The notes below the pieces were generated by a model. It saw only the letters and a program-made list of their open reading frames with translations. It had not been told where the DNA came from and searched no databases. A DNA stretch of 64,000 nucleotides, taken from Paramoeba atlantica. Lineage: Eukaryota > Protista > Discosea. The position numbers and the translations under genes are program-made. This document shows positions 1 through 64,000 of this stretch, in pieces. Numbering within the stretch: the first letter of the stretch is position 1; every line of letters begins with the position of its first letter. The stretch covers positions 1-64,000 of the forward strand of contig CDRNVI010000139.1 in NCBI GenBank assembly GCA_977017575.1, in the 5' to 3' direction.

Positions 1-796
1 GATCTTCTTCCTTTTTCTTCTTTTTCTTGGTTGGCAACTTACTGGTATCGATCTCTTCAATTTGGGCATTGAGACCATTTTGAAGACGAACCAAACGAAC
101 ATAGAGCCAAATGTGAAACGACTCGTTTGTATCTCGATCCAAAGCATCCACAAAATAGAGAAGACCGTTTCGAAGAACATGTCGATCGAAAGAGATACGT
201 TTTATTTTGTAGGCGTGGGATTGATGAACCAATCGTAGAGAAGTGGTAAGATATGTGCCAACTTCAACTCGCTCAGATAAGATTTTCAACCACTTTGGTT
301 GGATATCTCTTCTCCTCACTGAAGTCATGTTGTCTCGTAAAAGGGCTTTTTCACTTTGGTTGAATTTCAAAGGTTTAAAGGAGTATCCTGACTCCTTCAG
401 TTCTTGGTCAAGAATCGCCACCATTTCTCTACGTTCCTCTTTCTTTCCTTCTTCTTGTCTTGCAGGGGTGGTCGGGGATCTGTTCGGAGATGCGTTCGTG
501 AAACGACGATCCGGGCTGGCTGTCGGACTTGAACTTGGGGAATCTGCAGTGACACAAACCCAACGACGAGTTCTATTTTTTGGGCTGCTGGAATCAAGAG
601 TTCTCGCTAGAACACCTGTAGAATCAAACTCGAGGGAGGAGGAAGGACCAACAAGTCTGGGAGAAGTCTCTCTGCTGTTGCCGGAGACAGTCCCAAAAAA
701 ACGACTGAGAGAGCGTTTCGGGCTGACTGAATTTAATCTCCGTTCAGCTTCATCAGTGGATTCGGATCTGAGCATCGGAGGGTTTTGAGGATCCAT
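1..796 (-). CDS. Hypothetical protein, 3' end runs off the window (MDPQNPPMLRSES...; Ser/Pro-rich N-terminus, then a globular-looking domain)
   Basis: Manual translation: ATG at 796 and an open frame of 265 codons to position 1. Absent from the ORF track, presumably because it has no stop in the window; the 243..788 + ORF is its antisense shadow. Confidence 0.65.
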   Translation of the reverse strand, partial: MDPQNPPMLRSESTDEAERRLNSVSPKRSLSRFFGTVSGNSRETSPRLVGPSSSLEFDSTGVLARTLDSSSPKNRTRRWVCVTADSPSSSPTASPDRRFTNASPNRSPTTPARQEEGKKEERREMVAILDQELKESGYSFKPLKFNQSEKALLRDNMTSVRRRDIQPKWLKILSERVEVGTYLTTSLRLVHQSHAYKIKRISFDRHVLRNGLLYFVDALDRDTNESFHIWLYVRLVRLQNGLNAQIEEIDTSKLPTKKKKKKEED

Positions 797-1058
797 TGTT
801 TTTTGAAAAAAGAAAAGGTGTGTTTGCAGGGAAAGTGTTGCAAACCCCTCCTTTCCCAGACAGACGCTGCTGTTTTGGTTTTTTTTTTGGAATCGCCGAC
901 GAATGGTCCTATTTAAAATTTCAATTTATTAAGCCAATTATTTAGTTTTTCTAGCGCTCTTTTTTGTCATTTTTCGCTGAATTATTTCGTTTTTGGTGAA
1001 TTTTACAACTTCTTTTTTTTTTCGGAACTTTCGTTTTTTTGTTTTTGTTTTTTTTTGG

Positions 1059-1587
1059 ATGGCGGCTGATGGTGATTTTGGGTTCGATCTGGGTTCGCAG
1101 TTTTTGATCACAAATCCAAGGAATGGAAAAGTTTTGACTTGTGATGGTGAAAATGTTTGTGGGAAGTCCCAAGAAGAAGCTGTTTTGGAGAAACATCCCC
1201 TTTGTATGTGGCGTGTAGTGATGGGATCGGCGTGTGGAGGGGCGTTCAACTTCCAAAGCAACAGCACTGAAATGATTCCTTTCCTCCAAAACTGTCATTC
1301 TCAGAAGTTCCTGTCTTCAAATGATGGGGAACACCTTTCTCTTTCAAAAAATAGGGAGAATGTCGGTTCTTTTCGATGGTCATTAGTCCCTTGTCCACAC
1401 GAGAGTGGCTCTGGATCTTATTATCTTGTCAACGAACAACACCACACTTTCTTGGATCTGAATGGTTCTTCTGTTTCCCTTTGGAAGAATGGTTCTATTC
1501 AGGAAACAATCGAAAGGAATACTTCTCAATTTGCAGGCAATCTTCGATGGTCCCTTGTTGTTTCGCCACATCAACAACAGGAAGTCC

Positions 1588-1621
<34 letters not shown>

Positions 1622-2462
1622 GAACATTGAAATCCTCCATATTAGTGACACACACAATCTTCACTGGGCTATCGAAGAATCTTTTGGGCCAATGCCTGCA
1701 GCAGATTTACTTCTTCACACGGGTGACTTTACCAATACAGGATCCGAAGCAGAACTCAAAAGTTTCAATGATTGGTTGGGAACCATTCGTCATCGTTATA
1801 AAGCAATTGTGGTTATTCCAGGGAACCATGAATTTTCTGGTCCACTGCACAGTGCTCAGAATTATCCGCTCATAACATCTTCGTCCTACATGAAGGAGCG
1901 ACTCACCAATGCGACTCACGTTCTCACCAATGAGACTCTCGAAATCTTTGGACTTAAAATTTATGGACTTGGATGGAATGCTTGGGAGGTAGCTGGACAG
2001 CCTGATAGAATCTATGATGCGGTTTGGAAAGCATCTCATCGATACCAATCTGGGGGTCGGGGTGATGTTTACTCTGATTTACCTGATGGGATTGATATTC
2101 TGATGACTCATTGCCCTCCTTCTAAAATACTCGATTGCCTTGAGAATTCAAGATCTTCATGGGGAGCTTCTTCAAAATTAAAAGAAGCCATTCTTCGTAA
2201 AAAACCAAAAGTCCACCTCTTTGGTCATGTGCACGAGCAATGTGGTTATTTTCTCAAAACAAACAAAGGTTTCGTTGGGGGAGTTGAAGCTCGTTTGTCT
2301 TCTGGACAGATTTATAAGACTTTGAAGATTCCAGATGATTATCCTTGTCAATTGATCAGTAATAATGCCATGAAGGATTGGGGAGGGAATTTTCTTCAAG
2401 GTCCTCCTCGATTGATTCATGCTCGCCGTCGTGGAAATGGGAATTGGACTTTTGAGATCTGA
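1059..2462 (+). CDS. Intronless metallophosphoesterase (calcineurin-like, MPPED/239FB type) with an N-terminal beta-trefoil-like domain and polyQ linker
   Basis: Motifs ISDTH, HTGDFT, IPGNHE, LMTHCPP and FGHVHE. N-terminal repeats end in W-x-hydrophobic (CMWRVV, FRWSLV, LRWSLV). First true ATG at 1059. Confidence 0.85.
1587..1622 (+). repeat. (CAA)n polyglutamine tract
   Basis: 11 CAA plus CAG, between the N-terminal domain and the phosphoesterase domain. Confidence 0.95.
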
Positions 2463-2554
2463 TCATTCTTTGTATTCTGTGTAATATAAATTTTAAAAGA
2501 TATTTCATATTTTATTTTTATTCTTTTCAAATTTCATTTGGAGAGCTTGAATAT

Positions 2555-4238
2555 TTAGTATGTACAGTGTTTGAATTTTGTAAGGCACTCCTCGTACAGA
2601 ATTTCTTCTTCCTCTACTGGTTCTCTTGTAATCGTTGCATAGTAAGAAACTTTTTTCGATTCATGATGATGTTGAAACTGGGGACAACCTCTCCCACCAA
2701 TCTCGTAAACTTTTCGAACAGTTTCTCGAAGATTCTCCAAGTCCGCTCCAAAAGTGGCAAGATTCACAACATTCATCCGAATCTTTTGGATTGTTGAGTT
2801 GTTTTGAACAAAGCTCAGTTTTACAGGAATTGAGTTCGAGAGCATCTTTAACCCCTCAATGAGAATATTTCGACCCACAAAATTTAAGTTTTCATCAATC
2901 ACAATCACACGATTCCAATTCTCTGATACAATCGCCCCAAACAAAGCACAAAATGGCGCATTTTCCTGTTCGAACTGTTTCGGATTTAAGTCCAAATCCA
3001 CAACTAAATCATGGACTTTCAGAGAAGAATTGGAGGGTTTCATCCACTCAAAAAGAGGAGGGTCCACTTGTTTTTTTTTTTTCGAATGCTGAATTTGGTG
3101 GAGGGGTGGGGATTCAGGACACAACTCATACGGGGGAGATGGTGTGAGTGACAGTAAGTTAATATTCTCTTGAGTTGGTGAGTAAAACTCTTTCGAGGAT
3201 TCATTGAATACTGTTGATGCTGTTCGATATTGTCGAGGAGCTTTTTCAGCAACTGTTGTGAAATTCGAGAAGCATGGGAATCCTGGGGTGAATACAGTTT
3301 TTAGCGATGAGATCATTGGCAGTCCTGTGTTTAGGGTTGTGAAAGAAAGGACCAAATGTTGTGCACAAAACCAATAGATTAAATGGTCTCGGTATTTTTG
3401 GGCATGGGGGAAGAGAACTGGAGCAGGAAAGAAAACTTTTACGGCATACAACATATCGAATATTGGTCCGCTCTGTGGTAGGCGTGGAATTTGAACTGGT
3501 GAAATAACGACCACTTGTCTCCACCTACAAAATAGAGAAATTTGAATTCAAAAAAAAAAGGAAAGAAAAAAAGAAAGAAAAAAAAAAGAAAAAAAGGAAC
3601 CATCTCGAGAAAATGGGGGCTAAAAGGGCGGAAAATTGGACTTGAGGATAAGGATGTCTGAGGTATTTCAAGGTATCGCCATTTCGAATATGAATCAAAA
3701 GAGTATCTTCCATCCTGGGACATTGAATGTTTTCCAACTCCAAATAATCGCTCATGCAACTCCAAAACTCGTTCTCCATCAGTGGTGGGAATGGCTCTCT
3801 CTTTCCGATTGCAAAATGGCGAAAGGGAGAGAGTTGAAAGAAAGCTTTACAAGAATGTGATCGGGGTCGGCAATCTTGAAGGTTTGGTGAATTTTCATTT
3901 GAGAGAACTGATCCTCTTCTTTCGCGAAAGTCGAATTGCCAACTTGAAGGAGAAGAAGGAGAACTGAAAAGATCAAATTTTGGAAAAGAAAGAGTTTTTT
4001 GGCATCGATATGCTGTGTCCATTGCGTTTGCTGTACAGAAGATTCGATTTCCAAAATTCCCAAAATTGAATTTTGTTAAATGGATTGTTCCAATTTGTTC
4101 TTTTTCTTTTTCTTTTTGTTCTGTTTTTTCTGTTTCTGTTTCTTTTTGTTCTGTTTCTTTTGTTTTGTAGGGGCATTTTGTTGTGTGGGGGGTTGTGGGG
4201 GAGAGGGAGAGGATGAGAAGAAAGAAGAGGAGGAACAT
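2555..4238 (-). CDS. Secreted/Golgi glycosyltransferase-like protein (alpha-1,2-fucosyltransferase GT11/NodZ-like); exons 4238-3601 and 3524-2555
   Basis: Hydrophobic N-terminus, FGNFGNRIF (cf. GRLGNQMF) and LIHIRNGD (cf. VHVRRGD). A GT-AG intron at 3600-3525 joins two track ORFs in frame (SRW|WRQVVVI). Confidence 0.6.
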
Positions 4239-4512
4239 CCTTGGGAGAGAGAAAGAAGAGGAGAAGAGAGAGAGAGGAGAGAGGAAGAGAAGGAAAGGAG
4301 AGATTCCCTCCTTCCTTCACATCAGAAAACCGACAACAATCGAAAAAAGGAGAAAGAAAGAATACGGATAATTACCAATTTTGGTTTTTTTCCGAGCCTT
4401 TCTTTTTTGGTGAAAGCGCGAAAGAGAAAAAGAGAAAAGAAGAGAGAAAGAAAGAAAAGAAAGAAAAAGAGAAGAGAAGAAAAGGGAAGAAAAAAGATCA
4501 AAGAAGGAGAAG

Positions 4513-8455
<3,943 letters not shown>

Positions 8456-8823
8456 AATGGAAGAGAAGAGAAGAGAAGAGAAAAAAGATCTTCTTTTTTT
8501 TGAAATCAAAGAAAAAGAGAGAATCAAGGTCCTCCAAAGGTGATGACGAGGGTTTTTTGTGAAGAATGTTTTCAATCTCCCTCGTGCACGATTGGGAGAA
8601 TTGATTCATCTTCAATAATCTTTGGTTTGATTGGTTTGGATGACCGGTTCCAATCCAGAACATGAAAAAGTCTTTATGTGATGGGAAAAAACGAACAAAA
8701 CCAAAACAGACCAATAAAACCAAGAATTTTTTTGAAATTTCTCTGTGGACCTTTCCTTTGTTTGAGAAAAAAAAACAAGAAAGAAAAAAGAAAAAAGAAA
8801 TTACAAAAAAAAAAGAAACGAAA

Positions 8824-8896
8824 AGGCTCCAATGGGAATCGAACCCATGACCTCCACCTTACTAGGGTGGCGCTCTGCCAGCTAAGCTATGGAGCC
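8824..8896 (-). tRNA. trnT: tRNA-Thr(AGT), copy 1
   Basis: GGCTCCA...TGGAGCC acceptor stem, CCACC-CTAGTAA-GGTGG anticodon arm, GTTCGATTC T-loop, oligo-T directly downstream. Confidence 0.95.
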
Positions 8897-9378
8897 ACTT
8901 GTTATTCTAAGCTCCTTTTTTCGGTTCTTAACTGAAATTTCGGAACTCCTCCGACATTGAATTGCACCAACAATTTCTCACAAAGAACTGTAAAAAGATC
9001 AAATATAATGACAGTTGGAGTCTTGGGGTCGCTATCTGAAATTGGGATCTCGATCCGAAACGATGTTCATCGCTGTTTTTGGTTGACCAAAAAAAAATTG
9101 CATTCAACAAATCTGAGCCTCCCTGAACTTGTCTTGTTTTTTTTGCAGGAAGACGGATTGGTTCAAGCTGTCTTCTTGAAAAAAAATTGTCTCTAAAACT
9201 GTTTTTTGCACATTTCGAATCACTTTTTGATTGGAATCCACTCAACAGATTGCAACAAAAACCCAAACTATCAAAAAAAACAAAAAAGAATTGGTAATTC
9301 AAAACGAAAATGTTTGGAGCTGAAAAAAAAAAAAAAATAAAAATTCCCCTCTATGCAAGCAAAAAAAAATAAGACAAC

Positions 9379-9451
9379 AGGCTCCAATGGGAATCGAACC
9401 CATGACCTCCACCTTACTAGGGTGGCGCTCTGCCAGCTAAGCTATGGAGCC
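9379..9451 (-). tRNA. trnT: tRNA-Thr(AGT), copy 2 (identical)
   Basis: Identical to copy 1; T-run terminator about 10 nt downstream. Confidence 0.95.
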
Positions 9452-9634
9452 ACTTGTTGGTTTGTTCATCTTTTTTTAGGTTTTTATTCAAAAATTGGAT
9501 AGGTTTTGGTGATTTTTTCGTTTTGTTTTTTGCTTTCTGCTCCGGTTTCCTGATGCTCAGAAAACCTTGAAAGGTTGGTGGTGTTGTTTTGATTGGAAAT
9601 GGGAAATCGAGGTTCAAAAAAAAAAGAGGAATCA

Positions 9635-10478
9635 ATGATCAAGATTGTTGTGCTTGGTGATGGTGCTGTTGGTCTCTTTCTTCTTTATTGTCATTTCCTT
9701 TTTCCTTTTGTTGAATGATTCTCCTTCAGGAAAGACTTGTCTGTCTCGGCGTTGTTGCGGTCACGAGTTTCCCTCAGATTGGGTTCCAACTGTTCATGGT
9801 TTTTTTTTTCTTTTTCTTTTGAGTGATTCATCATCTCAACACAAAATCTTTAGAAGTCACTGAGATCAAAGATCGAGATTATGGTCCATTTTCACTTTTC
9901 GATACAGGTGGAGGAGAAGGATATACAAGGTATTTCTCTCTCTCTCTTTTTTTAGTTTTCCACCAACATTTTGAAACAGAATCAGGAGATTTTCGTATCC
10001 GAAAACAGATTGCTTTTTACTTTGTTTTTCTGTTGAAAATATAATCACTTTTTATAATCTTGAAGATTTTTGGATTCCTGAGGTTTCGTTTTTTTTATGT
10101 TTTTGGTTTATTTGAAGTGTCATAATAAGATCAATTTGGTCAAAAAAAAATAAGGTTCGAAAGTCTGGCCCAAAGAAGGCAAGAGCAATCTTGGTGGGAC
10201 TAAAAACTGACCTTCGTGAGGACAAAGAACTCTTGAAAGATTTAGGTTTTTCCCTTCTTTTCGATCAAAAATAGAAAAATTAATTGTACTTTTGATTCAA
10301 AAGAAAAAATTGGACGATCATTTGTTTCCCTTGAAACTGCACAAAAGCTTGGTATGAAGTACCAACTTCCTGTTTGGAGTGTTCTTCTTTAACAGGAGAA
10401 GGAGTTGAAGATATCTTTAGAGCTGCAACATTGGCACCACCAGCACTCAATATGGGACCAAAACATGCTCTTTCTTGA
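9635..10478 (+). pseudogene. Divergent Rho/Rac-family GTPase with a 1-nt frameshift in the last exon (pseudogene or assembly error)
   Basis: KIVVLGDGAVG|KT, WVPTV, FDTGGGEGY, FSYPKTDCFLLCFSV, WIPE, ILVGLKTDLRED, then ECSSLTGEGVEDIF in a shifted frame after cctgtttggag (~10372). No canonical CaaX box. Confidence 0.7.
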
Positions 10479-10700
10479 GCTTTCTTTTCCATTCAGACGA
10501 AAGATGGATTCCAGATGGATTTGACCAGACTTAGAATATCAAGGTGAAAGAAGAATTGAACCAAAACAAACCATCACCTCAGAGAAGGATTGTTCCTTAA
10601 ACGAAACTTTTCAAATCAGCCACCACCTTCCACCAACCTAACAGATCCAATAAATTATAATTTCGACTCGAAATGAATGATTTCCCTCTTGTTCCAACAG

Positions 10701-10740
10701 TTCAGGAGCTCAGGAGCTCAGGATCTCTGGAGCTCAGTAG
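10701..10740. promoter_or_regulatory. Tandem (C/T)TCAGGAG/A motif cluster upstream of the TRIM-NHL-like gene
   Basis: tcaggagctcaggagctcaggatctctggagctcag, about 85-125 bp before the ATG. Similar clusters lie at about 14221-14280, 21020-21058 and 22470-22510 upstream of the Sar1 copies. Function is inferred. Confidence 0.35.
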
Positions 10741-10824
10741 TGGCTCGTTCTTTTTTTCACCGTTTTTGTTGGTTTGGTTCTTTGGGGAGATCTTTTTCTT
10801 TTTCTTTTCGCTCTCTGAATAAGA

Positions 10825-12866
10825 ATGAGTGGAGAAAAGAGAAAGAGAGATGTGGAAAGGGGTGAGATTGAGGAAAAAAGAGAAACAAAAAGAGGAAAAA
10901 TTGATGATAAAGACGAAAATCACGAAAGAAAAGACAGAAAGAGAGAAGAGGAAAGAGAAGAAGTTGAAGAAAGTGGAAGAAGAGAAAAAGAGAAGAAAAG
11001 GTTTGAATGTGGAATATGTTTGGAATTGATGTGTTGGGAAAAAGAACCACGGCTGTTCCCTTGTTGTGGGAGTTCGTTTTGTTCGTCCTGTCTCAACAAA
11101 CTCTTTCTGCTTCCAACGACCCCATCTCCTTCCTCTTCTTCCTCAACTTCTCCAACAAAGAAAGGAGTGAGATGTCCTGTTTGTGGAAAAGAAAACGAAT
11201 TTGAATCAGTTGAGTCACTTGAGATGAATTATTTGATTCCTGAAACGATTGATGTTCTTCTTTCTTCAAATCTTTTGTATTCTTTCTCGAGTAACTCAGG
11301 TTCTTTTGTTTTCTTTTCTCTCTCTCCCTCTCTCTTGTTCCTTTTCTTTTTCCCTTTCTTTTTCCCCTTTTCTTTTTCCCATTCTAATTTCAAAACATTC
11401 TCACAGAAGGAGACGAAGCGAAATGTGAGAATTTCGAAACTTGTGGAGAACGAACACAAATGTTCTGTCCTATTTGCAAGATGTTCATTTGCGACACTTG
11501 TGAGCCGTCTCACATTTCATCTATTTTCTCTCGAAATCATAAACGTGAACAACGCAACAGTTGGAGTGATGGTGGTGAGGGTGGAAGGTTGGGATTGGAG
11601 AATGTGAAAAAGAAGAAAGAATGTTTCAAACATCCCTCTGAATTTATCAGTGGTTATTGTTTTGGATGTTCTGTTCTTGTTTGTAATCTTTGTGGTCATG
11701 ATACTCAGAAAGTGATGTCGATTGAAGAGAGTGCTGTAAAGAAAAGAGAGGAAGTTGTTAAGATTGGGATTGGGTTAGATAATAGATCGAAAGTTATTGA
11801 AGATCGAAGGAAGAGAGTTGAAGAAGAAATTAAAGAGTTGGAAGAAAAATTAGAAAAGAAGAGAGCTGAAAAGAAAGAAATTGTATTAGAGGAAGAAGAT
11901 TTGAGAATAAGACAAGATTCTATTGTTCGATTGTCCAACACACTTTCAGACATTTCTCTTTTTGATGATCAACTTTTTTCGACTCTTCTTCAAACTGCCA
12001 AGGAGATTGTTTCAGAAGTTGGACTCTTGTTGCCACCAAAATCGATTTGCTCTGATGGAGTCCATTTTGTTTCGAAATTTCGTTTTGAGAAAGGTGTTTG
12101 GGGTCTGAGTGTGAACGGCGATGGGAACATTTTTGTCAGCCAAGATAATGGTGGGGGAGTAATCGTGGTTGACAAAGAAGGAAAGACTATTGAGCCTCTT
12201 CAAACAACACTCACTTCTCTGAAGTTAGAACCTATTGATGTTGCAATTGGATTGAATGATCAAATTATTGTTCTTCATTGGGCTCAATGTGAATATCGAG
12301 TCGTAATATTGAGCAAAGAAGGAGAATTGATCAAATCTATTGGATCGAATGGTTCTCAAGATGGTCAATTTTTTGGACCGTATGGCGTTGAGGTGGATGA
12401 AAAAGGTCGGATTATTGTTGCTGACACCTTCAATCACCGAATTCAAGTGTTTAATAATGACGGGTCGTTTCTTCGTTCTTTTGGCTCAAAAGGTTCTTCT
12501 GAAGGTCAATTTGACCAGCCTTATAGTGTTGCAGTTGATAGAGATGGAAATGTTGTTGTTTGTGATTGGGGAAATCATCGGATTCAGGTGCTTGATATTG
12601 AAGGAAATTTTATTCGAAGCTTTGGAATACATGGTTCAGAAGATGGTCAATTAAATTGTCCAAGAAGTGTTGGTGTAGATGGGAAAGGTCGAATTGTTGT
12701 TCTTGAAGAAGGAAATGGGAGAGTGAGTGTGTTTGAGAAAGATGGAACGTTTCTTTTTTCGTTTGGGAAAGATTACATGGAGAAACCTTGGGGAATTGCT
12801 GTTGATTCGTTCGGCTCAATTTTTGTTTCAGATTATGATCAGAAGTCAGTTCAATTGTGGGAGTAA
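10825..12866 (+). CDS. RING - B-box - B-box - coiled coil - NHL repeat protein (TRIM-NHL-like E3 ligase); one intron 11300-11406
   Basis: CGIC...PCCGSSFCSSC...CPVC (RING), FCPICKMFICDTCEPSH and CFKH...YCFGCSVLVCNLCGH (B-boxes), E/K-rich coil, repeated F..P.GVAVD..G.IIV.D..NHRIQVF (NHL). Confidence 0.9.
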
Positions 12867-13099
12867 AAACTCAACAAGACAAAAGGAGGCGTCTGATTGG
12901 TTGGGTTTGTTTCTTGCTTTTTTCAATCTGAGATTTTAAGAACTTAATCTCTCTCTCAAAGTAGGGGGAATTCCTCTTTTTCCATTTGTTGAAGAACCAA
13001 TCCGAGAACGTAGATCCGAGAATGCTCTCCTTTTCCTTGTCAAGAAAGACAATTTGAAGAGGTACACAAGAAGGAAAAAGAAAGTCCAACCGAGTTTTT

Positions 13100-14144
13100 T
13101 CAAACTTCTAAACCAAGAAAAGAGTATCTACATTTCTCCATTCTTTCCCCCAACCACTCAAACCCTTGACGATGCCCTGCCAAGAAAGAAGAAAAGGATA
13201 AGGAGGAGGAGAGGAGTTGAAGGAAAAGGAAAGAAAGAGGAACCCACACGGTGAACAAAAGAACACATGAAAACTTCAATTTGTCTTTCGTCTGTTGGAC
13301 AATACTTTCCCTATTTTCTTCTTTTCAATTCTTTGTTCTCTTCAAATTTCTCTTTTTTTTCTTTCTTTCTTTCAACCTTACCAGTTAGATTATGAAGATC
13401 CAAATGAAAACAAAGTTCTTCTTCACTTGCAGCCTGATTGAAAACAATTAGATTGGTAAATCAAGAGAAAGAATCAAACTTGAAAGATACTTTAGATAAC
13501 TCGATTTTGGTTCCAAGAATAAGAAAGGGAACATTTTCAAGTTCAGGGGTCGACAAAAGGGATTTTAATTCCTGAACTTGCTTTTTAGTTTTCTTTTTAA
13601 GAATAGATTGAACAAAGAAAAGAGGGAAAAATTGAAAGAAACCTCTTTTGCTTCTTCAAAACGGTCAGGATCAGAAGCATCAACTACATAACAAACAGCA
13701 TCAACACCCACAAAGTAGTCAGGCCAAACTCTTCTTGCTGAGAGAACGAAAGGGTTATTGATCAAAAAAAAGAATAGAGAAACGAAAGATAATAAACCGA
13801 CTTCATGGCCACCAAGATCATAAAACGAATAACAAATGGAACCAACTTGAACCTCCCTCGCTGGTGATTCAAGAATTTCATCAAAAATGATAAAAAAAAA
13901 AGAAAAGAAAACACTAACGTGGCTTACTTGAATAATGACATGCACTAATTCGATTATGATACATGAGATAAGTCAATGTTGTTTTTCCAGCATTGTCCAA
14001 TCCCAATATCAAGAGCCGAGCTTTTTTCGAAACTAACCCTTCCGAAAGTTCTCATTCATCCCAAAAAAGCAAAAATTGAACTCATTGAAAAAACAAACCC
14101 AAAGAAGAGAGACTATTGCAGAACCAACCAGTCCAACTGGACAT
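13100..14144 (-). CDS. SAR1: Divergent Sar1-family small GTPase, copy A (appears intact, 8 exons)
   Basis: MSSWTGWFCNSLSSLG|...LILGLDNAGKTT, YDLGGHEV|ARRVWPDYF, VVDASD, VPFLILGTKIE, AASEEEL, IEVFMCSF, GFEWL; TGA at 13100-13102. Confidence 0.8.
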
Positions 14145-14399
14145 ATTCTTTTTTCTGTTTGAGAGGAGAAGGAAAGAAACAGAGACCTCACCTCCAACAC
14201 GTTTTGCCAGAAATAGGTTAACTCAGGAACTCAGGAATCAGGAGTTCAGAAACTCAGGGAGCGAAACTCATTTGAGCTTCGTGACGGGAGTGGGATCAAT
14301 CCAAAAATCTGAAAGAAAAATGAAAGCCGCCGAGAGGACAAACTGGGTGGTTCAAAAAAGAAACTGGTGAGAAGAAACGATGTTCGAAAAAAAAAACGA

Positions 14400-14905
14400 G
14401 GGGTCCAGACAAAACTCTTGCGAGTATCATCCTTTCCCCCCAGAATTAAGACTGAAGGATATTAATCTCTCTCAAGTCGGGCTTGATAGACCATTTTTTT
14501 TTTGTTGTCTTAAGTTAGCTGTGGGATCAAAACGATTTTCTTGCGTCCGGTTTTTCTTCTTTGGGTTTTGACCAAAGAAACGAATCAGAGCAGATTGAAG
14601 AGTGACAAGAAATCAATCAATGAGTTTTATTGAGGTTTATTGATCCTCAAATTTTTGGGGTGAAATATTGGATGGAAGATTTTGGATTCTTTCTGGTTTT
14701 TTCCCATTTTTGACCCCCTGAGCCAACAGTGTTTGGATTGAATTCAAAAATCCTTCAGTCCTTTCTTGGTGACTTGAAGATTTGTCAATCATTGGAAATC
14801 CCTTCTCAATGGAAATATCTGGTGCCTCAGTAATCCTCGGAAGTCACAAAACCAGAGGTAAAACTCCCTCGATCTCCCTCCAGATCAAGAGAACTAAAGA
14901 ACAAA
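14400..14905 (-). repeat. Block U: ~500 bp unit co-duplicated with the Sar1 copies (also ~16765-17262, ~19338-19850, partial ~21060-21325, ~22680-23015); decayed ORF of unknown identity
   Basis: Near-identical sequence (gggtccagacaaaactcttgcgagtatcatcc...) recurs. Remnant frames read ...SLDLEGNRGSFTSGFPRITE...RTEGFLNSIQ... and ...LERD(S/*)YPS..ILGGKDDTRKSFVWTP, with stops and indels. Confidence 0.8.
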
Positions 14906-14914
14906 AGGGTATCG

Positions 14915-17262
14915 TCTCTTATTTCTTGCTTCACCAGACTGGCAACTCGAGACTCTTGGTCCAATTTCTATTTTTGTTTTGAGTTTTTATTCTTTAACAA
15001 GAGAATAAAAAGGAAAAAGAAAATTAAAGGAACCTAATTCATGATAAACCTTCTTTGCAAAAAAGGAGAATCCAAACAAAGAGAAGTAAATCCTTTTTTT
15101 AGCTTCTTTTCAAACGATAAGAGAGGGGAGATCATCAATTGGTGATATCCTTGTAATATTCAATTTACTTGTTCACCAATCAATCGGAAATGTTCTTTCT
15201 TTTCTCCTTTCTTCTTTATAGCAACATAGAGCTTGTAAATTGTCTTTGCAAAAGACCTCAACTGCAGTTCATTTTCCAACTTTTTAATAATCACCGTCAG
15301 AACTTGTTTTCCATAGTCCTCATTTGAACTCAAAAAATCAAAAAAAGTAGTCAAGAGAGCAAGAGTTGCAGAACACTTCGCATGTAACTGCCCATTGGGG
15401 TAAATCGTTCGCAAATTGAAAGGATTGGTCCACCTTTTTGACTAAAATTTTCTTGTCGGATAAAGAGTGACTCGAATTTGTTCTGGGGTTAACACTTTTG
15501 CAGCTATGAGAAAAAAAGTGAGAAAATAAGAGAAAAGAAAGTGAAAATTTTTATCTGAGAAAAAAAATCTCAAAAAAGAACAACTGGAGAAAGCAAAGAA
15601 GAAAAAAAAGAAAACCTTTTGTCTTCTTTGGTCCTTGTACTCTCCCCAAAAAGCCTAACCTCTGAGCTTTGTTATAATTTTGTTTGTCCTTTTGTTTGGC
15701 CATGAAAACTTATTGATAATTCTCTGACAAACTGCTCAGCCATAGATTAGACTTTGGGAGAATCGAAAAATCAACACAAAACACTGGCCATCTTCTCTCT
15801 CAACAAGAAAAAGCGAGAGACAAACGTGATAAATTTGTTTGACGGAAATCAAAGAATGAAACAAAACCTATCAATTGGTCGAAAAAAAAAGTTCCAACAA
15901 AATCGTCTCCTTTCACAAGAGTGAGAACTTTATCTCACAGCAGCAAGCAACACAACACCGCCAAACAAACGAACGTGAAAAAAAAAAAAGAGACCACAAT
16001 TAGCGCCTCAAAAAACTTGCTGTTTTTCGGATTGTTTTGGAGGCGGGGATCAAGGGAAAAAACAAGCCCCTCGATGAAAAAATTTCTCAAAACAAATGTT
16101 ACTCTTCTGATGTCTGCTCTCATTTGTGTTTGTTTATTTCCCAAAGTCTGACCTTTGGTCCTTCCTCTCTCTCTTCTCTCGAATCTGCAAAGCCGATCCA
16201 ATCGTTCTTCTCGATTACAAATAAAGAGCGATGACGTGTTCAGCGTGTCCCGCTTTTTCGCATTGGGATTGCCGGTCACTCGATTTTGATTCACCCACAC
16301 ACTTCTCTTCTTGTTCGCGCCAAGTAAGACGTGTGTAGTTCCAAGAATAAGAAAGGGATAACAAACAGCATCAACACTTGTGGTCAGGCCAAACTCTTCT
16401 TGCTGAGAGAATGAAAGAGTTATTGATCAAAAAAAGAATCAAGAATAAATGAAAGATAATAAACCGACTTCCAAGATCATAAAAGAAATAACAAATGGAA
16501 CCAACTTGAACCTCCCTCGCTGGTGGTTCAAGAATTTCATCAATGATAAAAGAAAAAGAAAAGAAACAGTGACGTAGATTACTTGAATAATGGCATGCAC
16601 GAATTTGAAGGAGACATGAGAGAGCATATTCTTTTTTCTGTTTGAGAAAAGATTGAAAGAAACAGAGACCTTCGTGACGGGAGTGGGTTTCCCGGTCAAT
16701 CCTTCTCCAAAAATCTGATTCTCAAAAAAGAAATTGTTGAGAAGAAACGATGTTCGAAAAAAAAACAGGGGTCCAGACAAAACTCTTGCGAGTATCATCC
16801 TTTCCCCCCAGAATTAAGACTGAAGGATATTAATCTCTCTCAAGTCGGGCTTGATAGACCATTTTTTTTTCGTTGTCTTAAGTTAGCTGTGGGATCAAAA
16901 CGATTTTCTTGTTTGGTTTTTTCTTCTTTTGGGTTTTGACCAAAGAAATGAATCAGAGCAGATTGAAGAGTGACAAGAAATCAATCAATGAGTTTATTGA
17001 GGTTTATTTCCTCATAAATTTTTGGGGTGAAATTTTGGATGGAAGATTTTGGATTCTTTCTGGTTTTTTCCCATTTTTGACCCATGATCCAACAGTGTTT
17101 GGATTGAATTCAAAAACCCTTCAAGTCCCTTCTTGGTGACCTGCAGGTTCGTCAATCATTCTGGAATTCAGTGATCCTCGGAAGTCACAAAACCAGAGGT
17201 AAAACTCCCTCAAACTCCCTCAATCTCCCTCCAGATCAAGAGAACTAAAGAACAAAAGAGTA
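14915..17262 (-). repeat. ~2.3 kb tandem segmental duplication, unit 1 (unit 2 ~17640-19850): unknown gene fragment (block X) + Sar1 remnant + block U
   Basis: Collinear near-identity starting at tctcttatttcttgcttcaccagactggc (14915 and 17640). The track ORFs 15160..15414 and 17714..18082 give the same peptide (DFLSSNEDYGKQVLTVIIKKLENE). Confidence 0.85.
16330..16640 (-). pseudogene. Sar1 remnant B (exon 1 and P-loop deleted, 3' half deleted)
   Basis: Retains gaggttcaagttggttcc and ARRVWP exon sequence. The start-codon context aagaatatg is fused directly to ctcatgt, deleting the GLDNAGKT exon. Confidence 0.75.
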
Positions 17263-17610
17263 TTTTAAACTTCAAAACCAAGAAAAGAGTGTCTACATTT
17301 CTCCATTCTTTCCATCAACCACTCGAACCCTTCTGAAAAAAAAATTAGAAAAGAAAGAGAAAACGGAAAGAAAGAAAGAGGAACCCACACGGTGAACAAA
17401 AGAACACATGAAAACTTCAATTTGTCTTTCCTCTGTTGCACAATACCTTCCCTATTTTTTTTTCAATAATTACTCTCTTCAAATTTCTCTTTTTTTCTTT
17501 CTTTCTTTCCAAGACAGAAAAATTGAAACGAGAATAAAATATTTGAAGAGAGATTCGAAGGAAAAAAGTTGAAAACAACCAAGAGAGTTTGTTCATACTT
17601 TGTTCTTTAA
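17262..17610 (-). pseudogene. Sar1 remnant: last two exons fused to an exon-1-like segment
   Basis: Matches the 3' exons of copies A/D/E (gaagttttcatgtgttcttttg; gagtggttgatggaaagaatgg), joined to an MNKLSWLFSTFF-like exon 1; the central exons are missing. Confidence 0.65.
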
Positions 17611-18919
17611 TATCCACTTTTTTTAATTCGTTCTTTTTGTCTCTTATTTCTTGCTTCACCAGACTGGCAACTCGAAACTCTTGGTCCAATTTCTATTTTT
17701 TTGTTTTGAGTTTTTATTCTTTAACAAGAGAATAAAAAGGAAAAAGAAAATTAAAGGAACCTAATTCATGATAAACCTTCTTTGCAAAAAAAGGGGAATC
17801 CAAACAAAGAGAAGTAAATCCTTTTTTTAGCTTCTTTTCAAACGATAAGAGAGGGGAGATAATCAATCGGTGATACCCTTGTAATATTCGATTTGCTTGT
17901 TCACCAATCAATCGGAAATGTTCTTTCTTTTCTCCTTTCTTCTTTATAGCAACATAGAGCTTGTAAATTGTCTTTGCAAAAGACCTCAACTGCAGTTCAT
18001 TTTCCAACTTTTTAATAATCACCGTCAGAACTTGTTTTCCATAGTCCTCATTTGAACTCAAAAAATCAAAAAAAGTAGTCAAGAGAGCAAGAGTTGCAGA
18101 ACACTTCGCATGTAACTGCCCATTGAGGTAAATCGTTCAGAAATTGAAAGGATTGGTCCACCTTTTTGACTAAAATTTTCTTGTCGGATAAAGAGTGACT
18201 CGAATTTGTTCTGGGGTTAACACTTTTGCAGCTATGAGAAAAAAAGTGAGAAAATAAGAGAAAAGAAAGTGAAAATTTTTATCTGAGAAAAAAAATCTCA
18301 AAAAAGAACAACTGGAGAAAGCAAAGAAGAAAAAAAAGAAAACCTTTTGTCTTCTTTGGTCCTTGTACTCTCCCCAAAAAGCCTAACCTCTGAGCTTTGT
18401 AAAAACTTTGTTTGTCCTTTTGTTTGGCCATGAAAACTTATTGATAATTCTCCGACAAACTGCTCATGCCTTATATTAGACTTTGGAGAATCGAAAAATC
18501 AACACAAAACACTGGCCATCTTCTCTCTAAATAAGAAAAAAGACAAACATCACTTGTGATAAATTTGTCAACCACCTCGTCATCAAAAACTAGTTCAAAA
18601 AAAAAAGGAGTTTTTTTGTTTGACGTAACTCAAAGAATAAAACAAAACCTATCAATTGGTCGAAAAAGAAAGTTCCAACAAAATCGTCTCCTTTCACAAG
18701 AGTGAGAACTTTATCTCACAGCAACAAGCAACACAACACCGCCAAACAAACGAACGTGAAAAAAAAAAAGAGACCACAATCCAGTCGTTCTTCTCGATTA
18801 CAAATAAAGACAAAGAGCGATGACGTGTTCAGCGTGTCCCACATTTTCGCATTGGGCCGTTACTTGCCGGTCACTCGATTTTTCTTCACCCACACACTTC
18901 TCTTCTTGTTAGCGCCAAG

Positions 18920-19210
18920 TAAGTTCCAAGAATAAGAAAGGGATAACAGCATCAACACGGCCAAACTCTTCTTGCTGAGAGAATGAAAGAGTTATTGATC
19001 AAAAAAAAGAATAGAGAATAAATGAAAGATAATAAACCGACTTCCAAGATCATAAAACAAATAACAAATGGAACCAACTTGAACCTCCCTCGCTGGTGGT
19101 TCAAGAATTTCATCAATGATAAAAGAAAAAGAAAAGAAACAGTGACGTAGATTACTTGAATAATGGCATGCACGAATTCGAAGGAGACATGAGAGAGCAG
19201 AGTCTTTTTT
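18920..19210 (-). pseudogene. Sar1 remnant C (duplicate of remnant B)
   Basis: Same deletions as 16330-16640; part of the 2.3 kb duplication. Confidence 0.75.
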
Positions 19211-19850
19211 CCGTTTGAAAAAGATTGAAAGAAACAGAGACCTTCGTGACGGGAGTGGGTTTCCCGGTCAATCCTTCTCCAAAAATCTGATTCTCAAAAA
19301 AGAAATTGTTGAGAAGAAACGATGTTCGAAAAAAAAACAGGGGTCCAGACAAAACTCTTGCGAGTATCATCCTTTCCCCCCAGAATTAAGACTGAAGGAT
19401 ATTAATCTCTCTCAAGTAAGGCTTGATAGACCATTTTTTTTTCGTTGTCTTAAGTTAGCTGTGGGATCAAAACGATTTTCTTGTGTTTGGTTTTTCTTCT
19501 TTGGGTTTTGACCAAGAAACGAATCAAAGCAAATTGAAGAGTGACAAGAAATCAATCAATGAGTTTATTGAGGTTTATTGATCCTCATTCGTCATAAATT
19601 TTTGGGGTGAAATATTGGATGGAAGATTTTGGATTCTTTCTGGTTTTTTCCCATTTTTGACCCATGATCCAACAGTGTTTGGATTGAATTCAAAACCCTT
19701 CAGTCCCTTCTTGGTGACTTGAAGATTTCTCGATCATTGTGGAATTCCATTCTTAATGGAAATAGCTGGTGCCTCAGAAGTCACAAAACCAGAGGTAAAA
19801 CTCCCTCGATCTCCCTCCAGATCAAGCGAACTAAAGAACAAAAGAATATT

Positions 19851-20922
19851 TTAAACTTCAAAGCCAAAAAAAGAATGTCTACATTTCTCCATTCTTTCCA
19901 TCAACCACTCAATCCCTTGACGATACCCTGAAAAAAAAATTAGAAAAGAAAGAGAAAACGGAAAGAAAGAAAGAGGAACCCACACGGCGAACAAAAGAAC
20001 ACATGAAAACTTCAATTTGTCTTTCCTCTGTTGCACAATACTTTCCCTATTTTCTTTTCAATAATTCTATTACTCTCTTCAAATTTCTCTTTTTTTCTTT
20101 CTTTCAACCTTGCCAGTTAGATTATGAAGATCCAAATGAAAGCAAAGTTCTTCTTCGCTTGCGGCCTGATTGAAAACAGTTCGATGGTAAAGTAAGAGAG
20201 GAAAGAAAAAATAAAAATGGAAAGATACTTCAGGTAAATCAATTTTGTTTCCAAGAATAAGAAAAGGGACGTTTTTAAGTTCAGGGGCTGACAAAAGGGA
20301 TTTTAAGACCTGACTTTGTTTTTAGTTTTTTCAAGAGATTGAACAAAGAAAAGAGAAAAAAATTGAAAGAGAAACCTCTTTTGCTTCTTCAAAACGGTTG
20401 TGATCAGAAGCATCAACTACATAACAAACAGCTTGAACACCCGCGAAGTAGCGATACCAAATTTTTCTAACTAAGAGAAAGAAGGACTTTACAGGAGCAC
20501 AATCCAGTTTTGACATTTTCAAAAGATCAAAAAAAAAAGAAAGTTAAAAAAAGAAAAAATGAAAGGTAAAAACAAACATTGTTGACGACCTCCAAGTTCG
20601 ATAATCGAACAAAGAACAGAACCAACCCGAAATTGCCCTAAACCCAAACAATTCAAAAAAAATTGTTTCTCCAAAATTATGAAAGAAAAAGAAACTTGGA
20701 AGTGCACAACTCGTTGTTGGAGGGGCAAGAGGTCTTTCATTCATGAGATGTACCAAGACTGTTTTTCCACCATTGTCCAGTCCCACGAACAAGAGCCTTG
20801 CAGTTTGTGAAATCACGCCTTTCCAAGACAGAAAAATTGAAACGAGAATAAAATAGAGGGAAAAAAAACAAACCCATCGATGAGAGAGTTTCCCAAAACC
20901 AGTCAGTCCAGTTATCTGACAT
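19851..20922 (-). CDS. SAR1: Divergent Sar1-family GTPase, copy D (appears intact)
   Basis: MSDNWTDWFWETLSSMG|VISQTARLLFVGLDNGGKTV, IELGGRQQ, VVDASDHNRFEEAKE, ILGNKIDLPE, AASEEELCFHL, IEVFMCSF; TAA at 19851. Confidence 0.8.
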
Positions 20923-21329
20923 TTTGAATCTTCTTTTTTGTCACGAAAAACAAAATCTCTTTGAAAGAAAGTGGCTCTCTCTTTTGAAACCAACACGAAC
21001 AAACAGAAAATAACCAAAACTCAGGAACTCAGTTTTCAGGAGCTCAGTAGCTCAGTCAATCGCAGTTTATTGAGGTTGCCATAAATTTTTGGGGATGAAG
21101 GCTTGGATTCTTTGTGATTTTTCCCAATTTTGAACAATGATCCAACAGTATTTGGATTGAATTTAAAAACCCTTCAGTCCCTTCCTCACAATGTGTTTTG
21201 GCGACTTGATCATTGTGGAATTCCATTCTCAATCGAAATCTCTATTACCTCAGTAATCCTCGGAAAACCAGAGGTAAAACTCCCTCGATTTCCCTCCAGA
21301 TCAAGAGAACTAAAGAATGAAAGAGTATT

Positions 21330-22388
21330 TTAAACATGGAGACCAAAAAAAGAGTGTCTACATTTCTCGATTCTTTCCCCCAACCACTCAATCCCTTGAC
21401 GATACCCTGAAAAAAAATTAGAGAAGAAAGAGAAAGAAAACGGAAAGAAAGAGAAAGAGAAAGAAAAAGGAAAGAAAGAGGGACCCACACGACGAACAAA
21501 AGAACACATGAAAACTTCAATTTGTCTTCCCTCTGTTGCACAATACTTTCCCTATTTTCTTCTTTTCAATTCTTTGTTCTCTTCAAATTTCTCTTTTTTT
21601 TCTTTCTTTCTTTCAACCTTACCAGTTAGATTATGAAGATCCAAATGAAAACAAAGTTCTTCTTCACTTGCAGCCTGATTGAGAACAGTTTGATTGGTAA
21701 ATCAAGAGAAAGAATCAAAATTAAAAGATACTTCAGGTAAATCAATTTTGTTTCCAAGGATAAGGACTGGAACATTTTTAAGTTCAGGGGCGGACAAAAG
21801 GGATCTTAATTCCTGAACTTGCTTTAGTTTTTTCAAGAGATTGAACAAAGAAAATTGAAAGAGAAACCTCTTTTGCTTCTTCAAAACGGTTGTGATCAGA
21901 AGCATCAACGACAAAACAAACAGCGCAAATGTCCCCAATAAAGTCATACCATACTCTTCTGGCTAAGAAGGACTTTAGAGGACAGAATCCAATTTTGGCA
22001 TTTTCAAAAAAGTTGAGGAAAATGAAAGACAAAAATAAACGCTGTTGATGTCCTCCAAGATCATAAAACGAACAAAGAACAGAACCAACCCGAAATTTCC
22101 CTAAACCCAAATGATTCAAAAAAAAAAAAAATTGTTTCTCCAAAATTATGAAAGAAAAAGAAACTCTGAAATTGACAAACTGGTTGAGGACCAAGACGAT
22201 TGTCATGCATGAGATGTGCCAAGACTGTTTTTCCACCATTGTCCAGTCCCACGACCAAGAGCCTTGCACTTTTCGAAAAAACACCTTTCCAAGACAGAAA
22301 AATTGAAACGAGAAGAAATCAGAGGGAAAAAAAACAAACCCATCGATGAGAGAGTTTCCCAAAACCAGTCAGTCCAATTATCTGACAT
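21330..22388 (-). CDS. SAR1: Divergent Sar1-family GTPase, copy E (appears intact)
   Basis: MSDNWTDWFWETLSSMG|VFSKSARLLVVGLDNGGKTV, YDLGGHQQ, RRVWYDF, ILGNKIDLPE; same exon structure as copies A and D; TAA at 21330. Confidence 0.8.
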
Positions 22389-23079
22389 TTTGAATCTTCT
22401 TTTTGATCAAGAAAAAAACAAAAGAAAGAGGCTTGTGAAACCAACACGTTCCAGCAGAAAAATCAAAAACTCAGGAACTCAGGAATCAGGAGTTCAGAAA
22501 CTCATTTGAGCTTCGTGAGTTTCACGCGAGTGGGTTTCACGGTCATTTGGCGCCAAAAATCTGATTCCAAGTGCTCGAGAGGACAAAAATCTGAAAGAAA
22601 AATGAAAGCCGCCGAGAGGACAAACTGGGTGGTTCAAAAAAGCAACTGGGGAGAAGAAAAGATGTTCGAAAAAAAAAAAGAGGGGTCCAGACAAAACTCT
22701 TGCGAGTATCATCCTTTCCCCCCAGAATTTTACATTTTGAAGGATATGAATCTCTCTCAAGTAGGGCTTGATAGACTATTTTTGTTTTGTTGTCTTAAGT
22801 TAGCTGTGGGATCAAAACGATTTTCTTGTGTTTGATTTTTCTTCTTTGGGTTTGGACCAAGAAACGAATCAGAGCAGATTGAAGAGTGACAAGAAATCAA
22901 TCAATGAGTTTTATTGAGGTTTATTGATCCTCATTCGTCATAAATTTTTGGGGTGAAATATTGGATGGAAGATTTTGGATTCTTTCTGGTTTTTTTCCCA
23001 TTTTTGATCCAACAGCGTTATGGAAAATTGTTTTCTTTATTTTTTTAGAATATCTCTCTGTGTTTCCATCAGAAGACAT

Positions 23080-26000
23080 CTAATTTGTCTCCAATTCAGG
23101 ATCATCAGAAATTAATTGAGCCGTTTCCTAATTCATGATATTGAGAGACAGAAGAGAAGAAAGAAAAAAGTTTTGAAAGAAGAAAGAAAAAGGTAAAACC
23201 TGCAAAACTGTCAACCATTGTTGGCAAGTTTGTCGACTTTCAGCTTGAAGGAAAAATGTTCGATTTTCTGGATGGAAAATTCGAATTGAATTGACCCGAT
23301 TTGTTTCGCTGTCTGCTTCCTCAACTTCACATCCAAAAAGATCAATTCTGAGAGAAAAAGAGTTCAGTTATTATTCTTCGATTTCGTCAAGTTGGAAAGG
23401 ATAAATTATCAAAACAAATCCTCCCTTCTTTGTTAGAAAGAGAGAAAAAAAGAGAAAGAAAATGAATTTTGAGAAAAATACCTTCCCAGAGCAATTTCAG
23501 ATTTGCTTTCTGATTTGAAATAAAACAAACAAAAAGAATGGGAACTGTTCGCAAGCACAAAATACCTGAACAATTTATTTAGTAAATTAAATTTTTACTC
23601 AAACACCAAACAAAGAGAGAAGAAAGAAGAGAGAGAGTGCGAAAGAGAGGAAAGAGCGAGAGGAAAGAGAAAAGAAGAAATAAAAAAAGACCTCTTCCTC
23701 CAAGAGCGAACAAAACCTCCTTCTTTCTTCAACCAACCACGAAAACGAGGGCGAATATCATTCAATCTCACTGTTATATCTAGTTTTTTTGGTGATCCTG
23801 AAAAGATCTCCATTTTGCTTACTGAAAGAAAGAAGAAAGAAGAAAGAATGGTCAATTTGAGAAAAGAGAAGAGAAAGGGAAAGGGAAGAGAGAAAAAGGG
23901 GAAAGAGGAAGAGAGAGAGAGAAAAGAGAGAAAAAAATATACCTCTAATACTGGCAGCTCGAGAAAATTGAGGATTGAGACCTGTCGCTCGAGATTGTGA
24001 TGGTGGTGGTTCTGCTGCTACACTTTGTACCATTTTCTATTTTTTTTTTAATATTAAATAATTATTTTAATTATTTTAAATATTTTAAATATTTTAAGAT
24101 TGTTATTTACTAAATTTTTTTTTTGATTTCAATCAGATTAAAATTTGGATATTAAAGAAGAGAAGAGAAAAGAGAGAGAACCTGTCTTTCATCTTGGAGT
24201 TGTTTTTCATAATTTGGAGCTTCTTTTAATTGTGAAGAAAGAAGACGATTCTGGGCTTCTAATTTTTCATATTCTGCTTCTAATTCTTTTAACATCTCTT
24301 CCTGTTTGCGAGAGAGAAAAGAGATAAGAGAAGAAAGAAGAGAAGAGAGAAGAGAAGAAGAGAGGAATTTTCAAAAGACATTCACAGAAAAAAAAGACTT
24401 TAAAAGAAAAAAACCTGTTCGATAATTTCTGCTTCCGTTTGTTGTACATCTGTCACAAAAGAAAGAAAAGTTTTTTGATTATTCAATATTTAAAAAATAA
24501 ATTTTATTTCTTTTAAAAAGGGTGATTTAAAGTCTTTTAGTTTTTTTAAAGATTTGATTAAAAATTGAAATTGAAATAAAAACCTCCTCCATTTGCATCA
24601 ATTTCGGATTCCATATTTTCATTTTTCTCTTTTTGTGCTTGAATCTGTTTTTTTTCGTCTTCAAAAAACAACATCTACTTTTCTTATTCCTGTCTCTTTT
24701 CTTTCTCTCTTTCTCTCTTTCTCTTTCTTTCTTTTCTTTTCTCTCGTTCAAAACCTCATTTGCTTTGGTGAGATGTTGGAGCTCCATCGACGCAATTGCC
24801 TTTTCAACTTCTTCCAAGGAACTTTTCTATTTCAAAGGAAAGATTATTTCGCGAAGAAAAATAAAAAAAACAAATCAATAAAAAATGAATAAATAATAAT
24901 AAAAAATTGATAATGAATTCTGATCAAAAATAAAATAATGAAGAAAATGGTCTTGATGTCCAAACACAAAATAAAAGATCATTTTGTTAAAAAAAAAGGT
25001 TATTTTTCAAAAAAAAAAAAACCTGAGATTTAACTGTTGATTGAAGTCCTGTCATCCTCCCCCGTGCCTGAGAGAAGAGAAAGAAAAAGAGAAGAGAGGA
25101 AGAGGAGACAAGGGTAAGAAGGAATGGGAGAAGAAAAGAAAAGAAAGGATAAGAAAGAGAAAAGAGAAAGGAAAAGGAAAGAGAGAAAGGAAAAAAAGAA
25201 AAGACCTCTTCACGGTCTCGAGCAAGAGCAGAAATTTCCGATCGTAAACGCAACAAATCACTTCTCAACTGAAAAAATAAGAATAAACAGAAAGAAAAGG
25301 AAGAGAAAGAAGAGAGAAAGAAGAGAGAGAGAAAAGAAAGAAGAGAATGAGAGAAAGAAGAGGTAGAAAGAAGAGGAAGAGAAATAAAAAAGAAGGAAAG
25401 AACAGAGAGAAGAGAGAGAGAAAAAAGAAAGAAATAAAAGAAACTGATTCTCGCCTTTCGATTCTCTCCATTGACTCTTTTTCTTCTTCATCAATTTGCT
25501 GTAAAATCTGTGAAAGAGAAAAGAAAGATCCTTTTTAGGGAAAGAGAGAGAGAGAGAAAAGAAAAGAAAAAAGAGAAAAACTTTATCATTTTCGGCTTTT
25601 GATGCGTCCAATTTCTCCTAAAGAAAAGATTCAGAAAAAATCAAGAAATGTTGTTGTTTGGCAAATAATTTAAAAATAATAATTATTAAATAATAATATT
25701 AACGAAAAATTAGTTCAATAAATAAAAAATAAAAATAAAAAATAAAAATAAATAAAAATAAAAAATAAAAATAAATAAAAATAAAAAACAAAACTGTAAG
25801 AGCATGGAGTTCAGAACTAACTCTCATAAATGATTCATGAAAATCTTCATCTTGTTCATTTATTTCCTTTGTCTATTGTAAAGAAGAGAGAAAGAGAGAG
25901 AGAGAGAGAGAGGAGAGAGGAGAGAGGAGTAAAGAGAGATGGGAGAAGAGACGGGAGTAGAAAAAAATTAATTAGTGAGAAAGGGAAAAAAGAGAAAGAG

Positions 26001-29000
26001 AGAAAGAGAGAAGAAAGAGGAAGAGAGAGAGAGAAGAAAGAAAAGAAAGAGAGAAGAGAGAGAGAGGGAGGAAGAGAAAGAAAAGAGAGAGAAAGAGAAA
26101 GAGAAGAAAGAGAGAAGAGAGAAAGAAAGAAAAAAAAAACCTGATTTCTAAGTTTGCTAAGAAGAAGAGCATGTTGATCGGCAGCATCTTGATATTGTCC
26201 TTTCTTTCTTGAAATTCTCTCTTCAAATTGTTCTTTTATCTTGATTTTTTTTTTGTTGCAAAAGAGAAATTTTAAAATGAATTTTTAGTAATAAAAAAAA
26301 GGAGAATTTTTATTTATTTATTTATTTATTAATTTATTTATTATTATTTCTTGTTAATTTTGATTCTTTTCTTTTTTTTGGAGAAGGGATTTAAAAATAA
26401 TAAAAAAAAAACCTGTTCTTTTTGAATTTCCAAACCAGAAGAAGCAGCCTCATACGCTCTTTTTAACTCCCCAATCTATTTTTTTGTATTTTCAATTTTC
26501 TCTTTCTTCTTTCTTCTTTCTTCTTCTTTCTCTTCTTTCTTCTTCTTTCTCTTCTCTCCCTTTTCTCAGTTCTCTTAATCTCTCAGTCTCTCTCTTTCTA
26601 TTGAGCCTCTCTCTTCTCTCCCTCTCTCTTTCTCTTCTCTTTCTCCTCTCTTTCTCCTCTCTTCTCTTTCTCTCTTCTCTTTCTCTCTTCTTCTTCTTTC
26701 TCAACCTGGAGTTCAAGATCAGAACATTTTCTTCGATGGGAAGCAGCAGCAGCCGCCGTCTCCTCCACTTTGACTTTTATTTTGAAAATGAAAATTAGAA
26801 TTTTATTATTCTTATTTTTATTTTATTTGATGAGAGAAAGAGAGAAAGAGAAGAAAAGAGAAAGAAAGAGAGAAAGAAAGAAAGAGAGAAAGAGAGAAAA
26901 AGAGAAAGAAAAGAGAGAGAAAGAAAGAAAAAAAAGACTTACTCCTCGCAGTTGGACCATTGGCAGAAACAAAACGATCTTGAAGAATATCAATTTCAGT
27001 TTGTTTGGCAAGAAGATTGTCTTGTAAATCTAATATCACTTTTTCTGCGATTCCCATTTCGTTTAATTGTTCTTGGCATCTGTTGGTTTGTTGAGAGAGA
27101 GAAGAGATAAGAGAGAGAGAGAGGAAGGAGTAAGAGAAAAGAGGGAGGAAGGAGAGAAAAGAATTTTTTTAAAAAAAATTCAGAGAAAAGAGAGAGAGAG
27201 AGAGAGAAGAAAGAGAAAAAAGAAAAAAGAACTTTTTTCGTTGAAGAGTTAATTCTTTCATTTGTTGGTTCAAAGCAGGTCTTTCTTCTTCAGCAATGGC
27301 CACCGCTTCTGCCACCTATTCACACAAAATAAAAATTAATTCTTTTTTTTGTTTGTTTTAATTTTTTTAAATTAATTAATAAAAAAAAATTAAAAGATTT
27401 TTGAGAAGAAAGGATAGAGGAAAGAAAAAGAAAAGAAAAGAAAAAGAAAAAGAAAAAAGAAAAAGAAAAAAGAAGAACCTTGGCCGCTTTTTCAGATAAA
27501 ATTTGATAATTTTGTTTAATATCATTCAATGGCCCTGAAACATCTTCTTGTCCATCTCTTTCTTGTCTTATTTTATCTCTGTTTTTAAAAATGATGAGAA
27601 AGAGAGAGAGTGAGAGAGGAAAAGGAAAGAGAGTGAGTGAGAGAGAGGAAAAGAGAGAAGGAAAAAGAGAGAGTGAGGGGAGAGAGAGAGAGAAAGAGAT
27701 AAGAAAAGAGAAACCTCTTTTCTTGAGCAAGAAGAAGTTCTTCTTTCTTTCTTTTGAGGCCCTCTTCTCTCTCACGTACTCTCTCTTTCTTTTCTCTCAT
27801 TTCTTTCTTTCTCTTTTCACAATTTTCTTTTAGTTCATCCAAGTTTTCCTGATAATTGAAAAAGAGTCAAAGAAAAGAAAAAGAAAGAAAGATTGAAAAA
27901 AGAAGATGATAAAAGAAAGAGAGAAAGAAAAATACTTTAAGTTTGTCTCGATCAGAAAAGAGAGAAGAAGTTTCTTTCTCTGTTGTGATCAGTGCCTCTC
28001 CATGTTCAACAATCTGTTTTATTATAAATTCATAAATTATCTTTAAAAAAGAAAGAAAAAAATATTTTTAAAAGAATAATAAAACATTAAATTAATGAAT
28101 CAATTAATTTTTTAAAAAAAAAGACTCAAAAATCAAATTTTGAAAGAAAAAAAAACATTTTTTTCCATTGCAACCAAAAGAGCTTCCTCCTCTCCCAAAT
28201 CACGAAAAAGAGCTTCTCTCTCTTCTTGAACAATCTCCATCTCTTTTACCAAACTCTCCAAAGCAACTTCCGCCTCAACAGAAATTTCTTCTTCTTCTTC
28301 TTCAGAAAGAGAGAGAGAAGGAGAAGAAGAGGAAGAGGAAGAGGAAGAAGAAGAGGAGGAGGAAGGAGAGGGAGAAGAAAGAGGAGAAGAATCAAGGAGA
28401 AGAGAATCTTGTCCAGTGACTGATCTTTTCCATTCTGAGAGATTAAAGTCTTTTCCTTTCATTTTTAAGAGAAGTTGCTCTCTTTCTTTGATTTGCCCCT
28501 TGTTTCAAGAAAGAAAAAAGTTAATATTCAAACAAACAATCAAGAAAAGAAGAAATTAAGAAAAGGAATAATAAATTTAAGAAATAATAAAGAAAGAAAG
28601 AAACCTCAAGAATACGAATTCGTTCAGTCATTTTGGTAACCATTGCTTCCAATTGTTCCAACGATTTCTGTGAATTAACTTTTGCTGAATTTTTCACTTG
28701 TTTTGCTCTTTGTGCAAATCTAAGAATTTGATTAATTAGAATAGAAAATCATTAAATTCTCAGAATATAAGATTAGAGTCAAAAGAAAAAAATCCAAGAA
28801 GAAAGTTTCTTCTCCTTGAATCAAAAAAAGAAATCCCTCTCGGGATTTTCCTTTTCAAAAAAGAGAAATCATTCACAAAAGGCGCTGTGGCGGAGTGGTC
28901 TAACGCGGCAGACTGCTAATCTGTTTCCCTCCGGGGAGCGTGAGTTCGAATCTCACCGGCGTCGTTTATTTTTTTGGGTTTTTTTTTGCTGTCTGTTGCG

Positions 29001-31979
29001 TTAGACCACTCCGACACAACCCCTTTTGAGAAAGAATTCCATTTTCCAAAAATGAAAACTCGCCAGTGCTCGTCGGTTTCATGCTGGTGAACATGCTGGT
29101 GGAACACACTGCTTTTGTTATGAAACAAAATCCAGAGACTCTGCCTCCCCGTTGTAAAGGAAGTCAGCTCTCCTCCTGTGGCCATAAATGCACTCAAGAC
29201 TGCACCCAAAAGTGGATCATGTTCTTTCTTTCACTTCCTGTTGGACTTTGTCCTTGGACTTCCACTTGGACTTTCCACTTCTGGAGCACTGAATTGAAGA
29301 GCAACATGACAGTATTTCTTGAATCAAAAAATGGACCCTCCCAGATTTTCCTTTTCAAAAAGAGAAATCATTCACAAAAGGCGCTGTGGCGGAGTGGTCT
29401 AACGCGGCAGACTGCTAATCTGTTTCCCTCCGGGGAGCGTGAGTTCGAATCTCACCGGCGTCGTTTATTTTTTTGACTTTCTTTTTTGTTTCTGACATTT
29501 TCTTTGTCAAGACAAAAAAAAATTGGTGCCGGTGAGATTCGAACTCACGCTCCCATAGGGAAATATAGTTAAAGTACATCGCGTTAGACCACTCCGCCAC
29601 AGCCCCTTTTGAGAAAGATTTCCATTTTCCAAAAGTGAAAACTCGAGGAGGAACCAAAAGAAAACTCCAAGCGTCTCAGAAAGAAAAAATGAAAGAGAAA
29701 GTTGACCTTAAAGTTGACAGAGTCTCTGTAATATTAAAAACATGTTGAGAACAACACACAATCAGGGTGGTTTTTGAATTACCACCCAAACTCTCGCTCA
29801 AAATAAAAGTCAATTTTGAATCTCGGTAAGGAACATGCCCCTAAAAATAAATAAAAATCAAAAAAAACTTCTCCCATCTCCTTTTGTCTTTTCCTGCTCT
29901 TCTCTCTGAGTCTATTTGCCCAAAAACTGCAAAAAAAAAACCTTTTTAGCAGAAGAAAGAGAATTAATACAATTTCCAAGAGCGGACAAAGATTGATTAA
30001 TCTTTTTGGCTTCCTCAAGTGTGTTTCCTGTTGCTCCAGTTTTTCCAACACTCTCACTTCCTGTATTCCAGGAAAGTGTTATAATGAATAATTCATTTAA
30101 TAAAGAACAAGGGGGAAAAGAAACAAAACAGAACCTGCAAGATCTGCAAGATTCAGACGTCCAGTTTTTGTACCTCCATCAGGAGACTATCCACAAAAAA
30201 GAAATTAAAAACAACTCAACACAAACAATATTTTAAAAAAAACGAATCTCGCGTTCCCAAATCAATAAAAAAAAAAAACCAAAAACAAGACAAAAAAGAA
30301 AAAAAGAAAAAACAACAAAAAACCCAACGAAGAAATAAAAGAGAAAAAACCTTTTGAGTGACACTGATCATAAATAAAGAATGAGATCTCGATGATGACT
30401 CATTCATTCCAGTGGCTGTCACACTCCTATTCTTTTCACCTCTTAAGAGCAGTTGAAAGACTTCTTCCTGTTACAAAGTCAGCTAAAATTTATTTTCATT
30501 CTTTCAAATTAAATAAATAAATTAAATCAATAAAAACCTGAGAAGAAACGTAATGTTCAGAAAGGCCTTCAATCCATGCTCCACGATTGGGAGTTTGTCG
30601 AACTTTTAAAGCATCACCAATTTCCAACAAATCTTTGACCACTTCTTTATATATCTCCAAAAATGAACTGTTTATAATTGTTTAAATTGATTGAATGGAA
30701 CAAAGAGAAGAAAAGAGAATCGAGAAAAAAGAAAAGAGAAATATGAACCATTTAACTTCCCATTCTGCTCCAGTATTATCTTTGATGATATGTTCGAATA
30801 TGTGTTCACATGCTCTTGGAATTACTCCTCTGCTTTTCAGATAAGAAAAAAAAGAAAAGACCATACAAGAAATTGACTGAAACAAATAAAAGAAGGGAAA
30901 GAAAGAAAGTAAAGAAACAAAGAATAAAAACAAAAGAGCAAAATTCAATAAATAAAGAAATAAAGAAAGAACTTGTCTCGATCTTCCAAAATGCTGGGTC
31001 CGAACATAGTATGAGTCTTTCCCGCTCCAGTTTGTCCATAAGCGAAGATTGTCCCATTGTATCCTCTTTTAAGAAGAAAACAAGAAAAAAGGGGAAAGGA
31101 GGAAAGAGATATTGGGTTAAATATCAAAGAGAAAGAAAGAAAGAAAGAAAAGAAAAAAAAAAAGAAAAAAAAGAAAAAAAAAGAAAAAGAAAATAGAAAA
31201 AGAAAAGAGTGAAAAAAGAAAGCAAACTTCAAGACATCTTCAATGGTATCACGAGCGAGATAATTGTAAACATCTTGTTGGGATACACCTTGCACTGCAT
31301 CGAAGATTCGATCGAAAGCAAATTTCTATTTTTTATTTTTCAAAATGAATCAGAATTTTTGTTGACCTTTTTTTATTTATTTTGGGAAGAAGAGATAGAT
31401 ATAAAGATAGAGAGGAAGAGAGAAGCCAAAAAAATAAAATAAAAAATGAATAGAAGAAAAGGAAGGAAGAAAGGAAGAAAGAGAGAAAGATAAAAACAGA
31501 AAAGAAAAAAGATAGAAAAGAAAGAAAAAAGAAAAGAAAAGAAAAGAAAAGAAAAGAAAAGAAAAGAAAAAAGAAAGAAAAAAACCTCATTGCGATTTCC
31601 CTTTTCAACATTAGCAACTTCAACACAAGAACCATCCCCAAAAAACTTGAACAATTCTTCTTTGCTCTTTTTTCTTAATTCTTTGCTTTTTCCTTCCTGT
31701 TTTTCAATTTAAATTGTTTTTTTTTTTGAATTTGATTTTTTTGATTTTCTTGTCTTGTCTTGTTTTCGAGTTATTATCTTTCTTTTTCTTTTCTTCTCTT
31801 TTCTTCATTTTTCATGAATTTAATTTCTTCTCCTTCAAAAAATGAGCCATCATCCCCTTCCTCCCCAACACTCCCATCTGCCTCCCAATGATCCAAACCT
31901 CTTCTTTTTCGCGCTTATTAACAGGACGAAATCGACAACAGACCCGGATATTATTCCCAGATCCCTCGTCTTGGACCAT
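23080..31979 (-). CDS. Kinesin motor protein (kinesin-1-like head), long coiled-coil stalk, C-terminal PH domain; many introns
   Basis: [81 protein letters not shown] and [11 protein letters not shown]. Tail has [16 protein letters not shown]|YFVL...[15 protein letters not shown]; TAG at 23080. Confidence 0.9.
28881..28964 (+). tRNA. trnS: tRNA-Ser(GCT), copy 1, inside kinesin intron 28720-29706
   Basis: GGCGCTG/CGGCGTC acceptor stem with G73, GCAGA-CTGCTAA-TCTGT anticodon arm, long variable arm, GTTCGAATC, T-run terminator. Confidence 0.95.
28988..29023 (-). pseudogene. Truncated tRNA 5' half (GGGGTTGTGTCGGAGTGGTCTAACGCAACAGACAGC)
   Basis: Positional counterpart of the 29524-29606 tRNA in the first repeat unit, with the same upstream flank; broken off within a Ser(GCT)-like anticodon arm. 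Confidence 0.75.
29380..29463 (+). tRNA. trnS: tRNA-Ser(GCT), copy 2 (identical)
   Basis: Identical to copy 1, including about 35 bp of 5' flank. Confidence 0.95.
29524..29606 (-). tRNA. tRNA-Ser-derived tRNA gene with anticodon TTA (reads UAA; suppressor-like), discriminator A
   Basis: Reverse complement is GGGGCTG TG GCGGAGTGGTCTAACGC G ATGTA CTTTAAC TATAT TTCCCTATGGGAG C GTGAG TTCGAAT CTCAC CGGCACC A, followed by A and T9. A and B boxes are intact; there is one acceptor-stem mismatch (G3:A70). Confidence 0.75.
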
Positions 31980-32205
31980 CCTCTCTCTCTCTTTCCTTTC
32001 TCTTTCTCTTTTCTGGAAGAGAAAAAGTTTTTGAGGGGTTTTTTCAATGGTAATAAAAGACTAACAAAGTTTTTTCACACGTTTAAAAAAGAGATCGTTT
32101 TTTTTTGGATTTTTGTTTTGTTGTGATTTTTTGTTTTTCTGGGGTTTGAGAGACTTTGTTTTTTTTTTTGGAGAGGGTTATAAAGAAGCTTTCCTCTCCC
32201 AGGAG

Positions 32206-35200
32206 ATGGCGTTTTGGAAAAAGAAAGGTAGACCTAGAGCTATCTCGGATGATTCTCGGTCTGGAGGTCTTGTTCGTCGTCAGAATTCATCCTCCTCTGC
32301 GATTGCTCGCCGACGAGATCTTGAGAAGTTGCGAATCCAAATCCTTTTGGCAAGATTAGACCCTGATGTTCCTGAACCTTTTGAATCCAGCGCTTTTGCG
32401 AAGGCACTTGCTGAACAGCATGAAACAATGTTTTCTTCAGCTGAGAATCCAACCGAGAAATCAACCCGAAAGAACAGCCCGACGAAGACACGAAGAACTA
32501 TGACCAATCTTCCCCCAACATCACCAAAATCAAATTTTGAATCACTCGACAAAGCAAATAGCATCCAAAACATGATCTCAGCAAAGCCACGACCAAAACC
32601 AACCAAAGCAGCCACAGTCCCCCCTTCTTCTTTTTCTTCTTCACCCAAAACATCGACACTTCCCCCTTCTGCTCCTTTCCTCTTCGCAGAAGAAAGCCGG
32701 GTGTACGAAACCAAATCTCAGATAATCAAAAACAGACCACTCAGCGAGCTCCCCCCAAAAAAGAAAGGACAATCTCTCTCGGTTGATCAACCCACTTATT
32801 CAGCTCCACAGTTACAATCTCCAACAACAAGTCCTAAAAAATCTCGACCCTTGATGCACTTGAGGAACAATCCAAAAAGTAAACAAGCAGGAATGGCAAA
32901 TTTACTTCGCTCACAAGAGAGAGAACACGAAACAGGTGGACCAGGACGACAACTCAGACCTGCATCAGAAGGGAAATCGGATAGTGCACAGAAGATAGAG
33001 AGAAAGGTTCGAAAAATTGGCATTTCAAAATTATCAGAAACGAGAGAGGGTCGTTTGGAGATTTCTCTTGCTCGTAAGAACCAGAGGTCTTTGTCTGCTG
33101 CTCCTTTGCTGTCCTCGTCTGGCGCAAAAAATCTTCCTGGAAATGAGGGAAAGGAGAGTAGCGAAAAGAAGGGGGACAGTGAAAATCAGGAAGAAGGAAA
33201 GGGAACAGTTGAAGTCAATAGTGAAGAGGATGGAGATGATGAATCGAAAAAAACTGAAAGTGATTCTTCTCCTCTCCTTCAAGAAGAAAGTTTCGACCAA
33301 GCGATTGACGATTTTGTTGATCCATTCGATGATGATGAAGGAAAAGAAGTGGTCGATGACGAATCCGATATCCCAGCTTATGACCTTCAAAGAGTCGTTC
33401 GTAGCCCCTCAATCACTCGAAAATTTGTGCCTGAATCTTCAGACTCTTATACTTCAACCATTTCAAGTTTTGAGACTTCAGCTATTTCAAGTATGGATAC
33501 TTCAACTATTTCAAGCATGGATACTTCAACTATTTCAAGTATGGATTCGTCTCCCGCAACCGATTCAGAAACTTCTTCTTCCTCCCTTTCAGTCCCGGAT
33601 GCTTATACAATTGACCCTTTTATGGGGAGTTTTGAGAGCAGGGAAACGACAAACAACCCAACCTCAGCTTTGAATTCTCTTGGAGATGCTTACTCTGTTG
33701 ATCCATTTGACAAGTCAGAAGAAGAAGAGCCCACTCTCCAAAAAGGAGATGAGAGGCAGAAGGGGGAAAAGAAAGAAGAGAATGAAGAAGAAGAACAAAG
33801 AAAAGAGAAGAGACCAAGTAGCGCGAGTTTATATACATCTGCATCAGGATCTCTTTTGAATTTTGATTCGGATCAGCCTGTTTCAGATGGTGATTGGAAT
33901 GGACGTTATCAAGAAATGGTTGCTTCGTTTAAATCTGCTTCACTTCATAATATCGTTTGTATTTTTCTTCCATTTCTTAATTATCCTTCATTCCTCACAT
34001 GAAAAAAACTCATTTTTTTTTTTAGGCTCGACATGAGTCAGGGGTTTTGGATTTAATTCGATTAAATCAAGACTTCTTGGTCAACGCCGAAACTTATGGG
34101 CGTATTATTATTATGGAGCGACATCTCCCTGCTCAAAGTAGCGACGGTGTTCGTCATTTCCTTTCCTTTTGAATAATTAATAATTCTTCCCCAAATCTGA
34201 ATCTCCCTTCCAGCAAACAAGAGGTTTTACCAAAAATATTCACCCAATCAACGTGGGTGGACGCGCAGGAGGAGAAAAATACATCATCAACAACATCCTT
34301 TTTAAATTTGCGGTCGATGTCCATAAGTTGTATGGATCGGATTACGCTGCTGCAAAAGCTGCTGGCAATGAACTGAGAGGATTGACGGCATTCTTTAACA
34401 ACACAGATAGTGAAATTTGCTTCCCTTTTATGGGTTTGATTGACTTTTTGGGGGTCCGATTGATTGCGATGAGTCTTCTGCCAATTTCTTCACAGACATT
34501 GGTGTATGGGACAGCGGATGGAGGGCACACTGTTTACAATGATAACCCTGCATTGTCTCAGTTAATCAAGAAGGCGTGTAAGAAGCTGAACTTGTCAGCG
34601 CATCAGTGTGGATTACGGAAAGAGATTGTCAAGACTCTGTATTCTGCGGCGGATGTAGAGGGTCATACTGGGTATGATGGTCGGTTTTATTGCTTAGATT
34701 TTGCGAGAATGTTTCCTCCTACAACGCCTGATCGTCGTATTTATCGAGGGTATCTTTATCAGGTTAAATTCTTACCATATTTCCTTCTTTCTCCTTTTCT
34801 TCTAATTTTGAACCTGATAATAGATGATGCGACCAGAGTTAATCCAAAAAACTCAAAAATTATGTGCTGATACTTATTCGGGGTTTATTGCTCATGATCC
34901 GAGAAGGAGTTTGTTTGAAGCACAGGTCGATACTGTCACCCAAGTCCTTAAAACAAAACATGTCACAATGGTTTTGTGTTTTGTTATTTCTTTTTCTTTT
35001 TTTCAAATTATTTCCAACCTTTTTTTTTTCTCCTCCAGGTTGGGAAAGAGATCAACATGTGGAGTTCCAGACTTAAAAGAAAAAATCTTCCACATCTACC
35101 AGAGATGTTACACAGAAGAGGTGTAAATATCAGATATCTTGGTCTTTTGCTTCAGATTGTGAGTATCCCTGCTGGGAGGATGTTAGTTATTTTGGAGGGC

Positions 35201-36544
35201 GCTGCAAGGGTGATTAAAAATAAGTTAAGAGAACATATGAGGAATGCTAGTGAAAAGGTTTTTATTTTTTGTTGATTTTTGTGATGTGTATTTTATACTT
35301 TAATTATTTTCCTTCCTTAATCTCCTTGTTGGAGGAGGGTGGGTTGATTTTAATTGATCTTTATTTCTTTTTTAGCTTAAAATTCCTATGGAGGCACCAT
35401 ACAGAGAATTAGTTGTGGATATGATGAATCGCTGCTTAGCTGGGGATGGCGAAACTTTTTCTTTCTGGAAGGATGAAATTGTTCCTGAGATGAAATTGCG
35501 ATTTAGTTTCGAGGAATTTAGTTGGGAAAAAGATTGCCCGATCGTTTTTGGTGACAAGAGAGAAATGGGGAAACCCAGAGACGGAGAGGAGAAAGAGAAA
35601 GGAGAAGAGAAGGAGAAAATGGAAAATGCGGAGATTGCCAAAGGATTGATCAAATTGTTGTCGACACAGTTGCCGGATACAGATAAAAATGGGAGATGGG
35701 TTGTCTTTAATCGAGTTCAAGAGATGATAGGTTTTTTATTTCATTTTAAATTTTGTGATCTTTCTTTAATATTATTTTTTTTATTTAAATAAAATTTCTG
35801 ATTCTGATTCTCTCTTTTTTGTTAGGAATTCGGTTTTCTGAAAGTGTGAACAAAAAATGCCAAACTGCAACAGAACTAACTCTCGACGAAGTGGACCTTG
35901 AACGTCTCTCAGTCAAAGTAAAACATCAATCTTTTGTCAATACCATCCAAGGCCTCTTCTTTTACTCCAAAGGACTCAGAGAGATGGACGAACATAAATC
36001 TCGACATCTCTTTATTCGAGCCATCAAAAGCTATGAACAATGCCTCCAAACTGATCCAACAAATCTCCTCTCTCTCCTGAATGCGGCAGAGTGCTATTAC
36101 AAACTCGCTTTATTTGAAACTTCTGGAGGAAGAGCAATGAATTCAGTTGTACTTGATACAAGTTCAGATCGAGTGAGTGCAGCAGATACTCTCTACCATC
36201 GGGCAATTCAAGCAAATCGAGAAGAACCACAAACCTATTATTTCTATGCTCGGTTTCTTGAGAATTCGAATCAGTTGACAAGAGCAGAAAAGTTTCATCT
36301 CCAAGGTCTTGAAGTTTGTCCCATCTCTTCTGTCAATCTCTATGGATATGCGAGGCTGTTGAGAAATCTTGGACAAGATCTTTGGGCAGAAGCATTTGAA
36401 GAGAAGGCAGGCAGGTGTTCTCTTCGAGAGACAGCCCAGAATGATACCAATGAACAATCAGCTCCTGGAAAGAACTCTTTTTCTTGGGCTGAGAAATTGA
36501 AAAAAATGGATTCGAAAGATTGTCAAAAAAAGAATGCTCCTTAA
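32206..36544 (+). CDS. Clu-domain (clustered mitochondria/eIF3-p135-like) protein with a long low-complexity N-terminus and C-terminal TPRs
   Basis: GGRAGGEKYI..NILFKFAVD, AAAKAAGNELRG, LIDFLGVRLIAMSLLPI, LVYGTADGG, DVEGH.G.DGRFYCLDFARMFPP, EMLHRRGVNIRYLG, and TPR-like YYFYARFLE. The start may include an ATG-only exon at 32047-32049. Confidence 0.85.
33451..33546 (+). repeat. 4 x 24-bp coding tandem repeat (TSTISSMD)
   Basis: acttcaactatttcaagtatggat units; protein TSTISSFE TSAISSMD TSTISSMD TSTISSMD. Confidence 0.9.
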
Positions 36545-36658
36545 TTTTGTAATAAATATCGATATTTATTTGATCCAGAAATCGATCACTTTGTGTTGCT
36601 GATTTTTTGAAAGTCAATTAACATTTTGGAGACAGATCTCGCATTTAGCAAATCTTCT

Positions 36659-38246
36659 TCACAACATTTCCTCACCTCCAGTTTCAAAGATTTGATCGAT
36701 ACAAAGTTGGGTCATTTCAAAGGGCAACCAACACAAATAATTTTCTTTTTTGGTACCGTGCCAGATTAACCAGAACTTCGCACTAAGTTCTCCATACTAT
36801 TTGCCGTTTCTGTAAACAAAAAGAAGAGAGAAAGAAAAGAAAAGGAATAGAATGGGAGGAAGAAAAATACCTTGTCATTCAGATTTAAGCGATGGTCAAT
36901 TCGTTCGAGCATCTCAGTCGACAAAAAGTTCCCCATCCATAAACTAAAAAAACAATCATCTCTTCAGTCAAAAATCTTCTTCAAATTTCAACAACAAATA
37001 AAAAAAAGATACTCAAGAGAAGTAAGAGTTCGATTGAAGAATAAGGAGTTCAACATGAAAGTGGCGCTCGCATCATCTATTAAATTGTACCACAACCTTC
37101 ATTTTCCACACAATATTAATTCATCAATCAATCACAAAAAAGAAATGAGTAAGGAAGAGAGAATACGTGAGGTGTTGGAGGGTATTGTTGTGTCGGAGAC
37201 AATCAGCAATTGCTTGAGCTCCCTTTCCTGAGATACTGTTTCTTGCCAAACTGTGGTTGAACAATGTTCAGTGAAAAGATAAATTTTAAAAAAGAATGAG
37301 ATTCAAAAATTTTAAAAATCAAAAGAAGAAGAAGAACTTGAGAGAATGAAGTGTTGTATTAACATAAAGAGAATCTAAAAGAGAACTGGCTCCCTCGTTC
37401 CCCAAATCATTATAATAAACACTAAAAAAACAAAACCAAAAAAAAAAAAGAATGAGTCTCTCATCAAAATCTCTTTCCTTGTCCAAACAAAAATAAAAAT
37501 AAAATATCTCAAAAAAATAAATAAAAAAAAACTCAAGAAGTTGAAGAGAGGAGTTTGCGACAAGTGCATCAGCGAGAGCATCACCCCCTTTCTCATTTAG
37601 ATTATTCCCTCCTACTCTACAAGAAGAAGAAATGACTCAATCTTTCGAAAAATTGTTTTCATTTGATTTTCATTATAGAGAGAGAGAGAGAGAGGAGAGA
37701 GAGAAGGTGAGTGAAAGAAAACCGAAAAATTTTTAAAGTTGAATTGGACTTGAGTGCATTAGCAATGTATTCAACACCATCATCCCCAATCTCATTGACT
37801 GAAATGCTTTATGACACAGAATGAAAGAAAAATAAGAGAAGAGAAAGAGAAGAGAAAAGAAAAGAAAAGTAAGAGGAACTCGAGTTCTGTAAGAGTTGTA
37901 TTGGTTTGGAGTGTGTTGGCAATATGAATTGCACCTTCTTTGGTGATTCGATTTGCTGTCAAACTTTTCAAAAAAAAGATAAGTTCAAAGAAAAAGAACT
38001 GAAAGAAAAAAAAGAGAAAAAGGATAAAAAGAAAAAATACTCTAGAGAACGAAGCTTCGAAGAATTTGAAGCAAGACGACGGAAAAGAATTTGGACTCCT
38101 TCATCTCCAATCCTCTCAGACGCCAAACTGTAAAAAGAGCAAAAGAGAATTATACTTTTTCCACCCCCAAAAAAGAAAGAACAAAGATTCAAAATTCAAA
38201 ACTCAAGAGAGGTTTCAGAATGGTATCTCTGGAGGATCTCCTCCAT
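36659..38246 (-). CDS. RNI-like leucine-rich repeat protein (NLRC3/CARMIL-type 28-aa repeats), about one repeat per exon
   Basis: LASERIGDEGVQIL, LTANRITKEGAIHIANTL, ISVNEIGDDGVEYIANAL, VGGNNLNEKGGDALADAL and LARNSISGKGAQAIADCL; last exon ...WLPFEMTQLCIDQIF...TGA. Confidence 0.85.
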
Positions 38247-38444
38247 CCAAAGACCCCTTCACAAAAGGAGAAAGAGAGAGAGAAAGAGAGAAGAAGAGAG
38301 AAAACAAAAAACAAAAGGTTGTTTGTCCCCTGAGAAAAAAGGGACACCACAAAAAATGATTAATTTGGTCATTTTTTTTTTGAGCCCTTTTTTTTCGTTT
38401 TGTTGTTTTTGTTGTTTTTGTTTTATTTTTTCTATTACAAAGTG

Positions 38445-39513
38445 ATGTTGCAGCTTGTCTGTGTTCTTGTTTTTGTTTTTGCAGTTTGCTTTTTTTCTTT
38501 CAACTTTATCTCTTGAGCTTTATCTTCCTCACCCAAGAAAAATAGTTCATTGATCAGAAACTCTGGGATCCAAGTCTTTGGGAAACCAATGAAAACAGTG
38601 CAATTCTCTCTGGCTTTGGTTCACATTCACTTTTGGTTGCTTTATGTGGGTTGGTGCAAATCTGGAGACTCATTTTGTTGGAGTTTACCACACAAAAGCC
38701 GATTTCAAGATCCGATCTTCAGGTTTTTTGGACATTTTTTTGAACATTTTTCCAAAATTTTCTTTCTCAGTTTTGAACTTCTCTTGACAGTGAACCAATG
38801 TTTTTCTCAAAAAACATGTCTCTTATCGAACAAAGGAAAGAAAGAAAAACAATTTTTTGTCTCTGATATAGGTGTCCCGAAAAGGGACACCTCTTTTTCT
38901 CCTCAAAACGCTTTTTCTTTCTTTCCTCAAACGCTTTTTGAAAAGAACCTTTTTCTTTTACTTTCTCGTTCTTTTTCTTTTTCTCTGGGATGTTGTTTAT
39001 CGCTTGTTTCTTTGTTTTTATTTTTGCGGTTTGTCTCTCTCATTTCCCTTCTCCTCATTTTTCCTTTATAAACAAATTCTTGTTTTTTCTTTTCTAAAAG
39101 ATCTCCGCAGCTTTATGAACAGCTCTCCTCAGGAGGAACAATTTTCTCTCAAATCGGTTTACATACTCTCTTACTCAATTTTACTGGTTTGTTACAAATA
39201 TGGAGACTCTTTGTCTTAGAGATCACCAGAGACATCAGGTTCATATCGAGATATGATCTTCAGGTTTTTTTGATTGCTTCCATTTTTTCCAAACTTTGAT
39301 TTAAAACCTGTTATTTAACAATTAAATCACCACAGTAAGTCTCCAAAACGAAAAATTGACAACAAAAACTTTGGTTGAAAAAGCGTAACGATTGTCTGAG
39401 ATAGATTTGCCTGATGTGAAGAACGGATGGCCAACCTCTTTTCTAACGCGATCGGATCTTTTGATGTGTTCGCAATTTATTTTTGAGTGCAAAAACGAAC
39501 TTTATATTCATTA
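38445..39513 (+). pseudogene. Hypothetical gene with two homologous exons; frame not resolvable, possibly decaying
   Basis: Exons ~38547-38720 (GFGSHSLLVALCGLVQIWRLILLEFT..ISRSDLQ) and ~39100-39262 (QIGLHTLLLNFTGLLQIWRLFVLEIT..ISRYDLQ) end at identical GT donors. A third segment (FLTRSDL) has an in-frame TAA. Confidence 0.4.
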
Positions 39514-39880
39514 GTCCCCCTTACCAGTGGTCTTCAATGAGAACAAAACTTCGTTCAACTTCGTCAACTTCGTCAAAAAAACTGGAGAGTCGATTGTGTG
39601 CAACCACCCTCGAACTTTGTCATTTTTTTTTTCCTCCTACCAAAGAGGACTGAAAACAAATTTATCTGAGAAAAAGAGAAAGACTCTCTCAATAAACTGA
39701 AAAAAAATCCATCCCTCCCAAAAGAACTTGTTCTGACAACAAACAAAAAAGATGAAGTGTGTTATCTCTGCCTCGAAAAAAACAAAACAATAAAAAAAGA
39801 GCGCTAAAAAAATCTTCTCTTTTTCTCTTCTCTTTTCTTTCTTTTCGTTTGCTCTCTTCTTTCTTTTTCTTTTTCTCGCC

Positions 39881-41032
39881 ATGAGTCGGACAACTTTGGG
39901 ATGGGTGAGCCTTCTCTGTGGTTCTGCCTCCATTGCTTGTTTTATCTTTGTCCAGGCTCCTCAAATCATCAAAAATTTTCGACAGGTTTCTTTTGATGAT
40001 CCTTTTTTTGTGTGTTTTTATTCTCTTTTCTCTCCGACTCAAGCTTGATGGTTGTAGGGAAACGCTGATGGTCTGGCTTTGAGTTTTTTAATGTTTTGGC
40101 TCTCTGGTGATCTTTGTAATTTTATTGGTTCATTTTCCTTTTTCTTCTTCAAATTCTTTCAAAAAAAAACTTATTTTGTTACTTTCCAAAAAATTGATAC
40201 AGGATGTATCTTAACGGAACAATCTCTCACCCAAACATTATTGGCCGTTTGGTTTATCATTGCTGATTTAACCCTTTTTCTTCAAGCAGTCTATTTCCAG
40301 AAATGTGTCACCCGAGTCCCTGAAACAAGCTATTTTCTTGACTCCACATCTGGTTTTCTCTCTTTTTTGGGGGGGGTTAGTTTATTCTTTTCATTTTTTC
40401 ATTCTCTAATCTCTTTTTGAATAGATCCAGGACCAGAAGGACTCAAAAATCCTCAAAAAAGAGATTCGCTCACCCAATTGGTCGATTCAGTTGACTCTGT
40501 TGAATATCAACCTCAAACGTACTCGTTTGTTCAAAACCCAGCAAGACGGTCATTTTCTTTCTGCAAAAGTGTATCAACCAAGCTCATTTCTCCAATGACT
40601 TTTATTCTACTCTTGTCAACTTTACAGAGTACTCAAGGAAGTGATGATTGTGATGTTGAGTCTTGTGGTAACGACAATCTCACTTTGAAAAAGGAAATTG
40701 GTCTTGGCTTTGCTTTTGCTTCAGCAATTTGCTACATGACATCTCGACTTCCGCAACTGTACAAAAACTTTTCTCGAAAATCAACTGAAGGGTTGAGTTT
40801 GGTGATGTTTTTCCTATCAATTGCGGGAAATTTCTTGTATGGAGTCAGCGTCTTGACTGACAAAGAAGAGATCCAGCATTGGAAGATTGAATTGCCATTT
40901 TTGCTTGGAAGTCTCGGGACCATGTCAGAAGATATGATCATCTTTTGTCAATTTTTATACTATGGAGAAAAAAAACCAAAGAAAGATGATGACAGCCTCA
41001 AATATACCATCCAAGAATATAACGTGTTGTAA
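39881..41032 (+). CDS. PQ-loop repeat membrane transporter (PQLC2/Ypq-like lysosomal/vacuolar amino-acid exporter)
   Basis: Two PQ loops, VQAPQIIKNF..G.ADGL..FL..WL.GD and SRLPQLYKNFSRKSTEGLS..MF, with hydrophobic helices. Confidence 0.9.
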
Positions 41033-41276
41033 AGAGTGAGTTTTCGATCAAATTGTCAAGAGAGGGATTCGAGGATTTTTTATTTCATTTTTTCTCTCCC
41101 TCCCTCCCTCCATCTATCCAAGATTTTTTTTGGAGAGAGAAGTCATCTCTTCTGACTCTTTTTCCCAATCGATTGAAGGAAGAAGGGTTAACTCCCCTTC
41201 TTTTTGAGCGTGGTGCTACCCCATTTCAACACTCCAACGAAATTGATCAACTTTTGATCTACTTTTAGACATCTTC

Positions 41277-42926
41277 TCACCAATTATTATCATAAAGATG
41301 CCACTTTCCATTCACTTTCACTCTCTTATTTCGAAACCACTGATTTGCCAACCACTTTTCGTGTATTAAGGTGGGACAAGAAGCATGAAGACTTAATGGA
41401 TCAATAACACCATCCATATGACCATCTTCTTCAAGGCTGTAAAATAAAATTGCTTTTCCTTTTTGAGGAACAACACTCACACCTCCAACTTGACAAGCGA
41501 GGAGACTGTAGAGTTTATCCATCAACTTCATTGGAACAGGAAGTGGATCTTGAGCAAGAGGAAATCTTGAAAGAAAAAAATCATGTGTTAAGGGATTACA
41601 CAAAAATGAAGCAACCATAACCTCTTTTTGATTGAAAAGAAGAAAACCTGGTATCTCCTCCTTCAGGAACATCATTGAGATAATAGAGAAGAGTTGCTAA
41701 TCGATTTCCCCCCTCTCGATAATATTCATTTTGAGGGACAGTACTCCTTGTAGTGTAATCATGATGTCCATAAAAATGTTGATTATCACTATAATGAACA
41801 ATTTGAGTGTCTTCTGCTAATTCCAAGCCTAGCTGAAGAAGTTTTGAGGGTTAATTGATGGAAGAATATTGGTTGTAGTGAGAGAACGCAAAAAAGAAGA
41901 AGAACCTTTAGAAACTGAGAAGCTCTTCTCCTCACTCGAGCAAAAACTTTATCGTCATTTCTTTGATCAGGACCAATCCAAGTTTGTGTTGAAGTTCGTT
42001 GAAAAGATTTTTTCTACATTTAGAAATGAACAGAGGAAAGTAAAGTAGCGATGAAAGAGTGGTGTTTTTTGATCAAAAGAAGAAATGAACCCTTGAAGCA
42101 TGATCCGATCCAATGGAAGATTCTATAAATTCATTTGCCTATTGAGAAAGAAAGTTAAAAATCGGAAAATCAAAAGAAGATTGGAACAACAAAACCTTTT
42201 TTAACTGGGCCGCACGATCGATAAGATGATCACATTCTTCTTCACTCAAAAAATCAATCACTTCAAAAATTCTTGGATGATCATAAATTGGTTTCACGCC
42301 AACTAGAAAAAAAAAAAACTAGAAATGAACCAGAGAATAGAATACAAAAAAAGAAAAGAAAAAACGAACAAGTATGTCCTTCAAGAGTGTACCAAAAGAC
42401 GTCGTCTTCTTCATTTGAAGGAATTCGAGAAACAGGCCAAAAAAATCTTTCTTTTCCCACAAGAACCTGAACTCCTTGCCAGGTCAGTGAATGTCTCGAA
42501 GAATCATTCGAAGCATCATATAATTGTTTCATGTTGGTCACAGCATCTCCTGATTGGTTGACAAACCTTAAATAAGCGGTCCTCTTCTCCTCAGGGAGAA
42601 AGAGACCTCTTTACACACAAAAGAAAACTCTGAGATTTCTGGAGAATCATCCTAAATGAATAAGAAAAAAATTAAAACAAAAACAAAACCTTGCTCTCTC
42701 CAGAATATCATCAAATTTTAAACTCTTCGAGATATTGAAAGATTGGCATTTTTCAAATCGACAAACATCCACAAAAAAAGAATTTGGAACAGAACTCAAA
42801 TCTTCTCCAATGTTTGTGGAGCTTGCTTTTTCGTTTCTGAAAAAGAAAACAGTTATGAAGGCGAACAACCCTACACCAACAGCTAAGACAATCCAAAAAG
42901 AAGAACGAGAAAAGAGAAAAGACAAT

Positions 42927-42957
<31 letters not shown>

Positions 42958-43006
42958 GAAGAGGAGGTTTCTTCTGTTTTCCTTTCTTCTGTTGTGGACG
43001 AGACAT
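41277..43006 (-). CDS. Prolyl 4-hydroxylase (2OG-Fe(II) dioxygenase), type II membrane, copy 1
   Basis: N-terminal TM, HPRIFEVIDFLSEEECD, QRTS, EDTQIVHY...GHHDY, NRLATLLYYLNDVPEGGDT, PQKGKAILFY and LSLHASCP...EKWLANQW. Confidence 0.9.
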
Positions 43007-43183
43007 CTCAAAAAATGAAATGGTGTCCCTTTTTGTGGTTCGAGACACCATTCTTCCAATTTCCCAAAGCTGGGAAGCTAATGTTGGATTAAAAGAATTG
43101 AATTAAGATTGTTTTGAATTGTTTTGTTTAAATTCTCTTGAGAAGAATGGCTCTTGTAAAGACAAGAGAGAGAGAGAGGATTC

Positions 43184-45016
43184 TCACCAGTTGTTATCAT
43201 AAAGATTCCACTTTCCATTCACTTTCACTCTCTTATTTCGAAACCACTGATTTGCCAACCACTTTTCATGCGATGAGGTGGGGCAAGCAGCATGAATACT
43301 TAGTGGATCAACAGCACCATCCATATGACCATCTTCTTCAAGGCTGTAAAACAAAATTGCTTTTCCTTTTTGAGGAACAACGCTCAGACCTCCGACGCGG
43401 CAAGCTTCTGCATTGTAGAGCCTGTCGGCTGACGACTTTGGAACAGGAAGTGGGTCTTGAGCAAGAGGAAATCTAATTTTTGAAAGTAAGCACTCTCACC
43501 AACAGAAAAAGAAACAGATGTGGACAACATTTCTTTCCTCGAAAAAAAAAAAAAGAACCTGGTATCTCCTCCTTCAGGAACATTGTTGAGATAATAGAGA
43601 AGAGTTGCAATTCGGTTTCCTCCACCTTGAAAGTATTCATTCTGAGGAGCACTAGATCGTGGAGTATAATCATGATGTCCAAAATAATGTTGATTATCAC
43701 TATAATGAACAATTTGAGTGTCTTCTGCTAATTCCAAGCCTAACTGAAGGAATTTTTGGGGATTAATTGCTTGAACAATTTTTTTGGTTGTTGGGAGAAG
43801 AACGAATAAAACAAAATAAAAAGTAAAAAAAAAAAAAAAGAAGAACCTTTAAAAACTGAGAAGCTCTTCTTCTCACTCGAGCAAAGATTTCATCATCATT
43901 ACTTTGACCAGGGCCAATCCAAGTTTGTGTTGAAGTTCGTTGATAAGATTTTTTCTAGAATCAATAAAAATCAATCGAGGACAAGAGAAAACTATTTTTT
44001 CTCAGAAAAAGAAAGACAACCTTTGAAGCATCATCTCCCCCAACAGAGGATTCTACAAAATGATTTGCCTATTGACAAAAAAGAAAGTCAAAAAAAGAAG
44101 GAAAACCAAAAAAAAAAGGGAAATTAGAACAACAACAACAAAACCTCTTTTAATTTGGTAGCCCGGGCAATAAGATAATCACATTCTTCCTCACTCAAAA
44201 AATCAATCACTTCGAAGATTCGGGGGTGATCATAAATTGGTTTGATACCAACTAAAAGAAGATTAAAATTGAGATGGAATTGAGTAAAAGGGAGGAAAAA
44301 GAAAAGAAAAGAAACGAACAAGTATGTCCTTCAAGAGTATACCAAAAGACGTCTTCTTCATTTGAAGGATTTCGAGAAATGGGCCAAAAAAATCTTTCTT
44401 TTCCCACAAGAACCCGAACTCCTTGCCATGTTGCCGAACGTCCTCTGTTGTAACCGAATTCATTTTTCTTTCACAAAATGACTTTGTTACATCAAAAAAA
44501 AAGACCTCGAAAAAGGATTTGAAGAATCACTTGAAGTGTCATACAATTGCTTTAAATTATTCACAGGGTCTCCTGATTGGTTGACAAGTTTCAAACGAGC
44601 GACAGTGTTGACCTCAGGAAGAAAGAGATCTCTAAAAATATCAAAAGACAATAAGACAGAAACTCCATCCAAAAAAAACTCGACAAAAAAGAAAACCTTG
44701 CTCTCTTAAGAACATCCTCAAAACTTAAATTCTTCGAGATATTGAAAGATTCGCATTGCTCAAATCGACAAACATCAACAAAAAAGGAATTTGGCACCGA
44801 ACTCAAATCTTCTTCGTTGTTTGTGGGACCTGGCTTTGAGGAGCTCTCTTGATTCGGTTTGAGTAAAAAAACAGTGGTAATCGCGAGAACTCCAACTCCC
44901 ACTGCTAAGAGGGCCCAAAAAGAAGAAGAGGAAGAGGAAGAGGAAGAAGAAGAAGAAGAAGAAGAAGAAGATTTCTTCTTATTTCCTTTTCTCTGTTGTC
45001 CTTTGCCACGAGACAT
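43184..45016 (-). CDS. Prolyl 4-hydroxylase, copy 2 (tandem paralogue)
   Basis: Same exon structure and motifs as copy 1 (GHHDY, NRIATLLYYL, SIHAACP, EKWLANQW); the frame appears intact. Confidence 0.9.
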
Positions 45017-45138
45017 CGAAAAACAAAACGGTGTCCCCTCTCCCTCTTCTCTCTGGTGTCCCCTTATCATTCTCCACCCAGAAAAAAAAGACAAGAGAAC
45101 ACAAAAGAAAGAGAGAGTTTTGTCAAAAATTTAAATAT

Positions 45139-47338
45139 TCATGTTTCAAGTTTTCCTTCTTTTTGGGAGGAAAGAAGGAAGGAAAGAAAACGAGACGCTT
45201 CGCCAGTAACTGGATTTAAAGACAAAGAAGTAAGGCCTGAACGAATGCTTGTTTTTAAGAGGGATTGATCGCCAGAGGAAGACTGAGAATTGCTGAATAC
45301 GTCGTTTTGAAGAGTTTCAAAGTTGGGGTCAACAAATTTATCTTGACTTTCAAAGGGAGGAGATAAATATGATCGATTCAAAAACCAGGATTCTTGATCC
45401 AACGAGACAGCATTCGTTGGTGGAATCGAAGATAGATACAGGTGAAAATTGGAACGAGCAACCAAAAGAAAAATATCTGAAATTGAAGCCCTCAAACCAC
45501 TTGGAAGACCACTGAAATCTTCTTCACTCATTGAAGATTCATCCAAACCAAAATGGTGCAAACACATATCAAGGTAGTCTCGTGTAACTTGAAGGGAAGC
45601 AACATCATCCCCAAGAGAATAGAGAGAATGGGCCTTTAAGAATAGGAGATCAGATTCGAAAACTCTTCCTTCGTCAAGGACCTCCACTTCACGACAAGTA
45701 TCCAGACATTGTTGATATTTTCCTAAACGAAGAAGGATCAGAGCTTTTTTGTGCAAGTAATCGATTTGAGCTTCCCCTGGTAAGTGTTTTGCGAGAGTAA
45801 CAGCCTTTTCGATTGCATACAAAGCGTCGCCATCCTCGTTCCCCTATTTTATTTTTTTCAATAAATACATCACAAAAAGAAAATGTCAGAGAGTAAAAAA
45901 GAAAGGAAAGAACCTTGACATATAAAGACAATGCCATGCCTTTCCACGCTTCAGGAGCAGCATCTCTGGAATCCTCAGCACAAAGCCACTCTTGATCTTC
46001 CTCCACAGAATCAACTGGCATTGGAGGTAATCGAGGAAAAATTTCAATCCTTTTCACGTTTTTCCCAATAATTTCGAGTCCTTTAACATACCAATATAGA
46101 CTTCGATCAGGATCCCCCGTATGAAAATAAGTATCACCAAGACCTACTAAACCTCTTACATTTGATGGTTCTGATGAGGACAATGAAAAAAAAGTTATAT
46201 TCCTATTTAAACTAGAAAAAACAAAAAAAAATTGAGGAAAAAAAACCTAATTTGAGGATAGCTGAGTAATCTGCCAGCGCTTTTGTACAATCCCCTTTTT
46301 CCAAATAAATATCAGCACGACCACCGAGAGCTGCATAACAAAAGAGAGTAAATACAAAATGTTTTCTCAAAAATGATCTAAATTTGAATCACCTGGAATG
46401 AGATCTGGTTGAGAACGCAAAACTTCATTGTACCTTTGAAGAGCAGAGTCAACTCTACCCATCCCAACCAAGCATTCAGCAACTCCAACAATTCCAAGGG
46501 GATGTGGTTTAAATTTCAAAGATGATAAAAAATCTGTGAGGATAACCAAATAAATTTTCGTTTCAATAACAAGAATTCAAAATCTCTTCTAACTTTCAAA
46601 GAATCAAACCTTCAAGTGCTTCATTGTACTTCCCCAAGTTTTTCAATGAGTAAGCTCGCAAGAGATATGATCGTTGACCGATTGAAGGATCATCTAAAGT
46701 AAACCCCTTGAACGAAAAAAGAAGATAATCAATATTCTTTGATCTTGAAACAAACATCATTTCATCATTTCCCCCCAAAGAAAGAGGGAAAAAAGTATCA
46801 AGAGAAAGAAAAAGTCAATTACATGGGAGATTAAGAAATCACATTCACTGACAGCTTCCTCAAAACGGCCTCGAAAAGCATGATAATTGACTTCAAACAA
46901 TCGCTCTTCGATTGTCAGATTGGACAACTCTTCTTCTGGGATATTCCCTTCTTCCACATCAATAACGGGGACTTGATTCATTGTCTCTGTCACTGTTCCT
47001 TTTTTTTTGTGTGTACAGGAACTCATCGAAAGGTATCGACAAGATCCTTGACCAATTCTTAAAGAGGGACCTTCTCTTTTCATCAATTCGCTTCCCAGAT
47101 GCGGTTTTTGAGGGGCATTTGACGAGAAGAGTCGGTTCAGAGAACAACAGGATTTTGGTTGGACAGGAACCAGTGAGAGGGAGAGTGTTTTTTGCTCTTC
47201 GATTGGAATTGAGGGTTCTCGCCAGGACGAAACTCTCTTTCCTTTTATCCCCAAGAAAACCTCATCCAAACTCCCACTTCCCCAATTACCACGAAGGAAG
47301 CCTCCTCTGAACCCACCTCGAAGGGCGGACGCAAACAT
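45139..47338 (-). CDS. TPR-repeat protein with a probable N-terminal mitochondrial targeting peptide
   Basis: Arg/Ser/Leu-rich N-terminus (MFASALRGGFRGGFLRG...RLFSS). TPR-like units: GLVGLGDTYFHTGDPDRSLYWYVKGL, KALILLRLGKYQQCL and GVAECLVGMGRVDSALQRY. Confidence 0.7.
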
Positions 47339-47481
47339 TCGTCTGCAAAAAAGGAGTTTGAAAAAGAAAGAAGAAAAAGGAAAAAAACAACCAACAAGCT
47401 TTTTCGTCGGTAAAAAACGTCAAATTTTTGTTTTTTGTGGTATTAATTATTTTCTTTTTTTGTGTTTGGGTTTGTGGCGAA

Positions 47482-48585
47482 ATGGTTTGTCTACTTTCTC
47501 CCGTTTCTTCTCCCTTCTCTCTCTTCTCTCTCCCTTCTCTCCCTTCTCTTTCTTCTCTCTTCTCAAACTCATTGATTTCTTTGTTCCCCAGTCGATCTTA
47601 GAGTACAATGGAGGATCTGTGGTTGCAATGAAAGGAAAAGATTGTGTCGTTATTGCGAGCGACATGAGATATGGGATTCGATTTCAGACTGTCGCAACCA
47701 ATTTCCCAAAAATTTATCGTTTGAACAGCAGAGTTCTTTTTTTCACTCTTTCTCTTCTCTTTTTTATCATTTTGAGTAAAAAGAGAGAAGGAAGAATATC
47801 ATTCTGACCTCTCTTGAACAGTGTTTTGTGGGGTTAACTGGATTAGCAACTGATGTTCAAACTGTTTACGAAAGACTCCACTTTCGCATGCAAATGTATA
47901 AGGTAGGGCTTTTTCTCTTTGAAGGATCATCAACTCATTGTCCCCTTTCATTTCTTCATTTCTTTAAAAATGAAAGTGTTTTTTTTAAATTTTTTTTCCA
48001 ATACAAAAACAGCTGAAAGAAGGTCGAGAAATGACTCCTCGGGTGCTTTCGAATGTGGTGAGTACCATTTTGTATGAGAAAAGATTTGGTCCCTATTTCG
48101 TCGAACCTGTTGTTTGTGGTCTTGAAGAGAAAGATGGAGAATTAGTTCCATATATTAGTGCTTATGATTTAATTGGAGCTGGTCTTTTTGCGGAGGACTT
48201 TGTTCTTGCTGGCACTTCTTCTGAGGCTCTTTATGGTCTCTGTGAATCCTTTTATAAGCCAGATTTGGTTTGTTTCAATTATTTTTTTTTATTGTTGAAG
48301 TTTAAAGAAAACAAAAAATTCATATTCAAAAAATAGAATGCTGAGGAATTATTTGAAGTTGTCTCCCAGAGCATGCTTGCTGCTGTCAATCGAGATGCAT
48401 ATTCGGGATGGGGAGCAAAAGTTTATATTATGTAAGTTTTTCTCTCTTGAAAAAGAAAGAAACTGATAAGGAGAATTATTGGAGTAATTAAAAAAAGAGT
48501 TGGGTGTGGAATCTCACTAACAAAAACAATAAACAGAGAAAAAGGAAAGACCACAATCAGAACACTGAAAGGGCGAGTTGATTGA
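47482..48585 (+). CDS. PSMB3: 20S proteasome subunit beta type-3; the first exon is the ATG alone
   Basis: M|SILEYNGGSVVAMKGKDCV.IASD.RYG, VGLTGLATDVQT, LYEKRFGPYFVEPVV, GTSSEALYGLCES, NRDAYSGWGA and LKGRVD*. Confidence 0.95.
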
Positions 48586-48915
48586 ACAACGAACAAAAAA
48601 AGAAATAAAAATACTATCTCTTCTCAACACACACACACACATATGAACCACATTTTTTTTAAAGGCACACCAATAAAAGAAGAAATAGAGAAGAAGGAAA
48701 AAAGATACATTGAATTTGTAGTTTATTAATTGTTTGTCTCTACTACTCACTCTCTCACACAATATATATAATGTTTGGACACCTCTCACCGGAATCAAAA
48801 CAAAATGAGAAGAAAGAACTCAACACCAACTACTCGGTAGAACTCTTGGAAGAGAGGGACCAAAAAAGGGGGGGGAGCAACACCACACACACCAAAAAAG
48901 AAAAAAGGGACTGTC

Positions 48916-50703
48916 CTATCCCTTCTCTTCTCCCGCCAAATAGTGGTACACGATATCAAAGCCTTCCTTGTAAACTCCATAACCAAAACCTTCTTTCAAG
49001 TATTGGAATTCAGCATAAGAAGGACCATCACATCCTAAGGAACCCTCAAATGCAGCAAGTTGCTCGTTTCCGGCCTTGACAATCTGACAGAGCTTAACGA
49101 CGGTATCGGTAGAAGGATTGGGACACATTAACCCAAGTCGAACAAAACCTTCAGAAGAAGTGATCACTGAGAGGCAAAGACCCACAGGTTTCCATTCACG
49201 GATAATTCCGTGAGGACCTTCCGGGATAGCTGGGAAACCAAACATTTTGTAAGCATCTTCAGCAGCATTAAATTGAGTATCAAAACTATCTCCTGGAAGC
49301 TTTACTCGAATCTCAGTCTGTCTTGGGGGAGCGGCTCCCATGTCACGACCAACACTGAAACACTTTTCAATATGATGTTTCTCAGACCACTCGAGCACTT
49401 TTTTTGAGGGTTCACCAGGATCAGCAGACTCAATCGCCATCTTCATTAAAATTTCGACAGGGAAATACCATCCACCATCCATTCCACCTTTGGCAGACAT
49501 ATCAATCCAAGATCCAATCTTGATGGGGTTAATAAGAGCACCAACATCGTTCAATCGATCAATTTCGCTTTCAGGAGCACCCACATTCCAGAAAAAATCA
49601 ACCATTTTTTGAATGAAAATATTTTGAGGACCAGCTATAGAGAAAAAAAGAGATTAAAAAAAATAAAAATAAACATGAAACGTGCCTTTTAGTGCGTTGT
49701 GTTGTGTGTTGTGTTTGTTGGGTGGGGTTGGTTGTCGAAAAAAAATAATAAAACTCAAAAAACCTGTTCGCCAAGTCAATTTCTCCATGCTCGCAGAAGT
49801 TGAAACGTGGAACTCAATAGCTCCTCCAGATTGAATCTCCTCACCAACCGGAACACTTTCCGACCAAATTTGCCAGAATTCCAAAACTTTGCTCTCTTCA
49901 TCTTGAAGGAAAGGAATTGTCCCTTTCGCGAGAGAAATTTGGACTCTTGGGGAAACACCTGAACTTGGGGACTTAGCTGTCGAAGTTGGTGCAGAAGTCT
50001 GGGCTTGTTGCGTTGGAGCTGGGGAAGGAGTTGTTTGGACAGGAGTAGGAGCAGATGCGGATGAAGGGTCCTCAGATTTCTTTTTATCTTTAATTTTTTC
50101 ATTGATTGCCTTCACCCATTCCTTTGTGACTTGCTCTTTGTCAGAGTAGATAACGAACGTTCGTTTTGCTGTTGAGACTGAAAAATAAAATTTCCCTTTC
50201 TCGGCCTATGGGAAAGAAGGGGGATGAGTGAGTGAGTGTGTCCCGCACATCATAAAAATTAAAGAGATGGGAAGCAACAAACAACAAAAAAGAACCTTAT
50301 TCTTTCCAAGATCTTCTCTACATTCTGAGTCGAGTTCCAAAGGAATTGAACCAGTCAAGTCTGTGTCCTGAAAAAGAAATCGCCATTTCAGTTGTGCGTT
50401 GCGCCACCAAAAAAACGACAAAAATGAGGGTAAAAACAGAAACAAAACGAAACCTTGGGTGTCTTGAAGTAAAATAATGTATCACCCTTCAATACAAACC
50501 AACGTTTCTTCCAAGTTTTAATCGTACCACCACATTTAGTGAGGTACCCTTCTTTGTTCCCTGACCCCAAAGATTGGACTGAAATCTGTGGTCTTTCTTT
50601 GTCAAACTTCATCGAATTTGGAATTTTATCCTTCTCTCCAAAAAGAAAAAGAAGAAATATTTGAACTTTGATGAAATTGAAAAAAGGTTTTGACCTGGCT
50701 CAT
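48916..50703 (-). CDS. PH-domain protein with a Pro/Thr/Ser linker and an uncharacterised ~300-aa C-terminal domain
   Basis: KEGYLTKCGGTIKTWKKRWFVLKGDTLFYFK (PH), then an ordered domain (GSWIDMSAKGGMDGGWYFP...). The first exon encodes MSQ only. Confidence 0.8.
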
Positions 50704-51223
50704 GTTTTCTCAAGTACTTTGCGTTTTGTTGCCAGCACCGCCAATCTCGCGTTTTTGGTTGTTTGTTTGGTGTTGATGTGAAGCGAAAGGCGGTTCCGTT
50801 CCAAAAAAGACTTTTTTGGTCCAGACCTCAATCTTTTTGAATGCATAAATGACATACAAAATTTTTCCACTTTTCCGACGGTGGTTCCGACCTCGGGTGA
50901 CCTCTAACTTGAAAAAAAACCGCCAGATCTTGCACGAATAAAATCTGAAAAGAATCTGGTGAGTTGACCGCTCTGGATGTCATTTTTCACTGATTCGTGA
51001 TGACGTGGTCCATCTCGAATTTTTCGAAACTCAAATAATCAAAAAATAACCTTTTTTTGACACTTTTTGTTTCACGCAATTGTTTTTTCTTTTTGGGTGG
51101 TGTTTTTCTGTTTTGTTGGAAAAGAAAGAAAGAGGCGTTTCTTCCCCCCCCCTAAGCAACAACTCAAACAAACCTCCGACTCCACCCCCAACCCTTCTTT
51201 TGCAAAAAGGATATGTTGGATCG

Positions 51224-54200
51224 ATGGCATCTCCTTTAGGTGAGGAAAAAGCCCTCCTTCGTGCCTTCTCGGTTGATTCTTACAAAACCGTTCCAATAAC
51301 TCCTCCCATGCTCTGTGAAGAAGTTGAACGCGCGTTGCGGAAGAGGATGATCGTTGTTGGAGGTGAAGCAAAAGATTTTGAAGCTTACCGTTTATTTGCA
51401 GTTTTTCTTCCTGACAAAACTGAAGTCCTTGTCCAACCAAAGCAAGTTGTTTGGCCCCTCTTAAAAGAGAAAAATGGCAAATTTTTGTTCAAAATCCCAG
51501 AACAAGTTGTCGACACAGAAAGTTATTCTTCCCCCGCCCTCTCGCCTCCTCCTGGCCGCTCTAATCCAAAGAAGTTGTCGCGACAAAGATCAGCATCTAA
51601 AGTTCACCAAAAAAGAATCGCAGAAGCCTTTGATGATGGACTTGGAGTGTTTCGAAAAGGGGGTCACCACGGTCAGAAAGATCGCTCGATTTGGATCAAA
51701 TATAAAGATATGGTTCATCAACACACTTTTCAGCCAAATCTCTCATGGGATTCTCATCTGGAACAAATATGTGCTGGTTTTGATTTAAAAGACGAAGCTC
51801 ATCTCTACACTCTCCAAGTCAAGATGACAGGTCTCTATCTGAACAGTGTCGCTGACCTTTTTGAAAGTCCCAATGCCCCTGGGGTTCGAGGAGATGTAAG
51901 TATTATTCTGACGCAGAAACCAGAGATTGAAATTAAAAAAATTATCGAGATGACGAGCGGGTTTGCAGAGGGAGCATCAGTTCGGGACGGTTTGAAGAGG
52001 TTGTGGGGTCTTGCGATGAATGAGGCAACACAAACAATTATTTTACTCTTTTTACAATACCAAGGGTTTAATTGTTTATTGAATATTCTTCGTAAATATC
52101 AAACACATCCTTCTGACACCATCCTCCTCACCCTTAAGCTTCTGGAGATGTGTATCACAATCGGAACCAAGCCACCGCCTTCTTCTCCTTCTTCACCTTC
52201 TTCATCTTCGATTATTCCTCCAGTTAAAATCGAGGGCGACGCAATTCAGAGATTAACAAAATTGATGTTGACACCAGATAACGAAACAAGTGGGACTCTT
52301 CGAATGGAAGCTGGCAAATTAGTAATCTCTGTGATAAAAACCGATAAGTTCATGTACTCTTTCTTCTTGGATCAATTGGAACAGATTTCTATGAATGCAG
52401 AAGACAAAGCTTCTCGTCATGTGATCTTTCCTTTACTTCATTTGTTCGTTGGCTCTTTACAAGGGGGGTCAGATATTCTCCTCGAAATGCTCCTGTTGAA
52501 CTTAATTACCCTTGTCATCCAACATTCTCCGAAAGAGAAAACGGAAGAAATGCCCCCTCAGAGGTCAAAACAAGAGATCATTAAGATTTTGTTTGATAAT
52601 TTTACTTTTGGAGAGCAAATCCACACACTCGCTGTGACACCTGGACGAATCGAAGTGGAAGAAGCGCTCCTCGCATTTCAGGCCGAGTTGATTACCGCTT
52701 GGTTTTGGGAAAAAGATATTACTTTTCGTCCTGGAAATGAAGATGATGAAGCTCTTCTTATGCAACTTTGGACCCTTACATATCCTGATATTCCTTTGAA
52801 GAATCGAGTATCGAAGCAGTGGGGAAAACTTGGGTTTCAGAGGTTTATTTTTTTACTTTTCAAAATTTCTCTTTTGGTTGTGGTGTTTGTTGTTGTTATT
52901 GAAAATTTTCTTTTTTGTTTTTGATTTTACTTCTTTTTAATTGGGGATGTGTTTTTTTTTTTAAAATTTATTCTTTTTTTCTTATTCTTCAGCGATGATC
53001 CTGTTCGAGATTTTCGTGCGATGGGAATGCTTGGTTTAAAACATCTGATATTTGTTACCAAACACGATAACCGAAACTTTCGTGAGATCTGTGAGACTAT
53101 GTCAAGTCAAACAGAGAATTTTTATCCAATTGCAACCGCTGGTATGATGATCTCGCAGATGCTTTGTGCTCACATCAAAAATATTGGAATGGAAAAGTTG
53201 ATTCCTTGTCTCTTTGATGGAGTCGAACCTGTTGGTCAAATGTATTGTGTTTTGACTCGAGAACTATTTCGAATATTCAATGATCGAAACGCTGGATATA
53301 TGGACTTTTCGAACATCCAGAAGGAGTTTCAAGGTATTTTCGAAGATTCTTTGGAGCGTTGTAACACCGTCCAGCAGTTAGCAAAGCAGATTGCTGCCTA
53401 TGATGATGATAGTTATACCACGATTCGAACAACAGCAGTCTATGAATGGGGTCATGGCTCGATTAGCTCTCCGACGATGGAGCAATTAGGAACATTGATG
53501 TCTAAACCTGTATTATGTGTTGCAGCATCGAGTCATGTAATTGTCGTGACAGAAACAGATGGGGTCTGGGGATGGGGTGCGAGCTCTTGTGGCCAGTTAG
53601 GGATTGAAACAACAGAAAAGCGACTCTCTTCTCCACAATTTTTAGAGAATTTCACTTCGAAACAAATTACACGAGTTTTTGTGGGAGATGGTCGGAGTGC
53701 TGGCACGACATCAATGGGTGAACTTTGGATGTGTGGAGAACAGATCCCTGCGCAGAATGGTGACCCTTCACAATCAGTTACTCTTCGAAGAGTAAACTGC
53801 GATCCCACCGGTGATGCTGTTTCTGGTGTGACGAAAGTTTCTTTTGGTCAATTTCATGGTGCCATTCTCGTTCGATCCGAAAAGAGTGGGAAAATATATA
53901 CTTGGGGACATAATACCTACTATCAGCTTGGACATTCTGATAAAGGACGAGTTGTGGAGTGGCCAAGTGTTGTTTCAGGACTCACAAATGTAGTTAGTGT
54001 TAGTGCTGGGCGTAATTTTTGTGTTGCAGTCGGATCAGACAAAACTGTTCATGCCTGGGGACAAAATGTCCCCAACAAACAGACTGGGACTGCCATTTTG
54101 GGGACAAGCGAGAAAGAGAAAGAGTTTATCGATCGTCCAAAGCGGGTGGGAGGGTTTAAAGCTTTCTTTCATGCACTTGCTGACGTCAGTTGTGGTGCAA

Positions 54201-56620
54201 CACACAGTGTTCTTTTATCAAAGAAGGGGGCAGTTTTTACTTGGGGAGAAGGAAAAGGAGGAAGACTTGGGTTAGGGAGTGAAGAACATGCTGGAAAACC
54301 AAAAGAGGTTCAAATTGAACCTTGTACTCAAGTTTGTGCTGGGTACAACTACACTGTTGCAATTGGCCGAAGTGGAAAATTGTATACGTGGGGGGATGGA
54401 GGTCGAGGTTCTCTGGGACATGGTGACTTAAATGATTGTCTGATCCCAAAGGAGCTCTTGATGGGAGGAAAGCCTGTAAAATGTGAAAAGATATCTGCAG
54501 GTGCGAGTGGGATAACCGTTGCTGTAATGATGTTTGATTTGCCTTCAGTTTCAGGATCGGTCTTCGGTGTTCCCTTAGCGAAGCTCATGCACTCAAGATC
54601 CCGGAAGGGAGGTCAATCTGTTGTTGGTGGTGGTGGCCCCCGAGTTCCCTATGTTGTGGAGAGGCTCTGTGAATATATCGAAGAGAAACCTAAATCAAAA
54701 TTATTTGGTGATATGAGTTCTTCAAAAGATAGTGCGCCACTTCGTCTTCTGAAACACCGGTTTGAGAGTGCTCAAGAAGTTGATATGCATGGTGTCCAAG
54801 TTGAAACTGCTGCTGCTCTTCTGATTCATTGGATTGAAGAGCTTCCTCAACCTTTAGTTACACCAACCGTTTTTCGAGAATTTTTAAAAGCTTCTGGAGA
54901 GCGTGATCCTGCTCGTCGAAGTTCCTTATTGGGTTCAATCATCTACCATCAGATGAATTCGCAATCATCAGTTGTCTTTCGTTATTTATTGAGTTTTTTT
55001 GTCAAGTTAACAAAGAGTTCAAAATATTCCGTGGCCAAATCTGACTTTTATTATTCGATGGCTGTTCTTTGTGGATTTCGAAGGAGTGGTTCTCGAACAA
55101 AAAGTGCTTCTGCTGGCTCTGAGACGTGGAAAGATGAATCAAATCAAAAGTTATTCGATCTCTTAATTGAGAATAACTCTCTCTTTGGATCTCCCTTTTA
55201 TTTGTTATTACTCGACATTTGTTCACGGAATAATTGCTCACCTCTGAAAGGATCACAGCTCCACAAACTTTGGAGTGGATTTGTTCTGCTTGGCATGCCT
55301 CCTTCTCTCCAGTCTCAGCTTACCTGGCTTCTAAAAGATTTTCAAGCTGCTCTGGAAGACCGTGGTGGTGGTGTCGGTGGGGCAGGAGGAGACCACCATG
55401 AAGAAGAGAAAACTGAGGAAGAAGAACGGTTGGAACAAGGCAATTCGCTCGAACAATGGGATTCAATCCTTTCAGCTCATGTTATGCACCTCGGAAATCA
55501 GATCGAAGCGACTGAGAAGAGCCTGAAGGGACCTTCTCAGGCTCTTTTGGAAGTGTTAGGAGGGGTTATTGGATTTTTGAAGGAAAGAAAAGCAAGTCAA
55601 ACCAAACTTCACAATCTTCACATCCTCCGCGAATCTTTGGTGAATGATGCTAAAAAATTAAGCCACATGTCAAAGGAGTTTCAAATTCAACAATCCGATA
55701 TCGGTCCATCAAGTGAGATGACAGCTGCTGCTGCTGTTCCCCCACCAATGTTCCAAGCAGAGATGGGAAAAAGTCAAACAGTGTCTTCATTAAGCAATTC
55801 TTTACCAGCGAGCTTGGTTGCAGCGAGGTCAAATCGACAAATAACAGAAGATTCATCGAAATCTGAGTGGAACTGGAGCAATATCGAGGCAGGGCAAACG
55901 GAAACTCTTTCGAGGGCAGTTGATTCGTTGTCCTCTTTAGAAGACCATATTCGTGGAGACATGATGGCTCTTGTTAAAAGTTTCGCTCGATTAGAACAAA
56001 CTTGGGGGAAGATGAAACAGGAAGAAGAAAAAATCCAATCAGAACTTAGGTGTCAAGTTGGTCAGCTTCTTCCATTTTTCGAGGCTTTTAAAAAGAATGT
56101 AACTGAAACGGAGGATGTTGTGCAAGCGACAAAGCGAAATCAGGAAGCAACCGCCGCTTTATTACAGTCAATAGAGGAATTTTTGGGGTCGTTGGAATTG
56201 ATGATACGGTGGGAAGAGGCGAATACCCTCCCTTTTCTCGATCGAGAGAAGTTAATGGATCACGCAGCAACATATTCGAGTCAACTTGAGTTACAGTGCA
56301 CCAGTGAAGCTTTTGATCTGATGCGAAAGTCTGAAAATTGGACAGAAATTCAAAACAAATTAAAAGTATACCAAGCTTCCCATGTTGTCGCTCGAACTTC
56401 TCGGCTGCGTCAGAGTAGGCTTTTCAGACAAGACAGACAAGACAAGCTTTTTGCGCCTCCGGCTCCTCCCCCTCGTGATCACCCATCACTTTCGCCAAGA
56501 GGTATTCCTCCTGTTGTCCCTATTCGAAATAGAGCCCAAACTGAATGTCAAACAACAAATCAAACTGCAACTTCACCCCCCAAGAAGAGGAAAATGGTGC
56601 TTGGAGTTCCAAGACCTTGA
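51224..56620 (+). CDS. Multidomain protein: N-terminal ubiquitin/RA-like and helical region, ELMO domain, RCC1 repeats, RhoGAP-like domain, coiled coil; one intron 52843-52992
   Basis: WGKLGFQ|SDDPVRDFRAMGMLGL and YPIATAG (ELMO); repeated vy.WG....GQLG (RCC1); VFGVPL..VPYVVERLCEYI...LLIHWIEELPQPLV (RhoGAP fold). Confidence 0.85.
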
Positions 56621-56742
56621 ACTTTCATCTATTGTTTTGAGGATGAACAAACAAGAAAATCAAACCAAAATTTCCTAATTTTGGATAAATATGGTGTATA
56701 TTTTAGAATGACTTCAAATTTTTTTAGAACCCTAAAATTTGC
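56590..56742 (+). repeat. 153-bp direct repeat, left copy (last codons, stop and 3' flank of the ELMO gene)
   Basis: One mismatch to 58841-58993. Confidence 0.95.
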
Positions 56743-57330
56743 TTGTTCTTTTTGGTGTTTTTTCGCTTTTTCTTTTTTGTGTTTGTTTTTTTTTGTGTTT
56801 GATCAAATTTTTGTTTTGTGTTAATTGTGGAAGTACCAACCTTTTTCAAATGGGAAATCGAATCCACGTCGTTTGAGGGATACTAATCGAGGGATGTGGC
56901 AATGTTCCCTCTTTTTCTCATCCGTCAAAGAAAAACTCAAATTCCCAACAACACAAAGAAAAAAAAACTTAAAAAGGTTTTCTTTTAGAGAAGGCGTTGG
57001 AAAAAGAAAACACGTCTCGTACAGTGAGGAAGAAAAAAAAAAAAGAAAAAAAACGCAGGGCCTGTGCGTTGCTAAACTCGGGAAATTTCACGGAATGGAG
57101 GAAAGTTCTTTTTGTGGTGGGACGATTTTTTTCGAAGAATGTCGAGGCAGAGTTTTCGGGACCATTTGCTCGCGGGGGAGTTTTGCTGTGTGAGAAACGT
57201 CAAATCTGGTCATTCTTTCTGTTTCTTTCGTTTTCGAAACGTTTTCTTCCTCTTTTTCAGAGAAAGATTTATTTTCTTGTCTTTTGGTTCTTGTTTTTTT
57301 TGTTTTCGATTTTCGAACGATTTTCGAGCG

Positions 57331-58599
57331 ATGAATAGGCTTTACTTTACCTTTGTGTGTTTCTCCGTCTTCGTGAGCCTCGCTCTTGCTCGTTGCCCTA
57401 ACCAATGCAGTGGACATGGAGTTTGTGATAGTGCGTCGTTCCGATGTGCCTGTGATTCGTATTATCAAGGAAGGGATTGTGGAGTCTACAATCGCTCGTT
57501 GACCAACGGCACTTCTGCTTCCGCCATTGTGGGCACTTCTCAATGGATGTTCTTTTCCATTAACGGGACAACTAGCAATAATACGTTCGTCTGGTCGTTA
57601 AATCAAACGAAGGAAGGGGATTGTGATCTCTATGTTCAACGAAATGAGTTTCCAACTCGATTTTCCTACATTGAACGCGACATTTCCACCAAGAACGAGT
57701 CAAAGATCGAATTGTACAACCAAACAGCTGGGGTTTACTACGCTGGAGTCTACGGTTTCCAAAAGTGCAATTTCACTATTGTCGCGATGAATTCAACATC
57801 GAATGTCTCATCAAATGTGACGATGGAACCAACCAACAATACTCAATCCTCAAATTGTAGTTTCCATGGTGAATTTGTCAACACCACATGTAATTGTAGT
57901 GCCGGTTTTAATGGTACCCAATGTGAGGAATATATGCCTGCTCTTCCCTTGAACACAACCATGTCCGGGTATGTCGGTGAAAATTTCTGGAATTACTATC
58001 ACGTGGATACTCGTGGTTTTAAAAGCTTGAATGTGTCTCTGAATCAGACCGGGAACAGTAGCTCCTCTGGAGATTGCGACCTCTATGTCAGCCATGGACA
58101 AAAGCCCTCATTGTTTCAATATCAGTTCTCGAACGTGAGCATGGACCAACGTCTTGATTTGATTATCCCCGAAACTAACAATCAAACTTGGTACATCGGA
58201 GTCTATGGTTGGTCTAATTGCAGTTACACATTGAATGTCTCTGTGCCGCGCCATGAGAAGGTTCTTCCCACAAACCTCACATCCGGACAACCCCTTGCCC
58301 TCAATGTCTCTCGAAATGAATGGCAAAACTTTTCCATCGATGTCGAACACTTAAAAGCTCTCTCTCTGACCTTGAAAGAGTCCGCCACTGTTGGTGCTGT
58401 GAGTGTCTTTGTTAAATTTGGTGAACTCCCTACATTGCAGAGTCATGATTATTCCAATCAATTGACAAGCAGTGGTCATCAAATCAGAGTCCTTGATCGT
58501 GAGGGATACACTGGCACTGTTTATGTTGGCGTCCTTGGTTCTCCTTCGATTCCATTCTTTTCTTCGGTTGACTATAAACTTCGAGTTTCTGTGAAATAA
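57331..58599 (+). CDS. Secreted EGF-like / PPC (pre-peptidase C-terminal) domain glycoprotein, intronless as read
   Basis: Signal peptide MNRLYFTFVCFSVFVSLALA, CPNQCSGHGVC...CACDSYYQGRDC and CSFHGEF...CNCSAGFNGTQC (EGF), GDCDLYV x2 (PPC-like), many N-x-S/T sites. Confidence 0.8.
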   Translation: MNRLYFTFVCFSVFVSLALARCPNQCSGHGVCDSASFRCACDSYYQGRDCGVYNRSLTNGTSASAIVGTSQWMFFSINGTTSNNTFVWSLNQTKEGDCDLYVQRNEFPTRFSYIERDISTKNESKIELYNQTAGVYYAGVYGFQKCNFTIVAMNSTSNVSSNVTMEPTNNTQSSNCSFHGEFVNTTCNCSAGFNGTQCEEYMPALPLNTTMSGYVGENFWNYYHVDTRGFKSLNVSLNQTGNSSSSGDCDLYVSHGQKPSLFQYQFSNVSMDQRLDLIIPETNNQTWYIGVYGWSNCSYTLNVSVPRHEKVLPTNLTSGQPLALNVSRNEWQNFSIDVEHLKALSLTLKESATVGAVSVFVKFGELPTLQSHDYSNQLTSSGHQIRVLDREGYTGTVYVGVLGSPSIPFFSSVDYKLRVSVK

Positions 58600-58840
58600 T
58601 TTTTTGCACAAACTCAAGTTTTTTTTGTGGTTGAGGAATAAATGGTTTGTTTTCTCTGAAGGAAAAGAATGATTTTTTCTTTTTTCTTTTTTTTCTTGTT
58701 TCTGTTTTAACAAATTTTACTTGAATTCATTTTTCTTTTAATTGGTTTTTTGTTTGTTTTTTCACCCCATTTTTTTCATTGCCCATTTGATAATTAAAGG
58801 TGGAGAGAAGAAGAATTAAAAAAATTCAAGTTCAAACAGA

Positions 58841-58993
58841 GAAAATGGTGCTTGTAGTTCCAAGACCTTGAACTTTCATCTATTGTTTTGAGGATGAACA
58901 AACAAGAAAATCAAACCAAAATTTCCTAATTTTGGATAAATATGGTGTATATTTTAGAATGACTTCAAATTTTTTTAGAACCCTAAAATTTGC
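58841..58993 (+). repeat. 153-bp direct repeat, right copy
   Basis: gaaaatggtgcttgtagttccaagaccttga...ccctaaaatttgc; matches 56590-56742. Confidence 0.95.
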
Positions 58994-59079
58994 CTGTTAT
59001 TTTTGGTTTTTGTTGTTCTTTTGTTTGTTGTTCTTGTCTTTTGTTTGTTGTTCTTGTCTCTTCCCTCAGCCCCTTCAAA

Positions 59080-62000
59080 ATGGCTTCTGGGGAGATATTG
59101 TTTGAAGATGCAATGCAATTTCCACGAAAAAAAGTCTTGTCCAGGTGGTCAAGATTGTTTTTTGTGTTAACCGCTGAGGTGAGTGATGATCGATCAATTC
59201 AAAAAGAATGTTTCTTCTTTTTTTCCTTCTTGGACTCAGAATCCTGGTTTTTTTAGGCAATCACGGTTTTTGCTTCTCAACACAAAAAAAAGATGCTCTT
59301 TCAGATTCATATTTCAGAAATTGAAAAATATACAGAAGTCTCCCTTCAAGAAGAAAAAGAACCGTCAGGTCAGCATTCTTCGAAAAGACAATCCAAAACC
59401 AGTTTTTTTCGACGAGAAAAGAAGGATGGAGAGGTTTTCTCATTCTTTTAACAAAAATTTCTTTTTTTTTTCGATTTTTTTTGAATTCAATGAATAGGTT
59501 GTCGCAGTCGTTCAACTTTCTCTTGAGAGACGTCTGGTCTTTGGGAAAATCGATAAATCACAATGGAAAGAATTTTCCAATGCGATTTGCAATCTCCTAA
59601 AACCGTCAACGATCAAGAAGTATGACATTGACCCAGAAAACCACAGCAACGAACACTTTTTGCATGATCATGAGCCTTTCTTAAGCGGTTCTGACCCATG
59701 GGGGCAAACTGAGGTCACAACATACCAACTCTTTTCTGATCAACAGCGAGATGGCCAAGAGAGTTTGGATTCTGGAATTCTTAAACCTCTTGGGACTTTA
59801 GAATTTCCAGGGAAGATCATTGTAACACAGGTTTTTGCACTTTATGATTTTCTTTCTTTGTGGTTTGTGATTTGTTGTTCTCATTTTCCAGAACTCAAAT
59901 TCATAAAAATAGGTTTCTGCTATGAGAACACATTCAGTTGCTGTTACAACAGATGGAAGAGCGTTTATTTGGGGATCCCAAGATTCTCGAATCCCTCATC
60001 TTGGTCTTGGTTCTATTGAACGCCAAGAACTTACAACTCCAGTCAAGGTTTTTTAGTTTTTGATTTATGTTTTGAAATTATTGATTTCTTATTGACTCAC
60101 TTCATTCTTTTTTTTTGACAGTTAAAGACCCCCTTTCACGATCATGAAGTGGTGAGGAAGGCAACCTGTGGGTCTGGTACAAATGTTTTAATTTCAACCA
60201 AAGGGAAAGTGGCAGCTTGGGGAATGGTGTTAGATGGTGAGTTAAATATCGTTCCATTTTCTGAACCAAAGATTTTTGAGCCTTTAGCTTCGAAGTTTGT
60301 GAGTGAAGTTGCAAGTCAAGAGTCTGTTTGTATTGCGATTGCTCGAGTCCCTGGAATGGACGACGTGACTGAAGGTGAGTTCCCCTCTTCTGCTTCTTCC
60401 CCCCCTTTTTTTTTTTTTTCTAAACTAACATTGTGATTGATAGTGTGGTCTTGGGGAAATTCGGGTTTTGGGATGCTTGGACACAAAGCAGGGGAAGAGA
60501 GTGGAGAGAAGGGAGTCTTTGGGGAAATTGATGGCCTTAGCAATGTAACAATTGTTGATATTAGTATGAGTAGTACTCATGTGCTCTGTTCAAATGCGAA
60601 GGGGGAGGTATTTGCTTGGGGGAAAAATATATATCAATCTCCAAACGGAACTTTGCCTGGTGTTTTGGGACCCACTGGGAAAGAGTGCGAGAATTTGATT
60701 TCGGTTATGATTTATTTTTGCAACACAACAATTTTGTTTCTGGGGTCTGATTTTTTTTTTTTTAAATAGGTGCCAACGAAAATAAAGGGGTTTGGAAAAT
60801 CGACTCGGAAAGTGTTTGCAACACAAGTTGTTGCGGGTCTTTCTTGCAGTTTTGTTGTTTCTTCGACGAATGAAATTTATTCTTGGGGTTACAGTGGCGA
60901 TTCTCTTCGTCTTGGGCATGGTTTCTCTTTTTCCAAGTTTCACACTCCTTGGAGTTTGCCATAATTCATTTTGCTAATTGAATTTTTTTCTTTATTTTTC
61001 CAGAGGCTTCTAAAATGGAAAAGGCAAATGATCTTTTATTTGTGAGCAAACCACAGCTCATCCCCGACCTGTCAGATGTTCAGGTTATTGATTCTGTTTC
61101 TCTTTTTTTTTCTTCATTATCAATAATGTTCTTCCTTAGGAACTCAAAACTGCTGGAAAATTTTGTCTTGTTCGAACTGAAACTGGTCTCTGCTGTTGGG
61201 GGAGAGAGGTTTTTTATTTTCCCTTGAATTATTTTTGTGCTTGTTGTTGCGAGTTTGCATCTTGGTTCCAATTGTATTAGTCTGGGGAAATTGAATGATA
61301 CAACAGGGAATTCGAACCGATGATGCGACTATTGAGAAGAAGTCTCTCCCTTCTGATGATATTCTTCTTTCGATGTGGTACCTTTTCTTTTTATGATTGA
61401 ATTTTTGATCTTAAGATGTTTGTTTTGGGTGTTTTGTGCTGTTGGCATGACTGAAATTATTTTTTGCTGTTTTTCTGGATAGTGCCCCATCTGGTGACCA
61501 AGCTCTCTTTGTTCTTGGAAGCTCCACAGCAATTATTGCCTGTGGATCAGATCGAAAGGTTTCATTCCTTTAACCCTGAAATGCTCTTTTTATCTAATCA
61601 TTTTTTTAGATTATTTCCGCTGCTTGGCATGATACAATCCGACATTTGATTGAGTTGGTCGTTCGTGTGTGGCAAAAGCCAGCTCATTCTTTCTCTATTT
61701 TGGACGCACAAGGACGCCAATGTAACCCTTCTTCGCAAACAAGCTCAGCAATTGAAAGGATGGTAAAGAATGGCTGTGTTCCTGTGTTTATTATCACTGA
61801 TACAGCTTCTCTTCTTTCCACTTTTGGAAATCGAGTTGTTCTCGATGATGGTCAACTCGTATGGGGTGAAAAGGTCTTTTTTTTCTCCTTATTTCTTTTT
61901 TCTCTTGAATTCAAGGCTGTGTTGCAGGAGGCGTTAATCGAGTTATTATACAAGTTTCCGTCGCATTCAGTGGTCAGCAATGCTCTTCCAGTTCTGAATT

Positions 62001-64000
62001 CTATTTTTTTTTTTGCAGCCGACCCTTTTTTTTTTTGAATTCCACTTGCAGGAAAAAGTGATGCCACATGTTTTGTATAACTATTCGGATATCTTCTTTC
62101 TGACATATGACCATAAACTGAAACTTGAAGTTGTATTTTTTTATTTTTCCGATCATAATCGTTGTTTCTTACATTGCTTTTATTATAGAGTTCGGAGATA
62201 ATGAGAGTTTTAATCGAACGCTATTCAGAAATGCAAAAAAAAGAAGTTGACAAGAAAGAAGAAGAGATCGAACCATGGATTCCTCCTGCACTTGAAGAAC
62301 ACCTTCGTCGTTCAATTCAAAATCGCTTGAATATGTCTGACTCTTCCTCTTCTTTCTTTTCCTTTTTCTCTTTTTTTCTCACACAAAAGAGCAGAACACG
62401 AATGTCAAGGCTGCTTCGAGTTCTTGGTGGGTGGATTGATCGACGACCTGCTTCCTTTTTGAGTTCTTCTCAACTTATGGCGCAGTTATTAGGGTTTTTA
62501 CAAGCGGAATGTGAGAGTCCTTATCCTGTGGTTGCCCAGAGTGCTGTTGAGGCGAGAAGATCTTTGTTTCAGAAAATTTTCAAGTTTTTCTTTTGTATTT
62601 TATTTTGAAGTTAGTTGTCAAGATTTCGGTTTTGACTGGGGAAAAATAGGGAAGATGAAGGAGGCGCGGTTGTGCCAACTCTGGATGACGAAGAAGGAGA
62701 GATGTACTCAATCTTTTTTCGATTTAAACCAAAAAAGATTGCTGACCAAGTACTTTTTTCCCTTCTTTATACCCAAAATCTTGCTCATTGACATTTACAG
62801 TTGACATGGATTGATGCCAATATAATTTTCCCTTCTTTTTCTTCGGAAGATATTCTGTTAATGAGGTCCTTTTCTTTCTTTTACTCCTTCTTTCTTGTTT
62901 TTATCTCATGCATTTTTTTTTGAACAGGTCACCAGAGAAAGTTCCAAAGAGGTATATGGCACTTTCGTGTTGGGTTGAAAAAGAGCTTCTTGAATGTCCT
63001 CCGTCCCAACGTTTGAGAATGACTGAAGCGATTATCGAAGTAATGCACCATCTCTTCACAATGAGGAATTTTTTTTCTTACAATGCATTTAAGGATGCAA
63101 TGGGGGACAAGTTCTCATTTTTCTCATTTTTTCATTCATGAAAATTGAATCTGATTTATTTTTTCTCTGTGGGTAGACCACTCCGAAGTGCAACTGGAAA
63201 TGTTTGGGAGAAAGGGACAAAACTTCGACCAGCTGCTCACGCTCTTTGGTCCCCTCTTCGGGTTCTTTTTCCATTTTTTTTTTCTGATTCAGAAATGAAA
63301 AAGATAGCGGTGTGAGGGGACCTTTGATTTAATTTTGTTTTTCTTCACAGGCACCAGAAATTGTGGATTTGTATAAACCCGCAAAATTTAATGCTTATTT
63401 TGAAGCTGTTTCGTTATTTTCGTTATTTGATTAATTTTTCTTCTGTAAAATTAATGCTTTTTTCTCAATTCCAGCAAAAAGATCCAAAATTACCATTTGT
63501 TGGATCTTCATTTAACAAACTCGTCTTTGTTGGTGAAAAATATAAGGCTTATGCCCCACCACGCGATGGACTCTTACTGTTTGAGCGATGTCGAGCAGAG
63601 GGTGAGCTCTCTTTATGGTTGATGAAGGTGTTTTCGGTTGCGAATCGAAAATATCATCTCACTGTGATCCCTGAAATTGTACAACATTTAATTAATGTCA
63701 AGGTTCAGATCCATTTTTTTTTCATTTTCATTCAATTTTTTCGGATTTCGTTCTCAAAATTTGGATGTAGGGCTTTCGATCAGATGTGAAACAGCACAAA
63801 AAGATTGCAAGAAATTTTGGAAAGCAATTGCAACAAGATGTTGGTCCTGATGATGATGATGTATCTCCTTCTGAAATTGGTGGGTCATCTCTTCTTGAAA
63901 GCTCTGCTGATGAAACTCGTGTTGACGTTGAGGTAATATTTCTTACTTTTTCAAAAAACGAAAAAGAGAATTTTTTGTGACCAACTTGTATTAGGTGACA
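59080..64000 (+). CDS. PH - RCC1 repeats - REM - RasGEF (CDC25) protein, 3' partial
   Basis: KKVLSRWSRLFFVLT (PH); AFIWGS, VAAWG, VFAWGKN and IYSWGYS (RCC1); ALIELL..YSDIFFLTY (REM-like); LTWID, WVEKELL, MRNFFSY and PFVG...KLVFV (RasGEF-like). Confidence 0.75.

Follow-up and report, generated by a model that had tools for sequence, protein, structure and literature searches.

A single-copy tRNA gene with a UAA-complementary anticodon, remoulded from a local tRNA-Ser(GCT) family in a kinesin intron of Paramoeba atlantica

Models of stop-codon reassignment include a phase of competition between a suppressor tRNA and the release factor, of which few natural examples are, to our knowledge, available. 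Serine-inserting nonsense suppressor tRNAs are well known in SUQ5 (SUP16) of yeast and in the sup3-type alleles (sup3-e) of S. pombe, which are single-base laboratory mutants of tRNA-Ser genes of the UGA or UCA type that keep G73 and normal stems. Because serine identity is independent of the anticodon, a suppressor tRNA of this kind can in principle stay charged. In Tetrahymena, which has a tRNA-Sup(UUA), UAA has been reassigned to glutamine, and in Candida a tRNA-Ser(CAG) of mixed Ser/Leu identity keeps G73, is abundantly expressed and has a proven function; 'Sup' entries also exist in tRNA gene databases. Beyond the background available on the Candida tRNA (PMC5951914), the literature describes UAA as a lysine codon in Oligohymenophorea sp. 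PL0344, which carries 12 tRNA-Sup(UUA) gene copies (PMC10553269), and predicted suppressor-anticodon tRNA genes in the standard-code genome of maize (bioRxiv 10.1101/2023.03.20.533458). Anticodon shifts that follow tRNA gene duplication mostly replace one base to give a sense anticodon and are syntenically conserved (Rogers and Griffiths-Jones, 2014, PMC3923123), shifts to stop anticodons making up 14 of the 414 possible single-base changes (PMC3923123).

The stretch of Paramoeba atlantica DNA analysed here (64,000 nucleotides, hereafter the window) contains, on the minus strand at 29524-29606, an 83-nt tRNA gene of type II, with a long variable arm, whose anticodon (5'-TTA-3', positions 34-36, at 29570-29572, reading TAA on the plus strand) is complementary to the stop codon UAA, as in a suppressor tRNA. 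An earlier note on this DNA had described the gene (hereafter the TTA gene) as an intact type II cloverleaf with A and B boxes, a variable stem that still pairs and a T9 terminator, and had expected a tRNA finder to report Sup/TTA. This description holds. ARAGORN types the gene as tRNA-Stop, anticodon tta, and its alignment to Rfam RF00005 spans the full model (1-71) and scores 49.2 bits (gathering score 29; 58.7 bits for each of the two adjacent Ser(GCT) genes). The predicted RNA has the 7-bp acceptor stem and the D, anticodon and T arms of a class II tRNA, the conserved U8, G18G19 and T-loop TTCGA, a 7-nt anticodon loop with U33, and a 14-nt variable region that forms a long arm from a CCC/GGG stem and a TAT loop. 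The start context CAAAAG stands directly before +1, and a T9 run resembling a Pol III terminator (29514-29522, minus strand; eight T in run X3) lies one base past the 3' end. The boxes and the T9 run are thus intact, and the loss of pairing, boxes or terminator that marks a tRNA pseudogene is limited to the 3:70 pair, the sole non-standard pair of the gene. MicroRNA-like Rfam matches at 29418-29567 all fall below gathering scores and merely reflect the inverted repeat formed by two tRNA genes.

That the TTA anticodon is an artefact of sequencing or assembly, with TGA or GCT as the real triplet, has a negligible probability as far as assembled contigs allow. Three runs, each from its own sample (X1, X2 and X3), yielded contigs with the identical anticodon at 29570-29572 and no alternative letter, and a sequencing error is therefore discounted; the check that the earlier note had proposed for these bases is in this way answered at the level of assembled contigs. 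X1 and X2 match the window exactly across the gene, and X3 departs from it at a single position, 29566 (T>G), which corresponds to an A>C change at tRNA position 40. The window, X1 and X2 thus carry A40, while X3 has C40, as do the Ser(GCT) genes; in X3 this base creates a U30-C40 mismatch and looks like an uncompensated intermediate. Polymorphism density in the gene (1/83) is not below that of its flanks in the comparison with X3. One unitig passes through the TTA gene at a depth of 108.8, within the range of its single-copy neighbours (87-118), multi-copy Ser pieces reaching depths of 213-463. The TTA gene is hence real and single-copy. Since tRNA genes are very numerous in this genome, and a freely drifting anticodon becomes a stop anticodon by chance in 3 of 64 cases, the occurrence of one stop-anticodon gene is unsurprising in itself.

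The gene lies, in the orientation of its host, within a 987-nt GT..AG intron of a kinesin gene (28720-29706, minus strand) that encloses the entire tRNA cluster. The intron is delimited by a spliced contig of the RNA-like run X5 joining 28719 to 29707, and kinesin motifs are found in the flanking ORFs; X5 has no contig on the TTA gene, which is uninformative for a tRNA. Two identical tRNA-Ser(GCT) genes, identified by ARAGORN and Rfam, occupy the plus strand of the same intron, copy 1 at 28881-28964 and copy 2 at 29380-29463, the latter convergent with the TTA gene and 60 nt apart from it. The TTA gene itself is part of a duplicated unit, and the adjacent tandem unit holds a truncated sister with extra substitutions (28988-29023, minus strand; family D3, 94%), which comprises the 5' half only, runs into a spacer A-run and qualifies as a tRNA pseudogene. 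The sister retains the CAGA stem strand and shares G3 and A27 with the TTA gene; since G3 is common to both, the 3:70 defect predates the tandem duplication. The 5' flank of the TTA gene (29607-29646, minus strand) is identical to that of the sister at 37/40 positions and to that of the Ser(GCT) genes at 29/40.

Sequence comparison bears out the descent from a Ser(GCT) gene put forward in the earlier note, together with its account of what has changed with respect to the neighbouring Ser(GCT). The anticodon arm (29563-29579, minus strand) has gone from GCAGA-CTGCTAA-TCTGT to ATGTA-CTTTAAC-TATAT, differing at 10/17 positions, with all three anticodon bases replaced (GCT to TTA) and five pairs kept (A-U, U-A, G-U, U-A and A-U, none of them G-C); the discriminator has changed from G73 to A73, and pair 3:70 is now an uncompensated G3-A70. 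Pair 2:71 has gone from G-U to G-C. The link to 5' tRNA editing that the earlier note drew for the 3:70 mismatch is purely speculative. The match that had been claimed for the flank and the arms stands for the D and T arms, which are identical to those of the neighbour (0/34 differences), but not for the 5' flank, which at 29/40 is no clean 25-bp match. Similarly, two double compensatory changes had been reported, of which only 30:40 is specific to the TTA gene, where it is polymorphic, whereas 28:42 is inherited family variation: another, multi-copy Ser(GCT) variant of the genome has T28-A42 as well, along with an identical variable arm, shorter by one G and with a TAT loop. The TTA gene is therefore a mosaic, with a D loop like its neighbours and a variable arm and 28:42 pair like that other variant, and the presence of the same arm in a multi-copy Ser(GCT) variant rules out the one-base-shorter variable arm as the mark of a Ser-to-Leu switch.

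The changes are concentrated in the anticodon arm. Outside it, 6/66 positions of the gene differ from the neighbouring Ser(GCT) (arm vs. rest, Fisher P=3.6e-5), and the 5' flank differs at 11/40 (arm vs. flank, P=0.007). The TTA gene and its truncated sister are unlike at positions 28-30 but have flanks that differ at only 3/40 (P=0.007). Between four and seven stem positions have changed, depending on the family variant chosen as parent, and the preservation of five stem pairs through 7 stem substitutions has a chance of ~0.006 under uniform random substitution, or of ~0.02 with transition bias by a rough hand estimate. GC>AT changes account for 11 of the 16 substitutions in a genome of ~36% GC (window ~36-37%), and this AT-biased spectrum fits drift, but the preserved pairing and the arm-specific acceleration do not. 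As in the anticodon shifts described after duplication, a duplicate tRNA gene has here acquired a new anticodon along with further changes in its acceptor and variable regions, yet the shift involves three bases and is known from one genome.

Instead of by stepwise selection, the rewritten arm could also have been produced by a single complex mutation or a small number of them. An unseen tRNA gene elsewhere in the genome might have donated a patch through gene conversion, or the hairpin might have undergone short template switching, and the 'compensated' pairs would then have arisen without selection for function. An origin of this type would account for the change of bases 28-30 and of the three anticodon bases next to flanks that have diverged at only 3/40 positions, and for the mosaic nature of the gene, and template switching has been documented as creating and maintaining hairpin pairing (PMC8794818). 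We nonetheless deem it rather improbable, because no local template for the new arm is found elsewhere in the 64-kb window, either as a 17-mer at <=3 mismatches or as an exact 9-mer, because the G29-U41 wobble pair shows that the stem was not copied exactly from a single strand, and because position 40, being polymorphic, changed separately. Broader searches for relatives were likewise negative. Two metagenome pattern scans contained no Ser-type tRNA with a TTA anticodon, the first returning nothing and the second 19 loci, nearly all of them dense phage- or bacterial-type tRNA arrays; a scan of viral contigs for the new arm gave 7 chance matches, 0 of them within a tRNA. The neighbouring 598-aa ORF, used as a query for syntenic loci, yielded zero matches, and a protein-database search with a spurious 80-aa ORF overlapping the TTA gene produced no candidates.

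The contrast between unchanged A/B boxes and D/T arms and altered decoding and charging ends, in an intronic gene oriented as its host, would also be in keeping with a tRNA-shaped Pol III transcript or factor-binding site that has a non-decoding role, as a source of small RNA fragments or as an intronic TFIIIC/Pol III site, and for which the anticodon would be irrelevant. The unchanged D and T arms, however, follow equally from recent duplication or from concerted evolution with many Ser genes, two ordinary Ser(GCT) genes already provide Pol III sites in the same intron, and nothing specific points to such a role, which we regard as very improbable.

The earlier note's statement that the anticodon stem is retained is true of its nominal base pairing; taken by itself, however, the hairpin is unstable (+0.8 kcal/mol, vs. 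-3.4 for the parent) and the stem is absent from the minimum-energy fold of the whole RNA (z-score +0.37). The charging signals are affected as well. The main eukaryotic determinants of serine identity are G73 and the long variable arm, and A73 disfavours seryl-tRNA synthetase (PMC9976931). The TTA gene has a Ser-type long variable arm, the same as that of the multi-copy Ser(GCT) variant, but A73 in place of G73, and it is therefore expected to be a poor substrate for seryl-tRNA synthetase. Compared with a human-type leucine identity set (A73, C3-G70, A4-U69, G5-C68 and a large variable region), it presents A73 and the large variable region, and its acceptor pairs are G3-A70, G4-C69 and C5-G68. 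From known identity rules and energy calculations, we thus infer poor charging by seryl-tRNA synthetase and a marginal anticodon stem that is all A/U except for its wobble pair. The gene resembles the SUQ5 and sup3-type suppressors in joining a Ser tRNA body to a stop-reading anticodon, but it departs from its parent at every anticodon base and over most of its stem, it lacks G73, and any suppressor activity of it is putative. It may be likened to the Candida tRNA-Ser(CAG), a Ser-type tRNA that has captured a codon of other meaning and has features of Leu identity, yet the Candida tRNA keeps G73, whereas the TTA gene has A73.

The use of TAA in the window bears on what such a tRNA could do. 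The earlier note held that TAA remains a stop, ending RIO2 and the NHL gene, and both ORF ends agree: TAA closes the probable last RIO2 ORF at 8453-8455 and the NHL ORF at 12864-12866. Two further ORFs are also TAA-terminated, making TAA a common genuine stop, so that an efficient suppressor would be costly. No in-frame TAA occurs in the Pfam-supported coding regions of this one 64-kb window, and same-frame ORF pairs split by TAA, including the pair at 49656, correspond to introns. A candidate readthrough in an ELMO domain, across a stop at 52922, was rejected, since the TGA lies inside a GT..AG intron, and ORF-length statistics with reduced stop sets merely track trinucleotide frequency and are uninformative. 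In genomes with reassigned UAA, such as those of Tetrahymena and PL0344, UAA is frequent within reading frames and the tRNA gene occurs in several copies, whereas here TAA is a common stop, none is seen in frame and the gene is single-copy.

These observations weigh on the reading of the gene as a working decoder of UAA, and perhaps of UAG by U34 wobble, charged with serine or, given A73, with leucine, that supports low-level or context-specific readthrough; it would then stand for stop-codon capture at its 'ambiguous intermediate' stage, or else be dedicated to particular recoded genes or retroelements. The earlier note had put forward this kind of function, for natural readthrough or for recoding, with an alloacceptor recruitment as the alternative. 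The full cloverleaf, the intact promoter boxes and terminator, a stem pairing that survives many changes with a polymorphic compensating allele, and an acceleration confined to the anticodon arm all argue for this reading. We consider it unlikely, given that A73, G3-A70 and a stem without G-C pairs predict low charging and stability, that the gene is present in a single copy, that the acceptor stem lacks the human-type leucine pairs C3-G70 and A4-U69, and that TAA is a frequent terminator in a window whose Pfam-supported coding sequence has none in frame; the AT-biased substitutions and the truncated sister copy argue further against an efficient Ser-inserting suppressor, and the sharing of T28-A42 and of the variable arm with another Ser(GCT) variant counts against a working suppressor as well. 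The more specific proposal of a living 'ambiguous intermediate', in which an expressed, Ser- or Leu-charged tRNA performs regulated, low-level reading of UAA/UAG while TAA stays the main stop, appears decidedly improbable. If it were true, readthrough would be kept tolerable by tuning through the weak stem and the changed acceptor end, and the tRNA might act on genes or retroelements that contain one in-frame stop codon.

The explanation we favour, with moderate confidence, takes the TTA gene for a young, remoulded paralogue within the local tRNA-Ser(GCT) family that can be transcribed but has little or no activity. In this account, a duplicate of a local tRNA-Ser(GCT) gene in the kinesin intron has had its anticodon arm rewritten, while the elements required by Pol III and for folding persist: the A/B boxes, the T9 run and the CAAAAG start context, together with the long variable arm and the D and T arms. 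Their persistence makes it probable that the gene is still transcribed. The loss of G73 and of pair 3:70 would then leave a weakly charged or uncharged RNA of presumably low activity, giving at most a trace of UAA/UAG readthrough, and the gene may be seen as a redundant paralogue on a birth-and-death path rather than as a dedicated recoding tRNA. The weak stems and the lost serine-charging signal likewise suggest a feeble or dying copy, and not a working stop-codon reader. Some features run counter to this explanation. Pairing has been kept through all seven stem substitutions, and A40, the allele of the window, re-forms in apparent compensation a pair that X3 has mismatched; the arm has changed faster than the flank, which plain neutral drift does not predict; and the change of 2:71 to G-C stands alongside intact promoter boxes, start context and terminator.

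The TTA gene shares with the maize predictions and the 'Sup' database entries a predicted stop anticodon in a genome where the stop is still in use, and a putative function, but it differs from them in having a documented local parent, a truncated sister, a paired arm rewritten at multiple bases and a polymorphic intermediate. With a datable local parent, a dead sister and, at a compensating stem position, polymorphism within the species, the locus would offer a convenient case for asking whether a genome puts up with tRNAs of this kind, dampens them or simply lets them decay. If the gene is inactive, it would be an instance of ordinary tRNA gene birth and death, and it would advise caution, in that a high-scoring 'Sup' prediction with a neat cloverleaf would not amount to evidence of recoding.

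The Ser-derived, UUA-anticodon tRNA gene at 29524-29606 on the minus strand (the TTA gene) is confirmed as a young, single-copy, remoulded paralogue of tRNA-Ser(GCT) with a stop-reading anticodon; anticodon shift following duplication is a known process (PMC3923123). In the window ARAGORN predicts five tRNA genes, namely a pair of identical tRNA-Thr(AGT) genes (8824-8896 and 9379-9451, minus strand), two identical tRNA-Ser(GCT) genes (28881-28964 and 29380-29463, plus strand) and the TTA gene, reported as 'tRNA-Stop' with anticodon tta. The Thr genes lie 555 bp apart, each with AACAAGT ahead of it and T-runs behind, and make up another small tandem tRNA duplication. The TTA gene matches the Rfam tRNA model over its whole length (49.2 bits, with a gathering score of 29 and 58.7 bits for the Ser genes), has 3:70 as its sole non-standard pair in the Rfam alignment and ends in ...CACC-A, with nine T starting one base beyond. 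The earlier note placed and described it correctly.

Contigs from four public sequencing runs of the same organism were compared with window positions 28300-30300. X1 (a 1701-nt unitig of depth 108.8) and X2 match the window at every base of the TTA gene, and X3, from a different sample, shows a single difference within it (29566 T>G) and two small indels in its 3' flank, one of which cuts the T-run to eight. No alternative letter appears in the anticodon (29570-29572) in any run compared, and since the contigs of all the runs covering the gene (X1, X2 and X3) agree on TTA, a sequencing or assembly error is an exceedingly improbable source for it. Each of these three runs crosses the gene with a single unitig, and in X1 the depth of this unitig is like that of single-copy neighbours (87-118; pieces common to other Ser genes, 213-463), from which the TTA gene is inferred to be single-copy. 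Position 28710 is T in the window and C in all four runs, with further differences between the window and X1 and X3 at 29259 and 29263; the window therefore either derives from a slightly different isolate or contains small errors.

Around the TTA gene, two tandem units of about 500-580 bp make up the cluster, and in each a plus-strand Ser(GCT) gene precedes a convergent minus-strand copy. This copy is the TTA gene in the second unit and, in the first, a truncated sister (28988-29023) that comprises the initial 33 nt of a Ser-type tRNA followed by a spacer A-run, and that carries the extra substitutions T5, T10 and A26. The 5' flanks of the two minus-strand copies are identical at 37 of 40 positions and both copies have G3 and A27, which makes them sisters, born of a recent tandem duplication that copied an older inverted pair; since G3 is common to the dead sister, the 3:70 defect is old. 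A contig from the RNA-like run X5 joins 28719 to 29707 on the minus strand with GT..AG ends, and also splices 28497 to 28604 (a 106-nt intron). The first of these junctions, together with the kinesin motor motifs in the ORFs flanking the cluster, places the three complete tRNA genes and the truncated one within a single 987-nt kinesin intron (28720-29706, minus strand). Because the Ser(GCT) gene and the TTA gene converge, they make an imperfect inverted repeat of 84 nt whose arms are separated by a 60-nt spacer (29380-29606), which accounts for spurious Rfam microRNA-precursor matches there (MIR530, 51.8 bits; mir-3923, 51.2 bits), all far under their gathering scores.

Relative to the neighbouring tRNA-Ser(GCT), the TTA gene differs at 10 of 17 positions in the anticodon arm and at 6 of 66, plus one deletion, in the remaining gene (Fisher P=3.6e-5), with no differences in the 34 positions of the D and T arms and 11 in 40 bp of 5' flank. 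All three anticodon bases are altered (GCT to TTA), and the five stem pairs are kept, as had been observed before, despite seven changed positions, an outcome with P of about 0.006 in simulations of seven random stem substitutions and about 0.02 in a hand estimate with pair-preserving transitions. The CAGA stem strand is still present in the truncated sister, so positions 28-30 changed after the tandem duplication (P=0.007, given flanks differing at 3/40). A second, multi-copy tRNA-Ser(GCT) variant elsewhere in the genome (depth about 373), found through a loose end at window 29565 in X1 and X3, has a shorter D loop (GGTTAACGC), a GTAGA/TCTAT stem and exactly the variable arm of the TTA gene. 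Family variation, and not novelty in this one gene, thus explains both the T28-A42 pair and the changes in the variable arm; against this variant the arm differs at 8/17 positions and its excess over the flank is no longer clear (P=0.07). Of the two double compensatory changes proposed in the earlier note, 28:42 is thus lost to family variation and 30:40 holds for the window allele, the X3 allele having C40, as in Ser genes, and hence U30-C40. By parsimony, C40 would be an uncompensated intermediate and A40 in the window the compensating change.

Constraint is hinted at by the pairing that is kept, by acceleration specific to the arm and by the compensating polymorphism, but these hints are offset by the marginal stem, the loss of G73, the old acceptor mismatch, AT-biased change and the dead sister. 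A real UAA decoder, as the earlier note had envisaged, is accordingly an unlikely identity for the gene: beyond the family variation at T28-A42 and in the variable arm, the anticodon stem is without a G-C pair (hairpin alone, +0.8 kcal/mol vs -3.4 for the parent) and that stem is missing when the full-length RNA is folded to minimum energy (z=+0.37 at -21.6 kcal/mol; parent, -33.6). The reported change from G73 to A73 is present: eukaryotic seryl-tRNA synthetases depend chiefly on G73 and the long arm, and A73 both counts against SerRS and serves as a Leu determinant (PMC9976931); the acceptor pairs are unlike the human Leu set, and the G3:A70 mismatch, also as reported, is uncompensated. GC>AT changes account for 11 of the 16 substitutions, the genome having about 36% GC, and the lack of change in the D and T arms may mean no more than that the duplication is recent or that a large gene family evolves in concert. 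Furthermore, template switching can create compensated pairs without selection (PMC8794818), which would also fit an arm produced by a complex mutational event, whatever its function; this origin is rather improbable. No local template for the arm was found in the 64-kb window, and one strand of the stem does not perfectly copy the other. A role outside decoding is very improbable. The leading reading of the TTA gene, at roughly even confidence, is a paralogue that can be transcribed but has weak activity or none.

tRNA-Sup(UUA) genes are known in organisms with reassigned UAA, and in Tetrahymena the UUA anticodon decodes both UAA and UAG (PMC10553269). Suppressor-anticodon genes of unproven function are also predicted by tRNA finders in standard-code genomes such as maize (10.1101/2023.03.20.533458), a setting like that of the TTA gene in the window. 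In three contigs from marine metagenomes, bearing tightly packed tRNA arrays of phage or bacterial type, ARAGORN reports Lys-like tRNAs with a four-base 'ttta' anticodon and an enlarged anticodon loop, adjoining a normal tRNA-Lys(ttt) (L002:291-362, L004:1316-1388 and L012:790-863).

Pfam-supported long ORFs in the window (up to 1223 codons) are free of TAA, as the way the ORF list was built requires, and every inspected pair of same-frame long ORFs split by one stop reflects an intron, not readthrough. The ELMO/RCC1/RhoGAP gene resembles an ORF with a single TGA because the length of its T-rich GT..AG intron (52845-52992, plus strand; about 148 nt) keeps the frame. TAA still ends four ORFs: the probable last ORF of RIO2 (8453-8455) and the NHL ORF (12864-12866), both genes named in the earlier note, and two others (ends 58599 and 36544). 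The code in this window looks standard, with TAA a frequent terminator, which would make efficient suppression of UAA costly; rare recoding elsewhere in the genome would possibly be compatible with the standard code seen in one window.
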